The translations under genes and the position numbers were made by a program. The notes below the pieces were generated by a model, which saw nothing but the letters and a program-made list of their open reading frames with translations, ran no database searches and was not told where the DNA came from. This document shows positions 1-64,000 of a stretch of DNA of 64,000 nt, in pieces. Positions within the stretch are counted from its first letter, which is position 1. Every line of letters begins with the position of its first letter. Source of the DNA: Alphaproteobacteria bacterium (GTDB lineage: Bacteria > Pseudomonadota > Alphaproteobacteria > MPNO01 > UBA830); NCBI GenBank assembly GCA_964291215.2, contig OZ219791.1, forward strand, positions 960,001-1,024,000. Reading direction: 5' to 3'.

Positions 1-324
1 AAGTCGCGTCCGACATACGCGAAGGCTTCAGTCCAGACAGCGCATGATTGCGGAGTGATCTTCGGGACTGCTCCGGAACCGCCCCGTCCGCCATTTCGAC
101 GACTTGACCGTGTTCAGTTGATCGAACGGGAAGGAAGCATCGAGAACCGGCGGACATCATTCCGCGATTGTCGGACAGATGACAAGCGGAGAGGATCGCG
201 TAAAATGACGCCATGCCGTCGGTGTCCGGCCGCTGTCGGCTTGGCGGCAACACTCGCCCGCACCTGTAGCGTAATCCCCTGGACGTACGGGCTCCTTAGG
301 CTGCCGAACATGTGGGAGTTATAC

Positions 325-1281
325 ATGGCCAAAACCGGAAGCGGTTCTGCCCGGCCTGTCGCGCCCTGCAATGTCGTTGCGGGGCCGTCTTCGCGCTTGC
401 GGCAGGAGTACTCCCTGCGGGCGCAGCGGTCGCATGAGGTTCTGAGGCCTCGGAGGGTAATGCTCCCCATCGTCTTCACGTCGCCGCACAGCGGCAGCGA
501 CTACCCGGAAGATTTTGTCGCCCAGTCGCGGCTCGGGCGGCTGGGCCTCAGGCGCTCCGAGGACGCCTTCGTCGATGAACTGTTTGCCGCTGCGCCCGCC
601 TACGGGGCGCCCCTGCTTCGCGCATTGTTTCCGCGCGCCTATATCGACGTCAATCGCGAACCTTTCGAACTCGACGAAAAGATGTTCGTCGACCGCCTGC
701 CGGCGCATATCAATGTCCGCTCCAAGCGAGTCGCCGCCGGGCTCGGAACCATCGCCAGGGTGATTTCAAGCGGTCAGGAAATCCACGCGCGCAAGCTGAG
801 TTTCGAAGAGGCGCTCGACCGCATCCACCGGCACTATTTTCCCTACCATCGCACCCTGCAGCGCCTCATCGACAACAGGCGGAGCCGGTTCGGCTACTGC
901 ATCGTTGTCGATTGCCATTCGATGCCGTCGGTCGGCGGACTGCGCGATCCGGATCCCGAGCACGGCCGGGCGGATGTCGTTATCGGGGACTGTTTCGGAG
1001 AAGCCTGCGCTCCCTATATCACGGACATGATCGAGGAGACGCTCTCGGGATTCGGGTATGTCGTCCATCGCAACAGGCCCTTCGCAGGCGGCTTCACGAC
1101 CGAGCATTACGGCAATCCGCGCGAGGGTGTTCACGTTGTCCAGATCGAACTGAACCGTGCGCTCTACATGGATGAGTTCAGGATTGCGAGGACTGCCGGC
1201 TTTGCGTGCCTCGAGGCCCGGATGACACGGCTGATCGCCATGCTGGCACAGTTCACCACGCAGGCCATGGCCGCGGAATGA
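325..1281 (+). CDS. N-formylglutamate amidohydrolase (HutG-like)
   Basis: Motifs SPHSG, SEDAFVDELF, RAYIDVNR, DCHSMPS, QIELNRALYM. Start codon uncertain (ORF open from 55). Confidence 0.85.
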   Translation: MAKTGSGSARPVAPCNVVAGPSSRLRQEYSLRAQRSHEVLRPRRVMLPIVFTSPHSGSDYPEDFVAQSRLGRLGLRRSEDAFVDELFAAAPAYGAPLLRALFPRAYIDVNREPFELDEKMFVDRLPAHINVRSKRVAAGLGTIARVISSGQEIHARKLSFEEALDRIHRHYFPYHRTLQRLIDNRRSRFGYCIVVDCHSMPSVGGLRDPDPEHGRADVVIGDCFGEACAPYITDMIEETLSGFGYVVHRNRPFAGGFTTEHYGNPREGVHVVQIELNRALYMDEFRIARTAGFACLEARMTRLIAMLAQFTTQAMAAE

Positions 1282-1829
1282 TCGGCGCGACGAAGGCCGC
1301 GACGGGCATCGCGGTGCGTGACGCAATCGAGGCTGACCTCTCGTGGATTGCGGAAATCTACAAACACTATGTTCTCGATTCGATTTCGACGTTCGATGAA
1401 GAGGTTCCCGACATTGTGGAAACGACGGCGCGTTTCCGGCGACTGACGGAGGCGGGTTTTCCCTGGCTGGTGGCGGAAACGCCCGCCGGGGTGGAGGGTT
1501 ACGCATATGCTACGCCATGGCGCGACCGTTCCGCCTACCGTTATGCGGTCGAGGATTCCATCTATGTGGCGGCCGACAGCGTCCGCCGCGGAATCGGAAC
1601 CGCGCTCCTTGGCGAGCTGATACGGCGCTGCGAGGTGTCCGGAAAACGCCAGATGATCGCCGTCATCGGCGGGTCCACGAACGTCGCCTCGATCGGTCTG
1701 CACGGTCGGCTGGGATTTCGTGTCGCCGGCGTCCTCCCGTCGTTTGGCTACAAGTTCGGGGCCTGGAGCGATACGGTGCTGATGACGCGCCCGCTTGGCG
1801 ATGGGGAAGCATCGCCACCGGAAGGCTGA
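1278..1829 (+). CDS. GNAT N-acetyltransferase, phosphinothricin acetyltransferase (YncA/Pat) family
   Basis: GYAYA..WRDRSAYRYAVEDSIYV, RRGIGTALL, N.ASIGLH, GYKFGAW.D. ATGA overlap with the upstream stop. Confidence 0.85.
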   Translation: MIGATKAATGIAVRDAIEADLSWIAEIYKHYVLDSISTFDEEVPDIVETTARFRRLTEAGFPWLVAETPAGVEGYAYATPWRDRSAYRYAVEDSIYVAADSVRRGIGTALLGELIRRCEVSGKRQMIAVIGGSTNVASIGLHGRLGFRVAGVLPSFGYKFGAWSDTVLMTRPLGDGEASPPEG

Positions 1830-2044
1830 CGGAAGCTTGGTTCTGGAATGGCCGGCCCGTCGCGGCCGCCACGCGGCGAACGCCGGATTCGACGGTGGAC
1901 AGCAGTTTTCTGAGGCGCATCTCGTGCCTGTGCCGCTGGCTCCGGCAGAGGTGGCGCGGCGGCCCTGCCGGGCCGTTTAGCCTTTGTCGAGCCTGTCTCC
2001 TATAATCGGCCAATGTTCAGAGTCCTTCCCCCTAATCTGGCAAC

Positions 2045-3445
2045 TTGACCCGCCTCGTCGTCATATCCAATCGCGTCGCTCCGGTCGATGAAGGCCAGAT
2101 GAACGTCGGCGGCCTCGCGGTCGCGGTCCAGGCCGCGCTCGAGAAGACCGGCGGCATATGGTTCGGCTGGAGCGGAGAAAAGACGCGCAGGCGCCAGCAC
2201 AGCCCCAACCTCACTGAGCGCGACCGGCTGACGTTCGCGACCGTGGACTTCACCGAGCGCGATCTCAGGGAGTATTACCAAGGGTTCTCGAACGGCGCGC
2301 TGTGGCCGCTGCTTCACTACCGGCTCGATCTGGCGCAGTTCAACCGCCACGACTATCTTGGCTACATGAGGGTGAACGACTGGCTTGCACGCACGGTGGC
2401 GCGTCTCCTTGAACCCAACGACCTGATCTGGATTCATGATTACCATCTGTTCACGGCCGCGCGGACATTGCGCCGCCTCGGTGTCCGCAACCGGATCGGC
2501 TTCTTCCTGCACACGCCTTTCCCGCCGCGCGAGCTCTTTGTCGCGCTGCCCTGGCACGCTGAACTCCTGGAAGCGCTGAGCGCCTGCGATCTGATCGGTT
2601 TTCAGACCGAAGCCGATCTTGCGGCGTTTCACGACTGCCTCCAGGCCGACGACGGCTTCGAGATGCTGGAGGACGGCACCGTTCGCGCCTTCGGCCGAAC
2701 CGTTCGGGCGGCAACCTTTCCGATCGGGCTCGATGCCGGGAATGTCCGCAAGCTGGCCGTCCGGCACAACCGCTCGCGCACCCAGCGGCGGTTGAAGAAC
2801 ACGCTGGGCGGTCGCCGGATGATCATCAGCGTCGACCGGCTGGATTACAGCAAGGGCCTTGCCGACCGGTTCCGGTCCTATGCCATGCTGCTCGACATCT
2901 ACAAGGAGCTGGACGGCAAGGTCACGCTCATGCAGGTGGCGCCGCCGTCGCGTACGAATGTGCATGGCTACAGCGAGATTCGCACCGAACTCGAAAATCT
3001 TGCCGGCAGCATCAACGGGCGTTTCGCCGACTTCGACTGGACGCCGCTGCGATACCTCAACCGCAGCTTCTCGCGGGATATCCTTTCCTGTTTCTATCGC
3101 GCCGCCGATGTCGGGCTTGTGACGCCGCTGCGCGACGGTATGAACCTCGTGGCCAAGGAATATGTCGCGTCGCAGGATCCGGAGAATCCCGGCGTTCTCG
3201 TGCTTTCCAAATTTGCCGGCGCCGCGACCCAGATGACCGACGCGCTGCTCGTGAATCCGTACGATCACGACGAGGTCGCGAACACCCTCTATCGCGCCTT
3301 GCGCCTGCCGCTCAGCGAGAGGCGCCGGCGCTGGCAGAAACTGATGGACGGGCTGATCGCGAACGACGTGCATCGGTGGCAGCAGGGCTTTGTCGAAGCG
3401 CTGGTCGGAACCGGCGGCCCGGAGTCCGGGAGTTCCGGTTCGTGA
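2045..3445 (+). CDS. otsA: alpha,alpha-trehalose-phosphate synthase
   Basis: [56 protein letters not shown]. Confidence 0.95.
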
Positions 3446-3501
3446 GACCTCGGGGACATTGCCGTGCCCTTTCCGATATGCCGGTCTGGCGGTGAATTCG
3501 C

Positions 3502-4440
3502 ATGCTCGTTCTCCAGCAACTGATCAACGGACTGATGCTCGGCGGCCTCTACGTCATGGTCGCGGTCGCCTTCACGCTGATCATCGGCATGCTCAACTTT
3601 CTGAATTTCACCATTCCGGCGCTGTTCATGTTTGCCGCGATGATGATGTGGGCCACCATGACGGGGAACCTCCCCTTCGGCAACGAGTTCGTGTTCTCGG
3701 TCTTCGGAGAGCACCATATCTGGATTGCCGGGGTGATCGTTTCTATCTCCGTCATTTCCGTCGTGTCGCTGATCATCGAACGCTTCACCTACCGATACAT
3801 GAAGGCCAGGTACGGCGACGCCACCGAACATGCGCTGCCGCTTGTCAGCTCGCTCGGTTTCCTGATCATGTTCGAACACTTTGTCATCAGCCGGTGGGGC
3901 TCCGATCCGCTGCAGATCGAGTCTCCGTTCGGCAACGCGACATTCACCATCGGCTCGCTCATCTTCAGCTACCCGCAGGTCATCAGCCTCGCCCTGTCGC
4001 TCGGAATCGTCTCCTTGCTCAGCTACGTCATCCGTTACACCAGACTGGGCCGGGCCCTTCGTTCGATCGCCGAGAGGCCGGACACGGCGACACTGATGGG
4101 CGTCGATGTGCTCAGGATCGTGCCCGTCGTCTATGTCATCACCGGCCTCCTGTGCGCGATCTCGGGAATCCTGTTCACGATCAACTACACCAGCATCGAT
4201 GCGTATGTCGGCGATACCGTCGCCACGATCGCCATCGCTGGCATGGTCCTCGGCGGTCTCGGAAACGTATGGGGTGCGGTCGTGGGCGGGCTGTTCGTCG
4301 GAATTCTCGAAGTGTTCTCGATCTACATCGTCGGTGCCGATTTCGTGAAGGTGCCGATCTGGGGTCTCCTCCTCGTGATCCTCGTGTTCAAGCCGACCGG
4401 GCTGTTCGGGCATACGGCGATCGGCAAGGGGAAATTCTGA
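3502..4440 (+). CDS. branched-chain amino acid ABC transporter permease (LivH-like)
   Basis: QQLINGLMLGGLY, TRLGRALRSIAE, MVLGGLGNVWGAVVGG, KPTGLFG. Confidence 0.9.
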   Translation: MLVLQQLINGLMLGGLYVMVAVAFTLIIGMLNFLNFTIPALFMFAAMMMWATMTGNLPFGNEFVFSVFGEHHIWIAGVIVSISVISVVSLIIERFTYRYMKARYGDATEHALPLVSSLGFLIMFEHFVISRWGSDPLQIESPFGNATFTIGSLIFSYPQVISLALSLGIVSLLSYVIRYTRLGRALRSIAERPDTATLMGVDVLRIVPVVYVITGLLCAISGILFTINYTSIDAYVGDTVATIAIAGMVLGGLGNVWGAVVGGLFVGILEVFSIYIVGADFVKVPIWGLLLVILVFKPTGLFGHTAIGKGKF

Positions 4441-4441
4441 C

Positions 4442-5332
4442 ATGAGCGGTTATGTCGAGGCGCAGCTCATCATCCTCTGCCTGAGCATCATCTATGCCTA
4501 TGCGATTTTCCTGCCGGCCGCGTCCGGGCAGCTGAATCTCGGGGCGGCAGGCTTCATCACGCTTGGCGCCTACAGCAGCGGCTGGTTCAACCTCTCTGAC
4601 GGGCTAGGTCTTCCGATGGCTGTCAGCGTCGTCCTTTCCATGCTGCTCGTCGGCGCCATCGGTTTCGCGATCTCGCTGCCCATCCTGCGGACACGTGGCG
4701 TCTACATGGTGCTTGCGACCTTTGCCTTTGCCGAGGTCGTGTCCGGAATCGCGATCAACATGGAGTTTCTCGGCGCCGCCGCCGGTATGCCGGTCGATGC
4801 GCACGCGCCTGTGGAAGTCGTGGTGGCTGTGGCGATCGCCGTCATCCTGTTCTGCTTCTATTTCATGTCTACCCGGCTCGGCCTCGCGCTCCGTGCCGTG
4901 CACGATGACGAAAACGTGGCCGTGCTGTTCGGCGTCGATGTCCGAACCGCCAGGGTGGTTGCCTTTACGGTCGGGGGCATGCTTGCAGGGCTCGGCGGCG
5001 CCATCTACGGGCACCATTACAACTATGTCGAGGCCCAGACCTTCAACGTGCTGCTGAGCATCTACATCCTCCTCTATGTGCTTCTCGGCGGAACCCAGAC
5101 GGCCTGGGGCCCTTTGGTCGGTGCCATCTTCTTTACCGTCGTTCCGGAACTGTTCCGGAAGTTTGCCGTCGAGATCGGCTCCGACTGGCTTGCCGACAGC
5201 CGCTTCATCTTCTTCGGCATGTTGATCGTCGTGATGATGGTGATCCGCCCCGAAGGCGTCGTCACGAGGACGATGCAAGACCGGTGCGCCGGCTATCTGT
5301 TCGGCCGCCGTCCTCGTACGCTGAAGGAGTAG
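4442..5332 (+). CDS. branched-chain amino acid ABC transporter permease (LivM-like)
   Basis: GQLNLG, LRTRGVY, GLALRAVHDDE, LLGGT..WGPLVGA, RPEGV. Confidence 0.9.
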   Translation: MSGYVEAQLIILCLSIIYAYAIFLPAASGQLNLGAAGFITLGAYSSGWFNLSDGLGLPMAVSVVLSMLLVGAIGFAISLPILRTRGVYMVLATFAFAEVVSGIAINMEFLGAAAGMPVDAHAPVEVVVAVAIAVILFCFYFMSTRLGLALRAVHDDENVAVLFGVDVRTARVVAFTVGGMLAGLGGAIYGHHYNYVEAQTFNVLLSIYILLYVLLGGTQTAWGPLVGAIFFTVVPELFRKFAVEIGSDWLADSRFIFFGMLIVVMMVIRPEGVVTRTMQDRCAGYLFGRRPRTLKE

Positions 5333-5337
5333 GACAC

Positions 5338-6129
5338 GTGAACGGGAGCGTGCTGACCGTGAAGGAGTTGCAGAAGAGCTTCGGCGGGCTCAAAGTCATC
5401 GACGATGTTTCGTTCGAGGTTGCGCAAGGCAGCCGCACTGCTCTGATTGGTCCGAACGGAGCCGGCAAGACGACGATCTTCAATCTCCTGACCGGCGTCT
5501 ATTCGGTCGATGGCGGTACAATCGACCTCGGCGGCGCTGACATTACCGACATCCCGTCGAAGGACCGGGTTATCCACGGGATGTCGCGAAGTTTTCAGAA
5601 CATTCGCCTGATGCCCCATCTCTCGACGGTCGAGAATGTGATGCTCGGCCAGCACGCCCGCGCCCGCTCGCTGTGCGATCTTCTGTACCCCCTCGGGTTG
5701 TTCTCCAGGAACCGGTGGCGCGCCGAGGCGGAGGAGGCGTTGGTCACGGCGGGTCTCGAGATCTATCCCGGGGAAGTCGTTGCCAACCTTCCCTACGGCG
5801 TCCAGAAACGGATCGAGGTCGTACGGGCCATGATCTCGCGGCCGAGGCTGCTGCTCCTCGACGAGCCAGCGGCAGGTCTTAACGAGGTTGAAACCCGGCA
5901 GCTACAGGAACTGCTCGAACGGGTTTCCGAATCCGGGGTCACCATCCTCGTCGTCGAGCACGACATGCACTTTGTGCGCAACCTCTGCGACTATGTCGTG
6001 GTTCTGAATTTCGGGCAGAAGATCTTCGAGGGAACTCCCGACGAGGTTCACCGGTCGCCGGTGGTTCTCGAGGCCTATCTCGGAACTGACGATGTTCCAT
6101 CCGGAGACAGCGATGCCGGCTCTTCTTGA
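5338..6129 (+). CDS. ABC transporter ATP-binding protein (LivG-like)
   Basis: KSFGGL, Walker A GPNGAGKTT, LPYG.QKRIE, LLLDEPAAG, VEHDM, EAYLG. Confidence 0.9.
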   Translation: MNGSVLTVKELQKSFGGLKVIDDVSFEVAQGSRTALIGPNGAGKTTIFNLLTGVYSVDGGTIDLGGADITDIPSKDRVIHGMSRSFQNIRLMPHLSTVENVMLGQHARARSLCDLLYPLGLFSRNRWRAEAEEALVTAGLEIYPGEVVANLPYGVQKRIEVVRAMISRPRLLLLDEPAAGLNEVETRQLQELLERVSESGVTILVVEHDMHFVRNLCDYVVVLNFGQKIFEGTPDEVHRSPVVLEAYLGTDDVPSGDSDAGSS

Positions 6130-6838
6130 AGCCCGTGGCATCGATGTCCGTTATGGCCGCAACAATGCGGTCAGGACCGTCAACATGTCTCTCGATCACG
6201 GCGAGATCGTAACCGTGCTCGGTGCCAACGGCGCCGGCAAGAGTTCGCTCCTAAGGGCGCTGCTCGGGACGGTGCGGGCAGACGGCACGGTGCTCTTCGA
6301 CGGCGTCGACATCTCGGGCTGGTCCGCTCCCCGGCGCGTTCGGGCCGGCCTCGTCATGGTGCCGGAAGGCCGCCAGATCTTCGTCAGCCTGACAGTGCAC
6401 GAGAACCTGCTGATGGGTGCCTACTGCCGCAATGACGAGTTTTCGGCCGAGACGGACGCGATCTACAACCGCTTTCCCAATCTTGCCAAACGCCGCAACA
6501 TGCCGGCATCGGTCCTATCGGGCGGCGAACAGCAGATGCTTGCCATCAGCCGCGCGCTGCTCGCCCGGCCCAAGCTGATGATGCTCGACGAACCATCGCT
6601 TGGCCTGAGCCCGATCCTGGTGCGACAGCTGTTCGATCTGATACGGGATCTCAACCGGGACGGCCTGACCATCCTGCTGGTTGAGCAGAATACGCACATG
6701 GCGCTGGCGACGGCACGGCGGGGCTATGTCCTGGAACTCGGCACGATCGTGCTGGAAGGCAGTTCTCGCAACCTCTCCAGCGATGTCCGCCTTGAGGAGG
6801 CCTATCTCGGCGGACAGCCGGACCGCGCAGGCCCATGA
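6113..6838 (+). CDS. ABC transporter ATP-binding protein (LivF-like)
   Basis: GANGAGKSS, VPEGRQIF, LSGGEQQMLAI, LDEPSLGLSP, LVEQN. Confidence 0.9.
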   Translation: MPALLEARGIDVRYGRNNAVRTVNMSLDHGEIVTVLGANGAGKSSLLRALLGTVRADGTVLFDGVDISGWSAPRRVRAGLVMVPEGRQIFVSLTVHENLLMGAYCRNDEFSAETDAIYNRFPNLAKRRNMPASVLSGGEQQMLAISRALLARPKLMMLDEPSLGLSPILVRQLFDLIRDLNRDGLTILLVEQNTHMALATARRGYVLELGTIVLEGSSRNLSSDVRLEEAYLGGQPDRAGP

Positions 6839-7120
6839 CCGGCAGCGCGCTTGCGTCCCGACGTGCATGTCGCACGCGTTTGTGCGATGCTCTCCGCTCG
6901 CGCCCTCAGCCGGTCGCCGATGCGTGTCCGGGCGGGGAGTTCGTGCCGGTAGCATCCGTAGCCGGCGTACGGCCCGGCTCCAGTTGCCGACAACCGTTGC
7001 GAATCTGTGTGTTCCGCTGACGGCGCGGCATACCGCGTCTGCCGGAGGCCGTGCGAATGCCTTGGAATCGGGCCGGCGCACGGCGAATTTCGATCAACTG
7101 TCAAGGGAGAAGATCAAGAG

Positions 7121-8317
7121 ATGTCGAAAATCGGAAAGACCCTGCTGGCAGTCGGAGCGATCGTCGCCTCGACGGGCGCCGGCACGATGCCCGCATCTGC
7201 CGACCAAGAGATCATCATCGGCCTGAGCTTCGGGAGGACCGGGCTCTATTCTACGATCAACAAGACAACGGAGATTGCAGTCGATATCGCTACCGAGGAA
7301 ATCAACGCGGCCGGCGGCATTGGCGGCAAGAAAGTAAGGGTCGTCAAGTTCGACACCGCCGGCGATCCGAAACAGGCAGTTGTTGCGGTCCGCAAGTTCG
7401 CCCGCGACGACAACGCGCTGGCCGTGATCGGGCCGTTCTCCTCGAGCGAGGCGCGCGTCGCGTTCGCGGCGGGTGAACGCGAGAAGATCGTCCAGATTCC
7501 CAACGCTTCCTCTGCGCCGGGCCTCGCCGACAAGTTCTCCTACGCGTTCCGCCTGACAGAGAGCGAGTACCTCCAGTTCCTCCGCGTCGTGAAGACCCTC
7601 AAGAGCCGAAACGCGCTGAAGAAATCTGTCGCGATCATGTACGGTACGGACGATGTCGTGTCGAAGGCGGTCGGCCTTGCCATCATGAAGCCGATCTTCG
7701 AGAAGGAGGGCGTCAACATCACGGGGCCGCTCGGCTTCCCGTCCAAGGCCTTCGATGTCGCGCCTCAGGTCTCGGAGCTGAAGGGGAAGAAGCTCGACTA
7801 TATCGGTGTGGCCACGATCACGCCCGTCGCGATTCGCGTCCTCAAGGAGATCCGCCGCCAGGGCATCCAGACGCCGCTGATCGGGTCGCAGATCTGGGCC
7901 GATCCCGAGATCATCGAGAAGTTCGGCAGCGACGGCGACGGCTCGGTCTTCATCAGCTATTTCTACTATGACCGGGACGATCAGTCGCGGGCCTTCTCCA
8001 AGAAGTTCGTGGAGGCCGCGGCCAAGCTCGGAATCAAGAAGCCATTTCCGCATCACGTGGACGTCAGCGCTTATGACACGATGTATGTTCTCAAGGCTGC
8101 GATGGAAGCCGCCAAGGTTTCCGGAGACCCGTCGAAACTGGCTGCGGAGCGCACCGCCATCCGTGATACGCTCGGCAAGCTGAGCTACAACGGGCTCATC
8201 GGCAAGATCTGCTTCGAAAGCACCGGCGATGCCCAGCTTCCGGGCTATGTCCTGACGATGCAGGAGCGGAAATGGGAGCTGCTCGAATCGCATCCCGCGC
8301 TCCCCTGCACCAAGTAG
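7121..8317 (+). CDS. ABC transporter substrate-binding protein (LivK/LivJ-like)
   Basis: Signal peptide, EINAAGGIGG, DTAGDPKQAV, IGPFSS. Lies downstream of the Liv-like operon. Confidence 0.85.
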   Translation: MSKIGKTLLAVGAIVASTGAGTMPASADQEIIIGLSFGRTGLYSTINKTTEIAVDIATEEINAAGGIGGKKVRVVKFDTAGDPKQAVVAVRKFARDDNALAVIGPFSSSEARVAFAAGEREKIVQIPNASSAPGLADKFSYAFRLTESEYLQFLRVVKTLKSRNALKKSVAIMYGTDDVVSKAVGLAIMKPIFEKEGVNITGPLGFPSKAFDVAPQVSELKGKKLDYIGVATITPVAIRVLKEIRRQGIQTPLIGSQIWADPEIIEKFGSDGDGSVFISYFYYDRDDQSRAFSKKFVEAAAKLGIKKPFPHHVDVSAYDTMYVLKAAMEAAKVSGDPSKLAAERTAIRDTLGKLSYNGLIGKICFESTGDAQLPGYVLTMQERKWELLESHPALPCTK

Positions 8318-8732
8318 CGCCCGGGTCGCTCTCGCCGGCGCGGCGGGAAGGGCAAATCCGTCGTGAAGGTGCCGGACCGATAGGACGTTCCGCGGAGGCG
8401 ACGGTTCGTTGCCTCCGTGGGTCCGCCCGTGGTGTTCCGAAGCGCGTTTTCCGATCACGAAGCGGGCGTCTGCCGCTTGTCGGCGGCCATCAATCGATCT
8501 CATCGTTTTGCCGACGGATGGGCACGGTCCCCCGGTTTGTCGCTTTCGGGGTTTCTCATGTCCCGTCGGCGAAGTCAGCCTCCGATCGAACTCCGAACTG
8601 CAACATGTGGAGAGGCTTTCCGCCGGATCGGTGCGGCAGGAGGCGGTCTTGTTTGCGTGACGGAGATTCCGGCCGCCGATGACCGTGTACAGCCAGCACG
8701 GACAGGACAGTGGAGAGGCATTTCTGCGCCGG

Positions 8733-9590
8733 TTACGCGGTATGCGTGACCTCCGCCTTCATCGCCAGCGCGCCGGCTCCTGTCATCGCCCAGAGGAGGC
8801 AGCCGTCGTCCCGGGGGGCACCGTGCACCGAAAAATCCGCAATGTCGTAGATCGGCGCCAAGGCCCGGAGGTCCATTGATGTGAGCGTTGCGTCCGGCAT
8901 CTCCCGGCGGAACAGTTCGAGCATCAACGTCATGGTCAACGGGCCGTGCACCAGCAGGCCTGGATGGCCTTCGATGTCGCGCACATAGTCCCGGTCGTAA
9001 TGGATGCGGTGGCTGTTCATGGTCAGCGCCGAGTAGCGAAACAGCAATACGCTCGACGGGTGGACGGTGTGGCTCCAGACCGCTTCGGCGGGGGCCGGCC
9101 GCGGCCGTGGCGGCGGGGCGTCGGGATCGGGCGGCCCGCGATAGACCCGGGTGCGCTCCTCCCGCGTCGTCAGCCGTCCGTCCTCGCCCAACACGTCCTC
9201 GGTCGTGGTTATGAAATGAAGCGGACCCGTCTTTCCGTCCTTGACTGCGATGTCCGATATCGTGATTATCTTGCGCAGTTTCTCGCCGATGCGTATCGGG
9301 TTTTGGAACTGCATCTTCGAGCCTGCCCACATGCGCCTTTCAGCCGCAAACGGCGGTGTGAAATCGCCTTTCTCCGCATGCCCGTCGATCCCGGTGAGCG
9401 CCAGCGGCACCGCCTCGTGGAAACAGAAATAGTGCCAGCCTGGCGGCAACTGATCGCTGTTCCGGAACGGCGGACCCTCCTGATTAAGCGTGGCGGCGAA
9501 ACAGTTGGCGGCCTGCACCGTTGCAAGACCGTCCTCGGTCACCGAGCGGCCGATCCAGCCCCCGAAGTCCTCTGACGCTGTTCCGTTCAT
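8733..9590 (-). CDS. double hot-dog (MaoC/HTD2) hydratase, mesaconyl-C4-CoA/itaconyl-CoA hydratase-like
   Basis: LPPGWH, RRMWAGS, LFRYSALTMNSHRIHYDRDY, GLLVHGPL. Confidence 0.8.
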   Translation of the reverse strand: MNGTASEDFGGWIGRSVTEDGLATVQAANCFAATLNQEGPPFRNSDQLPPGWHYFCFHEAVPLALTGIDGHAEKGDFTPPFAAERRMWAGSKMQFQNPIRIGEKLRKIITISDIAVKDGKTGPLHFITTTEDVLGEDGRLTTREERTRVYRGPPDPDAPPPRPRPAPAEAVWSHTVHPSSVLLFRYSALTMNSHRIHYDRDYVRDIEGHPGLLVHGPLTMTLMLELFRREMPDATLTSMDLRALAPIYDIADFSVHGAPRDDGCLLWAMTGAGALAMKAEVTHTA

Positions 9591-10723
9591 GCGGCAAACT
9601 CCTTCCTGATCGCGTCCGAATGCGCGCCTGCCGCGGGGACCGGGCCCGGCACGCGGATACGGCCGTCGAACCGCGCCGGCGGCGCTACCATGTCGACGGG
9701 GCCGCTCGGGGCGTCGACGCGCACCCGCTCAAGCGCAGGATGACGAGAGAGCCCGCTGACGTCGTTCACCTCGCCGAAGGCGATCCCAGCATCACGCAGG
9801 CGCCGCACCAGCTCGTTGCGATCGGTGTTCGCGAATACCGCATCGATTACGGCATCGAACTCGCCGCGATGCGCGCAGCGCGCTTCGTTGCTGGCGAAGC
9901 GCGGATCGTCGGGCAGGTTAGCGTCCCGGAGCACCTCTGCGCACAGGCGCGCGAATTCGCGCTCGTTCTGAATTGCGATCAGGATCTGTCTGCCGCCGCG
10001 CGTGTCGTAGGCGCCGTAGGGGTGGATCGAGGGATGGTTGAGGCCCACCCGCTCCATGATTCGCCCGCCATGGTCGTAATGCAGTAGCGGAACCGTCATC
10101 CAGTCGGCCATACCCGCGAACAGCGATGTCTGGATCGATATTCCCTCGCCCGTTCGCCCGCGCGCGATCAGGGCTTCGAGCACGCCCGCATATGCGTACA
10201 TGCCACAGGCGACGTCGCAGGCCGACACCCCGACCCGGCCGGGCCCCTCGGGACGGCCTGTGATCGAGCACAGGCCCGATTCGGCCTGGACCAGGAGGTC
10301 GTAGGCCTTCATGTCGGCGTAGCTCCCGGCGTTATCATAGCCCGAGATGTCGACGGTGATCAGGCGTGGATTGCGCCGCCGCAGGTCCTCCGAACCGAAC
10401 CCGGCGCGCGCCGCAGCGCCGGGTGCGAGATTCTGGACGAAGATGTCGGCGCGCTCGAGCATGCGACAGATCAGCGCCTGGTCGCCGGGATCCTTGATGT
10501 CCGCAGCCAGCGACTCCTTGCCGCGGTTGAGCCACACGAAATAAGCGCTCTCGCCGTGGACTACGCTGTCGTAGTGGCGCGCGAAGTCGCCGTCGGCGCG
10601 CTCGACCTTGATAACCCTGGCCCCGGCATCTGCGAGCCGCGACGTGCAGTAGGGTGCGGCGACGGCCTGCTCGATGGAGACGACGAGGACGCCGTCGAGC
10701 GGTTGGAGAATGTCCTCGGCCAT
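9587..10723 (-). CDS. CaiB/BaiF family III CoA-transferase
   Basis: PLDGVLVVSIEQAVAAPYC, GARVIKVER, GDFARHYD, WLNRGKES, KAYDLLVQAESG. Confidence 0.9.
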   Translation of the reverse strand: MAEDILQPLDGVLVVSIEQAVAAPYCTSRLADAGARVIKVERADGDFARHYDSVVHGESAYFVWLNRGKESLAADIKDPGDQALICRMLERADIFVQNLAPGAAARAGFGSEDLRRRNPRLITVDISGYDNAGSYADMKAYDLLVQAESGLCSITGRPEGPGRVGVSACDVACGMYAYAGVLEALIARGRTGEGISIQTSLFAGMADWMTVPLLHYDHGGRIMERVGLNHPSIHPYGAYDTRGGRQILIAIQNEREFARLCAEVLRDANLPDDPRFASNEARCAHRGEFDAVIDAVFANTDRNELVRRLRDAGIAFGEVNDVSGLSRHPALERVRVDAPSGPVDMVAPPARFDGRIRVPGPVPAAGAHSDAIRKEFAA

Positions 10724-11877
10724 CAGTAGGACCGCGGCAGTCCGAGCACGTGCTCGCCGACGAATGACAGGACCAGATTGTTGGAAATCGGCGCGATCCG
10801 GTAGAGCCGGGTTTCCCTGAACTTGCGCTCGATGTCGTACTCTTCGGCGAAGGCGAAGCCGCCATGGGTCTGCATGCACATGTCGGCGGCCTTCCACGAG
10901 GCCTCGGAGGCGAGGTACTTGGCCATGTTGGCTGCCGGGCCGCAGGGCTCTCCGGCCTCGAACTTCCGCGCTGCCTCCTCGACCATCAGGTTGGCCGCCT
11001 CGGCATGCATGTGGGCTTCGGCGATCGGGAACTGGATGCCCTGGTTCTGGCCAATCGGGCGGCCGAAGACGTTGCGGTCGCCGGCATAGTCGGTAGCCTT
11101 GCGGATGAACCAGCGGGCATCGCCGATGCATTCGGCGGCAATCAGTATCCGCTCGGCGTTCATCCCGTCGAGGATATAACGGAATCCCCGGCCCTCCTCG
11201 CCGACCAGCGCGTCGGCCGGGAGGCGGAGGTTGTCGAAGAAGACCTCGGTGGTTGCGTGGTTGATCATGGTGCGGATGGGCTTGATCTCCATGCCGTTGC
11301 CGCGTGCTTCGCGCATGTCGACGATGAACACGGACAACCCCTCGGTGCGCTTCACGACCTCGGCGGCCGCTGTCGTCCGCGCCAGCAGCAGCATCAGGTC
11401 CGAATGCTCGGCGCGCGAGGTCCAGATCTTCTGGCCGTTGACTATGTATCCGGAATTGCCTTCCTTCACCGCCGTGGTGCGCAGGCTCAGCGTGTCGGTG
11501 CCGCTCGTCGGCTCGGTCACGCCAAAGGCCTGGAGGCGAATGTCCCCGGACGCTATTCCGGGAAGGTAGGCTTGTTTCTGCTCTTCCGAGCCGTGTCGCA
11601 GGATCGTGCCCATGATGTACATCTGGGCGTGGCAGGCAGCGCCGTTGCAGCCGGACTTCTGGATTTCCTCCATGATCACCGACGCCGCCGTGAAGCCGAG
11701 GCCGGAGCCTCCGTAGCGCTCGGGGATGAGGACGGACAGGTAGCCGGCTTCAGTCAGGGCGCGGACGAATTCCGTGGGGTAAGAGCGGTCGGCGTCGAGC
11801 CGGCGCCAATACTCGCCGGGAAAGCGTTCGCAGAGCCTGCGCACCTGTTCGCGGATGTCGGCATGAACTTCGGTCAT
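10723..11877 (-). CDS. acyl-CoA dehydrogenase
   Basis: FPGEYWRRLD, RLQAFGVTEPTSGTDT, NGQKIWTSR, GMNAERILIA, HGGFAFAEEYDIERKFRE, LGLPRSY. Confidence 0.92.
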   Translation of the reverse strand: MTEVHADIREQVRRLCERFPGEYWRRLDADRSYPTEFVRALTEAGYLSVLIPERYGGSGLGFTAASVIMEEIQKSGCNGAACHAQMYIMGTILRHGSEEQKQAYLPGIASGDIRLQAFGVTEPTSGTDTLSLRTTAVKEGNSGYIVNGQKIWTSRAEHSDLMLLLARTTAAAEVVKRTEGLSVFIVDMREARGNGMEIKPIRTMINHATTEVFFDNLRLPADALVGEEGRGFRYILDGMNAERILIAAECIGDARWFIRKATDYAGDRNVFGRPIGQNQGIQFPIAEAHMHAEAANLMVEEAARKFEAGEPCGPAANMAKYLASEASWKAADMCMQTHGGFAFAEEYDIERKFRETRLYRIAPISNNLVLSFVGEHVLGLPRSY

Positions 11878-12158
11878 GTTCGGCACCTTTCGATTTCGGC
11901 GCGATGGCGTGGACATGGTCCGATAAGCGCAGCCGCCTGCCGCGGCGGCGAAACGGTCCCGAAACCACCGTTGCGCCATCCTTTTCTGCGTCGATTTCGA
12001 TGAACGACCGTTGCGCCGAAGCAATACGCCAATGCCCGTTCGATGGCAAGTTCAGATGTCCTGATCTCGTGAGTTGACTTGATCCGTCCGGCCTCCCTTT
12101 TTTCCAACACAATCAACGATTTTCCTGGTTTTTTCTTGACAACGTAGCCGCGCGATGG

Positions 12159-12342
12159 CAGGGCTCTTCTTTTGTCCGGTTTCGTCCGACGAGGGGACGT
12201 TGTAGGCAGATCAGGAGGTCCATTCAGGAGCGGATTTCGTTGTCGATATGCCGGTTTCGACCTTGAGACGGTGCCACCAACTTCAAGAACGGCCACTCTG
12301 ACACGGTTGTCCGCCTTCGATCGCGACAACAGAATGGTCCTG
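12159..12342 (+). mobile_element. 184-bp MITE, family A copy 1
   Basis: Imperfect TIRs CAGGGCTCTTCTTTTGTC / CAGGACCATTCTGTTGTC. 10-bp TSD CGCGCGATGG at 12149-12158 and 12343-12352. Near-identical inverted copy at 37710-37892. Confidence 0.85.
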
Positions 12343-12461
12343 CGCGCGATGGCGCGATATACCATGATGCCTAGAATTGGATGGCCCAGGCCATGAACCA
12401 CGACGATCCCATCCCAAGTTGGCACTTTTTGTGTTAGTGTAGTGTCCCGCAAATAAGTGTC

Positions 12462-12690
12462 CCCCGTTCCATAGTGAAGTGCAACACATGATGGGCTGTG
12501 GCCATGTGTTTTAAGACGCATGATGTTGCGGAGCGGTAGCGGCGAGAGTTCCTGTACAAGATGAAGGGAGCTTGTTCATGTTCAAAGGTTACCGTCACCT
12601 ACGAAGAGCGATGCCAGATTGAGGCAGAAAAGCGGTTTTTCACAAGGTGCGATTGCTCGGCAGCTGGGCCGTGGTCGATCAACAATTTTC
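12462..12690 (+). pseudogene. IS30-family left end and transposase N-terminal HTH relic
   Basis: End motif TTCCA...TGAAGTGCAACA shared with 24067. Frameshifted MFKGYRH.TYEERCQIEA...SQGAIARQLGRGRSTI, cut by an IS66 end at 12691. Confidence 0.65.
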
Positions 12691-13051
12691 GTAACTGCTC
12701 ACCCCCTGGTTCCGGCTTGATGTCGGGGTAGAGCAACAAACGGGTTTTCGTGGAGATTTGACACTGCAGATCGATTCGGTTAGTGTGAACTTCTTGGGCT
12801 ACCTCCGCCAAATCCTGATCCTGGCTGAATGTCACGGCCACATCGAGAGCGCCGTTGCGTGCCATTCGCACCATGTCGAGACCAATCCGAAGGTCTGTTT
12901 CCTTCTCGCGCTGTGCCGGCACACCATGCGTCGTACCGTCCGGAAGCGGGACCCACTCGGAGCGCGGTTTCCGGGAGGTCACGAGAATCCCGACGCGGCT
13001 CATTGCGGTCAGGCACCGCGCCCGGCACGCCGGATCTTTCCTGGCGTCGGG
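12691..13051 (+). mobile_element. IS66-type left end carrying an antisense NYN (LabA/DUF88) gene fragment
   Basis: Begins GTAACTGCTCACCCC plus about 90 bp of end sequence shared with the other copies. The minus strand (~12785-13050) reads QREKETDLRIGLDMVRMARNGALDVAVTFSQDQDLAEVAQEV, an NYN-type EK.D..I.LD / FSQDQD motif pair. Confidence 0.7.
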
Positions 13052-14224
13052 GCATCTCCTCACCCCTCCGCAGAGGCGGGTTTGGCGTTGTGCATCTTGA
13101 TCATGTCGGCGGCGAGTGCGATCCGGATGGCGACGAGCGGGCTGTAGCCGAGTGCGGTCATGGAGGTGAGATAGCTTGAGCTTCGGCACCAGGCCTCGGC
13201 TAGAGCGGGGTTCGGAAGCATCCGGACACCTTGATCCTGACCTTTGCCATCCGGATTTTCTGCTCGCCGGTGTTGTTGGTGAAGCTGACGTCCGGGTCGC
13301 TCATGAAGCGCAGGACGGACTCTTCATGCCTTGCGAGACGCTCCTGGAGGTTGTGCGCGTTCGCGATCGGTCCGCGTTTTCCTTTCTGTCGGGGCGGGAT
13401 TTCAGGCAGTTCCTTCGCCCCCCGGGTCAGGATGGTCCGGTAGCGCTTGCGCCCGGCCTCGTTCAGGGTCCTGGATGCGCTCTTGTCAACCCTGTGGCAG
13501 GCAGCAGTTTCTTCATCACGCGCGCCCGGCGGTAGCCGTTGGCGTCGACGATGAAGGTCAGTTCCGTCGCGGTAGAAATGCGCATTGCTGCCCCCCCGGC
13601 CTTGCGCTTGATGCGCTGACGGTCCGTGCGGTTCCGCCCGGGCTCGAAGTTGAGCCACACCACCTCGGTGCGGACCCGGGTCGTCACCTGCACGGCGATG
13701 CGGCGCCAGTCCCGCAGCAGGTCGTCGTACAACGCCGAGGGGCGGCCCGAGACCATCACCTGACACGGCAGACCCTTGAGCAGTTCAAGGAGTTCGACAT
13801 GGTCGGCTTCGGTGTAGTCGTGGCGGTACCGCCGGCCCGACCGACGGGTCGCCTGCAGGGATCACTGCAGACCAGTTCCGTGCCCCGGAACGCAAAGCCG
13901 GCCAGGAACGCGTGGGTGCAGCCGTGGATCAGTTTCACCGGATAGTCGCACCCGAACCCGTCCAGCGCTCCCGGTCGATCCCGATCGAGCGCCGGCGCCT
14001 TGCGCTTCATCAGCGCGCCGCCTCCCGGATGTGTTTCCACATACAGATCATGCGGGAGCTGGAGCCCCGGAAGCAGCTGGCACAGCCCGCTCGTCGCCTT
14101 CGATCCAAAGTAGCCCACTGGCGGTCCCCGTCGTTCTCGATGACCACCACTGAACGAATTGGCCTGCAGTGTCAAATCTCCACGAAAGCCCGTTCGTTGC
14201 TCTACCCCGACATCAAGCCGGAAC
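13052..14224 (-). mobile_element. eroded MTase-carrying IS66 element, copy A (MTase pseudogene plus tnpC 3' fragment)
   Basis: MTase GYFGSKATSGLCQ... with five small deletions relative to the intact copy. tnpC residues SFTNNTGEQKIRMAKVRIKVSGCFRT. Degenerate right end GCATCTCCTCACCCC at 13052. Left end truncated by IS256. Confidence 0.85.
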
Positions 14225-15350
14225 GATTACGCAACCTGATGTCTGGAAATTGTCGTGAAGCTGTCAGTCATCAAGCTGTTCCCATTTGATCTTGGTTTCG
14301 GTTTCCCATTTTTCGTCGATGAGGACTGCGGTCGAGAGGCGCTCCAACGAGGTGAGGTTCGGAAAGACCCTGACTTTGGAGGTGCGCCGCTTGAGTTCTT
14401 GCTGGATCGGTCGCTCGATGCCGTTCGAGGTTCGCATACGTTTGCGGTGAGCATCGGGCAAGGTGAAGACAGCGAGCCCCGCATTGTTTTCCAGCCAGGA
14501 AGCCTGGATGCTTGTCGCTGGCCACGAGGGCGCCCAGTTCAGCCTCGGCGGTTTGGAGTGAGGAGGCGTGGCTCCGAGCTGTTTTCCAATACGTTTCCTG
14601 ATGTCGTTGTTCGGTGCACGGCGTTTTATGCCAGGTGGAACTGGCAGTGCTGCCACGTCGCCGCGCCCAGCACCGTGCCGCTTTCAGCCCGGCATCCGAG
14701 ACGATGAAGGTCGTACCATGCAGGGCTAGCAAGCTTTCCAGGAAGGCTCTCCAATGGACCTCGGCCTCGGAGAGCGCCACAGAGAGCCCCGGAACGTGCC
14801 TGCAGCCCCTATTCCGATGGCCGAGAGTACCGCGACATCGCGCACAACGCCGTCATGGCGGGCTTTTTCATAGCGCGCATCCAGGTATTTCATCAGGGGG
14901 CCGGTTGCGCGGCGAGTTCTTCATCGAGCAACCTGGTGGCCCGGCTGACCTGAGAAGAGGACAGGCTCCCGAACTCGCGCATTACATCCTGCCGTGTGGA
15001 AACACCCTTGATGTACATCTCGGCTACGGCGCGAGAAGATCGCTGGCCGCGTTCAAGCGACTGGGGACGGATCGTCCCCGTGACCGTTTGGCACCTGAAC
15101 GGTAACAGTGGGGGTGTCGATCCGCTTGTAGCCGTTGGCATAGCCCTGTCGTTCCGGTGGCCTGCTTTCAAGTGCTGCTCGCGCTCGATTTGCATCGCAA
15201 GCTCGAAGAGCTGACCAAAGATCCGCCCCAGATCCGTTGCTCCGTTTGCGATCAGATGTTCCAAAACGGCCTCAATCGTCGTAGTGTGTCGCAGGTCCAT
15301 TCGCTTCCTCCATGAATGTTTACAGCTCCATGGGATAGCACGATGGCGCC

Positions 15351-17354
15351 GCGTTTCACTGGGGGGCTAGCCCTCGCATGTCACGGAAATTTTAGCTGGA
15401 CAACGGTGTTTCGGCGTGGCATAAGTGTCCCATGTCACAGATCAGCCGCACATTGCGGGACGAGGCAGCAGTTGCGCGGATCGCGTCGCTGCTGTCCTGT
15501 GAGCAGTTCGACAGCCGGTCGGCTCTGGGTCGTCTGCGAGGAGTTTGCCTTTGTCGACGCGCGCGGCCGTCTGCAGCTTGCCGGCTGCATGAAGGCGCTG
15601 AGGGCGCCCGGAGATCGTCCTGCCGGTGCCGAAGTCACCGACAATCGACCGCCGGCCTCGCCTGTTGGTATCGCTGCAGAGGTTCCGGCGCGCGCATTCG
15701 GGATCTCGAGATCATCGTGGTCGGGGATCGTATTGACCGAGCGGTCACGCTGATTGCGCGTGAACACCCGCGACGACCTTCGCCGGCTGCCAATATCTCG
15801 TGGGCTCGGCGCACGGGTGGCGGGGTTTGCCGCCGCCGCGCGGCGCGGGACCGCTGGATGGAACGACGGGCAGCGCCGGAACCACCTGCAGCGGATCGTC
15901 TGTCTGAGCCGTTTCTTGATCAGGTGCTCTGCCCGCCCAGCCATGTGCGCATCCTGCGCCGCGTGACTTCGAGGACCGTTTCGACCATGGCTCAGTTTTG
16001 CCGATGAAGGTTACCCTGCCTGCGCGCGGCCAACTTCCTGTGCAGGACCGAAGGCCGGCAGGACTGGGAGACGGTGAAGACGGTCTTCGTGGCCGAACTG
16101 GAGCGCGCAGGAAGCTGGGGAGGTCGATCATGCGCCCTCGCCGGGCGAAGGTCTGAACGACTGGGCGCAGAACGAGTTTGGAGGGGGGTGACAAGCGACT
16201 TTCTGCGCGCCTGGAGCGCCAGCCTTCTGGCGGCCGGTCAGAAGATCAATGCGTCTCCCAGCGCCGACAACACCGCGATCAATGCGTTTTACCGGATGGT
16301 CGCCCTCGGAGATCACGCCGGCGAACATTCTTGCGCCGCACCGTGAGCGCAGCATCCGGCGCATCCGTGGCCAGAAGACGGTTCTTGCCGGACGGCACGG
16401 ACCTGAACTTCTCCCGGCCTGCAGGTGAGAACCAGACCGGGGCCTCAAGCCTGCACGCGACCCTGGCGGTGACTGACCTGCCACTCGGGGTGCTGGGTCC
16501 GGTGAAGCCCCGGTCGCAGGAGACACGCCGCAGCTCGAGGGGTTCAAGGCGCTGCCACCCCGGCGGCAAGACGCGCGTCATCTCCGTCGGGAAGCCGACA
16601 TCTTCGAGCTGTTCGACACGCGCTTGCCCCGCGTCGATCTGCGCGCCAAGCATGACAGGGTGCTGAAGGAGGGAAGGCTGTTCGCCGTCATGGCCGGCGG
16701 CCTGATTGAGATCGAGGGACTGACGGAGCAAGCCAGCCGGAAGAAGGCCCGCGCGACAGAAGCGCCTGGCGAGTTGCGGTCCGTCACCCGTGACGGGCAC
16801 CGCCTCCAGCGCGAAGCCGGTGTCCCTGCACGGGGTCAGGGAGCGCCCGAAGGTGAGGATCCCGTGGTGCCTGCTGACCACCGTGCGGGTCGGCGAAGGA
16901 GGCGGCCGACATCGTCGGCTTCTACCTTCAGCGCTGGCGAATCGAGGATTACGTGCTCAAATCCGGATGCAGGGTGGAACACCTTCTGTTCCGCACCGGC
17001 TGCAGCGGGCGATCAACGCCGTCATCGCGCATCATGGTCATGACCCTGCTCGGCCGCCAGGTGCGAGCCGCAGCTGATGTTCACCGACAGCGAACTCGCG
17101 CGACTACGCACACAAGTACGCCCTGAAGGAACCGGAGCGTCTCGCCGATGCGGTGCACCTGGTCGCCCATCTCGGCGGCTACCGCAGCACGCCCGGGTCA
17201 CCAGATCATGTGGCCAGACACACCAGCGCCGCACTGGGTCACCAAATCGGCCGGGAAATCGGGTTCCGGGATGGACAAAGACACGCGTGAACACGTAAAC
17301 CATTGTCAACCAGATTTGTCATGACACGGCAGGGCTAGCCCCCCAGTGAAACGC
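15351..17354. repeat. 36-bp perfect palindrome GCGTTTCACTGGGGGGCTAGCCCCCCAGTGAAACGC in the IS256 leader, split by the IS4 insertion
   Basis: Arms at 15351-15372 and 17341-17354 rejoin after removing the IS4 element and one TSD. A half-copy is present at 24554-24579. Confidence 0.85.
15373..17332 (+). mobile_element. IS4-family (Tn5/IS50-like) element with N-terminal DUF4338 region, eroded, copy 1
   Basis: MSQISRTL...SRSALG..VCEEFAFVDARGRLQLAGCMKAL, GWNDGQRRNHLQRIVCLSRFLIR, GDKRLSARL, WCLLTT, LQRWRIEDY.LKSGC. 8-bp TSD GGCTAGCC. Imperfect TIRs CTCGCATGTCACGGAAATTT / CTGCCGTGTCATGACAAATC. Confidence 0.8.
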
Positions 17355-17542
17355 CTCAAAGCGCAAACCTCAGACAAATTTCCAGACATCAAGTTACAGT
17401 ACCTCGAGGGGGAGGGGGGGTAGCCCGGCATCACCTCTCTGCCGCGCTGCCTTCCGATTTCGCGTCCGCTTCCGGATCGGCCGCCGGACGCCCGCCTGCC
17501 GTTTGTGATATGATTCTGGCCTTGCCATCCGGAGGTCTCGAC

Positions 17543-18718
17543 ATGCCTGTCATCAACCGCATCGCCGAATTTCACGAGGAGATGGTCGCCTGGCGACGGC
17601 ACATTCATGCGCATCCGGAAACCGCTTTCGAGGAACACCAGACCTCCGATTACGTGGCGCTTCGCCTCCATGAATTCGGCGTCGATGTCCATCGCGGCCT
17701 CGCCGGGACCGGCGTCGTCGGAACGCTGAAGGGAAACCAGGCAGATGGCCCGGCCATCGGGCTCCGCGCCGACATGGACGCTCTCGACATCGAAGAGAAG
17801 AACGAGGTCGAGCACAGATCGCAGAACCCCGGCAAGATGCACGCCTGCGGGCATGACGGACATACCGCGATGTTGCTCGGCGCGGCCAAGTATCTCGCCG
17901 AGACGCGAAATTTCGCCGGGACCGTGCACTTCATCTTTCAGCCCGCCGAGGAGAACGAGGGCGGCGCCGAGGTCATGGTGCAGGACGGCCTGTTCGAGAA
18001 GTTCCCCGTCGAATCCGTCTACGGAATGCACAACATGCCCGGCATTCCGGTCGGTGAGTTTGCCGTGCGGTCCGGGCCGATCATGGCGGCGTTCGACCTG
18101 TTCGAGATCAACTTGGCGGGAACCGGGACCCATGCCGCGACGCCGAATCTTGGCCGCGACGCCATCGTGGCCGGCGCTCAACTCATTACCGCGCTTCAGA
18201 CCATCTGCAGCCGCACGACCAGCCCGTTCGATGCGGCGGTGGTATCGGTCACCCAGATGCATGCGGGCAGCACTTGGAACGTCATTCCGGAAGAGGTCGT
18301 GGTGCGGGGCACGGCGCGCGCCTTCAGCAGCCGTGTCCAGAGCCATGTCGAGGCCGAGATCCGGCGCATTGCAGACGGCGTGGCGCAGACTTTCGCCGTC
18401 GCCGCCGAGGTCCGCTACGAGCGCCGCTATCCGGCGACCGTGAACACGCCCGAAGAGACCGGCCTCACCGCCGACGTCGCACGGGAAGTCGCCGGTTCGG
18501 GCAAGGTGTCGCTCGACAAGGATCCGATGATGGGGGCAGAGGATTTCGCATTCATGCTGAACGAGAAGCCGGGCGTCTACATGTGGATCGGCAACGGCCC
18601 GCGCGACGGCGGATGCATGCTGCACAATCCCCATTACGACTTCAACGACGACATCCTGCCGCTCGGCGCAAGCTACTGGTCGCGCCTGGTCGAGACCCTG
18701 CTCCAGGACGCAGGCTGA
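17543..18718 (+). CDS. M20 aminoacylase family amidohydrolase (hippurate hydrolase-like)
   Basis: WRRHIHAHPETAFEE, LRADMDAL, MHACGHDGHTAMLL, FQPAEE, MGAEDFA, LHNPHYDFND. Confidence 0.92.
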   Translation: MPVINRIAEFHEEMVAWRRHIHAHPETAFEEHQTSDYVALRLHEFGVDVHRGLAGTGVVGTLKGNQADGPAIGLRADMDALDIEEKNEVEHRSQNPGKMHACGHDGHTAMLLGAAKYLAETRNFAGTVHFIFQPAEENEGGAEVMVQDGLFEKFPVESVYGMHNMPGIPVGEFAVRSGPIMAAFDLFEINLAGTGTHAATPNLGRDAIVAGAQLITALQTICSRTTSPFDAAVVSVTQMHAGSTWNVIPEEVVVRGTARAFSSRVQSHVEAEIRRIADGVAQTFAVAAEVRYERRYPATVNTPEETGLTADVAREVAGSGKVSLDKDPMMGAEDFAFMLNEKPGVYMWIGNGPRDGGCMLHNPHYDFNDDILPLGASYWSRLVETLLQDAG

Positions 18719-18878
18719 CGCGGGGGAGCACCGGAGGCGCACCGGACTTTCGAACGGACCGGTCGGCGGCAGCTGTCTTCGCCTCTGCCAGCGGGCTTGC
18801 GGTCCCGCGGGCCCGGGGCGCGATTAACTTGCCGACGTCCATTGCTGACAGTCGGTCGCGGCCTAGAGGAGAATTTTC

Positions 18879-20456
18879 ATGGCATCCGATGTCTTCGCAG
18901 GCGTGCGCCTGGCACGCTCGCCGGTTTACGGCACCCGCGGCATGGTGGTCTCGGGACACTCCCTAGCCTCCACCGCGGGGTTGAGAACGCTGGACCGCGG
19001 CGGTTCTGTGGTCGACGCAATGATCTCGACATCGGCCGTCTTGTCGGTGACGATTCAGCAGGCAACCTCGCTCGGCGGTGACGCGTTCTTTCTCTATCAC
19101 GATGCCGGGGAAGGGAAGACGGTCGGGCTCAACGCCACGGGCCACGCTTCTGACGGTGCGACGACCGACTATTATGCGGCCGGCATTCCGGCTCGCGGCC
19201 CGAACGCGGTGAGCCTTCCCGGCATGGTGCGGGGCTGGGAACGGCTCCATGAGAGATACGGCGTTCTGCCGTGGCCGGGCCTGTTCGAAGACGCCATCGA
19301 ACTGGCCGAAGCGCATCCTGCATCGCGCGTGCTGACGGCCGGGCTCGACCTGTTTCGTGATGACGTGCGCGCGGACGACGGCTGCCGAGCACTCTATTTC
19401 TCCGGTGACGACCGCATCCGGGCCGGTGACATACTGCGCCAGCCGGCCCTTGCCGAAACGCTTCGCAGGATCGCCGCCGATGGCAGCGCCGCTTTCTACG
19501 AGGGAGAGATCGCGGAAACCCTCGGTGCATACATTGCAGAGCATGGTGGTTTGCTCAATGCCGGACAGTTCGCGGGTTATGAACCCGAATGGGTCGAACC
19601 GCTGTCGACCGACTATCGCGGCCTTGCGGTTCAGGTCATGCCTCCCAACTCCTACGGCATGCTGATGCTCATGCAACTCAACGGCCTGTCGGGTCTGCGA
19701 TCCGAACAGCTGGCCGGCAGCGATACCGATCGGCTCGACTATCTGATCCGGGCGATGCAGGCGGCGTTTGCGGCCGGGCAGACCTATATCGCTGACCCCC
19801 GCGGCGTCGACATCCCGATCGAGCGACTCCTCGGTGCGGAGATGACCCGGCAACTCCAGGACTGCGTCGTCAACGGCACGCCTCCGACGACATTCCGAAA
19901 CGGCGGCGGAACATCGTGCATCGTGATTGCGGACGGCCGAGGCAACGCGATGTCCGTGGTCCAGAGCGTGTTCCATGTGTTCGGCAGCGCCTTCCTCGAT
20001 CCGGGCACCGGAATCCTGATGAACAACAGGATGACCGGCTTCCGGGTCGACCCCGGGGACAGAAGGTGCGTGGCGCCGCGCATGCGGCCGCCCCATACCC
20101 TGAATCCGGTCATGGTCCTGCAGGGCGGTCGGCCGAGATATCTGATGACGACGCCCGGCGGCCCGGGACAGACCCTCTCGATGGTTCAGGTCCTGACCAA
20201 TCTCGTCGACCGCGGCATGGAACTGACCGCGGCCGTGGAGGCGCCGCGCTGGAGCGTCAGCCTCGATGGCGAGTTCCTGCTCGAGGAGGGCTATCCAGAA
20301 ACGGTTGCGCGGAGGCTCGAGGAACGCGGACACAAGGTCGCGCACGGGTCGGGCTCGTCCTATTTCGGGTCGGCAAAGACCATAGAGGTCCTTGCCGACG
20401 GTGTGCTCGCGGGCGGCGCCGATACCCGACGCGAGGCCTACGCGGCCGGCCGTTGA
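18879..20456 (+). CDS. gamma-glutamyltransferase family protein
   Basis: GMVVSGH.LAS, SLGGDAF, LRQPALAETL, MPPNSYG, nucleophile site GGTS, GILMNNR, RPPHTLNP, TPGG, GGADTRRE. Confidence 0.88.
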   Translation: MASDVFAGVRLARSPVYGTRGMVVSGHSLASTAGLRTLDRGGSVVDAMISTSAVLSVTIQQATSLGGDAFFLYHDAGEGKTVGLNATGHASDGATTDYYAAGIPARGPNAVSLPGMVRGWERLHERYGVLPWPGLFEDAIELAEAHPASRVLTAGLDLFRDDVRADDGCRALYFSGDDRIRAGDILRQPALAETLRRIAADGSAAFYEGEIAETLGAYIAEHGGLLNAGQFAGYEPEWVEPLSTDYRGLAVQVMPPNSYGMLMLMQLNGLSGLRSEQLAGSDTDRLDYLIRAMQAAFAAGQTYIADPRGVDIPIERLLGAEMTRQLQDCVVNGTPPTTFRNGGGTSCIVIADGRGNAMSVVQSVFHVFGSAFLDPGTGILMNNRMTGFRVDPGDRRCVAPRMRPPHTLNPVMVLQGGRPRYLMTTPGGPGQTLSMVQVLTNLVDRGMELTAAVEAPRWSVSLDGEFLLEEGYPETVARRLEERGHKVAHGSGSSYFGSAKTIEVLADGVLAGGADTRREAYAAGR

Positions 20457-20484
20457 TCTGCCGCCTGCCGGAACGGGGAAAGAC

Positions 20485-22170
20485 GTGTCGGAACCTGCTG
20501 CCGATCTGATTGTCACCAATGCCAGGGTCATCACGGTGGATGCCGCTGACCGGATCGCCGAGGCGGTCGCCTGTCGGGGCGAGCGGATCGCCGCCGTCGG
20601 TTCCGCGCGCGACATCCGCGGGCTTGTCGGCAAGCGGACGAAGATTGTCGACGCCGGCGGTGCGGCCGTCGTCCCCGGCCTCATAGACGGCCATGCCCAC
20701 ATGGACCGCGAAGGGCTGAAGAACGTCTTTCCCTCGCTGGAAGGATGCCGTTCGGTCCGGGACGTGCTGGATCGCATCGAGGCCCTGGCGAAGGACATCG
20801 CTCCCGGCGAATGGATCGTGACCATGCCGGTGGGCGATCCGCCCTATTACTGGAACGTACCTGGATGCCTGAGGGAGAACCGCTTTCCGACGCGCCGCGA
20901 GCTTGATGAAGCCGCTCCCGACAATCCGGTCTATATCCGCTCGATATGGGGATTTTGGCGCCACGAGCTGCCGCTTGAATCGGTCGCCAACAGCCACGCG
21001 TTCGAGCTTGCCGGCATCGGTCGCGACACCGACCCGGAAACCGTGACCATCGAGTTCGAACGCGACGGGGCGGGCGAGCTTACCGGGCTGATCCGCGAGA
21101 CCACTTACATGCCGGTGGCCGAACTCGGCTATTTCCATGTCGCGCCGGGTTTCACGCATGAGGATCGCGTCGGCGGCCTCACCCGGGCGATGCGGATCTA
21201 CAATTCCACGGCGACCACGAGCGTTCTTGAGGAGCACGGCGCGGCCCAGGAGCTGATCGACGCTTATCGCTCGATCCATGCCGCCGGCACTGCAACAGCG
21301 CGCGCGCGCTTGGTGTTCAGCCCGCCATGGGGCGGCGCCCCGGACATCGATTACGCGAAGGTGCTGGGCGAGTGGGCCGGCTGGCTGGGCGGCCTCGGAG
21401 AGGGTGACGACTGGCTCCGCCTTGGAGGGATGTTCACTGACACCAATCTCGACGCCGATGCGCTGTTCCGCGCCACTGCCGCGCCCTACACGGGATGGTC
21501 CGGCTTTAACTACGACACCGGCGTCCCCGAGGAACGCATGATCGAATTCATGGCCGAAGCGGCGCGCTGCGATATCCGGCTCGCGGTGATCGGCCCGCGG
21601 TTTCTCGACCTGTTCGAGGAGGTGGACAGGAAGGTTCCGATCGCCGACAAGCGGTGGATCATCGGTCATCTTGACGTCATGGACGACCGCAAGATCCAGC
21701 AGGCCGTGGACCTCGGTGTGGTCATGACCACCCACACCAACCGCTACGTTTACAAGCACGGCCACGTCTTGCGGGACGAACTCGGACCTGCGCGGGAGAA
21801 CGACATCGTTCCGCTGCGCCGGCTGCTCAATGCCGGGGTCAACATCGGACTCGCCACCGACAACGTGCCGACGACGCTTTTCTTTCCGGTATGGCACGTG
21901 GTTTCACGCTGGAACATGTTTTCCGAAGACCGCATCGCTCCCGAGCAGGCGCTGTCCCGCGAAGAAGCCCTGCGTTGCGCGACGATGGGCGGAGCGTTCC
22001 TGACCTTCGACGAAGCGAGCAAGGGGTCGATAGAGGCTGGTAAACTCGCGGACATGGCGGTGCTGTCCGACGATCCCCTGACCTGCTCCGAGGCCGCGCT
22101 GAAGGACATCGTTGCCGAGACCACCATCGTCGGCGGGAAGATCGTCTACGAAAGGGACGGAGAAAGATGA
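20485..22170 (+). CDS. amidohydrolase family 3 (YtcJ-like) metallo-hydrolase
   Basis: ADLIVTNARVIT, VVPGLIDGHAH, LSREEALRCAT, KGSIEAGKLADMAVLSDD, TIVGGKIVY. Confidence 0.85.
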   Translation: MSEPAADLIVTNARVITVDAADRIAEAVACRGERIAAVGSARDIRGLVGKRTKIVDAGGAAVVPGLIDGHAHMDREGLKNVFPSLEGCRSVRDVLDRIEALAKDIAPGEWIVTMPVGDPPYYWNVPGCLRENRFPTRRELDEAAPDNPVYIRSIWGFWRHELPLESVANSHAFELAGIGRDTDPETVTIEFERDGAGELTGLIRETTYMPVAELGYFHVAPGFTHEDRVGGLTRAMRIYNSTATTSVLEEHGAAQELIDAYRSIHAAGTATARARLVFSPPWGGAPDIDYAKVLGEWAGWLGGLGEGDDWLRLGGMFTDTNLDADALFRATAAPYTGWSGFNYDTGVPEERMIEFMAEAARCDIRLAVIGPRFLDLFEEVDRKVPIADKRWIIGHLDVMDDRKIQQAVDLGVVMTTHTNRYVYKHGHVLRDELGPARENDIVPLRRLLNAGVNIGLATDNVPTTLFFPVWHVVSRWNMFSEDRIAPEQALSREEALRCATMGGAFLTFDEASKGSIEAGKLADMAVLSDDPLTCSEAALKDIVAETTIVGGKIVYERDGER

Positions 22171-23261
22171 AGGTTGCCGAACTCGACACTCCCGTCCTCC
22201 TGCTCGATGCCGATGTCCTGGTGGGCAACATCGCGTGCATGAAGAAGATGACGGAAGCTGCCGGGATCCGGTACCGTCCGCATTCGAAGACTCACAAGTC
22301 GCCGGTCATCGCGCGCATGCAGGCCGAGGCCGGCGCGGTGGGAGTCTGCTGCGCGAAACTCGGCGAAGCCGAAGTGATGATTGCGGCAGGCGTCGACAAC
22401 ATCCTGATCACGACGCCGGTAGTCGGGGAGAGCAAGATCGGACGCCTGCTTCATGCCCGGAACATGGCCAGGATCGCCGTGGTTGCCGATAATGCGGACA
22501 ACGTCGCCATGTTGGGTGACTGCGCCCGGATGTCGGGAACCCGGCTCGATGTCCTCGTCGAGGTCGATGTGGGCCAGGGGCGTTGCGGCGTGAGGCCGGG
22601 AGCCGAAGCGGTGGAGCTTGCCCGTGCGATTCGACACCATCCGTGGCTCGAGTTCGCCGGATTGCAGGGCTACCAGGGCCGCATACAGATGGTGGAGGAT
22701 GCGGCCGAACGCAGGGCGGCAACCGAGTTCGGACTTGATCTTCTTCAAATGACGGTCAAGGCCGTCGAGGACGACGGCATGCCCGTCCCGGTCAGGACCG
22801 GCGGCGGTACCGGCACCTCGCCGTTCGATCTCGGACGGGACACCCTCACGGAAATCCAGCCCGGAAGCTATGTCTTCATGGATTCCCGCTATGGCGGCAT
22901 CGGCTGGCCCGACCGCAACGCGCCACCCTTCGCGCAGGCGCTCCATATCCTCACGAGTGTGGTCAGCAGGCCTGCGGCCGACCGCGCGATCCTTGATGCC
23001 GGGCTGAAGGCGGCGAGCTGCGACCACGGACCGCCCTGGATTGCCGATCTGGAAAATGCCCTGTTCGAGTTCGGCGGCGACGAACATGGCATCGCGCGAA
23101 TGGACGGGGGCGGCGAGGTACCGCTCGCGCTTGGAGAAAAGGTTCGCCTTGTGCCGAGCCATTGCGACACGACAGTCAATCTCTACGAGCAGTTCATGAT
23201 CGTGCAAGGCGGCAATGTAGTGGACGTCTGGCCGATTGAAGCGCGGGGACGCGTTCAGTAG
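22167..23261 (+). CDS. DSD1-family PLP-dependent enzyme (D-threonine aldolase / 3-hydroxy-D-aspartate aldolase-like)
   Basis: LDTPVLLLD, RPHSKTHKS (PLP lysine), CAKLGEAEV, GLQGYQG, GGGTGT, EIQPGSYVFMD, DEHG, PSHCDTTVN. Confidence 0.88.
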   Translation: MKVAELDTPVLLLDADVLVGNIACMKKMTEAAGIRYRPHSKTHKSPVIARMQAEAGAVGVCCAKLGEAEVMIAAGVDNILITTPVVGESKIGRLLHARNMARIAVVADNADNVAMLGDCARMSGTRLDVLVEVDVGQGRCGVRPGAEAVELARAIRHHPWLEFAGLQGYQGRIQMVEDAAERRAATEFGLDLLQMTVKAVEDDGMPVPVRTGGGTGTSPFDLGRDTLTEIQPGSYVFMDSRYGGIGWPDRNAPPFAQALHILTSVVSRPAADRAILDAGLKAASCDHGPPWIADLENALFEFGGDEHGIARMDGGGEVPLALGEKVRLVPSHCDTTVNLYEQFMIVQGGNVVDVWPIEARGRVQ

Positions 23262-23336
23262 ACCGGATTCCCGATTGATCTGAACGGTGCAGCGTCGATG
23301 TCCTCGTGCATTTCGGCGTTGATTGCAGTCGGGCTG

Positions 23337-23422
23337 TCAACCGGCGGCGGCCACATCGACAACGGCTGCCGTATAGTGTGGTTCCGGAACCGGCTCTCCG
23401 TGCTCACGCAAGCTCTCGACAT
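23337..23422 (-). pseudogene. HicB-like antitoxin C-terminal fragment
   Basis: Minus strand HVESLREHGEPVPEPHYTAAVVDVAAAG*, resembling the HicB H.E.LRE.GEP.PEP motif. Short, so tentative. Confidence 0.5.
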
Positions 23423-23899
23423 GGGTGAGAGTTTCGTATGGCACGGTTGCAGGCTCAGTACCATTTGTTCATCTCATGCGGCCAGTGCGGGGGTGTGATT
23501 TGGGCTGATGTTGTTGTTGGCTGGTGCGTCGTCTGCACCGATCATGGCCGTCCACACGCTCTCGAAGCGGCCGGCTTCGAGCAGGGCGCGGAAGGTGATT
23601 GTCCGCCGACGATGCGCCGGCGCATGCCGGGGTGTTTCATGCGCTGTGTGACGAGGGTCTTGTTTGCCGCCTCGACAATTCCCGAGCCGGTTGCTTCAGC
23701 GCGTGGTAGCGCATGCGGTGGCGATGGTTGTCGCGAAGGTGGTGCAGCGCCCGGGTCACCCTGTCGATGCCGTGGGGGTCGTGACAAAATCCTGTCTCTA
23801 AACGGGCGATTGTCACGAAAACCCGTTTTCGCCGCTGCCTCACGACCGCACAACCGTGTTAAATCAATGACTTGGATGCGCTATACGAGAACTGCACCC
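23423..23899 (-). mobile_element. 477-bp non-autonomous ISKra4/ISLre2-like element, MITE family B copy 1
   Basis: TIRs GGGTGAGAGTTTCGTATGG / GGGTGCAGTTCTCGTATAG. Perfect 8-bp TSD CTCGACAT. Retains GSGIVEAANKTLVTQRMK.PGMR...GGQ from the transposase C-terminus. Confidence 0.85.
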
Positions 23900-23907
23900 C
23901 TCGACAT

Positions 23908-24060
23908 GATGGCGTTGGCTTGACTGAGGGTGATCATGGCTGGCCTCTGTCTCCCCGCTCCGTGAACTGGCAGCGTTCCCGGGCAGGCCTACGCCGCACG
24001 AAAGAGGCTGGTTTCGGTGGAGCGGGCGTGGCTCAGCTACCCAGCAGCATTGGAACTTCT
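23908..24060 (-). pseudogene. relic of a paralogous tctA 3' end - glcG 5' end junction
   Basis: ...PMLLGS* then GGAGACAG RBS then MITLSQANAI. This parallels ...PSLLFS* / GGAGACAG / MITLSQANAV at 29950-30110. Confidence 0.6.
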
Positions 24061-24470
24061 CCCCACTTCCAGTCTGAAGTGCAACATCCGGCCCTCATCG
24101 CAGTGAGGGCGTAGCCCGAACGGAGATGAGGGCCGGGTGTTGCGCAAATTTTCCCCCTCTGTCCCTCTCGATTCCGCCTGGGAACAGCTTCAGTTCCTTC
24201 AACATCGAGCTTATGCAACGCCTTTGTCGGCTTCAAGCCACCATTTCGCCGTCGCGCGGCATGGACCCTGCTGCACGTTGCGGCTTCGGAACGCAGATGG
24301 TCAGGGCGGTTTCACTTCAAGATTACCTCCGTCGGCGATCCCAGGACTTTCCGAGTGTTGAGCCGATCCTGTACCTTCTGAACATCTTCGTTGCATATCG
24401 TGCGGAAGTCCGTGCCCTTCGGGAAGTACTCCTGCACCAGGCCGTTGGTGTGCTCATTCAAGCCGCGCTC
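24061..24470 (-). pseudogene. IS30-family transposase C-terminal relic with right end and internal hairpin
   Basis: ERGLNEHTNGLVQEYFPKGTDF...VQDRLNTRKVLG. End TTCCAGTCTGAAGTGCAACA. Inverted repeat with 19-bp arms at 24081-24143. Confidence 0.75.
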
Positions 24471-24504
24471 CCCACCCCCAAGAAGGCCCCCACCCCCACA
24501 AGAA

Positions 24505-25964
24505 GGTACTGTAACTTGATGTCTGGAAATTTGTCTGAGGTTTGCGCTTTGAGGCGTTTCACTGGGGGGGGGGGGGTAGTAATTTGACATTATTGTATTG
24601 ATTGATATAGAAACTTCAGTTTCGTCCGGGCATCCTTCGTCGTGAAACGCCAGTCGACAGTGACATCGGCCGCATTGCGGCGCTCGACCCACGCCATGGT
24701 CTCCCGCAGCATGGTGTCGCGGTCGGGAATGCGTCGCCGAAGGCACTGCCGCGACAGCGCACCGATCTCGGCCATGTTGAGCCAGCTTCCATGCTTCGGC
24801 GTATAGCGAAACTCGAACCGCTTTCGTACCCGCCTCCTCGGGCTCGAAGGCTTCATACAGTGACTGTGCGTGTTCAGATTGTCCAGCACGATCTTCCTGT
24901 CGGGGAAATGGTCGTCGGCAAGCTCCCGGATGAAGTGCGTCCAGTCCCGCGGCGGTCGGTGACTTTCACCGTGCGCCAGTTCTCGTTGGGCGCAAAGGCC
25001 ATGAAGAGGTTGGCCTTACCGTTGCGCTCATATTCATAGTCGACCACCTCCGGCTGACCGGGGGATGCGGGTTTCCTGCTGCCGGCTGGTCTCAGCACCT
25101 CGTCCCTGGCAAAGTCCCGCTGATAAATGTCAAGCACATCCTCCATCGCCGCTACGAACTGTGCGCTCCGGTGCGGTGGAATGCACCAGTACTGCTTCAG
25201 CCACGGCTTGATCTCTTTTTTTAGCGTCTTCCTGACCGTTTCTTCCGAAATGCGCTCGACGATCTCCATCTCCACCAGACGGCCGGCAAGCAACTTCAGC
25301 GTCCAGTGTCCACAGCCCTCGGGCGGGGACGAACAGGGCGACCAGCTTCGCCTCCATCGCCCCCGTTTTGGCCGGCGGTTCACCTGCTCCTTGCGGCTGA
25401 GGGCGGCGTCCAGCCCCTCCAAGACGCAGCGCTTGCGCAAGCGCTCGACCGTCGCCGTGCCGATGCCCAGCCCTTGCGCAATGTCGGCATCGACAAGCCG
25501 AGCGCCGTCGCGCCCCTCAGCATCAGGACCTGTGCCCGGCGCCGTGGCAGCGCTGCCAGTTCCACCTGGCGCAAAACGCCGTGCACCGAACAACGACATC
25601 AGGAAACGTATTGGAAAACAGCTCGGAGCCATGCGTCCTCACTCCAAACCGCCGAGGCTGAACTGGGCGCCCTCGTGGCCAGCTATCGCGACAAGCATCA
25701 AAGAATGCGCCCGAGGGGCTCGCTGTCTTCACCTTGCCCGATGCTCACCGCAAGCGCATGCGAACCTCGAATGGTATCGAGCGGCCGATCCAGCAAGAGC
25801 TCAAGCGGCGCACCTCCAAAGTCAGGGTCTTTCCGAACCTCGCCTCGTTGGAGCGCCTCTCAACCGCGGTCCTCATCGACGAAAAATGGGAAACCGAAAC
25901 CAAGATCAAATGGGAACAGCTCGATCAGCTTCACGACAATTTCCAGACATCAGGTTGCGTAATC
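24505..25964 (+). mobile_element. IS256-family element copy 2 (5' part replaced by an IS630 relic)
   Basis: Same TIRs as copy 1. WQRCQFHLAQNA...RMRTSNGIERPIQQELKRRTSKVRVFPN at ~25540-25930. Confidence 0.85.
24577..25530 (-). mobile_element. IS630-family transposase relic
   Basis: WTLKLLAGRLVE, ISEETVRKTLKK, WCIPP, DYEYERNG, LDNLNTH, YTPKHGSWLNMAEI, WRFTTKDARTKLK. The end begins TAG at the IS256 palindrome centre. Confidence 0.85.
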
Positions 25965-26774
25965 AGCGACGCTGCGTTGACCATCACCATCACTCGGCCT
26001 CGACGGTCATGATCGCCGCGAGCATCGCCTGGCGCTCGCCCGGCGGCATCTTCCGGTACCCCGCCGCCCAGCGGGCGGCCTTGCGCTTGATGCGCTGACG
26101 GTCCGTGCGGTTCCGTCCGGCATGGCTGGCCGAGTGCATCCGCCCGGGCTCGAAGTTGAGCCACACCACCTCGGTGCGGACCTGGGCCTGGGTCGTCACC
26201 TGCACGGCAATGCGGCGCCAGTCCCGCAGCAGGTCGTCGTACAACGCCGAGGGATGGCCCGAGACCATTACCTGACACGACAGACCCTTGAGCAGTTCAA
26301 GGAGTTCGACATGGTCGGCTTCGGTGTAGTCGTGGCGGTACCGCCGCTTCGACCGGCGGGTCGCCTGCAGGTACGGCGGGTCGCTGTAGACCAGTTCCGT
26401 GCCCCGGAACGCAAAGCTGGCCAGGAACGCGTGGGCGCAGCCGTGGATCAGTTTCACCGGATAGTCGCACCCGAACCCGTCCAGCGCTCGCTGGTCCCGG
26501 TCGATCCCGATCGAGCACAGCGCCGGCGCCTTGCGCTTCATCAGCGCGCCGCCTCCGAGATGCGTTTCCACATACAGATCATGCGGGGGCTGGAGCCCCA
26601 GAAGCAGTTGGCATAGCCCGCTCGTCGCCTTCGATCCAAAGTAGCCCACTGGCGATCCTCGTCGTTCTTGATGACCGTCACTAAACGAATCGGTCTGCAA
26701 TGTCAAATCTCCGCGAAAACCCGTTCGTTGCTCTACCCCGACATCAAGCCGGAACCGGGGGGGTGAGCAGTTAC
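25965..26774 (-). mobile_element. MTase-carrying IS66 element copy B (left TIR plus intact MTase; tnpC cut after about 9 codons by IS256)
   Basis: Left TIR GTAACTGCTCACCCC ends at 26774, with the same ~110-bp end as 62043. Confidence 0.85.
25990..26649 (-). CDS. D12/Dam-class N6-adenine DNA methyltransferase, intact, cargo of an IS66 element
   Basis: GYFGSK (motif X-like), YVETHLGGGA (motif I-like), IGIDRD, LVYSDPPY (motif IV), VMVSG, RTEVVWLNF. 219 aa from the GTG start, no frameshift. Stop TGA overlaps the next ATG. Confidence 0.88.
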   Translation of the reverse strand: MGYFGSKATSGLCQLLLGLQPPHDLYVETHLGGGALMKRKAPALCSIGIDRDQRALDGFGCDYPVKLIHGCAHAFLASFAFRGTELVYSDPPYLQATRRSKRRYRHDYTEADHVELLELLKGLSCQVMVSGHPSALYDDLLRDWRRIAVQVTTQAQVRTEVVWLNFEPGRMHSASHAGRNRTDRQRIKRKAARWAAGYRKMPPGERQAMLAAIMTVEAE

Positions 26775-26801
26775 TATTTGGATATAATATAGGAGACGCA
26801 T

Positions 26802-26868
26802 ATGCATACCACGAATCTGCGCAAAGTTGGCGGCTCCGTGATGCTTGCCGTGTCTCCAGCGCTTCCAG
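26802..26868 (+). pseudogene. PemI/MazE (AbrB-fold) antitoxin N-terminal fragment
   Basis: AGGAG RBS followed by MHTTNLRKVGGSVMLAVSPAL, then the frame is lost. Confidence 0.7.
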
Positions 26869-26869
26869 G

Positions 26870-28788
26870 AGCGGCCCGTCCCGCTATCCGAGCAGGCGCC
26901 CGGAACGCGCACGCGATAATCCGGATCGATGCCGACCAAGTGCGAGCCGAAGGCGGCATGGTGAAGCTTCGACAGCGGTAGGCTGTTCTCCACGACGGGC
27001 TGGCCCATCGCCTCGTCCGCGTCGGAAACGATGTGCACCGCATCGAGAAGACGGGGTTCGCGCAGTCTCGACAGGGCGCAGCGTCCCCTGTACGCCGTGA
27101 TCACCGCTCCCGGAACGAAGCTTGGTGCAGGCACCGCTTCACGGTGGTCAGGACATGGCGGCGCTCGGACGCATTCTGCGCCGCCGCCAGGCTATCTTGG
27201 TCGAGCATGCCGAAGGTGAACCTTCTCCTTGAGTAGGCGGGATCCGATCCGGAAATGAAGCTCGGGACTATCGCCTGGTACCGGCTAGTGTTATGTCAGC
27301 AATGATATGTCGTACATTTGGTGCTAGACTGTCCGTCCATTCGGGATGGAGGTCGGAGTATGAAACGCTACGTGGTGACCCTGGACGAACGGGCAGAACT
27401 TTCGGAGATCAAGGGCTCGCACCTGTCGCAAAAGGTAATCAACGCCCTGCTTAACTGCGACGAGGGCGCGTTCAATGAATGCCAGATGACCGGGAAGGTC
27501 ATTGCCGAGATTCTGCGCATCAGCATGCGCAAAGTAGACCGGGTGAAAAAGCGTTTCGAGGGGCTGGAGGCGGCATTGGGTGGCCGGCGCCGTCCTACCT
27601 ACATGCGAAAAGCCGACGGCGTCTTCGAGGCGCGTGGCCCTGAGTTGTGGTGAACCGCCTGAGGGTTACGCGCAATGGTCGTTGCGGCTGCTGGCCGACC
27701 GCGTTGTCGAGCTTGGTTACACCGTGTCACACGAGACGGTGCGGCGTGTTCTAAAAAAAACTGCCTCAAGCCATGGCAGCGGGTGGGTGATTCCTCCTCA
27801 AGGGAACGCCGACTTCGCCACAGCGAAGGTACTCAATGTCTATCGCCGTCCCGCCGCTTTCCCCGTGGTCTGCATGGACGAAACGCCCCGACCGGCGAGA
27901 CACGGCAACCGATCGCCATGGCGCCGGGACGGGCATAACGACTACGAGTATCGACGTTGCGGTACCTGCAACGTCTTCATGGAACCCCTGGCCGGCAAGC
28001 GCATGACCAAGGCAACCGAGCGCAAGATCGACTGGGCGCAGTTCCTGGCCGACATCGCCGAGCGCTACCAGGATGCTACCACCATCACCCTGGTGATGGA
28101 CAATCTCAACACTCCCCGGCGCCTTCTATGAGGCCTACCCGCCGGACGAGGCCTTGTGGGACCGCTTCGAGTTCGTCTACACCCCCAAGCATGGCAGTTG
28201 GCTGAACGTGGTCGAACTCAACGTCATGATCCGCCTGAACCGCCGCATCGAGGTGCTACGCCGGGAAGTCGCCGCCTGGCAGGCGACCGCATTCAGGCCA
28301 AGGTGGATTGGCAGTTCACCACCGACGATGCCCGCGTGAAACTCAAACGTCTTTATTCGACATTTGACGAATGACAAGACACTAGGCGCGATCCCGGGAA
28401 AGTAGATGACCGGGACCCTGTTCTCGTACGCCGCGCGCAGCCACCGGTTGTCGGCCGCGTCCGGATTGGTGCCCATGATGGCATAGTCGACAGCCTCGCT
28501 GCCTTCGAAGATCTGCTGGTGCACATGGCGCTGGTCGTGGTACCAGACCCGACCGCCGGGTTTCGGGAAGATGGTCCTGATCGATAGCAGGAAGCGCATC
28601 TCCTTCGGCTTGAAAATGTCCCGCTGCCGATTGACGATGGGGATGCATCTGTCCTCGAAGGTGAGGCCCTGTTCGAACTCGGTCGCCCCTGTCAGGTGGC
28701 CGTGGACCTCGGATATCCTTCGAACCTGTTCGAAGGCGGCGAGGCGCATCGAAGTGTCTGCTCCGGGAAAATCGGCAAAATTCTCCAT
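26870..28788 (-). pseudogene. HNH endonuclease (predicted restriction endonuclease, COG3440-like), split by IS630 and frameshifted
   Basis: N-terminal part MRLAAFEQVR...IFKPKEMRFLLSIRT...NRWLRAAYENRVPVIYFPGIAP rejoins SRYQAIVPSFISG across the CTAG site. C-terminal part AYRGRCALSRLREPRLLDAVHI...LSKLHHAAF..HLVGIDPDY. Confidence 0.8.
27286..28384 (+). mobile_element. IS630-family element, eroded
   Basis: TIRs TAGTGTTATGTCA / TAGTGTCTTGTCA with CTAG at both junctions. A8 slippery tract near 27753. VVCMDE, MDNLNT, YTPKHGSWLN, WQFTTDDARVKLKRLY. Confidence 0.88.
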
Positions 28789-28999
28789 GGTGCGTCAAGA
28801 CGTGTCAGCCTTCCGATCAGCGCATGGTCCCCGTTTGTCGGCCCCGGAACAGGTCCGGCATGGCGAACGCAAGAGGTCGTGCTCCCGGGCCGCCGGAACG
28901 CCGTGGAGCCAACCGATCACAGGAAAGCCCGGCTTGTCCGGACGGTATTGCGGATACAGCGCCGCCGGGCGTTGCTTCGGACGTGCCGGGTGCTGTGGA

Positions 29000-29511
29000 G
29001 GGTGCAGTTCTCGTATGGCGAATCCAAGTCATTGATTTAACAAGGTTGTGCGGTCGCGGGGCAGCGGCGAAAACGGGTTTTCGTGACAATCGCCCGTTTC
29101 GGGACAGGATTTTGTCACGACCCCCGCGGCATCGACAGGGTGATCCGGGCGCTGCGCCACCTTCGCGACACCGCGGCGCCAACATCGACAGGGAACCGAC
29201 CTTCTTCCGCAAGCATCGCCACCGCATGCGCTACCACGCGCTGAAGCAACCGGCTCGGGAATTGTCGAGGCGGCGACCCTCGTCACACAGCGCATGAAAC
29301 GCTCCGGCATGCGCTGGCGCATCGTCGGCGGACAATCACCTTCCGCGCCCTGCTCGAAACCGGCCGCTTCGAGAGCGCGTGGACGGCCATGATCGGTGCA
29401 GACGACGCACCAGCCAACGACAACATCAGCCCAAATCACACCCCGGCACTGGCCGCATGAGATGAACGAATGGTACTGAGCCTGCAACCGTGCCATACGA
29501 AACTCTCACCC
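29000..29511 (+). mobile_element. 512-bp non-autonomous ISKra4/ISLre2-like element, MITE family B copy 2
   Basis: Inverted homolog of 23423-23899 with its own perfect 8-bp TSD GCTGTGGA (28992-28999 and 29512-29519). Confidence 0.85.
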
Positions 29512-29538
29512 GCTGTGGACGACCCCCGTTGCTGGCAA

Positions 29539-29985
29539 TCAGGACAGCCGGACCTTTCCGCCCAGGTCCGCGCAGTCCTCGTCGGCCCTGAAGCCGCAGG
29601 CGTAAATACCGTGAATGGCCAGCTCGTCATCCCGGTCCTGGGTGTCGCCGGTAACGCCGACGGCGCCGATGACTTGTCCCTCCGAGTTGCGGATCAGGCG
29701 TCCGCCGCCCTCGGCAACGATGCGGTCGTCCGAAGCCTTGATCAGGTACTCTATGAAGACCGGCCGCTCCTCAGCGCGGATGCGGACCAGGTTCGAGGAG
29801 CGGCCGAGCGCAAGCACCGCGTGGGCCATTTTGAAGCGCAGCATGGCCCCGTGCTCCTCCTTCTGGAACGCCTTGACGACTGATCCGGGCTCGACCACCA
29901 CCACGGCAAGCGGCCGTCAATCAAGTTCGCGGCCCCGGACGAGTATCGCGGCGATGACAGCATTTGCCTGGCTGAGAGTGATCAT
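29539..29985 (-). pseudogene. GlcG/HbpS family heme-binding protein, probable pseudogene
   Basis: MITLSQANAVIAAILVRGRELD*RPLAVVVVEPG...GGGRLIRN..G.VIGAVGVTGDT..DDELA. In-frame TGA at 29917-29919 and an apparently missing 'KA' motif. Confidence 0.7.
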
Positions 29986-30091
29986 GGCCGACCTGTCTCC
30001 TTGTTCCAGAAGCCGGCAGCGCTGCCGAAACGGCGGGTCCTGCCTGTCCGCGTCGCACGACGGCGGCTCCTTCGGGCGTCGCGGATGCGGC

Positions 30092-32047
30092 TCAACTGAA
30101 CAGCAGCGACGGATACCAGATCACTGCCACCACTCTTTCGAACATGACATAGAGAAAGACCGCCCCGCCGCCCGCATACAGCAGTCCGAGGCGCCAGCTG
30201 TAGCCGCCCCAGGCAAGCATATAGAGCGCCATGAACAGCGGCAGGGCGATAAGCTGCCCGGCAATGACGGTGGCAAGGCCGAGTCCCGCCAGCCACAGGA
30301 AGAAGTTGCCGGCCCGGAGCAGCACGGGAAGTTTGAGGGTTGCTGCCGCGTCTTCCCGGCCCGCGAACGCGCGGAAGGTCTCGAACAGCGCGAGCAGGCA
30401 CAGCGCGAGGCCCGGAATCGCCGTGACGATCGGGATGCGCCCCGAATCTGCCGGCCAGGAAATGGCGGGGATCAGCGAATAGGCGAATGCCGCGACGATC
30501 AGGGTCAGCGAGAGCAGCGACATGCGCGGATCCCAGGTCTCGGTTTCCCCAAATCTCTTGCGGTTTTCGCTGCGGCGCTCCCGGATCCGCGCCCGCGCCG
30601 CAAGTGCGAGCGCCGCCAGGATGATCACGACGATGATCAGCGATATCGGGCGTGTTACCAGATCGGACCAGCTGTATCCCTCGGCCGTAATGTGAAGCGC
30701 GTCCTCCATGATCGGTCCGAGTATGAAGCCGAGGACCAGGGGCGGCCGGGGAATGCCGCCCTGCTTCATGAAGTATCCGACCACCCCGAAGACCAGCACG
30801 GTTGCGAGATCGCCGGGACTGTTGTTCGAGAGCCATGCGCCCATGAACACGAACATGCATACGACGGGAACGATCAGGTGGCCGCGGACAAACGTTACTT
30901 TGGCTATCTGCTGGCCCCAGATCATGAGCAACACGGCGCCAGCGACATTGGCGATCACCAGGGTCCACATCATCGAGAAGGTGATGTGGAGATTCGTCGT
31001 CAGCATCTGTGGTCCGGGTTGCAGCCCCTGGATGAGCAGCGCCCCGAGCAATATGGCCATCGAGGCGCTGCCCGGAATCCCGAAGGCAACCGTCGGGATC
31101 AGCGCACCGCCCTTCATGGCGTTGTTGGCCGTCTCTGGCGCGATCACGCCGCGCACATCGCCCTTGCCGAACATCGACTTGTCGCGGGCGCTCTGTACGA
31201 CATGACCATAGGCCACCCAGTCCACGATGGCGCCGCCGAGTCCCGGCAGCATGCCGACATAGGCCCCGATGGCGGTCGATCGCAGGACCAGCCACCAGTT
31301 CCGCGCCGCGTCCTTCATGCCATGCACGATCGAGCTTCCTGCCTGGTCGCGGGCGACGCGCGATATCGAGGTGTCGCGCACGGCGAGTTCGAGTATTTCG
31401 GGCAGGGCGAAGAGTCCGAGCACGACGGGGATGAGCGGTATGCCGTCGAGCAGATAGGTAAGGCCGAGCCAGTAGCGCGGGGTTCCGCCGGTGACCGAAT
31501 AGCCGACATAGGAAAGGGTCAGGCCGAAAAGCGCCGCGACAAGGCCTTTGACCATCGAGCCGCCGCTCAGCGAACCGACCATGGTCAGGCCCAGCACGCC
31601 GAGCAGGAAGAACTCCGGCTGCGCGAAGGACAGGATGAGCGGCTTGACGATGGGAATGGATATTCCGAGAACGATCGCGCCTAGCAGTCCGCCGACGGCC
31701 GAGACGGTGAAGGCGGCCCCGAAAGCCCTTGCGGCTTCGCCGCGCATGGCCATAGGGTAGCCGTCGATAATCGTTGCCTGAGAGGCGGCGGTGCCGGGAA
31801 TCCCGAGCAGCACCGAGGCGATCGTGTCGCTTGTCGTGGTGACGGCGAACATGCCGAGAAGGAACGCGAACGCGGAGATCGGCTCCATCCCGAAGGTGAA
31901 CGGCAACAGGATTGCCATGCCGACCAGACCGGAAAGGCCGGGAACGGCGCCAAAATAGAGTCCTATCAGTACGCCAAGACCCAGCCAGCCAACGGCCGGC
32001 CAAGCGACGACCGACAAGAGACCGGTTGCGACCGCTTCGAACATCAC
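30092..32047 (-). CDS. tripartite tricarboxylate transporter permease TctA with fused TctB-like C-terminus
   Basis: GAVPGL, LLGIPGT, DGYPMA..G.A, APETANNAMKGGALIPTVAFGIPGS, GLQPGP, LVLGFILG. Extra ~4 predicted TM helices at the C-terminus. Confidence 0.88.
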   Translation of the reverse strand: MMFEAVATGLLSVVAWPAVGWLGLGVLIGLYFGAVPGLSGLVGMAILLPFTFGMEPISAFAFLLGMFAVTTTSDTIASVLLGIPGTAASQATIIDGYPMAMRGEAARAFGAAFTVSAVGGLLGAIVLGISIPIVKPLILSFAQPEFFLLGVLGLTMVGSLSGGSMVKGLVAALFGLTLSYVGYSVTGGTPRYWLGLTYLLDGIPLIPVVLGLFALPEILELAVRDTSISRVARDQAGSSIVHGMKDAARNWWLVLRSTAIGAYVGMLPGLGGAIVDWVAYGHVVQSARDKSMFGKGDVRGVIAPETANNAMKGGALIPTVAFGIPGSASMAILLGALLIQGLQPGPQMLTTNLHITFSMMWTLVIANVAGAVLLMIWGQQIAKVTFVRGHLIVPVVCMFVFMGAWLSNNSPGDLATVLVFGVVGYFMKQGGIPRPPLVLGFILGPIMEDALHITAEGYSWSDLVTRPISLIIVVIILAALALAARARIRERRSENRKRFGETETWDPRMSLLSLTLIVAAFAYSLIPAISWPADSGRIPIVTAIPGLALCLLALFETFRAFAGREDAAATLKLPVLLRAGNFFLWLAGLGLATVIAGQLIALPLFMALYMLAWGGYSWRLGLLYAGGGAVFLYVMFERVVAVIWYPSLLFS

Positions 32048-32112
32048 GCTGTGCCCTGCGTCCCGAAGCCGTCAGGCCTGGGACGCAGGGAATGCGGTTT
32101 TCCGCGTTCCGG

Positions 32113-33192
32113 TTACTTCTTCTTGCCGGCCGCGGAGAACTCCTTCAGATAGGCGACGATCTTTGGATCGACGGTTTTGAGGGAGTCGATGTGCTTGCGC
32201 GCGCCTTCGGAGAGGATGATCTTCGGCGGCGCCTTGAAGGCCTTGGTGTATTCGGCGGCGAAATCCTTGTCGCTCGGTAGCGCCGCCCAGGCCATGCGCA
32301 GTTCTGCCAGCGCAGCTGCAGGCACGCCCTTCGGCACGTAGGATCCGCGCAGTATGTAGGTCGTCAGGTTGTTGACGAACCTCAAGACGTCCCACTTGAT
32401 GCCGGACGGCTTGCCTCCCTTTGTCTTGGCGTAGAATTCCTGGAAGGTCATGATCCCCTCAAGGTCGGCGAACTTGATGTCGTTGCCGTCATCGCCGACC
32501 GGCGCGTAGTAGTAGGTGGCAGATGCGATTCCGGGCTTGATCAGCGTCGGCTCGACTTTGCCCCGGAAGTTGGGCACGGATCCGCAGGAATACTGGGTCT
32601 CGTTCTGAAGGACCGCGGCCGAAACCTTTGCGAGCCCCCGATAGCCGGTCACGTAGGTGTATTTCGCGCCGAGGAGGTCGAGGGCAAGGCGAAGCCGGAG
32701 GTCATGGCTCGACGTGTTGCGCATGCCCGCGGCCTTGAAGCCGGAGATCTTGGTAACGTCCGCCGCCGACTTGATGCCGCCGCCTGCATCCTTTCGGACA
32801 TAGCACACCTGCGGCTGTCCGACGCCGGCGAGCCATTCGAATTCCGAGAAATCGGCCTTGAGGCCGGGATCGCCCAGGACTTGGGACATCACCGGTGGAG
32901 TATGGATGGCCACGGTCAACCCGTCGGGCTTGGCGACCTCGGCCATGAAGTTGGTGCCGACGATCCCCCCGGCTCCGGGCCGGTTCTTGACCACCACCCG
33001 TGGCTTGCCGGCAATATGCTTGGCGAGATGCTTCGCGATCAGCCGGCCTTCCACGTCGGTCGGGCCGCCAGCGCCGTAGTTGATGATCACGGTGATGCTC
33101 TTGTCCTTGTAGAACTGGGCTCCAGCCGGTGCCGCGGCTAGCACGAGCAGGGGCGTTATGGCGAGCAGGCCGTTTCTGAGAACGTTCTTCAC
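32113..33192 (-). CDS. Bug/TctC family tripartite tricarboxylate transporter substrate-binding protein
   Basis: Signal peptide, FYKDKSITVII.YGAGGPTD..GR, VVKNRPGAGG, AKPDGLT, VTGYRG. Confidence 0.88.
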   Translation of the reverse strand: MKNVLRNGLLAITPLLVLAAAPAGAQFYKDKSITVIINYGAGGPTDVEGRLIAKHLAKHIAGKPRVVVKNRPGAGGIVGTNFMAEVAKPDGLTVAIHTPPVMSQVLGDPGLKADFSEFEWLAGVGQPQVCYVRKDAGGGIKSAADVTKISGFKAAGMRNTSSHDLRLRLALDLLGAKYTYVTGYRGLAKVSAAVLQNETQYSCGSVPNFRGKVEPTLIKPGIASATYYYAPVGDDGNDIKFADLEGIMTFQEFYAKTKGGKPSGIKWDVLRFVNNLTTYILRGSYVPKGVPAAALAELRMAWAALPSDKDFAAEYTKAFKAPPKIILSEGARKHIDSLKTVDPKIVAYLKEFSAAGKKK

Positions 33193-33245
33193 TGTCTTTC
33201 TCCTTTGTCCCGGTTACCAGTCTTGCCGTCGTTAGGGCGTTTCCG

Positions 33246-34088
33246 TCAGTTGTCCTTCCCTTCTTCGGAGCCGAGCTTGAAGGGCTCGAAGGTCGGCTTG
33301 TAGCTCTTTTCGTCGAGGAACTGGCTGAGTCCGGTATTGTAGGAATCCTCGGTGTCGCCGACCTTGATGGCCATGCCCTTCTCTGCCAGGTAGTCGTAGG
33401 ACTGACCGAAATCCATCGACCGGACGTTGCGCACGGCCTGCTTGGTCGCCCGCAGCACGCGCGGGCTCTTGGCCATGAGCTTGTTGGCAAGTTCGGTGAC
33501 CTTGTCCTTGACCTCGGCAGGCGGTACGGCGAAATTGACCATGCCGATGCGTTCCGCTTCCTTGCCGTCGAAGGGCTCCCCGAGGCAGCAGTAGTAGAGC
33601 GCATGCCGCGGCAGCACTGTGTCGGCGACAACCTTGCTCACGAGCGCGCCCGGCAGGATGCCCCAATTGACCTCCGAAAGGCTGAAGGTCGCGTCCTCGG
33701 CCGCGACCGCAAAGTCGGTTGCGAGCAACTGCATGAACGCGCCGCCGACGCAGTACCCTTCGACCATCGCGATCGTCGGCTTGTCGTAGTTGTAGAGGAG
33801 TTCCCAGCGCCAGCGATTGGCAGCGCGCTGGGCCTTCTTGCGGCCGAGCGGATTGTTCTCGTTGGCGCGGAAGAAGAGTTTGAGGTCCTGCCCGGCGGAA
33901 AAGTTGCCCCCGGCGCCGGTCACCACCACCACCTTGGCCTCCGGATCGACCTCAAGCGCGGTAAGCGCTGCTTCCATCTCCTCGTGGAGCTGGGGGCTCA
34001 TGGCGTTGCGCTTCTCGGGCCGGTTGAGCCGGACCCAGGCTATACCGTCGGCTAGTTTAACGTCTACGCATTCAAAGTTGTCGTACAT
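33246..34088 (-). CDS. p-hydroxycinnamoyl-CoA hydratase/lyase (Ech/FerB-like crotonase)
   Basis: IAWVRLNRPEKRNAMSPQL, SAGQDLKLFFR, KPTIAMVEGYC.GGAF, LSEVNWGILPG, GLSQFLDEKSYKP. Confidence 0.85.
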   Translation of the reverse strand: MYDNFECVDVKLADGIAWVRLNRPEKRNAMSPQLHEEMEAALTALEVDPEAKVVVVTGAGGNFSAGQDLKLFFRANENNPLGRKKAQRAANRWRWELLYNYDKPTIAMVEGYCVGGAFMQLLATDFAVAAEDATFSLSEVNWGILPGALVSKVVADTVLPRHALYYCCLGEPFDGKEAERIGMVNFAVPPAEVKDKVTELANKLMAKSPRVLRATKQAVRNVRSMDFGQSYDYLAEKGMAIKVGDTEDSYNTGLSQFLDEKSYKPTFEPFKLGSEEGKDN

Positions 34089-34351
34089 GGGCTTCTCCTG
34101 CTCCTGTTCCGCACCGGGCGCGCCCCAGAACACATGTCCCGTCCGTGCAGCCGAGGCCTACGGGCCGGCGACGCCTGCCCGATCACGGCAATCGGGAGCG
34201 TCCGACCCGTTGCGTGCTTCTCTGCTGATGGCCAAGGCGCTGCCTCGGGCACCGTCACCGTCGACGATAACGAACTTGAGTGCAGTTTGCTCCAATAGCT
34301 GCGAACCGTGCAAGCAATATCTTGGCGGCCGTACGCCGTCCGGCTGCGGAT

Positions 34352-35509
34352 TCAGGACCCGTACCGGCGCAGGACATGGCGTGCGAGCGCCATCTTGAGG
34401 ATTTCCGTCGGACCTTCGGTGATGATGAAGCTCCTTTGGTCGCGCCACATGCGCTCGATCGGCAGGTCCGTCGTTAGGCCGAGCCCGCCATGGATCTGCA
34501 TGCATCTGTCCGCCGCTTCGAACGACTTTGTGTCGCCGAAATACTTCACGATGTAGGAATCGTAGCGGACATCCTCGCCCGCGTCGTGCCGGGCGGCCGC
34601 GTCGTAGACCATGAGGCGCAGCATGTGCAGGTCGGCATGGGAATCGACCAGCATCCACTGCACCGCTTGGCGCTCGGCAAGCTTGCGGCCGAATGTGAGC
34701 CGCTGCTGCGCATACGAAACACCGAGCTCCAGGCAACGTTCGATCACGCCGATGCCGCGGGCGCCGTGGCGTATGCGCCCGGCCGTGATCCAGTTCTGCG
34801 CGAACCGGAAACCATCGCCCTCCTCGCCGATGCGGTTCTCGGCCGGCACCCGCACGTCCTCGAACGCGATTTCCCATGGGCGATCGTGCATCATCGTTTC
34901 CTGCTGGCGCAGGAGCCTGACGCCGGGGGTGTCCATGTCCACGAGGAATGCCGAAATGCCGCCGCGCGACCCCTTTTCCCGGTCGGTGGCCGCAAACACC
35001 TGGGCAAAATGCGCGTCGCTGGCGCCGGTGATGAACCGCTTGGTGCCGTTGATCACGTAGTGGTTGCCGTCGCGGACAGCGGTCGTCCGCATGGCACCGG
35101 GATCGCCGCCGGCGTCCGGTTCGGTCTGTGCGAAGCAATGGCGGAGCTTTCCTTCCAAGACCGGGTAGAGATAGCGTTGCTTCTGTTCGTCGTTGAGGAA
35201 GTAGAGTATCGGGCTGACGTTCGGGCCGAAGACATACGCCGCGCGCGAGGGCAACGCCACCGTGCGCGCCAGCTCGGCCCACACCACTGCCCGGGCGAGC
35301 AGCTCCAGGCCCTGGCCGCCATACTCGGTCGGGACGTCGTAGAGCCAGAGCCCGACAGCCTTGGCCTTTTCCTCAAGATCGGCCTGGAGATCGGCCCGCA
35401 GCTTCGGCCCGTCAAGGCTTCCGTTCTCGACCGGAATGAGCTCGCGATCGACGAAACGCCGCACCGTCTCCTTGAGCATGCGCAGTTCTTCGGGGAGTTG
35501 GTAGTCCAT
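34352..35509 (-). CDS. acyl-CoA dehydrogenase
   Basis: CFAQTEPDAGGD, INGTKRFIT, R.TFG.KLAERQAVQW, QIHGG.G, ITEGPTEI. Confidence 0.9.
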   Translation of the reverse strand: MDYQLPEELRMLKETVRRFVDRELIPVENGSLDGPKLRADLQADLEEKAKAVGLWLYDVPTEYGGQGLELLARAVVWAELARTVALPSRAAYVFGPNVSPILYFLNDEQKQRYLYPVLEGKLRHCFAQTEPDAGGDPGAMRTTAVRDGNHYVINGTKRFITGASDAHFAQVFAATDREKGSRGGISAFLVDMDTPGVRLLRQQETMMHDRPWEIAFEDVRVPAENRIGEEGDGFRFAQNWITAGRIRHGARGIGVIERCLELGVSYAQQRLTFGRKLAERQAVQWMLVDSHADLHMLRLMVYDAAARHDAGEDVRYDSYIVKYFGDTKSFEAADRCMQIHGGLGLTTDLPIERMWRDQRSFIITEGPTEILKMALARHVLRRYGS

Positions 35510-35530
35510 TGGCGGCCTTTCTTGCGGGTC

Positions 35531-37615
35531 TCAGGCGTCCGGGGTTCGCGCGGCAATGCGGAGATCGATGGCGCACACGCCCTCTCCCCGGCCGAACACG
35601 ACCAGCGGATTGATCTCGATGCCGTCGAGGCAGTGGCAGAACTCGGTGTAGGTTTCGCACAGCGCCGTGGCAGCGGCAACGAAGGCATCGACATCGCGTT
35701 CCGGCGCTCCGCGGACGCTGCTAAACAGGGCGCTGCATTGCAGTTCGCCGATCATGGCGGCAACATCGCCGGCGGTGGCGGGAAGCTGTCGGAACACGAT
35801 GTCGTTGATCGCCTCGACGAGAATGCCCCCGAAGCCAAGCGCCAGCACGGGCCCGAACTGCCGGTCGGCATGTATGCCGATGATGGTCTCGAGCCCGATC
35901 ACCATTTCCTGGATGACGAAGCCGTCGATCCGGGCTTCGGGATGCGCGGCCTTCAGCCGGGCCTCCATCTCGCTGGCGGCGTCGATTGCCTCGTCTGGCC
36001 CGGTGACGCCGAGCGCCACGCCGCCGACCTCGGTCTTGTGTACGGCTTGCGGCGACACGACCTTGACGGCCACGGGAAAGCCGATCTTGGCCGCGGCATC
36101 GCCGACGGCGGCCGCGGATGCGGCCTGCGCCGACCGTGGCGGCTTGATCCCCCGCGCGGCAAGCAGTTTCCCGATTTCGGTGGGCTCCGCGATCTGCGCC
36201 GGCGGCGCTGCGAACGGTGCTGCGCCGCGCTTCCGTGCCTCGGCGCAGGCCGACATAGCGCGGAGTGTCCGCCCGACTTCGGGCAGGCGCTGCAGGAACG
36301 GGATGCCCGCGGCTTTCTGGAAGGCGCGTCCGGCGTCAGTCACGGTCTGTGACATGCGGTTGTGAGCGATGACAGGTTTCTCCGTCGACTCCCTGACCGC
36401 TCGGAACAGTTCGGGGTCGCCTTCCGCACCCTCCACGAGCGGCAGCTGCCCCTGCATCGAGACCATGTCTATGTTGGGATCGGCGGCGACGATCTTGCAT
36501 ATCTCGGCAAAGTCCGCGAAACGGCGGGCCAACCCGGCTCCGGTGTCGAGCGGATTGCTCGGCGGCACGCCGGCATCGATGCGTTCTGCGAGCTTTGCCT
36601 TGGTATCGGGCGTGAATTCGGGTAGGTCGAGCCCGATCTCGTCGGCATAGTCGCTGAAGAGGCCCTTGGCACCACCGGAATATCCAACCATCGCGATGCG
36701 CGGTCCGGCAGGCAGGCGGCCGTTCGCGAACGCCAGCGACGCCTCGATGAGTTCGTCGAGGGTCTCGACACGGGCAATGCCGTACTTGCGGCAGAAGGCG
36801 TCGAAGACCCTGTCGTCGCTCGCCAGCGCGCCGGTATGGCTGACCGCTGCGGCCTCACCCGCGGCCGAACGCCCGATCTTGAGCATGACAATGGGCTTGC
36901 CGGCCTCGAGTGCACGCGCGGCGGCGGCCATCAGTGCGTCGGCGCAGCGCACACCTTCCATCATGCAGGCGATGACCCGGGTATGGGGATCGTCGACGAG
37001 GAAGTTGATGTAGTCAGCGGCGTTGAGGTCGAGCTCGTTGCCGCTCGATACGGCGTAGGAGTAGCCGAGCCCCCGCGCCGCGCCCTGCTCCAGCCAGAAC
37101 TGAAAGGTCCCCCCCGACTGGAAGATCACGCCGACCGGGCCGGCGCTGATCCCGCGCACGCGGGCCGTGGGGTAGAGCAGGAGCCGTTCGGGCAGCGACA
37201 GCGAGCCCATGCAGTTAGGTCCGGCGATCCTAAGGCCGGTCTCGGCCGAGAGCGAACGCAGCCGCTTGGCCCGGCGCGCGCCGACGGGGTCGCCGCCTTC
37301 GCCGAAGCGCGCCGCATAGACGAGCGCGCAGCCGAGACCCGCTTGGGCGGCTTCGGCGAGCACGTCGGGTACCGCCTCGGCCGGGATGATCACGATCGCG
37401 AGATCAATACGTTCGGGCAGTGAGGCGAAATCGGGGTAGACCGGGCGGCCCCAGAGTTCGTTGCGGTGCGGATTGACGAGATGAACGCGCGCCGGGAAGT
37501 CGTGATGGGCAAGATTTTCGTATACCCCCCGGGGCCAGCCACCGCCGCTCCGGTCCGAGGCGCCGACGATGGCAACGGTCCTGGGGCGAAAGAGGAACTC
37601 CGCCGATCTGAACAT
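35531..37615 (-). CDS. acetate--CoA ligase family (NDP-forming) acyl-CoA synthetase
   Basis: PRTVAIVGAS, IAGPNCMG, QSGG, SSGNELD, AVSHTGALA (phospho-His), HKTEVGGV, EINPL. Confidence 0.88.
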   Translation of the reverse strand: MFRSAEFLFRPRTVAIVGASDRSGGGWPRGVYENLAHHDFPARVHLVNPHRNELWGRPVYPDFASLPERIDLAIVIIPAEAVPDVLAEAAQAGLGCALVYAARFGEGGDPVGARRAKRLRSLSAETGLRIAGPNCMGSLSLPERLLLYPTARVRGISAGPVGVIFQSGGTFQFWLEQGAARGLGYSYAVSSGNELDLNAADYINFLVDDPHTRVIACMMEGVRCADALMAAAARALEAGKPIVMLKIGRSAAGEAAAVSHTGALASDDRVFDAFCRKYGIARVETLDELIEASLAFANGRLPAGPRIAMVGYSGGAKGLFSDYADEIGLDLPEFTPDTKAKLAERIDAGVPPSNPLDTGAGLARRFADFAEICKIVAADPNIDMVSMQGQLPLVEGAEGDPELFRAVRESTEKPVIAHNRMSQTVTDAGRAFQKAAGIPFLQRLPEVGRTLRAMSACAEARKRGAAPFAAPPAQIAEPTEIGKLLAARGIKPPRSAQAASAAAVGDAAAKIGFPVAVKVVSPQAVHKTEVGGVALGVTGPDEAIDAASEMEARLKAAHPEARIDGFVIQEMVIGLETIIGIHADRQFGPVLALGFGGILVEAINDIVFRQLPATAGDVAAMIGELQCSALFSSVRGAPERDVDAFVAAATALCETYTEFCHCLDGIEINPLVVFGRGEGVCAIDLRIAARTPDA

Positions 37616-37709
37616 TCGCGTCTCCGCGTGGCCGGGCGTTCCCCCCGGGTTCGGGTTTCCCTGAGCGGCCAGTATTTCGGGCCCGCCGGGTCCGGTCAAA
37701 TGCGTTGCG

Positions 37710-37892
37710 CAGGACCATTCTGTTGTCGCGATCGGCGGCGGACAACCGTGTCAGAGTAGCCGTTCTTGAAGTTGGTGGCACCGTCTCAAGGTCGGAACCG
37801 GCATATCGACAACGAAATCCGCTCCCGAATGGACCTCCAGATCTGCCTACAACGCCCCTCGTCGGACGAAACATGACAAAAGAAGAGCCCTG
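37710..37892 (-). mobile_element. 183-bp MITE, family A copy 2
   Basis: Inverted copy of 12159-12342. 10-bp TSD ATGCGTTGCG / ATGCGCTGCG (1 mismatch). Confidence 0.85.
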
Positions 37893-37983
37893 ATGCGCTG
37901 CGGCGGCTTCGGAGGAACCGGAATGGACAGGATGTCCGCTCGACAGGTCGATAAATGCGCCTATTGCCCATGGAATGCCCTTC

Positions 37984-40402
37984 GTATCTGCTCACCCCTC
38001 CGTAGAGGTGGGTTTGGCGTTGTGCATTCTCGATATGGCCGTGATATTCAGCCAGGATCAGGATTTGGCGGAGCTAGCCCTGCCGAGCAATGACAATTAC
38101 GACGTGACGTCGCGGGTCTGAATGTGTTGCAAGGCCTGCCGCTGTCCGGCTTGGAAGCCGACTTGATGGCCAAGAACGGCGCTGGGTTGCGCCACATGAT
38201 CTGGTGTCCGGGCTCGGGTTGCGATCCCGGTACCCGCCAGGATGGGCCACCAGGCGGACGGCATCCCCGAGGCGGTCGGCATGCGCTTCTCGGCCGCGTA
38301 GTCGCGCAGGAAGCTCGGCTCCTGATCGGTGAACATCAGTTCGGGCTCACAGTCGGGTACCTGCCGCAGGGTCATGACCATGATGCGCGATGACGGCGTT
38401 GATGGCGATGGCCCGCTGCAGTCGTTCTGCGGTCCGGAACAGCAGGAACTCGGTGCGACAGCCTGACTTGAGGACGCGGAAGAAGTCTTCGACCTTCCAC
38501 CTCTGAAGATAGAAGCCGACCATCCTGGCGGCGTCCTCGGCGCTGCGCACCTTGAGCGTGGTGAGCAGGAACCACTGCACCGGGTTCTCGGGGGGATCGG
38601 TTTCGATGACGTGGACACCGGAAAGGGCGAGCGGCCTTCGAGGGTAGAGGACAAGGTCACGCGGCGGAACCGCAGTGTGCACTGAGCCACGCGTTTGCGT
38701 CGGGCGCCTTCGTTCGGCTCGCCTTCGGACGCTCGCCGTCGACCTCGACGGTGATGCCGCCTGCGCTCAAGGTTGCAAACAGCGCGCCCCTTGCCGAGAA
38801 CCCGGTCATGCAGGAGCCCGACCCGTGGGTTGAGACGTTGATGACAGCTCGAAGAAGTCCGCTTCCCGATCACGGACCGAGATCACGCGCGTCGTGACGT
38901 CGCGAACCGCTTCGTCGATGTCCTTGAAGCCTTCCATCCAGCGCCGGCTCTTCAACCGCTCCTCGGCCGCCGGGGAGCGCTGCTTCACCGCATCGAAGCC
39001 CGGACGCAGAACCTCGAGCGGCAACCCCGTCTCGCTCATCGCCAGCGTCGCATGCAGGCCCCGGGCCGACGAGGAGGTCTGGTTCTTGCCGATGACCTGA
39101 AGACCGTCGCATCCCGGCCGCCGGGAGAAATCGAGGTCGCTGGATCGCCAGCACGGTCGTTTGACCCCGGATGCGCCGGATCGTGCGCTCCCGATGCGGA
39201 GCAAGAATGTTCGCCACCGCACTCTCCACCGGCTTCTCGATCAGGCGGCAGAAAGCACTGATCGCCGTGTTGTCGGCATCCGTGCTCGCGGAATCCCGGA
39301 CAGGACGCCAGAAGAGCCGCACTCTTCACCAGACGTGCCGACAGTCGCTTGTCACCCAAGGGAGCACCTCCGAATTCGTTCGCCGCCCACACCGCAGCAT
39401 CCAGACCGTCTCCGGACCCCGGCAGGATCGACCGGACCCACTCCCAGCTTGCGTCGCCGATCCAGACCGCGCATCCATTGACGGTCTTGGCAGCGCGATG
39501 GTGACGATCCTGACGACCCTTCGTCCGCCCCGCACACACGAAGTTCGCAGCTCGCAGGCAGGTCCCGGCCCTCGTCCGCACAGGTTTCCACCACCAGGGG
39601 ACGGAATTCATACCGGGCCTCGAAATCCCTCGGCAGACGCCGGAGAAGCCACCCCGGAACATGGCTCCCGGCACCGCACCCGAAGCAGAAACCGACTCAG
39701 ACAGACCACCCGCTGGAGATGATCCCGCCCGGCGTCCATGCCATCCAGCGGTCGCGGGCCCGTCAACGCCGCCGCCGATATCCCGGCCGCACCCAGGATC
39801 CCGTGCTCCAAAGTCACAAGATAGCGCACCTGACAGCCGGCAAACGTCGTCATGCCATGAGGCTGCTCGCGCACCGTGTTCCACACCGTTCGCTCCGAAA
39901 CCTCGGTCACCACCGACAACCGCACCTGCGCCATCCCGGACAGACGGGACGGCACCCCGACCGGCACTTCTCCGTCAAGAAGACGCGGAGAGTTGTCCAC
40001 GGCAGCAGCCTGCGCCGCCGGAAGCCGGATATCACGACGATGCCAACGTGGTCAGGGCCTTCAGACAACTCGACAGCTACCAACGCCCCGCCGCGTCCCG
40101 GAACGAAAACTCCTCGCAAACGGCTCGCAGCCCGACGGCCAGAGTGCTGCTCCTGCGACAGGATGGCAGCAACGCGCGCCCGGGCCCGTCCTCGCGCAGA
40201 GTGTGAAGAATGCTGGATCGTGCCATCATGGCTGCAAGCTGGCGCAGGCCAAGCGGCACGTCCAGACCTAATTTATCATGACATGGCAGAGCTAGCCCAA
40301 AAAGCTCACACTAACCGAATCGACCTACGGTGTCAAATCTCCACGAAAACCCGTTCGTTGCTCTACCCCGACATCAAGCCGAAACCAAGGGGTGAGCAGT
40401 TA
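37984..40402 (-). mobile_element. miniature IS66-ended element carrying an NYN fragment, interrupted by IS4-DUF4338 copy 2
   Basis: Right end GTATCTGCTCACCCC at 37984 and left end ...GGGGTGAGCAGTTA at 40402. NYN residues LDMAVIFSQDQDLAELA|QKAH are split by the IS4 insertion. No TSD seen. Confidence 0.7.
38080..40289 (-). mobile_element. IS4-family (Tn5/IS50-like) element with DUF4338 region, eroded, copy 2
   Basis: VCEEFSFRDAAGRW, HLQRVVCLSRFLL, WAANEFGGAPLGDKRLSARLVKSA, WFLLTT, YLQRWKVEDFFRVLKSGC. 8-bp TSD AGCTAGCC. Ends CTGCC...GGCAG. Confidence 0.82.
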
Positions 40403-40551
40403 TAGCAAATCTGAAAATCGCAGGCTCGAACGCGTCGACCTGCGCCGCGATCAAGACTCCGATCACATCACATCAACAGGCATGGGATCATCGTGCTCTC
40501 GATTCGGTTGCTCTTGACGTTTCGTCTGATATCCTGCGTGCCTGCGCCATC

Positions 40552-41931
40552 ATGTTTTCCACGAATGATCCAAAAGACCAGACAGAACAGTTGATGCACG
40601 ACATTGCCCGGCACCGGCAGGCCCGATTTCCTGCCGCGCGCACCGTGTGCGCGGCGGCCCTCCATCTTGCGTGCCCGGTGGTCGCCATTGCCTGCGTTCT
40701 CATGGTCCTGTTGTCGGGAGGCCCGCTTGCTGCAGCATCCGGCACTGGAGCTCAGCCGCGCCAGGCCGGTCCCAGCCCGCAGCAGGCTTCCGCCGTCGCC
40801 GCATTGTTGTCGTCGTCTGACAAGACCGCGGTTCGCGAGTTCCGGGTCCGGCGCGGCGACACCCTGGCCAGGATCTTGCGCCGTGCCAGCATAGATCGCA
40901 CCCAGGCTCACGACGCAGCCGTGGCGTTTGGCAAGGTCTTCGATCTGCGCACGCTCAGGCTCGGCGAGGTGATCCGGATCACCCTGTCGGGGGACAGGCA
41001 CCTTCGGGAAATTCGCATTGATCGGGGGCCGGAAGAGTACGTTTTGACGCGCGGAGACCAGGCTGGCGTCTCCTTTGCCGCCGTTAGGACGGAAAAGGCG
41101 CTCACGAAGGAGCTTGTGCTTGCTGGGGGCAGAATCCGCACCAGCCTCTACGTCTCCGCCAAGAGGGCCAAGGTGCCCTACAATGTCCTCGCGCAGATGA
41201 TCAGGCTCTACAGCTGGTCGGTGGATTTCCAGCGCGAGATACAGCCGGGCGACACCTTCGAGATCGCCTATGAGCGGTTCTTGGATTTGGCCGGAAACGT
41301 CCTGGTCGATGGCGAAATCGTTTATGCGCAAATGGTCCTGTCAGGCGACGACATGCCGCTGTTCCGCTTCGAGACCAAGCCCGGGAGGGTCGAGTATTTC
41401 GACGACAAGGGCCGTGGCGCCCGCCGCACCCTGATGCGCACACCGATTGACGGTGCGCGGTTGTCATCGGGTTACGGCAAGCGCCAACATCCCATCCTCG
41501 GCTTTACCAGAATGCACCGTGGGGTTGATTTTGCGGCGCCGCGCGGCACGCCGATCTACGCCGCCGGCGACGGCGTTGTCAGGTTTCGAGGATGGAAGGG
41601 CGGATACGGGCGATACATCCAGATCCGCCACAACAGCACCTATTCGACGGCATACGGGCACCTGAGCAGGTTCCGGCGTGGCGTGACCAGGGGGTCGCGG
41701 GTTCGGCAGGGCCAGGTCATAGGCTATGTCGGCAGCAGCGGGCTTTCGACCGGTCCCCATCTCCACTACGAAGTTCTCGTGAACAACCGCAAGGTCAACC
41801 CCCTGTCGCTCACGCTGTCCACGGGCACGCGGCTGAAGGGACCGGCGCTTGTGCGTTTTCACGCCGAGCGCCGGCGAATAGCCCGCGAGGCTGCGTCACT
41901 GCGTCTGCTCGACACTGCCGGACTTCTGTAG
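40552..41931 (+). CDS. M23 peptidoglycan DD-endopeptidase (MepM-like)
   Basis: VRRGDTL, VDFQREIQPGD, HPILGFTRMHRGVDFAAPRGTPIYA, YGHLS, STGPHLHYEV. Start uncertain. Confidence 0.88.
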   Translation: MFSTNDPKDQTEQLMHDIARHRQARFPAARTVCAAALHLACPVVAIACVLMVLLSGGPLAAASGTGAQPRQAGPSPQQASAVAALLSSSDKTAVREFRVRRGDTLARILRRASIDRTQAHDAAVAFGKVFDLRTLRLGEVIRITLSGDRHLREIRIDRGPEEYVLTRGDQAGVSFAAVRTEKALTKELVLAGGRIRTSLYVSAKRAKVPYNVLAQMIRLYSWSVDFQREIQPGDTFEIAYERFLDLAGNVLVDGEIVYAQMVLSGDDMPLFRFETKPGRVEYFDDKGRGARRTLMRTPIDGARLSSGYGKRQHPILGFTRMHRGVDFAAPRGTPIYAAGDGVVRFRGWKGGYGRYIQIRHNSTYSTAYGHLSRFRRGVTRGSRVRQGQVIGYVGSSGLSTGPHLHYEVLVNNRKVNPLSLTLSTGTRLKGPALVRFHAERRRIAREAASLRLLDTAGLL

Positions 41932-41948
41932 GCCGCAAAGGGCCTTCG

Positions 41949-44546
41949 TCACGCTGCCTCCAGGCTCGTCTCTTCCTTCCCTGCAATCACGAGGCCGGTT
42001 GCGTCGGCGCCGACCGTAACGGTTTCGCCGTCGCAGATGCTGCCGTCGAGAATCCTGGCTGCAAGCGCGTTCTGCAGGCTGGTCTGGATGACCCGCTTCA
42101 GCGGTCGCGCGCCGTAGGCGGGGTCGAATCCCTTTTTGGCCAGCCAGGCCAACGCCGCGTCGTCGACCTCGAGCGTGATCTTGCGGTCGGCCAGCATCTC
42201 CCTGAGGCGGTCGATCTGGATGGCGACGATATCGGCCATCTGCTCGCGGCCGAGACGACTGAACAGCAGCAGTTCGTCGAGTCGGTTGAGAAACTCCGGC
42301 CGGAAGGCAGCGCGTACGATATCCATGACCCGGTCGCGAACGGCGTCGACCTCCTCTCCCTCTTCCTGGCCGGCGAGGATCTCGCTGCCGAGGTTCGAGG
42401 TCAGGATGATCAGCGTGTTGCGGAAGTCGACGGTCCGTCCCTGGCCGTCAGTCAGCCGTCCCTCGTCGAGAACCTGGAGCAGGATGTTGAAGATGTCGGG
42501 ATGGGCTTTCTCGATCTCGTCGAACAGGACCACCTGGTAGGGGCGTCTGCGCACGGCCTCGGTCAGCGCGCCTCCTTCCTCGTACCCGACATAGCCGGGC
42601 GGCGCCCCGATCAGCCGCGCCACGGCATGCTTTTCCATGTATTCCGACATGTCGAGGCGCTGCAGGGCGGTTTCGTCGTCGAACAGGAAGGCGGCGAGCG
42701 CCTTGGTCATTTCGGTCTTGCCGACGCCGGTCGGACCGAGAAACAGGAACGAGCCAAGAGGACGATGGGGGTCCTGCAGCCCGGCGCGCGCGCGGCGCAC
42801 GGCGTTGCTGACGGCAGCTAGGGCGGTCTCCTGGCCGACCACCCGCTGCCCGAGGACCTCCTCCATCCGCAGGAGCTTCTCGCGTTCGCCTTCCAGCATC
42901 CGGTCCACCGGAATACCGGTCCAGCGCGAGACGACTGAGGCGATGTGGCTGTCTGCCACTTCCTCGTCCAGCATCCGCTGTCCGTTGCCGGATTCGACAT
43001 TCAGATTCCGTTCCAGTTCCGGGATGATGCCGTAGGCGAGTTCGCCGGCCCGCGTCAGATCGCCGTCGCGCTGCGCCCGTTCCAGGTCGCTGCGCGCGGT
43101 GTCCAGCTCCTCCTTGACCCTCTGCGACGCCGCCAGCAGGCTTTTCTCCGACTGCCAGACATCGGTCAGTTCCCTCGACTTCTCTTCCAGCTCGTCGAGG
43201 TCCTCCTCAAGCTTCTCAAGGCGCTCTCTTGACGCCCTGTCCGGTTCCTTCCTCAGCGCCTCGCGTTCGATCTTGAGCTGAATGATGCGCCTGTCGAGCT
43301 CGTCGATCTCCTCGGGTTTGGAGTCGACCTCCATGCGCAGCCGCGACGCCGCCTCGTCCATCAGGTCGATCGCCTTGTCCGGCAGAAACCGGTCAGTGAT
43401 GTAGCGGTCGGACAGGGTTGCGGCGGCGACCAGCGCTCCGTCGGTGATCCGCACGCCGTGGAAGACCTCGTATTTTTCCTTCAGTCCGCGCAGGATGGAA
43501 ATCGTGTCCTCGACCGACGGCTCGGCAACGAAGACGGTCTGGAAGCGCCGCGCAAGGGCCGCATCCTTCTCGATATGCCGTCGGTGTTCGTCGAGCGTGG
43601 TGGCGCCAATGCAGTGGAGTTCGCCGCGTGCGAGCATCGGCTTTAGCATGTTCGAGGCGTCCATCGAGCCCTCGGCGGCGCCGGCGCCGACAAGCGTGTG
43701 CAGTTCGTCGATGAACAGGACGATGTTGCCGTCGTCGGCCTGAATCTCCTGGAGCACGGCCTTCAGCCGTTCCTCGAATTCGCCACGGAACTTGGCGCCG
43801 GCGACGAGCGCGCCGAGGTCGAGTGACATCAGGCGCTTGCTGCGCAGGCTCTCGGGAACGTCGCCGTTGACGATGCGTTGTGCGAGGCCCTCGACAATCG
43901 CGGTCTTGCCGACGCCGGGTTCTCCGATCAGCACAGGGTTGTTCTTGGTCCGGCGCGACAGGACCTGCATGGTCCGGCGGATCTCGTCATCCCGCCCCGT
44001 GACCGGGTCGACATCGCCCTTTCGCGCGCGCTCGGTCAGGTCGACCGCGTACTTCTTCAGCGCATCGTAGCTGTCTTCGGCCGTGGCGTTGTCCGCCTTG
44101 CGCCCCTTGCGCAACTCCTCGACGACCCGGTTGAGCGATTGCGGGGTGACCCCGGCACCCGTCAGGGAGTCGGCCGCCGGCGTGCCGGTGGCCAGCGCCA
44201 GCGCGATCAGGAGACGCTCGACGGTGACGAAACGGTCTTCGGCCTTGTCTGCGAGCTGGCGCACGCTCTCGAAAAGCCGCGCCATCTCGGGTGCGAGATA
44301 GAGCTGTGTCGCGCCCGTGCCCTCCACCTTCGGCAGCCGGTCGAGGGCCTCCTGCACGAGTTGTCGGGCCTTCTCCGGGCTGCCGCCGGCGGCGGCGATG
44401 AGGTTCGAAGAAAGGCCCTCGCTGTCGTCGAGAAGGACCTTGAGCAGATGTTCGGGCTTGAAGTGCTGGTGTCCGGCGGTCTGTGCTGCCATCTGGGCAG
44501 CCTGCACGAAACCGCGCGCTTTCTCCGTATAGGAATCGAAATCCAT
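41949..44546 (-). CDS. clpB: ATP-dependent chaperone ClpB
   Basis: [38 protein letters not shown], coiled-coil M domain, [18 protein letters not shown]. Confidence 0.97.
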
Positions 44547-44724
44547 GGTTGGCAACTCCGCTGTCAGACGTTGCGATACTGCCCCCGCAGAGCGGCAGGC
44601 AAAGGTGACGGACCCGCCAAGCGGCGTCCGTTACTTGATATGGGAGAGTGCGCCCGAATTGCAAGGGCGACATCGGCACCGGCTGTCGCGCACGGCCGGT
44701 TCCGGTGGCGGAGGAAGGGCCGGG

Positions 44725-45234
44725 TCAGGCGCCGGCGGTCTTATCCGCCTCGTCGTTCTTGGCCTCGGCAGCGTCGCCCTTGTCCTCGGCGACGGAGACC
44801 CGCGGTTGGGGTTCGTTTGCAGGATCCCGGGCGGGCTTGGGCGGAGCCGGATTGCGATGGCCGCCACCACCCTTTGCCATGGCCTCGGGCTGTCCGCCGT
44901 TGAGGTCGGCGGGCGCCGGGGATGGAACTGGAGCGTTCTGTGCCTGTCCGGATTCGCTTGCACCGCCATAGCGCCGGTTGTTCGGCACGTTGGCGGAATT
45001 GAGTATGCGAAAATAGTGTTCGGCGTGTTGGTAATAGCTCTCTGCGGCGATACGGTCGCCGGACGACGAGGCATCGCGGGCCAGCGCGAGATACTTGTCA
45101 ACGACCTGCTGTGCGTTGCCGCGAACCTTCACGTCGGGACCGTTGCTGTCAAAGGATTGGTTGCGCGGATTGGGCAGTCTCCTGCCATTGCCCCGCCCCC
45201 TCATGCGCTTGTTATTGTGCGGACCCTGTTTCAT
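44725..45234 (-). CDS. DUF4167 domain protein
   Basis: FDSNGPDVKVRGNAQQVVDKYLALARDA.SSGDRIAAESYYQHAEHYFR. Confidence 0.9.
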   Translation of the reverse strand: MKQGPHNNKRMRGRGNGRRLPNPRNQSFDSNGPDVKVRGNAQQVVDKYLALARDASSSGDRIAAESYYQHAEHYFRILNSANVPNNRRYGGASESGQAQNAPVPSPAPADLNGGQPEAMAKGGGGHRNPAPPKPARDPANEPQPRVSVAEDKGDAAEAKNDEADKTAGA

Positions 45235-46022
45235 CGTGTCTTCCGTATGGTTATTGGTCTGGTCAGTGTTTGTGCGTTGCCATCGGCCGCCGCCGTCCTG
45301 TTCCGAGTGGGCGGCATCGCCACCCCGTTATCTGGCGCAGCGCCGGAACTGAAATTGGCACCGCGACCACGAGCCTGCCGTCGGGTTGCGCGCGGTCCGG
45401 CCGATGGCCTGCCCATCCCGGAGATCCGGATCGGCGTGGTCGCGCGCGGTTTTCGAGCCCTTTTCCTCACCCCGGTTGTCAACTGGCGTTTGCTTTCCGA
45501 ACAGGTCTTCGAGCGGCTCGTCCCGGCGGTTCTATGCCCTTTCAGCCCGCCGCTAACCCGTCCTGTCCGTCTGCCAACGCCACGCATGGCTACCCGTTCC
45601 TTCGATTTCAGCAGCAATGCCGAACCGGTTCGTCCGCGGCCGGTCGTCTCTTCCGGTTTCGGCAGTTCTTCTTCGCGGCCTGCTTCCGTCGCGCCATCCC
45701 CGCTGGCGGATCACTAGCCGGCACCGGGGCGTCTTGCCAGCCGATCATGATTTGAACACGGCAGCGAGGGCCTTTCGGCGACGCGAGGCAAAAGCGCATG
45801 GACCGGGTGTCCGGATCACCGGAACCGTTCACATGCCTGTCCGGGAACCGGTCCATCGTACCGGCACCATAGCCCGAGCAGGTGCGGTCCATTCCGTTGC
45901 CGCAATCCTAGAAGGAATCCCGCGCCGAGGCAACCATCCGCAGCGGGAAATTCTCAAGGCGGCGGAATCCTAGCATCCTGCGGCGGCATGTCAAAGGCCG
46001 GTGAAAGGGCGCGGACCGGAGT

Positions 46023-47807
46023 TCAGCGCGGCAGGTCGATACGGACCGACAGCTCCTTCAGGCGGTCCTCCGGAACCGGCGCCGGCGCGTTCATCATCAG
46101 GTCCTGGGCCTGCTGGTTCATCGGAAACAGCGTTACTTCCCGGATGTTGGGTTCGTCGGCAAGGAGCATGACGATGCGATCGACGCCGGGTGCCGATCCG
46201 CCGTGCGGCGGGGCTCCGAACCTGAAGGCGTTGAGCATCCCGCCGAACTGCTCCTCGACCTCGTCTTTCGCATAACCGGCTATCTCGAACGCCTTGTACA
46301 TTATCTCGGGCCGGTGATTCCGTATCGCGCCGCTCGACAGCTCGACCCCGTTGCACACGATGTCGTACTGATAGGCGAGAATGTCGAGGGGATCCCGGGT
46401 CTCGAGCGCTTCCAGCCCGCCCTGGGGCATGGAGAAGGGGTTGTGGCTGAATTCGATGCGACCGGTGCTCTCGTCGCGCTCGTACATCGGGTAGTCCACC
46501 ACCCAGCAGAACCGGAAACTGTCGCTCTCGATCAGTTCGAGACGCTCTCCGATCTCGCTTCGCGCGCGCGCCGCAAAGGCGGCGAACTCCGCCGGCTTGC
46601 CGCACACGAAGAACACCGCGTCGCCGTGCTCCGGTATGTGGTCGGGCGGAAAGGCCTTGCGCAGCAGCCGGAGTCTGTCTTTCCCGAGATTGCGCGCGAT
46701 CGGTCCCGCCGCCTCGTCGTCGCGATAGAAGATGTAGCCGAGCCCCGGTTGCCCCTCGCTCTGGGCCCAGCTGTTCATGCGGTCGCAGAAGGCCCGCGAT
46801 CCGCCGCCGGGCGCCGGAATCGCACATACCCGAACGTCGCCGTCACCGGCGACCATGTCGGCGAAGATGCGGAAATCGGAACCCCGAAAGACATCGGTAA
46901 CGTCGCGCATCTCGATCGGGTTGCGCAGGTCCGGCTTATCCGTGCCGTAGCGCGCCATCGCGTCCGTATAGCTGATCCTCGGAAACGGGCAGCCGGAGAC
47001 CGTGCGTCCCGCGGCGAACTCTCCGAAAAGGCCGTGAAGCAGCGTTTCGACGACATGGAGGACATCATCCTGGGTCGCAAACGACATCTCTATATCTAGC
47101 TGGTAGAACTCGCCCGGAGAACGGTCGGCTCGCGCGTCCTCGTCGCGAAAACAGGGCGCGATCTGGAAGTACCGGTCGAAGCCGGCGACCATGATCAGCT
47201 GCTTGAACTGCTGCGGTGCCTGCGGCAGGGCATAGAACCGTCCCGCGTGGAGCCTGCTCGGCACTAGGAAGTCCCGCGCGCCCTCGGGGGAGCTCGAGGT
47301 GAGGATCGGGGTCTGGAATTCGGTGAACCCGAGCCCGTTCATCCGCGTCCGGATGCTCGTGATCACCCGCGAGCGCAGCATGATGTGGTCATGGACCCGG
47401 GCGCGGCGGAGGTCGAGGAAACGGTAGCGCAGCCGCACCTCCTCGCCGTAGTCGCGGTCGCTGTTCACTTCCAGGGGAAGGAGGGCGCTCGGGCCCAGTA
47501 CTTCGCAGGCGTCGATGCGGAGCTCGACCTCGCCGGTCGGGAGGCTTTCGTTGCGCGTCTCCTCGGACCGCCTTTCGATCCGTCCGGTGACGCAGATCAC
47601 CGTCTCAAGGCGGAGCGCGGTGATTTCGTCGAAGCCCGGCTCGCTGGCTTCGATCACGCATTGGGTCAGGCCGTAATGGTCTCTCAGGTCCACGAACAGG
47701 AGATTGCCGTGGTCTCGCTTGCGATGGACCCAGCCCGACAGCCGTGCCTCGGTGCCGGCATCGGTGACGCGCAGTTCGCCACATGTATGGGTGCGATAGG
47801 GATGCAC
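46023..47807 (-). CDS. aspS: aspartate--tRNA ligase
   Basis: [56 protein letters not shown]. Confidence 0.97.
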
Positions 47808-47946
47808 GATTTGGCCCTTTTTCCGGCAGGAGGCGCGGCCGGGCAGGTGATTGCGGGCACCCAGCCTGACCGTGCGGATTTGCAGCGGTTTGTATACCCG
47901 TATTTGTGGCGCTTCAAGTTGCCCTTTCCGGAGTGTATACAAGCGC

Positions 47947-49209
47947 ATGCCCCCAATCATCAGCAACACCCGGGAACTCGCCGCGTTCTGCGTGCGCGCC
48001 GAGGCCTTCCCGTCGGTCGCGGTCGACACGGAGTTCATGCGCGACCGCACGTTCTGGCCGGTGCTCTGCCTTGTCCAGGTCGCCACCCAGGACGAGGCGC
48101 TTGCCATCGACGCGCTTGCCGACGGCATCGACCTCTCGCCGCTTTTCGCGCTGCTATCGAACCGTCTCGTCCTCAAGGTCTTTCACTCCGCCCGCCAGGA
48201 CCTGGAGATCTTCCACATGCTGACGGGCCGCGTTCCGGAACCGGTCTTCGACACACAGCTTGCGGCCATGGTCTGCGGCTATGGCGACTCGATCGGCTAC
48301 GACAAACTCGTCCGCGACATCACCGGCCATTCGGTTGACAAGGCCCTCCAGTTCACCGACTGGGCGAAGCGACCGCTGAGCGGGAAGCAGGTCGCCTACG
48401 CGCTGAGCGACGTGACGCATCTGCGAGAGGTCCATGCCAGCCTTTCGAAACGGCTCGAATCGCGGAACCGTGGCTCATGGCTCGCCGAGGAGATGGCGAT
48501 GCTGGCTGATCCCGCCACCTACCGGAGTGATCCCGAAGACGCCTGGAAACGCCTGAAGGCCAGGATCCGGAAGCCGCTCAACTTGGCGATGCTGCGGGCG
48601 CTCGCCGCGTGGCGCGAACGCGAGGCCCAGGCGCGCGACGTGCCGCGCAACCGGGTTCTCGGCGATCGGATGATCACCGAGATTTCGGCGGCGGCGCCGC
48701 GCACCGTATCCGAGCTCCGGTCGCTGCGCGCCATCGACCGGGGGCGCCTCGGCAAGGATGCCGAGGAGCGGATCGTGGCCGTTCTCGATGAAGTCAGGAA
48801 CGCGGATCCGTCGTCTTGGCCACGGCCGCCCGCCGAGCCGCCGCAGCGGCAAGGCAACGGAGCGGTGGCGGGCCTTGTGAAGCTCCTGCTGCGGATCAGG
48901 TGCGAGGAGCACGGGGTCGCTCCGAAGCTTCTTGCCTCGTCCGCCGATCTTGCCGCGATCGTGCAGAGCGACACGGCCGATGTTCCGGCGCTTCAGGGCT
49001 GGCGTCGCGAGATCTTCGGCGCCGATGCGCTGAGGCTCAAGCACGGCGAGATCGCGATTGTCATACGGAATTCGCGGCCCGCCCTGCTCGAGGTCGGTTC
49101 CGGAGCACCGGGAGGAACGGTCATTCCGGCTCAGGCGGGTGACGCTCCAGAGCTTCCCGCACCACGGACAGGGTCACGCCGCGGCGCGCGGCGAGCGCGG
49201 CGCGGTTGA
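47947..49209 (+). CDS. rnd: ribonuclease D
   Basis: [61 protein letters not shown]. Confidence 0.93.
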
Positions 49210-49795
49210 TCTCGGCGACCAGCCGTTCCGCTGCCGCAAAGGACAGTTCCATGCGGGTCACGAGATAGGTCAGCACGTTGTCCGCGATGTCGAGATGCAG
49301 GTCGGCAAGCATCTTGACGACGATCGCCGAGATCAGCGCCTCGTCGGGTGAACCGATGCTGGCTGTCGGCGCCGCGGCGAGCCGCGACACCAGATCGGGC
49401 AGGCGCCCCGCCCAGCGCGCCGGCGGCTGCCTTGCCGTGATCAGGACATGGCCGCCGTTCTCGACAACCGCGTTGTAGAGGTGCAGCACCGCGGTGTCGC
49501 TTGCCTGCCTGTCGGCGTCTTCAATGATGACGCTGCTGCTGCCGGTCTCCCCGAGCCCGGGGACCGCTTCCGCCTTGAAGACCTGCGCCTGCGACCTTGT
49601 CCGCCACACCTGTCCGAGATGGGTCTTGCCGCTGCCCGGCGGGCCAACGAGCACCAGGGCGGGGCTGGGCCAGTCGGGCCAGCGGTCGATCCATGCCGCG
49701 GCTTCGGCATTGGATGACGATACCAGGAAGTCTTCGCGCCCCATCGCCGGATGATGGCGCAGGTCGAGTGCGAGTTGCCGTGTCCCGTGGGTCAT
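49121..49795 (-). CDS. hdaA: DnaA regulatory inactivator HdaA
   Basis: N-terminal clamp-binding motif RQLALDL, GREDFLVSSSN, WPDWP, GPPGSGKTHL, LPDLVSRL. Confidence 0.88.
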   Translation of the reverse strand: MTHGTRQLALDLRHHPAMGREDFLVSSSNAEAAAWIDRWPDWPSPALVLVGPPGSGKTHLGQVWRTRSQAQVFKAEAVPGLGETGSSSVIIEDADRQASDTAVLHLYNAVVENGGHVLITARQPPARWAGRLPDLVSRLAAAPTASIGSPDEALISAIVVKMLADLHLDIADNVLTYLVTRMELSFAAAERLVAEINRAALAARRGVTLSVVREALERHPPEPE

Positions 49796-50352
49796 GGTGC
49801 GGCCGGCGGTCTGTTCTTCCCGTTGCCGGCTGTCTGGCGGGCCCAGTAGACCAGGTAGCTGGCGCCGGAAGCCGCGGTCGTCGCCGCGACGAGATAGATC
49901 ATTGCGCTTTCCAGCAGGCCGACGCGGATGTCCAGGGCCAGTTGTCCGAGAACGAAGGCGGCAAGGCCGATCTGGACGGCCGTGTTCAGCTTGCTGATGG
50001 CCAGCGGTCGGATCCTGACCTCGACCAGGACCAGCGGTGCCAGCACCGCACCGCCAATAATGAGGAGGTCGCGGAAGACCACGAGAACGACAAGCCAGTT
50101 GGGGAGGTCTCCCTGCAGACCGAGCGTCACATAAATGCTGACCAGCAGCGCCTTGTCGGCAAGCGGATCCAGGAGCGCACCGATCCGTGTTGTCTGATTG
50201 TAGCGCTTGGCCAGGTAGCCGTCGAGGGCGTCCGATATCCCGGCCGCGACGAACAGCAGGAACGCGGCCATGTACGCGGTTTGCATCAGCAGGTAGACGG
50301 CGACCGGCACGCTCAGAAGCCGGCCAAGCGTGATGAGATTGGGAAGGTTCAC
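49792..50352 (-). CDS. CDP-alcohol phosphatidyltransferase (PgsA-like)
   Basis: [39 protein letters not shown]. Confidence 0.9.
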   Translation of the reverse strand: MNLPNLITLGRLLSVPVAVYLLMQTAYMAAFLLFVAAGISDALDGYLAKRYNQTTRIGALLDPLADKALLVSIYVTLGLQGDLPNWLVVLVVFRDLLIIGGAVLAPLVLVEVRIRPLAISKLNTAVQIGLAAFVLGQLALDIRVGLLESAMIYLVAATTAASGASYLVYWARQTAGNGKNRPPAAP

Positions 50353-51551
50353 TGCTGGCGTCCGCCGCCGGAGAACCGGGAAGAGGCGGTGGTGAGTGTC
50401 CACGACCCGGCCTTGCCGGCGAGAATTATCCCGTGCTGGGCAAGGGCCAGGCGGAACTGCTCGACGGTGCCATAGAATCCGAGCCGCACCGCCGCGGCGC
50501 GGCGTGAGATAGCGACCAGCTGCATGTCTCGCAGCATGGCGACGGAGCCCAGGGTCCGGCGGACCGTGATCCAGTCTGCAAGGCGGGCAAGTGGCATGCG
50601 GGCAATGATCTCGTCGCGGCGCGCGAAACGGAGCAGCGTCCGGCGTTTCCAGTCCTCTTCGAGCCGCTCCGCCACCTCCTGTGCGGCGCGGGCTATGACG
50701 GTGTCACTGCCCTCGTCCTGCCCGCGAGTCAGACTCACGATCCGCGGTTGTTCCGTCTCGCCGCCGCCGAACCGGCGCAGCGTGACCTCAAGCCCGCGCC
50801 GGCCGGAGCGGAGATCGGCGCGGAAGCGTGCGACCGCGGCGAGCACCGACACGGCGCGATAGCGCGCCGCGAGCGCGGCCATCGGCTGGCGGTCGCCGGC
50901 GACGACTTGCCCGGCGCCGAGATCGCGGATGTCTGCAAGGCTGCCATCGGGCAGGAGTATCGGGAACAGCCCGTCGGACGGCGGCAGCGCCTTCCACGCA
51001 TCGAACCACGGGTTGGGCCGTTCCCAGAGCGTCAGGGCGCCGGCATTGTCGAGGATCGGAAGAACGAGCACCGGCCGCGCTGCGGTCTCGGCGAACTCGA
51101 TGCCGCGCGACCGCAGCAGCCGGCGGACTTCCTGGCGCCGGAAGCGAAAGGTCATGGCGGCCAGATAGCGGATGTCGGAGGTCTTCTCTGAATCAATCGT
51201 GAAGCTCTCGACCAGCGGGGCGATCCGCGCCGCGTCCGGACTCGGCAGCCGCGGCCACTGCGTGCGCAGCACCAGCCGGCGGACCAGCCGGCCGAAGGCG
51301 ATGCGGTGCGCCGTGGAAATGGCCGTCTCGCGGGCGGCAGCGGCGGTCTCGGCTTCCTCGTCGACCCGCACGTCGCTGACCGCGAACACGTCCCCGCTAT
51401 GGGTGTGGGGAGAGGCGCTGGCGGCGCCCGGGGCAAGGACGCAGCCGGCCGCCAGCAGCACCAACAGGCGCGCCGCAGCGGCGGCCGGCCCGTTCCGGAG
51501 GGCAAGGGTTTCGACTATGCTGCGGAGGCGTGATGTCCGGTTCGGCTTCAT
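50349..51551 (-). CDS. DUF2066 domain protein
   Basis: Signal-like N-terminus, [34 protein letters not shown]. Usual position divergent from purM. Confidence 0.75.
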
Positions 51552-51580
51552 GCGTCCATTCTACAATCTTCATTCGGGGC

Positions 51581-52657
51581 TTGGCAGCCATCAGCGAATC
51601 CGTACCCAGTTACCGGGCCTCCGGAGTGGATATCGACGCCGGGGCGGAACTTGTCGAGCGTATCCGGCCGCTCGCGGACTCGACCGCCCGTCCGGGCGCG
51701 ATGGGCGGGCTCGGGGGGTTCGGCGGCCTGTTCGATCTCCAAGCGGCAAGGTTCTCCGAGCCCGTCCTGGTCGCGGCGACCGACGGCGTCGGTACCAAGC
51801 TCAAGGTTGCGATCGACGCCGGCATGCATGCGTCGGTGGGGGTCGACCTGGTCGCGATGTGCGTCAACGACCTCGTGGTCCAGGGGGCCGAACCCCTGTT
51901 CTTCCTCGACTACCTTGCCGTCGGCAGGCTCGATCTCGGAACGGCGGAAACGATCATTGCCGGGATCGCCGCCGGATGCCGCGAGGCTGGCTGCGCGCTG
52001 ATTGGTGGCGAGACCGCGGAGATGCCCGGCATGTATGGCGGCGCTGACTACGACCTTGCCGGCTTCGCGGTTGGCGCGGCGGAACGGGGCGCACTGTTGC
52101 CGCGCGGCGACATCGGTCCGGGTGACGTCCTGCTCGGACTGCCGTCCAGCGGCCTGCATGCCAACGGATTCTCGCTGGTCCGCCAACTACTTGTCCGCGA
52201 GGGGATCGATTACGGTGCGCCGGCGCCCTTTGCGCCCGCGAGGACATGGGCGGACGAGTTGCTGGTGCCCACCCGCATCTATGTCGGGCCGTGCCTGAAA
52301 CTCCATGCGGCCGGGCTCGTGAAGGGGTTCGCGCACGTCACTGGCGGAGGTCTCGTCGAGAACATCCCTCGCGTGCTGCCCGGGGGGCTTTCGGCTGCGC
52401 TCGATCCGTCGGCGTGGCCGCTGCCCCCGGTCTTGGGCTGGATGGCGGGGCATGCCCGGGTCCCAGACGACGAGATGGCGCGCGTCTTCAATTGCGGGCT
52501 CGGGATGGTTGCCGTCGCCGGCACCGACCATGCCGATCACGTCGTCGCCATGCTGTGCGGAGACGGCGAGGAGGTGTACCGGATTGGTGAAATCCGCGAA
52601 CGGGAAGACGGCCGGCGGGTCGTTCTCGCCGATCCGGAGGCGGCATGGCGCGGCTGA
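51581..52657 (+). CDS. purM: phosphoribosylformylglycinamidine cyclo-ligase
   Basis: [58 protein letters not shown]. Confidence 0.96.
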
Positions 52658-53349
52658 AGGTTGCGGTGCTGATATCGGGCCGCGGTTCCAATCTCGCGGC
52701 GCTTGTCGATGCCGCGCGCGATCCGTCCTGGCCGGCGGAGATCGTGCTCGTCGTCTCGAATGTCCCGGAAGCTCCCGGACTCGCGCATGCCGTCGAGGCG
52801 GGGATCGCGGCGGTCACGGTTGACCATCGGCGCTACGCGGACCGGGAGCGGTTCGAGGACGCGATCCACGAGCGCCTGGTTGCGGCTGATGTCGGACTCG
52901 TCTGCCTTGCCGGCTTCATGCGGCTGCTGACGGTGGGTTTCGTCGGCCGTTGGACGGACCGGATGATTAACATTCATCCTTCGCTGCTGCCCGCCTACAA
53001 GGGCCTCCGCTGCCACGAGCGCGTGCTCGCGGACGCCGCGCGCATCACCGGGTGCACGGTCCATTTCGTGAGCCCGGGAATGGATGAGGGGCCGATCATC
53101 GTGCAGGCCGCCGTGCCGGTGCTCGACGGCGACGACGCGGCCGGCCTCGCCCGACGCGTGCTGGTGGCCGAACACCGCTGCTATCCCCTTGCTGTCAGGC
53201 TGATTGCCGAGAACCGGGTGCGCGTCGAGAATGGCCGGGTCCGGATCGATTGCGGCGTCGAGGAGGACGCGGTGCTGTTCTCGTCGATGCCGGGACGCCG
53301 CCCTGCCGCGGGGCGCGCTGCTCCCGGGACTTTCCCACGCTGTGGTTGA
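52645..53349 (+). CDS. purN: phosphoribosylglycinamide formyltransferase
   Basis: [42 protein letters not shown]. Confidence 0.96.
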
Positions 53350-53608
53350 TATTTTCAATAACCGCTGAATGGGGCACAAATTTCTGCATTCTTGTCAGGT
53401 TTTCCGGCTGTGGCGACCCGTGGACGGCCCCGCGGCCAGAAAACCCGGCAGGGTCGGGCCTTTGCAACCTCTCTCCATCAGCAGTCGGCAAGATCGAATG
53501 CAGCGTGGGAAAGTCCTGCACTGCTCCATCCCGTTGTTGAACGGGCCGGATGCGTGCTGTATTTTCGCGCCGTCGAAACCGGCTCGAATGGATCTGGAGA
53601 GTTTGCAG

Positions 53609-53737
53609 ATGGCCTTGGACATGGAGAAGGAGATCGCCCGCCACACCAAGGGGTGGGCAGGTTTTGCGAAGTTCCTGTTCATCTCGACGGCGGCTGTGAT
53701 AGCCGTTCTCGGGCTGATGGCGCTCACGCTTCTCTGA
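53609..53737 (+). CDS. aa3-type cytochrome c oxidase subunit IV-like small membrane protein
   Basis: 42 aa MALDMEKEIARHTKGWAGFAKFLFISTAAVIAVLGLMALTLL (H...W.GF plus one TM helix), with a GGAG RBS. Confidence 0.6.
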   Translation: MALDMEKEIARHTKGWAGFAKFLFISTAAVIAVLGLMALTLL

Positions 53738-53831
53738 CGGGACGGCGCCCGCCCGACTGGCGTTCCGCAGGGCCTCCGAAGGCTGCCGGGACTGGCAGCC
53801 GGCAGATTTTCCCGTCCGGACCGCTTCCCCG

Positions 53832-54254
53832 TCAGCCGACGATATCGGTTCCGGAAAAGAAGAACGTGATTTCCGTCTCCGCGGTTTCTGGGGCGTCGGA
53901 TCCGTGGACCGAATTCGCCTCGACGGACTCGCCGAATTCCTTGCGGATCGTCCCCTCTTTTGCATTCGCGGGATTGGTGGCGCCCATCACGTCGCGATTC
54001 TTGGAGATCGCGTTGTCGCCCTCGAGGACTTGGACGACGATCGGCCCCGAGGTCATGAAGTCGCAGAGGTCGTCGAAGAACGCCCTGTCCCGGTGCACGG
54101 AATAGAACTGTTCGGCCTGGGCGCGGTCTATGCGCAGCCGCTTCTGCGCGACCACCCGCAGGCCTGCCTCCTCAAGCTGAGCGGTGATCGCTCCGGTGAG
54201 GTTGCGGCGGGTGGCGTCCGGCTTGATGATCGAAAGCGTGCGTTCGACGGCCAT
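53832..54254 (-). CDS. ndk: nucleoside-diphosphate kinase
   Basis: [30 protein letters not shown]. Confidence 0.97.
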
Positions 54255-54395
54255 GAATGTGCACTCCTGATGCAAAATCGGTGGCCTTATAGACCGTTCC
54301 ATGACACCGGGCAATAGCGGGAGACGGATCGCCCGACGCGTCCGCCCGGCTTGCGGAGGCGAAGATCGGGGGCCGAATTCCAGCGCGCGCCCGCG

Positions 54396-54848
54396 TCAGA
54401 CGGTCTTCTTTTTCCAGCCGCCCTGCGAGGTCTGCTGCCAGTAGGTCAGCGAATGTCCGGCGTCCCTGCACTGCGCCCAGCGTCGGCGCGCGGCCGACAG
54501 CGAGGCCGCGTTGCGGCCGTCGAAGAGGTCGAGACAGCGCTCGAAGCCCGCAAGGTCCGATGCCTCGGCGTCGTCGACCAGAACGAGGATTCCGGCGCCG
54601 TTCGGGTTCTCCTCGTCCGGAGTGATCCAGAGCGGCTGTTCTTCCGCATCGCCGTCGCGCGTCGTGCCGTGGGCCAGGAATGATCCGCCATCGGCGGTCC
54701 ACAGCAGGTTGCTGAGGAACTCCGCGCGCTCGCCCGATTCGGTGCGGATCACGGCGCGCGCGCCATTGTCGAGGACCTTCTGCATTAACTGCGGAAGCGC
54801 CCGTTCAAGCGGCGTGCGCGACAGGTGATAGAAGCCGATGTCGGTCAT
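54396..54848 (-). CDS. holC: DNA polymerase III subunit chi
   Basis: FYHLSRTPLERALPQL, LWT...SFLAHG, ARRRW, LTYWQQ...GGW. Confidence 0.92.
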   Translation of the reverse strand: MTDIGFYHLSRTPLERALPQLMQKVLDNGARAVIRTESGERAEFLSNLLWTADGGSFLAHGTTRDGDAEEQPLWITPDEENPNGAGILVLVDDAEASDLAGFERCLDLFDGRNAASLSAARRRWAQCRDAGHSLTYWQQTSQGGWKKKTV

Positions 54849-54861
54849 CGACCCGGGCCGC

Positions 54862-56361
54862 TCAGCTCTCGTAGTGTTCCGATACCAGCCGGTCGAGCAG
54901 GCGCACCCCGAAGGCCGTTCCGCCCTTGGGTACCGTCGCGACGCTCTTATTCGACCACGTCACGCCGGCGATGTCGAGGTGAGCCCACTTGATGTCATCC
55001 TTGACGAAGCGGTTGAGGAACTGGGCCGCGGTGACAGCGCCGCCCCACCGGCTGCCCACGTTCTTCATGTCGGCGATATCCGAATCGATCATCTTGTTGT
55101 AGGCCTCGCCGAGCGGCATGCGCCAGATCGGTTCGCCGACGGCTTCCGCGGCGCCCGCGAGCCGTCCCGCCAGCTCGTCGTCATTGGCGAACAGGCCCGC
55201 GTTGTGATGGCCGAGGGCGACGATGATGGCACCCGTCAGCGTTGCCAGATCGATCATCGTGTGGGGTTTGAACTGTTCCTGACAGTACCACATCGCATCG
55301 GCGAGCACGAGGCGGCCTTCGGCGTCGGTATTGATCACCTCGACGGTCTGGCCGGACATCGTGTGCACGACATCGCCAGGCCGTTGCGCGGTCCCCGACG
55401 GCATGTTTTCGACGAGGCCGACGATCCCGACGGCGTTGACCTTAGCCTTGCGTCCGGCAAGCGCCTTCATCAGCCCGAGGACGACGGCGGAGCCACCCAT
55501 GTCCCACTTCATGTCTTCCATGTTGGCCGAAGGCTTGATCGAGATGCCGCCGGTATCGAATGTCACGCCCTTGCCGACGAAGGCGATCGGCCTTCCGCTC
55601 GGCGCGTTCCCCGTTCCGTCCCAGCGCAGGACGACGAGCCGCGGCCGGTTGGCCGAGCCTTGGGCGACGCCAAGCAGCGCGCCCATCTTGAGGCGCGCCA
55701 TCCGTTTCTCGTCGAAGACCTGAACCTTGACCCCCATCTCGGCCAGAGTTTCCGCTTCTTGGGCAAGCGTTGCGGGGTAGATGACGTTCGCAGGTTCCGA
55801 CACGAGGTCGCGGGTGAAGAAGACGCCGTCAGCAATCTTGTCGAGCGGTCGCCACAGCCGTCTCGCGACGGTGGCGGTACCCGTCGAGATGGTCAGCCCT
55901 TCGAGGCTCGGCTTCGCGTCCGGTTTCTCGCGGGTGCGGTACTTGTCGAAACGGTAGGATGCGAGGCGGGCGCCATAGGCGACATTGGCCGCTATGTCGC
56001 CGTCGCCGAGGTTCACGCCCTCGATCGCGTCGACGGCGATCGTTGCCGTCTTGTTGCCGTGCCCCGACAGATGTCTATAGGCCATGCCGCCGAAGGTCTG
56101 GGCCGCAAGGCGGTTGAACTTCGCCGCGTCGCCGAGACCGATCAGCACGATGCGGCTCGCGCCGGTTCCGGCCGGAGCTAGGATGGTGAGGGCTTGCCCG
56201 CTGTCGCCCCGGAAACGGCTGGCCTTCATGGCCCTGCCGACCGCGCCGCCGGTGATCTTGTCCACCTGCTGCGCCGTATTCAGAAGCTTGCGGTCGGCGA
56301 GTACGCCGACGACGAGCGGGTTGGATTTCGGCAGCGAGGGCGATGCAAACCTGATCTTCAT
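54862..56361 (-). CDS. pepA: leucyl aminopeptidase
   Basis: VGKGVTFDTGGISIKP, MKWDMGG, NTDAEGRLVLAD, DLATLTGA, WAHLDIAG. Confidence 0.96.
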   Translation of the reverse strand: MKIRFASPSLPKSNPLVVGVLADRKLLNTAQQVDKITGGAVGRAMKASRFRGDSGQALTILAPAGTGASRIVLIGLGDAAKFNRLAAQTFGGMAYRHLSGHGNKTATIAVDAIEGVNLGDGDIAANVAYGARLASYRFDKYRTREKPDAKPSLEGLTISTGTATVARRLWRPLDKIADGVFFTRDLVSEPANVIYPATLAQEAETLAEMGVKVQVFDEKRMARLKMGALLGVAQGSANRPRLVVLRWDGTGNAPSGRPIAFVGKGVTFDTGGISIKPSANMEDMKWDMGGSAVVLGLMKALAGRKAKVNAVGIVGLVENMPSGTAQRPGDVVHTMSGQTVEVINTDAEGRLVLADAMWYCQEQFKPHTMIDLATLTGAIIVALGHHNAGLFANDDELAGRLAGAAEAVGEPIWRMPLGEAYNKMIDSDIADMKNVGSRWGGAVTAAQFLNRFVKDDIKWAHLDIAGVTWSNKSVATVPKGGTAFGVRLLDRLVSEHYES

Positions 56362-56539
56362 CTTCGAAACTCCATCTGGTCAGGGTCCGGAAGGCGGTCT
56401 CGTGCCTGGGAAGCCGCGACATCCCGGTGCGGCAGGGCCGACCGCGACAGGAGTTGTCAGCACTTCAATCGGGCCGCGGGACAGGCGGTTGAAGGGCGCG
56501 GCTGATGGCAACGCCGGACTGAGCGACTATAATCAGTCG

Positions 56540-57667
56540 ATGGGCAAACTCCAACTGTACATCCTCCAGCAGTTGTTCTGGGCTACGGTGGCCATCATCG
56601 TCGCCCTTGCTTGCATCGTCTGGCTCACCCAGTCCCTGCGTTTCGTCGACATGATCGTGAGCAGGGGCCTTTCGTTGACAGCGTTCATCAGTTTCACGCT
56701 TCTGCTCCTGCCGACCTTTCTCGCGATCATCGGACCGATCGCCCTGTTCGTCGCAACCCTGTTCATCTACAACAAGATGATGCACGACCGCGAGCTCGTC
56801 ATCCTCAGCGCGAGCGGCCTCGGACCCGGCTTCATCTCCCGCCCGGCCATTCTTCTGGCCCTTGTGCTGGTGGTTTTCGGCTATTTCAACACGCTCTATC
56901 TCATGCCGACGGCGTTTCGCGAATTCAAGGATCTCCAGCGGGCCTTTCGCGCCGATCTTTCGCACCTCTTCGTCCAGGAAGGCGTGTTCAACTCGATCAT
57001 CGACGGCGTAACCGTTTTCGTCCGCGAGCGCCACGGCCGCGGCCGCTTCAAGGGCATCGTGGTGCATGATGAGCGCGACCCGGAGATACCGGTCACGATC
57101 ATGGCCGAACAGGGCGCGATTCTCTCCGACAACCGTGGGTCACGGGTAGTGATGACGAAAGGCAACCGCCAGGAAGTCAGCCGCAAGGACGGCCGGCTTA
57201 CATTGCTGCATTTCGACAGCTACACGCTTGATCTCGCGGCGCTGGATTCAGGCGGGGCCATCTATGCGCGAGAACCGCGCGAACGCTTTTTGCACGAGCT
57301 GTTTCTTCCCGAACCCGCGTCGGGTCCGTCCGCCAACTACCAGAGGTTCAGAATGGAGGGGCTGTCGCGCCTGGCGATGCCGCTTCTTTACCCCTGCTTC
57401 GTACTGGTCGCCCTCGGTGCGCTGCTCTCGGGCGGGTTCGATCGCAGGGGACATCTGCGTCGTATCCTGGTGGCCGCATGCGTGGTTGCCGTCGTGCAGC
57501 TCGGGTTCTTCGGCGCCATGAGCGTGGGTACGGTGATGGCCGAACTGGAAACGCTGATACTGGTCCTGCCGGTGGCCGCCATCGCAATCTCTGCGGTCCT
57601 CCTCGCCAGGTCGGGCCGGACAATGAACCGTCGGCGCATGCCGGCCGGGCCGGGAGTCCCGCCGTGA
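56540..57667 (+). CDS. lptF: LPS export ABC transporter permease LptF
   Basis: WLTQSLRFVD, DRELVILSASG, EG.FN, divergent from pepA. Confidence 0.9.
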   Translation: MGKLQLYILQQLFWATVAIIVALACIVWLTQSLRFVDMIVSRGLSLTAFISFTLLLLPTFLAIIGPIALFVATLFIYNKMMHDRELVILSASGLGPGFISRPAILLALVLVVFGYFNTLYLMPTAFREFKDLQRAFRADLSHLFVQEGVFNSIIDGVTVFVRERHGRGRFKGIVVHDERDPEIPVTIMAEQGAILSDNRGSRVVMTKGNRQEVSRKDGRLTLLHFDSYTLDLAALDSGGAIYAREPRERFLHELFLPEPASGPSANYQRFRMEGLSRLAMPLLYPCFVLVALGALLSGGFDRRGHLRRILVAACVVAVVQLGFFGAMSVGTVMAELETLILVLPVAAIAISAVLLARSGRTMNRRRMPAGPGVPP

Positions 57668-58761
57668 GGCCGTTCGGATCGCTTTCCGTGTATCTCGGGC
57701 GGCAGTTCCTGTTCTGGTTCCTCTGCTTCGCGTTTGCGCTGCTGGCTGTCATCATGCTTGTCGACATGGTCGAGATCTTCCGGCGGGTGTCTCAGCGCGG
57801 GGAGGGAGGCGGCATCTTCGTGGTTCTCCGAATGGTCCTGCTCAAGGCGCCGTCCATGCTGGAGAAGACAATCCCGTTCGCGGCGCTGCTGGGCACGGCG
57901 GCAATGCTGTGGCGCCTCAATCGTCACCACGAAATCGTGGTGATGCGGGCGTCGGGCATATCGGTCTGGCAGATTCTTGCGCCGGTCGTGGTGCTTGCGA
58001 TCGCCATCGGCATGGTCAAGGTCACGGTGATCAATCCGTTCGCGTCGGCGGCGCTGCTGAGCTATGAAATTCTTGAGGCAAAGCACATCCGTGGCCGGAC
58101 AAACCTCGCTGCTGTCGCAAGAAACGGGCTGTGGTTCAGGCAGTCCCTACCCGAGGGCAGTTACATCCTGCATGCGAGTTCGATCTCGATCGAGGATGTC
58201 CGCCTGAAGGATGTCGTCGTATTCCGGATGCGCGACGGCGACCAATTCGTGGCCCGGATAGACGCTCCTGCGGCGGTCCTCGAAGGCGGGCACTGGCGGA
58301 TCGAGAACCCGACCATCGCCGCGCCGGACTCGCAACCCGCCCGCCCGGGGACGATCCGTCTGTCCACGGACCTGACCCCCGAGAATATCAATGACAGCTT
58401 TGCTCCGCCGGAGACGATCTCGTTCTGGTCTTTGCCGTCCTTCATCCGTGTCCTCGAGAGTGCCGGATTTTCTGGCATTCGCCACAAGCTGCACTGGCAC
58501 GCCGAACTTGCGCTGCCGTTTCTGCTGGCCGCTATCGTCCTGCTGGCGGCCACGTTTTCCCTGAGGCCAGCAAGACAGCGCGGCGGCACCGTCGTCGTGG
58601 CAGCGAGTCTCGGCACAGCGTTCCTGCTCTACTTCCTGACCGACATTGCCCATGCGCTGGGTTCGTCAACCAGAATCCCGATCCTGATGGCGGTGTGGGC
58701 GCCGGTGCTGGTCGGTTTCTTTGCTGGCATCGGCGTCCTGTTGCATCTCGAGGACGGTTGA
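57664..58761 (+). CDS. lptG: LPS export ABC transporter permease LptG
   Basis: LSVYLGRQF, EIVVMRASGISVWQ, GLWFRQ, SFWSLP.FI, AVWAP, LLHLEDG. Confidence 0.92.
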   Translation: MRPFGSLSVYLGRQFLFWFLCFAFALLAVIMLVDMVEIFRRVSQRGEGGGIFVVLRMVLLKAPSMLEKTIPFAALLGTAAMLWRLNRHHEIVVMRASGISVWQILAPVVVLAIAIGMVKVTVINPFASAALLSYEILEAKHIRGRTNLAAVARNGLWFRQSLPEGSYILHASSISIEDVRLKDVVVFRMRDGDQFVARIDAPAAVLEGGHWRIENPTIAAPDSQPARPGTIRLSTDLTPENINDSFAPPETISFWSLPSFIRVLESAGFSGIRHKLHWHAELALPFLLAAIVLLAATFSLRPARQRGGTVVVAASLGTAFLLYFLTDIAHALGSSTRIPILMAVWAPVLVGFFAGIGVLLHLEDG

Positions 58762-58762
58762 A

Positions 58763-60958
58763 ATGCGATCTGCTGCCAGGCTGGCCGCGGCGGCTGCGAT
58801 GCTGGTTGCGCTGCAGGTAATGGTCGCGGCGCCGGCAAACGCCCAGGTTGCGGATCCGTCCGGCGATCACGGGCCTGTGCTGTTCGAGGCCGAAGATGTC
58901 CGCCATGACCGTGAGACCGGCATCGTGGTGGCGACGGGACATGTCCGCTTCAGCCGCGGCGACAGGACCCTGCTCGCCGACCGTATCGCCTACGATCAGC
59001 GCGCGGGCACTGTCACGGCTTCGGGCAATGTCCGGCTGCATGAACCGACAGGGGAGGTCGTGTTCGCCGACGAGATGGTCCTGGACGACCCGCTCAAGGA
59101 GGCAGTCGCGGAGAATATCGCGCTGCGGTTCACCGACGACTCCCGCGTCGCCGCGGCCAGCGGACGCCGAACGGGCGACGGGATCACGGAATTCCGGAAG
59201 ATGGTGTATTCGCCGTGCAAGCTTTGCGAGGACGATCCCGACAGCGAGCCCATATGGCAGCTCAAGGCCTACAAGGCGATCCACGACCAGAACAGGAACG
59301 ACATCATCTATGAGGGAGCCTTTCTCGAGTTCTTCGGACTCCCGGTATTCTATGTGCCATGGTTTTCCCATCCTGATCCCACCGTGGAAAGGCGATCCGG
59401 TTTCCTGCTGCCGTCATACATCAGCGACGACGATCTCGGTGTGGTCGTCAAGACGCCGTACTACCTCGATCTGGCGCCGAACATCGATTTGACTTTGACG
59501 CCGGTGCTCACGACGCGCGAGGGTGTCGGCGCCGAGATGCGGTTCCGGCATCTCCTCGACAATGCGGAGTACGACATCTTGGGCAGCGCTTATTACGAAT
59601 CCGATGTCGACAGCGCGGAGGTGAATACACTGCGGGGCGCGGTACGTTCCCGTTTCCGCCTTCATATCGACGATACCTGGCGCGCGGGCGCCGACCTGCG
59701 TCTGGCATCGGATGATACCTACATGCGCAAATACGAGTTCGTTGCCGAGGACACGCTGGAGAACCGGTTGCGCCTTGAGGGCTTCATGGGCACGGACTAC
59801 GCCGCAGCTACCGGCTATTATTTTCAAAGCCTGAGGCCCGACGACCGCTCCGGAGAGATTCCGGTTGTACTGCCGATGCTCGATTACAGCTTCGTGGGCG
59901 ATCCGGGGCCGCGAGGCCAGTTGTGGAAGGTGGACGCCAACATCCTCAACCTGTACCGGAGGGCCGGCACGGATACCCGCCGCGCTTCGGTCAGGACCTG
60001 GTGGGAGGTTCCCGGCGCAACCGGGGGCGGAGACATCTACCGCCTGTTCGGATCGCTTCAGGCGGATGCCTACTGGACCAACTACGGAGATTCGGACGGG
60101 GCCAGCGAGCGGGGCCGGCTGTTTCCGCAGGTCGGCATCGATTGGCGCAGGCCGCTGTTCCGGGTGTCGCGGAGCCACACCGAGATCCTGGAACCGGCGG
60201 CAACTCTGATTCTCGCGCCTGACGCGCAGAACACGAAGGACATTCCCAACGAAGACAGCATCGGCGTGGAGTTCGACGACGCGAATCTGTTTGCCACGAA
60301 CCGCAATACCGGAATCGATCGGGTCGAGGGCAATCCGCGCATCAGCTACGGGCTCCACGGCGGCGTCTACGGCAAGCGGGGTGGCCTCAGCACGTTCTTC
60401 GTCGGACAGAGCTATCGCTTCAGCGGCGACAACGATTTCGGCGCGCGTACGGGGCTCAAGAGAAAACTGTCGGATGTCGTGGGCAGCGTCCGGGTGTCTC
60501 CTGGCGACAGATTCGATCTCCTCTACCGGTTCCGCATCGACAATGCGAGCTGGTCGATGCGCCACAGCGAGCTTCAGGGCTCGGCCGGAGGGGCTCGGCT
60601 CCGTCTTGACGTTAGCCACCTGCTGATCAAGGAGCAGGATGCCGGAGTTTCGGTCGACCCGGACTATCCTTTTGACGAGCGCGAGGAGATCAGGGCGGAA
60701 ATTTCATCGAGTTTTGCAAGGTACTGGCGCTCGGGGATCAATCTTCATCGCGATCTCACCGGCGGGGGCCGCTCGCTCCGCCACGGCGCGTACCTGATGT
60801 ATGACGACGAGTGCTTTCATTTTCGCATCGACTATTCGCGGAGGTTCACCCGCAGCCGACTGCTGCGGCCGCAGGACACGATTTTCCTTCGCATCGGCCT
60901 GAAGACGTTGGGTGAGTCCGGTTTTTCAGGGTTCCAGAAGCCGGCCCGCGACCGCTGA
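58763..60958 (+). CDS. lptD: LPS-assembly outer membrane protein LptD
   Basis: ATGHVR, YSPCKLC, P.WQLKA, HPDPTVERRSGFLLP, IPNEDS..EFDDANLF, YDDECF, LKTLG. Confidence 0.93.
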   Translation: MRSAARLAAAAAMLVALQVMVAAPANAQVADPSGDHGPVLFEAEDVRHDRETGIVVATGHVRFSRGDRTLLADRIAYDQRAGTVTASGNVRLHEPTGEVVFADEMVLDDPLKEAVAENIALRFTDDSRVAAASGRRTGDGITEFRKMVYSPCKLCEDDPDSEPIWQLKAYKAIHDQNRNDIIYEGAFLEFFGLPVFYVPWFSHPDPTVERRSGFLLPSYISDDDLGVVVKTPYYLDLAPNIDLTLTPVLTTREGVGAEMRFRHLLDNAEYDILGSAYYESDVDSAEVNTLRGAVRSRFRLHIDDTWRAGADLRLASDDTYMRKYEFVAEDTLENRLRLEGFMGTDYAAATGYYFQSLRPDDRSGEIPVVLPMLDYSFVGDPGPRGQLWKVDANILNLYRRAGTDTRRASVRTWWEVPGATGGGDIYRLFGSLQADAYWTNYGDSDGASERGRLFPQVGIDWRRPLFRVSRSHTEILEPAATLILAPDAQNTKDIPNEDSIGVEFDDANLFATNRNTGIDRVEGNPRISYGLHGGVYGKRGGLSTFFVGQSYRFSGDNDFGARTGLKRKLSDVVGSVRVSPGDRFDLLYRFRIDNASWSMRHSELQGSAGGARLRLDVSHLLIKEQDAGVSVDPDYPFDEREEIRAEISSSFARYWRSGINLHRDLTGGGRSLRHGAYLMYDDECFHFRIDYSRRFTRSRLLRPQDTIFLRIGLKTLGESGFSGFQKPARDR

Positions 60959-61105
60959 CGCGGGACGGTCGGCAGAACCCGGAGATTCCCGTTCCCTGAT
61001 CCGGTTGCTTCGAAGGCGGTCTCGCGTGTTCGCCGATCCCCTGCTACACGATCCTTTCCGGGAGGCACCCGGGGCGTAACTGATCAAACACGGACGTTCG
61101 GTAGT

Positions 61106-61444
61106 GTAACTGCTCAAGCCTGATTTTGTCGAGCGCTCACAGGCCGTGGATTGATGGTTCCGATGTGGTGGCGCCGAGGGAGGATTTCGCAAGCGCAGTT
61201 TCGGGATCAGCTGGATGGGGCCGGGCCAGCGTTTTTAGGACATTCAAGCCTTGCTTTCGGGGGAATTACGGATCGCAGGTTGGCGAAGTCGCAGGCGCCT
61301 TGCATGGAGCGGAAGCCACCCGAGATATTCTGTCGCAGCTTGCCGATCCGGAGACCGCGCTCGGCCTCGTTGAGAGTGCGTCGGCGTCGGCGCAATCAGC
61401 ACCTGGCTCAGACCCGTCGTTGCCTTCGATCCGAAATACCCCAA
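61106..61444 (-). mobile_element. internally deleted relic of a second MTase-IS66 lineage
   Basis: GYFGSKATTGLSQVLIAPTPTH joined directly to tnpC LNEAERGLRIGKLRQNISGGFRSMQGACDFANLRSVI. End GTAACTGCTCAAGCC at 61106. Confidence 0.7.
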
Positions 61445-61720
61445 CCGCCGCCCTTCTGTGCTGGATGCCCGAACTCGGTAGCGTCGGCAGCCTTGATCGG
61501 GGTGGCGCCGATGGCTGACGACCACGGTGCCCGGCACATCCGCGGCGGGCGCAGAAGGCCACGCGATCTCCTGTTCATAGCCGCAATCTCGGCGGCACGC
61601 TTCAACGCAGATCTGGTGTTCGAACGCCTCGAGACCGCCGGCAAGCAAGGTCGCGATTGTCGCCGTGATGCGCAACGTGCTGGCGAACACCTTAGATGCG
61701 ACAGCAGCGTTGCTGGTCGC
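61445..61720 (+). pseudogene. IS110-family transposase C-terminal fragment
   Basis: WMPELG, AALIGVAPMADD.G.RHIRGGRRRPRDLLFIAAISAARFN, KVAIVAVMR. Confidence 0.7.
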
Positions 61721-61756
61721 CCGAAGCACCGATGAGTGAGCGAAGGAGACCCCCTC

Positions 61757-62010
61757 ATGGCTCTCACCCCTGCCGAGAAGCAGCGCCGTTATCGGGAACG
61801 CTGCAAATACCCGCCCACGGAAAGCCCTGTCGTTCCCGTGCGCAACGCTGGCGCGACGCGGTGGCTCGGTGCATTGCAGGAGCACTGTTGGGGCAGTCTC
61901 GACAATCTCCCCGCGCGACACGGCTTGCGGAGAATGTCTGCAGATCATTGTCGAGGCCGGCATCGAGGCTCTCGAGGAGATCGAACCGCCGCGCGGCTAC
62001 GGACGGGACA
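61757..62010 (+). pseudogene. eroded small MGE-associated hypothetical protein
   Basis: Frameshifted MALTPAEKQRRYRER...RAQRWRDAVA...LDNLP...IEPPRGYGRD. Confidence 0.45.
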
Positions 62011-62042
62011 CCCGGAACTCCATTGAACATGGTAACGTTATC

Positions 62043-63566
62043 GTAACTGCTCACCCCCTGGTTCCGGCTTGATGTCGGGGTAGAGCAACGAACGGGTTTT
62101 CGTGGAGGTTTGACACTGCAGGCCGATTCGTTTAGTGGTGGTTATCGAGAACGACGGGGACCGGCAGTGAGCTACTTTGGATCGAAGGCGACGAGCGGGC
62201 TGTGCCATCGGAGGCGGCGCGCTGATGAAGCGCAAGGCCGGGCAGCGGAGTACCGGAAGATGCCGCCGGGCGAGCGCCAGGCGATGCTCGCGACGATCAT
62301 GACCGTCGAGGCCGGGTGATGGCGACGGGCGGCGCGCGAGGAGTTCGAAGCGGCCAAGACTGCGGCGCTGCCGGCAAGGTGGCGGAAGAGGCCGTCATCC
62401 GCGTCCTCGTCATCCTGCTCGACATCCTCATCGTCGTCCTTCTGGAGAAGACCACGCACGAGCCGAAACTCCGGTCTGCCGCCGTCACAGACGGACAAGA
62501 GCGTGCCGGAAGCAACGGTAAGGGCCCGAAGCCGAACCGGCAGATGGGCGACAACCTGCGCAAGATCATCGTCGAGGAGACGGTCGCGGCCTGCGACGCC
62601 TGCGGCGCCGACGGCCCCGTCGATCGGGAGCGCCGCACGACATCGTGTTCGAGGTCGTCGAGCGCCGCGCCGAGATCAAGGAATGCCCGAAGTGCAAGGC
62701 CCGGTTCCCCGACAACATCCCGTGCAGTACGGCATCGGCATTCAGGCCCTCGTCATCAACCTGCTGGTCGCCCAAATGCTGTCCCTGCGCCGTCGCGCTC
62801 GTGCAGGCGATCTCCGGCATCAAGCTCTCCGAGGCCTCGGCTATGCTTTCACGATGCGTCATGGGAGGAGGCTGCCGTGGCGCACCTCCTGCAACGCCCG
62901 ATGTCGACGATTTCGGATCAACGGCAAGTGGCTTCATGTCGTGGGACCCTGACGTGCAAGTTCCCGCACCGCAAGCGCGGGCAAGAGATCGGCCCGTGCT
63001 ACAAGGGCGTCCTGGGCCTCGTACATGGGCCAGTGTAGCCACCAGCTGTGCGGAGCCACCTACTGCGCGAACTGACCTTTGTCGTCGAGGCTACCGCGCG
63101 ACTGATGAAGAGCCTGCTCCGCGAAGTCTGCCACAAGATCAACAAGAGCGCATCCAAGACCCTGAACGGGGCCGACCGCCGGGCCGTGCACAAGCGCTAC
63201 CGCACCATCAGGGCGCCAAGGAACTGCCCGACATCCCGCCGAAAGGAAAACGTGGACGCAAGTCCGACGCGCACAACCTGCACGAACGTCTCGTGAAACA
63301 CGAAAACCTGCGCTTCATAGACGACCCCGATGTCAGCTTCACCAACAATGCCGGAGAACAGAAGATCAGGATGGCAAAGGTCAAGGTGTCCGGATGCTTC
63401 CGCTCCACGCAAAAGCATGGTGCCGGGGCTCGAGCTACCTCACCTCCATGGCCGCACTCGGCTACAACCCACTCGTCGCCACCCAGATCGCCCTCGACGG
63501 AAAAGCCGCAGACATCATCAACGAGCACCACGACCAATCAGAACCCAACTAGGGGTGAGTAGATAC
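62043..63566 (+). mobile_element. MTase-carrying IS66 element copy C, fully delimited but internally deleted (MTase relic plus tnpC relic)
   Basis: TIRs GTAACTGCTCACCCC / GTATCTACTCACCCC. Perfect 8-bp TSD ACGTTATC (62035-62042 and 63567-63574). MTase ends YFGSKATSGLC...RKMPPGERQAMLA. tnpC features LLEKTT..NSGLPPSQTD, CxxC pairs, QYG.GI.A, SHLLREL, FTNNAGEQKIRMAKVK.SGCFRS. Confidence 0.92.
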
Positions 63567-64000
63567 ACGTTATCATGCCCGGGGACGCTGGGCGGCAAGG
63601 TGGCCGCGCTCACGTGACCAATGGACGGCAACCCGCCGCCGGGACCACAAGCTGCATGTCGCCTCGCTCGCAGGACATCGACAAGGCGGAACCCCGGACC
63701 GTCTGTGGACAACCACGGAAAACATCGCCGCGGACACCCGCAAAAACCTTGCCAGGAAACATGGATGCTCGTTCAGGGTCTTTGATCAAGGTGATCTCAT
63801 GCTTGTTGATGTGATCGGAGTCCTGATCGCGGCGCGGGTCGACGCGTTCGAGGCTGCGATTTTGAGATTTGCTGACGCGCTGTTGCGGCGCGGGGCACGA
63901 TTGGTCGGCGTATCCGGAGCGAGCGAGAGGCCTGCCGGGCTCGAAAGCCTGCGGTTTCTGTCGGGGAGAGAGGCGCGGTCAGCCGGGTCTTGTGATTGCG

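Follow-up and report, generated by a model that had tools for sequence, protein, structure and literature searches.

The window analysed here, a stretch of 64 kb (G000:C2:960001-1024000), belongs to a genome of 6.15 Mb in two contigs with ~63% G+C, and about 29% of it has repeats elsewhere in the genome. Within the window, the segment 13052-14224 had been singled out in the original prediction as mobile DNA that is being erased by dense deletions bounded by microhomology, possibly by a process specific to multicopy DNA and loosely comparable to fungal RIP. The locus raises the question of whether these deletions are real and separate events, whether they differ from the ordinary decay of unselected bacterial DNA, and why they should be concentrated in repeated sequences.

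The flagged segment and its surroundings

The segment 13052-14224 represents one end, now decayed, of an IS66-family element and is composed of the tail of the transposase and a broken methyltransferase-like gene. It is part of a nest of dead mobile elements which extends from 12460 to 17405 (Table 1). The end piece of the high-copy family on the left side of the nest has ~229 BLAST matches in the genome, and the transposase remnant is matched by ~190 genomic copies with 77-80% identity. The low-copy segment between the two is overlapped by an ORF (12599-13189) with a weak match to the NYN domain (PF01936, 19.2 bits, below the cut-off of 24.2). The broken methyltransferase-like gene, here called copy A, ends abruptly at 14224 due to the insertion of a relic of the IS256 family (F2). 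An element of ~1.97 kb interrupts this relic in turn at 15373 (joints 15373->17339), and the relic is without 19 segments measuring 5-7 nt and a further one of 12 nt, all of which are kept by other copies of the family.

Table 1. Mobile-element features of the window discussed in the text (positions within the window)
Feature	Position	Strand	Remarks
~216-nt MITE copy (family F3, "MITE-A")	12460..12671		
Terminal ~96 nt of IS66-derived high-copy family	12690..12785		Inverted relative to 14148-14224
Low-copy (~10) segment	12786..13109	-	
IS66-family transposase, C-terminal remnant	13110..13565	-	ORF 13200-13766; PF03050, E 9e-10
Broken methyltransferase-like gene, copy A	13594..14224	-	Five deletions relative to the intact copy
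IS256-family relic (family F2)	14225..15373	-	Mutator-type transposase; PF00872, 175.3 bits on sister copy, the least damaged in the genome
526-nt MITE family copy (F5/F6)	23423..23899		Second copy 29000-29511
Intact methyltransferase-like ORF, copy B, with terminal repeat	25990..26777	-	ORF 25990-26706, 238 aa, DPPY present; terminal repeat ends GGGTGAGCAGTTAC
IS630-like relic (family F4)	27285..28385		DDE_3/HTH_32 on sister copy
Methyltransferase-like remnant, copy C	62040..62319	-	~450-nt and 50-nt deletions; end of a 1.5-kb non-autonomous IS66 derivative (62040-63567)

The IS66-type DDE transposase is also recognised on an intact relative of 2.28 kb, which matches NF033517 with 235.7 bits (cut-off 180). 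Members of the IS66 family generate an 8-bp target duplication and have GTAA-type inverted ends, and the one IS66-derived copy examined for these features fits them (target duplication CATGGCGC, ends GTAACTGCTCACCCC / GTATCTACTCACCCC). The family also carries the accessory genes tnpA and tnpB; the other ORFs of the 2.28-kb relative were scanned and gave no Pfam match, one of them being weakly Dam-like. Compared with the D12-class N6-adenine DNA methyltransferases, copy B scored 19.5 bits with PF02086 (cut-off 22) and 25.1 bits with TIGR00571 (cut-off 114.85). Both scores fall short of the curated cut-offs even though the DPPY motif is there, so that the name methyltransferase is to be taken as tentative. 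In the four congeners IS66 copies are few and mostly intact, and the IS256-type family was not found in any of them (0/4).

Losses in the methyltransferase-like copies

Alignment of copy A (13560-14224) with the intact copy B (25990-26777) gave 33 substitutions and 5 indels over 628 aligned nt. All five losses that had been described for copy A are present, namely 27 nt between TCCG/TCCG, one CCTGGG unit, the 7 nt whose loss destroys DPPY, another 7 nt and 5 nt. Their listing as independent events does not hold, as most are alleles common to other copies. Comparison of 29 distinct MTase-bearing genomic sequences showed that copy A has just one loss of its own, that of 27 nt, while the other four deletions are common to 2-15 genomic copies (9 sequences have the 6-nt loss, 15 have the 7-nt loss that destroys DPPY, 7 have the second loss of 7 nt and 2 have that of 5 nt).

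The loss of ~450 nt between two 11-nt GCCTTGCGCTT repeats reported for copy C is likewise there, and a further 50 nt are missing. The 450-nt junction is found at 56 loci and defines a non-autonomous derivative of ~1.65 kb, which has kept its inverted ends as well as a target duplication of 8 bp and for which BLAST coverage gives ~190 copies. The loss is a single event, subsequently amplified to at least 56 loci as a non-autonomous element. Internal deletion is the ordinary route by which MITEs and other non-autonomous elements are born, and the 450-nt derivative shows no difference from it. Private deletions had also been noted in a second MITE ("MITE-B"), and the corresponding 526-nt family does show such private deletions, of 6, 6, 8, 8, 8, 40 and 49 nt.

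A five- to seven-nucleotide class of deletions in five families

Near-full-length copies were aligned for five families: the IS66-derived family F1 (93 copies), the IS256-type family F2 (64), the 216-nt MITE family F3 (63), the IS630-like family F4 (34) and the 526-nt MITE family F5 (22). Every family has many presence/absence differences of about six bases, and the small frameshifting losses said to run through the IS relics are present in all five. In F4 the 34 full copies have 5-7-nt deletion polymorphisms of the same kind as in the other families; in F3 a 5-nt deletion is polymorphic (30 of the 63 full copies examined), and the 526-nt family has fewer deletions per copy (1.9).

Altogether, 204 distinct deletions were counted in the five families, compared with 37 insert runs found in a single copy each. 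The deletion sizes peak sharply at 6 nt. Deletions of 5, 6 and 7 nt number 26, 61 and 25 (112 together); the other sizes include 29 deletions of 1 nt, 9 of 2-4 nt, 11 of 8-9 nt and 18 of 11-13 nt (11 of 12 nt). The direction of these differences can be read from F2, in which the union of the alignment columns present in at least 2 of the 64 copies forms one open IS256-type frame of 412 codons; the longest open frame in any single F2 copy does not exceed 344 codons. Since the union frame is open over its 412 codons, the short alleles are losses and not insertions.

The contexts of the junctions bear out the statement that the deletions are not homopolymer slips. The description of the deletions as microhomology-bounded stands for a part of them: when 171 distinct deletions of 2-60 nt were compared with random placement, at least 2 nt of microhomology were found at 72 junctions, above the 19.6% expected by chance, but 53 of the 171 have none. 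The base composition around the 61 six-nt deletions revealed no strong motif. The deleted six-nt segments are slightly AT-richer, and their right flank is GC-richer. Relative to the transposase frame the deletion starts showed no phase preference when inspected by eye. Several sites bear two or three overlapping deletion alleles. Among the substitutions that distinguish the copies GC>AT transitions dominate, as expected of neutral decay.

Much of this resembles an ordinary deletional bias on old unselected DNA, in which the density of deletions would reflect age and the shared descent of defective subfamilies. Such a bias would account for the excess of deletions over insertions and for the enrichment in microhomology, both of which occur in bacterial pseudogenes, where 171 of 396 deletions are flanked by microhomology according to Danneels et al. 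2018 (PMC6054270). It would also agree with the usual GC>AT substitution spectrum, with the many deletions common to several copies and with the 450-nt derivative, a textbook way of making a MITE. The size spectrum does not fit. In the same study (PMC6054270) the indel sizes of pseudogenes follow a power law, with the smallest sizes the commonest and many events of 1-4 nt, whereas here deletions of 5-7 nt prevail and hardly any measure 2-4 nt. Three further results given below, on the sister lineage, on the density in multicopy DNA and on linkage, also speak against ordinary bias, which we regard as an improbable explanation.

Comparison of single-copy DNA with a sister genome

The genome was compared with that of a sister lineage (G001, ~91-93% identity), of which 524 kb were aligned; blocks of at least 1 kb contained 343,979 single-copy columns and 25,171 substitutions. 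The genome under study is shorter than its sister by 5, 6 and 7 nt at 12, 38 and 21 sites, respectively (71 in total), and longer by the same sizes at 3, 5 and 3 sites (11 in total), while gaps of 1-4 nt occur about equally often in either direction. Few of the 5-7-nt gaps are tandem duplications in the sister genome, so that the gaps are best read as deletions in the genome under study; this polarity is assigned by argument and without an outgroup, the congeners (74-81% identity) being too distant for alignment of non-coding DNA.

The single-copy events have a mean microhomology of 1.74 nt, against 0.84 nt expected, which matches that of the IS events, and they cluster with other indels. Only 21% of 57 events examined lie in 300-nt windows with codon-periodic substitutions, as compared to 68% of 1036 random windows. 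In aperiodic windows there are 0.69 events per kb (28 in 40,457 nt, with 3,847 substitutions), and in periodic windows 0.08 per kb (14 in 177,933 nt). Their rarity in codon-periodic windows indicates that selection has filtered the single-copy events and argues that they are real. The 5-7-nt class is lineage-specific and acts on single-copy DNA too, from which it is removed within genes by selection. The proposal of a strong deletion process on unselected DNA, free of homopolymer artefacts, is supported. The sister lineage is without the 5-7-nt signature, which an ordinary deletional bias does not account for.

Evidence from reads and from recent duplications

Given that the genome is rich in repeats and probably derived from a metagenome, the deletions could in part be an artefact of assembly and phasing, in the sense that the variants would be real while their assignment to copies, or some of the deletions themselves, came from the building of a consensus. 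In line with this, the closest named relative is a MAG and the contamination estimate is 4.3%. Which alleles sit in which copy is taken from the assembly alone, and the linkage between alleles, described below, vanishes at about k-mer length. Logan contigs of three runs were compared with the region 11500-17600; inside the repeats their unitigs measure ~100-1300 nt and are too short to phase a locus.

These unitigs, which are built from raw reads, fork exactly at the family deletion sites, and the undeleted allele forms the other branch, so that both alleles are present in the reads of all three runs. Loose ends of unitigs were found at 14518, 14674, 14693, 14885, 15067 and 15139. In addition, the same size class occurs in single-copy DNA, where no phasing issue arises, and avoids coding-like windows there, and the substitution spectrum with its GC>AT excess is a biological one. 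A recently duplicated region of 4.2 kb, including ~3.2 kb of IS relics, is identical in its two copies, which means that decayed haplotypes are reproduced faithfully. The repeats which are hardest to assemble, that is ~12 copies of the young 2.28-kb IS66 element with at least 99% identity over 1.3 kb, are clean and have no such deletions. Finally, a scrambling of alleles among copies cannot alter the mean number of deletions per copy, the size class or the single-copy result. An artefact of this kind is therefore an unlikely source of the pattern.

Another recent duplicate pair, compared over 2,671 nt, has just two differences, a 5-nt indel and, six bases from it, a substitution; this pattern suggests complex events of error-prone repair. 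The composite repeated unit C2 157346-163900 was considered as a control of the same age and discarded, as it proved to be mosaic and to contain a hypervariable stretch. A unique stretch is represented by small shares (0.06-0.16) in several metagenome runs, sponge and marine.

Repair and defence genes

An inventory of repair and defence genes had been suggested together with the original prediction. MutS, MutL, RecJ, XseA and AddA are intact in the genome. A search for Ku (PF02735) gave no match in the genome or in the four congeners, the Bacillus subtilis control being matched, and a search for Argonaute (Piwi, PF02171) gave none in the five genomes, the control genomes being matched. With neither found, the parts for canonical non-homologous end joining, as judged by the Ku profile, and for Argonaute defence are missing. 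From work in E. coli, MutS recognises loops of 5 nt or more poorly, a property that would account for the scarcity of deletions of 2-4 nt. MutS and MutL are the same in the sister lineage, which lacks the signature, so that escape from mismatch repair alone cannot explain the 6-nt mode.

Multicopy excess, allele frequencies and linkage

Each copy carries on average 14.1 deletions of 5-7 nt and 21.1 substitutions in F2, 23.0 and 31.5 in F1, and 12.7 and 19.8 in F4; in the two MITE families there are 1.3 and 1.4 such deletions per copy. Expressed per substitution, the density of 5-7-nt deletions is 0.12-0.73 in the five families as compared to 0.0073 in single-copy aperiodic windows (~16-100x), where the single-copy value becomes ~0.015 if only half of the substitutions fell on the branch of the genome under study, and where the ratio may be inflated about twofold, deletions being counted against a reference with all segments present and substitutions against the majority base. 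The suspected specificity for multicopy DNA is correct in that deletions are far denser there, but single-copy DNA is affected as well, as the 71 shorter and 11 longer sites show. Under a general deletional bias all unconstrained DNA should be alike, and a difference of this size between multicopy and single-copy DNA is hard to reconcile with it.

The number of distinct 5-7-nt events tells a different story from the number per copy. The five families have 30, 53, 19, 7 and 3 distinct events, which by our own arithmetic is 0.3-0.9 of the number obtained by applying the single-copy density (0.69 per kb) to the total DNA of the copies examined. As this count is near the background, the rate at which deletions originate need not be higher in repeats than elsewhere; it is the proportion of copies with a given deletion that is elevated.

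The deletion alleles are at intermediate frequency with a flat spectrum, and only 9 of the 112 events of 5-7 nt are singletons, whereas substitution alleles in F2 are mostly singletons (203 of 322). Four-gamete incompatibility is at the level of shuffled data (in F2, 560 of 990 pairs of deletions, or 0.57, against 0.62 after shuffling), and r2 between sites is at background beyond ~25 nt. Neither deletion nor substitution alleles show a tree-like structure, and the few copies which keep a nearly lost segment are not the same ones at different sites. Nested and linked alleles would be predicted by a shared descent of defective subfamilies, on which an ordinary bias would depend, and the linkage is nil. 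Descent of the families from deleted master copies was rejected, as the alleles are unlinked and the masters would need far more time than the divergence of ~2% allows.

The number of deletions per copy is close to a Poisson distribution (mean 15.8 and sd 4.2 in F2; mean 29.0 and sd 5.5 in F1). There is no age effect in the sense of a positive correlation of deletions with substitutions per copy, and the deletion profiles of copies show no greater resemblance within a contig or at distances below 50 kb. Deletion and substitution profiles are weakly correlated (rho 0.15-0.29). The frequency of a deletion allele is unrelated to its microhomology (rho 0.04, n 112), which argues against simple slippage hot spots.

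These observations bring back the idea of a mutagenesis directed at repeats or transposons, an analogue of RIP, in which fresh 5-7-nt deletions would be made in each copy at preferred sites, for example through cleavage by a guided or structure-specific nuclease and subsequent end joining. The 16-100-fold density per substitution in multicopy families, the statistical independence of deletion sites, and the near-Poisson counts which are uncorrelated with substitutions or genomic position would all be consistent with it, as would the sites with two or three overlapping alleles. The overlaps are however near chance, ~4 pairs being expected by our own estimate for 30 events in 1.28 kb, and there are about as many distinct sites as the background rate predicts. 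Sites of low rate should be common in such a process, and singletons are few; the sites are also without a motif. The same size class acts on single-copy DNA, and the genes for Piwi and Ku were not found. A repeat sensor should moreover have hit both the ~12 near-identical IS66 copies of 2.28 kb and the duplicated 4.2 kb with its IS relics, and both are undamaged. The RIP-like defence which had been proposed as a possibility is not supported by these results, and a repeat-directed process appears unlikely, although somewhat less so than an artefact or an ordinary bias.

A proposed mechanism

The best explanation, to which we give a probability of roughly 0.4, is that deletions of 5-7 nt arise throughout this lineage and are spread among the IS copies by gene conversion biased towards the deleted allele. 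The deletions themselves would likely arise by replication misalignment or by error-prone break repair, in both cases escaping mismatch repair. During ectopic gene conversion a heteroduplex would form between copies, and its loops would be resolved mostly towards the shorter strand. Conversion of this type would unlink the sites, and it would lift the deletion alleles, not the substitutions, to intermediate and high frequency. The effect would scale with the size of the family and would leave young and uniform families untouched.

Some points count against deletion-biased conversion. For linkage to be lost within ~25 nt, the repair patches would have to be very short or the conversion events very numerous. 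The similarity between copies is independent of contig or distance, and the conversion tracts are something that we infer. A broader formulation, in which multicopy DNA is eroded by a copy-number-dependent deletion drive, acting through biased conversion or through a repeat-sensing nuclease and serving as the bacterial functional counterpart of RIP, is rather doubtful.

Relation to known systems

RIP of fungi makes transitions from C to T in response to duplication as such, and young repeats are among its targets. The likeness to the present case is limited to the far greater damage of multicopy than of single-copy DNA; here the changes are deletions of 5-7 nt, single-copy DNA is hit as well and young near-identical repeats are untouched. 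Concerted evolution by ectopic and biased gene conversion is known to give variants shared by dispersed copies without tree-like linkage and to drive up one class of alleles. What would set the present case apart is a bias towards the deleted allele which erodes bacterial IS families, with the conversion being inferred in our case. In a nascent Sodalis-allied symbiont, Clayton et al. 2016 (PMC4948707) are said to have described a deletogenic replication slippage, in which small deletions are proposed as the motor of early genome degeneration. The differences from that system are the 53 junctions which have no repeat and the allele frequencies which are unrelated to microhomology.

The bacterial deletional bias, a subject of Kuo & Ochman 2009 (PMC2817411) and of PMC6054270, is alike in the excess of deletions over insertions in unconstrained DNA, in the fraction of junctions with 1-12 nt of microhomology and in the setting of an IS-rich genome with a host-restricted appearance. 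The present case is unlike in the 5-7-nt mode with 2-4 nt nearly absent and in a density which depends strongly on copy number. Deletional bias, microhomology at junctions and the birth of MITEs by internal deletion are thus already known. Among the titles and abstract openings returned by a full-text search, no description was found of a 5-7-nt deletion peak or of deletion-biased conversion in bacterial IS families, nor of a lineage-restricted narrow 5-7-nt mode or a 16-100-fold multicopy enrichment with unlinked alleles.

The loss of junk DNA in bacteria is thought to follow a general bias with a smooth size spectrum. A narrow, lineage-specific mode at 6 nt points instead to an enzymatic cause that can be defined. 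If confirmed, the erosion dependent on copy number would be the part of greatest consequence. Were a deletion drive to be true, large IS families would bring about their own destruction at many times the pace of single-copy junk decay. Should the scaling be due to deletion-biased conversion, it would amount to a simple self-limitation of IS bursts which needs no dedicated gene, and it would account for the passage of IS-bloated symbiont genomes to the reduced stage. On the practical side, counting the indels of repeat families one copy at a time inflates the event count by an order of magnitude.

Repeat load and the young IS66-family element

The repeat load of the genome is very high, with about 190-340 loci of the IS66-derived family, about 150 of the IS256-type family, about 80 of the 216-nt MITE and, for the IS630-like family and the 526-nt MITE, about 65 loci. 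No intact transposase frame was found among the full-length copies of the IS66-derived, IS256 and IS630-like families examined.

An IS66-family element of ~2.28 kb is present in about 12 copies with at least 99% identity. It encodes an IS66 transposase of 339 amino acids (NF033517 match, 235.7 bits), preceded by a 230-amino acid ORF with only weak similarity to Dam/D12 methyltransferases, and neither tnpA nor tnpB was seen among the ORFs scanned. The element would be an IS66 variant carrying an unusual accessory gene, the weakly methyltransferase-like ORF. Window segments 25990-26777 and 13110-14224 are older relatives of this element.

Coordinates of the repeat-associated features (C1 and C2, contigs of the genome under study)
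Feature	Position	Strand	Remark
196-aa ORF	window 12599-13189	minus	weak, sub-threshold NYN-domain match
Intact methyltransferase-like copies	window 25990-26706; C2:872152-872935		
~2.28-kb IS66-family element	C1:141535-143815 (locus L125 2036-4316)		
Low-copy stretch	C2:158246-159445		7-10 copies, inside composite repeat unit
Further copies of this stretch	C2:1235310-1241060; C2:1842264-1846657; C1:1250730-1247280		
Recent duplicates	C2:157346-160016; C1:2593603-2590938		

Variation between copies

A comparison of the two intact methyltransferase-like copies over 784 nt shows 49 substitutions and a single indel of 1 nt, which lies in the terminal repeat; the ORF itself is free of indels. Purifying selection therefore seems to act on the ORF in some of the element's copies.

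Across 2,671 nt, only two changes six bases apart distinguish the recent duplicates (99.8% identity): a 5-nt indel of the sequence GCGGC, with flanking GCG, and a G/T change. The two may together represent a snapshot of a single complex deletion event.

Copies of the low-copy stretch diverge by 12-15% and carry numerous small indels, and the neighbouring parts of the composite unit are identical from copy to copy. The stretch looks like a hypervariable cassette.

The 196-amino acid ORF lies between an IS66 end piece and a transposase remnant, an arrangement (window 12691-13565) found again at about 8 loci.

Follow-up and report, generated by a model that had tools for sequence, protein, structure and literature searches.

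The insertion sequences (ISs) IS10 and IS50 are controlled by host Dam methylation, and leader hairpins act on read-through RNA in both; ISs with methyltransferase passenger genes also exist. In IS66 elements of the classical group (IS679 type), tnpA and tnpB lie upstream of the transposase gene tnpC. IS66 elements with a single transposase are already known as well: as far as the consulted sections of its description go, the ISBst12 group (e.g., ISDge4) has GTAA-type imperfect terminal repeats, an 8-bp target duplication, and one IS66 DDE transposase (PF03050, NF033517) without tnpA or tnpB (PMC12898284). ISs with passenger genes have been described, including the transporter ISs (tISs) (PMC9330008, consulted sections), and an IS-encoded repressor is known in Arc of IS605-family elements, a ribbon-helix-helix accessory protein with demonstrated binding that represses its own promoter (bioRxiv 10.64898/2026.09.24.754181, consulted sections). 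The closest tested homologue of the protein considered here is Upf31 of IncP-1beta plasmids, which is 45% identical across 222 residues, over the full length including the C-terminal helices (E 7e-66). The consulted sections of its report state that Upf31 represses its own promoter approximately 50-fold (4.76 to 0.09 units), that Y180A, F185A, and W198A each abolish repression, and that the C-terminal helices are required; they record no GATC methylation, no signal in SMRT sequencing (of a strain that, as described, carried the expression vector only), and no growth cost of induced Upf31 without its plasmid (PMC11997246). The authors name the repeats 5′-CAGCATCG-3′ as the likely Upf31 site, and the upf31 promoter holds TTGACAGCATCG-N10-CGATGCTG (half-sites CATCG and CGATG), which corresponds to the tested promoter and the marked repeat in the portions of Fig. 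S6/S7 consulted (PMC11997246).

The window, a stretch of 64,000 nucleotides from contig OZ219791.1 of an Alphaproteobacteria bacterium, contains a dead IS66-family element at 62043-63566; in its intact relatives, a methylase-like gene and a palindromic promoter site precede the transposase (Table 1). These relatives are two-gene IS66 units in which a Dam-fold gene takes the place of tnpA and tnpB and probably regulates the transposase. The borders of the window element are fixed by ACGTTATC at either side, an exact 8-bp target duplication as in IS66 elements generally, the chance of a given 8-mer being approximately 6e-6 per position. The left end opens with GTAACTGC and the right end with GTATCT, that is, with ends of the GTAA type seen in IS66 elements, and relatives have GTAACT at either terminus. 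A leader of 124 bp is followed by a relic of the methylase-fold gene and by frameshifted tnpC pieces with several small deletions, which extend to approximately 63552; the pieces are matched by the proteins of intact relatives in tblastn and, searched alone, gave no Pfam match. The preliminary description of an element with such ends, a perfect duplication, and a methyltransferase relic ahead of tnpC is thereby borne out, as is its observation of a TGATG overlap (62317-62321), in which the stop of the relic overlaps the start of tnpC.

Table 1. Coordinates of the IS66-family element and of related copies in the window.
Feature	Position	Strand	Remark
Left 8-bp target duplication, ACGTTATC	62035..62042	+	Exact repeat of the right copy
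Left terminal inverted repeat, GTAACTGCTCACCCC	62043..62057	+	220 such left ends in the genome
Predicted sigma-70 promoter with decayed operator	62110..62138	+	Activity presumed by analogy with the tested upf31 promoter, which has the same layout
Predicted -35 box, TTGACA	62110-62115	+	Window element
Predicted -10 box, TAGTGG	62133-62138	+	Window element
Weak inverted repeat between -10 box and ribosome-binding region	62138..62163	+	Putative role
Relic of Upf31-family methylase-fold gene	62167..62319	+	153 bp, two internal deletions, open to TGA
tnpC (IS66 DDE transposase) pseudogene	62319..63552	+	tblastn with intact relatives; ATG shares bases with the relic's TGA
Right terminal inverted repeat, GTATCTACTCACCCC read inward	63552..63566	-	Matches the left repeat at 13/15 bases
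Right 8-bp target duplication, ACGTTATC	63567..63574	+	
Second copy	25965..26774	-	Left end, leader, full gene, ~9 tnpC codons
Full-length 219-aa methylase-fold gene (P0001) of second copy	25990..26649	-	
Third copy	13052..14224	-	Left end clipped, worn right end
Orphan left end	12692..12786	+	Same family as the 62043-63566 element
Family B element relic	61106..61450	-	First 24 methylase-fold codons fused to tnpC 3′ end and right end

The preliminary description counted three copies with a common left end, whereas the 6.15-Mb genome holds 220 left ends of the family of the window element (family A) and a second family (family B) of 12 copies. The second copy in the window does show the TGATG overlap, but only about nine tnpC codons precede an IS256-type element (PF00872) that ends it, so no tnpC is coupled there. 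The third copy is indeed related, but the first ~19 bp of its left end were lost through a similar insertion, and it belongs to another subfamily (75% identity); its methylase-fold gene is nearly full but frameshifted, and mainly the 3′ part of tnpC is kept. Among the 220 family A left ends, the gene is a short relic in 164, long in 7, and unclassifiable in 49, and a relic length of 129 bp is common to 100 of the 164; an exact 8-bp duplication is found in 114 of the 220 copies. In all 82 uninterrupted, duplication-bounded family A copies tnpC is broken, with a median of seven small deletions, and five deletions that break or shorten tnpC are common to more than half of these copies, which implies that much of the spread of family A needed no tnpC of its own. 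Because no full-length TnpC of family A or B occurs among the 79 long TnpC-matching frames of the genome and tnpC is broken in all 82 of these family A copies, the window element is a dead copy. The two whole family A methylase-fold genes of the genome have a dN/dS of 0.74, a value that fits lost constraint. The methylase relics remain in frame in 120 of 164 family A copies, which is weak as proof of coupling because approximately two deletion events, one of them between same-frame repeats, account for them.

Family B copies are ~99.7% identical, 11 of the 12 have an exact duplication, and 10 keep an intact methylase-fold gene (75% identical to P0001); their tnpC carries frameshifts within the first 120 codons. 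These frameshifts are shared by near-identical copies (e.g., L001:443-2800), which a trans-acting or shortened transposase may have moved. Family A has lost operator and gene and has 220 copies, whereas family B keeps both and has 12, a single comparison that is confounded by age. Elsewhere in the genome, a third left-end type, GTAACTACTTGCCCC, precedes a frameshifted methylase-fold gene (G000:C2:2408399). Decayed ISs of several families are very abundant genome-wide and in the window at 12400-15000, 24600-28300, and 61000-63600; deletions of 5-7 bp predominate in the IS66 copies, and the host gene at 58721-60958 is open across 745 codons. Regarding expression, two RNA runs hold 5-6% of the words, which correspond to contigs of relatives, and neither start nor strand is visible in them.

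Homologues of the methylase-fold protein number at least 2760 by a word-based search and 8901 clusters by a profile search. The loci compared here are the 77 best-matching genome loci, many of them repeated copies within fewer than 20 genomes, and the best 80 metagenome loci, and thus comprise closest relatives only, at 60-85% identity. A same-strand IS66 tnpC lies directly downstream in 143 of these 157 closest loci listed, in line with the tnpC adjacency that the preliminary description proposed to look for, and in 60 of 72 representatives of the closest relatives after reduction to <90% identity. Three of the other 12 representatives end too early to tell and nine have no match; among these nine, L120 and L133 match the IS66 model, L135 and L145 have an IS66 left end, L086 and L103 belong to other IS families, an IS4 gene lies downstream in L166, and no transposase accompanies L093 or L100. 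At L093 (4001-4663), the gene has an intact operator, and an 8-oxoguanine glycosylase-like gene and a PfkB/nucleoside deoxyribosyltransferase gene lie downstream. An exact 8-bp duplication was found at 57 of the 157 loci, many of which are on short contigs. The records of relatives include Alphaproteobacteria, Dehalococcoidia, Tectimicrobiota, and Binatia. The cassette is patchy, since only 3 of 401 randomly sampled genomes of the phylum, the genome of the window included, match at E≤1e-20. More distant homologues (43-56% identity) were found on 203 plasmids as well as on phages, and none of 80 viral loci has tnpC.

In all 12 intact, duplication-bounded relatives, the leader (112-302 nt), gene (660-675 nt), gap (-8 to +30 nt), tnpC (1398-1542 nt), and trailer (4-102 nt) fill the whole element. 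No space is left for tnpA or tnpB, whose absence had been noted from the window copies, and the five tnpB matches in the genome lie elsewhere. The intact relatives therefore lack the tnpA-tnpB-tnpC order of the classical group, and with TnpC proteins above the cut-offs of PF03050 and NF033517 and one transposase gene they match the ISBst12 group in gene content. They differ from that group, as described in the consulted part of PMC12898284, in that the left end and tnpC are separated by an extra gene of 219-224 aa, which brings its own promoter and palindrome, and the cassette-bearing elements are 2.24-2.6 kb long. The gene is always upstream of and co-oriented with tnpC, and in 37 of 38 intact elements the gap does not exceed 30 nt (range over the 38, -29 to +108); 11 of the 38 overlap and 27 do not, so translational coupling, which the preliminary description took to be a property of the unit, does not hold in general.

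The methylase-fold protein scores under the cut-offs of PF02086 and TIGR00571. Its structure model (mean pLDDT 78.5) has EcoDam (E 7e-7, TM ~0.55) and DpnM as top Foldseek matches, and it shares with the alpha-class (D12) enzymes Dam and DpnM the Rossmann fold and the order of motif I and DPPY. By contrast, the distance from motif I to DPPY is ~149 residues in DpnM but 58 in each of the near homologues that have both motifs (118 of 118). The segment is thus ~90 residues shorter, the target-recognition domain that lies between motif I/II and DPPY in Dam/D12 enzymes is missing, and the C-terminus is extended by two basic helices. The element's "own adenine methyltransferase" hence stands as far as the Dam fold and DPPY are concerned, but not as an enzyme with a target-recognition domain, and Upf31 is methylation-negative in the consulted sections of PMC11997246. 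All 120 near homologues and 142 of 150 distant ones retain DPPY, a pattern more in keeping with an active enzyme than with a protein that only represses. Judged from codon comparisons, the gene is under purifying selection (median dN/dS 0.196 over 2126 pairs) that appears stronger than that on tnpC: in 501 non-independent pairs with both genes, the values are 0.215 for the methylase-fold gene and 0.303 for tnpC. Matches of the protein to TPR repeats among PDB sequences were discarded as chance. Two distant homologues (P0157 and P0235) are fused to a second domain that, by eye, resembles a cytosine methyltransferase.

The protein shares with Upf31 the motif spacing, the C-terminal helices, and a TTGACA promoter overlaid by a palindrome with the same layout (PMC11997246, consulted sections). 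Upf31 W198 corresponds to W194, which is W in 70 of 70 proteins; residue 181 (Upf31 F185) is F in 54 of 70, and position 176 is Y or F in 57 of 70. At the positions of the Upf31 aromatics Y180 and F185, the protein of the window carries H176 and R181. The two systems differ in that the IS half-site is CATAG and that of Upf31 is CATCG, and in that the ISs have one site where Upf31 has clusters; furthermore, the IS-borne gene sits upstream of a transposase and has no known KorB partner, and the 6-bp restriction palindromes that flank Upf31 sites are mostly missing in the ISs (4 of 68 right sides) (PMC11997246, consulted sections).

A TT(G/T)AC box is present in 68 of 72 representative leaders, the other four being rearranged or cut by contig ends. 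In the 68 leaders, the palindrome CATAG-N10-CTATG covers the predicted -35 and -10 boxes, and its 10-nt spacer is free in sequence; operator positions 10-12 are TAG in 67-68 of 68, positions 23-25 are CTA in 65-68 of 68, and A stands at position 25 in all 68. Operator symmetry peaks at the 10-nt spacer (6.6 of 9, compared with 1.0-3.2 in shifted alignments). An inverted repeat with a 10-nt spacer over the promoter, as in the Upf31 family, is thus common to the elements, although it has decayed in the window lineage, where the operator of the window element reads TGCAG-N10-TTAGT. Of 57 relaxed matches in 72 loci, 56 fall in the leader; this position on the promoter, together with the absence of GATC upstream of 62180 in the window element, speaks against the earlier suggestion that the element methylates its ends. 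The operator also accompanies the gene outside ISs: 17 strict sites occur in seven of nine plasmid loci, against 0.135 expected (two of the loci are near-identical upf31 regions), and 42 strict sites in 80 viral loci, against 1.6 expected.

Residue 181 is the top one of 219 columns for covariation with the operator (mutual information 0.60, next 0.15; 68 of 70 proteins). F181 pairs with operator A9/T26 in 53 of 54 cases, and residues other than F with G9 or C26 in 15 of 16, a link that amounts to two to four independent changes, was defined post hoc, and is not significant in a sign test (p 0.5). The window lineage has R181 or H181 and 4 of 10 operator core bases, even where the gene is whole, and family B has F181 and 10 of 10.

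Downstream of the -10 box, an inverted repeat with at least 7 of 10 pairs occurs in 61% of 66 leaders and in 10% of shuffles, and G-U exceeds A-C in the hairpin, 53 to 19, modestly above the shuffles (4528 to 2605). As the first arm mostly lies before the expected transcription start, the hairpin would form chiefly in read-through RNA. GATC stands at a fixed spot right after the -10 box in 25 of 68 leaders, often accompanied by a second GATC in the opposite arm, and host Dam could exert additional control through these sites.

At plasmid and phage loci (L007-L009 and L176-L261), 6-bp restriction palindromes abut operator-like sites in a fixed register. They occur at offset 0-2 on 73 of 194 sides in 36 representatives (<75% identity), with a background of 1.4% per position, and on 61 of 116 sides at sites adjoining the gene; the 15 kinds are mostly CTGCAG, TGGCCA, and GGTACC. 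Clustered restriction sites are known for IncP-1beta in the consulted part of PMC3590792, and our literature search found no report of such palindromes beside operator-like sites in phages.

The TnpC proteins of cassette carriers form four deep lineages with ~30-35% mutual identity. By contrast, the methylase-fold genes that precede two of these lineages and an IS701 transposase fall in one starred clade (100/96), and monophyly of the genes of the main TnpC lineage was rejected (p-AU 0.03; 24-row subset, simple model). Set against six homologues from plasmids and phages, the IS-borne proteins group in a single branch (support 89/92, not starred). The cassette has moved between transposases. 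Two loci, L086:3446-6228 and L263:1501-4284, are 99% identical copies of a 2783-bp IS701-family element, in which inverted ends of ~20 bp surround the promoter, operator, gene, and IS701 transposase; no target duplication was established from these two copies. In L103:1-2136, the contig is an entire IS4-superfamily element between 16-bp inverted ends (a single copy without flanks), and the stop of the cassette gene overlaps the start of the transposase gene. Only L086/L263 and L103 were counted as carriers outside IS66: L082 (IS21), L136, and L145 appear to be insertions within an IS66 copy, an IS66 left end and the start of tnpC are present in L160, and L166, with its IS4 gene 67 nt downstream, was left out of the count. 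The operator, the link to Upf31, and the sharing of the cassette with other IS families were missed in the preliminary description.

By analogy with Upf31, the reading that we favor, with somewhat better than even confidence, is that a captured autorepressor of the Upf31 family binds the palindrome on the shared promoter and represses its own gene together with the transposase. The protein would bind the palindrome as a dimer, block RNA polymerase, and set the level of both its own gene and tnpC, which are presumably co-transcribed. Arrival in a repressor-free cell would permit a burst of transposase until repressor accumulates, which would then silence all copies in trans, and the leader hairpin would hide the ribosome-binding site in transcripts from outside. 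The SAM/DPPY pocket may secondarily bind or methylate an operator adenine; plain occupancy leaves the pocket unexplained. In the window lineage, operator and gene decayed and the shortened element spread. Such a protein would resemble Arc as an IS accessory protein that represses its own promoter, although it has an enzyme fold, and its role is proposed from sequence (compared with the consulted sections of bioRxiv 10.64898/2026.09.24.754181).

A possible, if rather unlikely, alternative is a very specific methyltransferase whose sole target is the split site on its own promoter and whose methylation acts as a switch, such that transposase would be made only if the site is un- or half-methylated, after replication or transfer. 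This would be a self-supplied analogue of the Dam control of IS10 and IS50, with a methylase-fold protein encoded by the element instead of the host, and the adenine of the -10 box is the invariant one. The near-invariant SAM motif and DPPY, the Dam fold, and A25 in 68 of 68 leaders argue for it, and since the SMRT strain carried the vector only, a rare 10-base split site may have gone unnoticed in the Upf31 test (PMC11997246, consulted sections). On the other hand, methylation has been seen with no family member, the domain that helps Dam to read and flip DNA is absent, and repression by Upf31 needs C-terminal aromatics, with no catalytic mutants reported in the consulted sections of PMC11997246. 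A broader form of this idea is more doubtful still: the Upf31 family would be a portable methylation switch that, without a target-recognition domain, binds a split palindrome, writes or reads methyl marks, and, given that its plasmid and phage sites abut restriction palindromes of many enzymes in a fixed register, could sense the restriction-modification state of the host, and three IS families would have captured it to fire the transposase on arrival and then fall silent.

It is improbable that the gene is a passenger, which would mean that capture supplied the IS with a ready-made promoter while the gene is simply carried or regulates only itself, with transposition unaffected. Such cargo is suggested by the 164 of 171 classifiable family A copies that lost most of the gene in a family that still has 220 left ends, by an IS701 relative without the cassette in the genome of the window, and by the transposition of ISBst12-group elements with one gene (PMC12898284, consulted sections). 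Nevertheless, purifying selection on the gene exceeds that on tnpC, its placement relative to tnpC is constant, and several unrelated transposases captured the cassette in the same position. Compared with tISs as described in the consulted part of PMC9330008, which likewise carry a non-transposase gene, the extra gene here is dispensable in cis in family A, yet it is conserved, and the conserved site that accompanies it on the shared promoter suggests a role in control and not mere cargo.

Least probable of all is an adenine methylase of broad or no specificity that protects the element or its donor DNA against restriction or alters the host methylome, as had been proposed: the missing target-recognition domain could mean low specificity, homologues reside on phages and conjugative plasmids, which commonly carry anti-restriction methylases, and their sites are flanked by restriction palindromes, but a broad enzyme would not need one conserved promoter palindrome, and the absence of that domain also speaks against activity on the host methylome. 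The negative GATC, SMRT, and growth results for induced Upf31 likewise argue against it (PMC11997246, consulted sections). Broad methylation and passive cargo fit worse than autorepression or operator methylation, and the cassette is likely a self-repressing brake on transposition rather than a genome-wide methylase.

Our literature searches, which had ISfinder, REBASE, and the main IS66 reviews outside their scope, returned no paper on IS66 elements with an Upf31-family gene; ISfinder may already list IS66 members with an extra gene. The cassette is a candidate self-control device for IS66 elements without tnpA and tnpB, and one regulatory cassette moves among plasmids, phages, and at least three IS families. 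The function of the Upf31 "methylase" becomes testable, because its likely target is a defined split site, and a candidate specificity residue is at hand together with natural variants of residue and site; the published negative methylation test was probably carried out without many copies of the split site (PMC11997246, consulted sections). Thousands of "DNA adenine methylase" annotations in the Upf31 family may therefore denote repressors or operator-specific enzymes.
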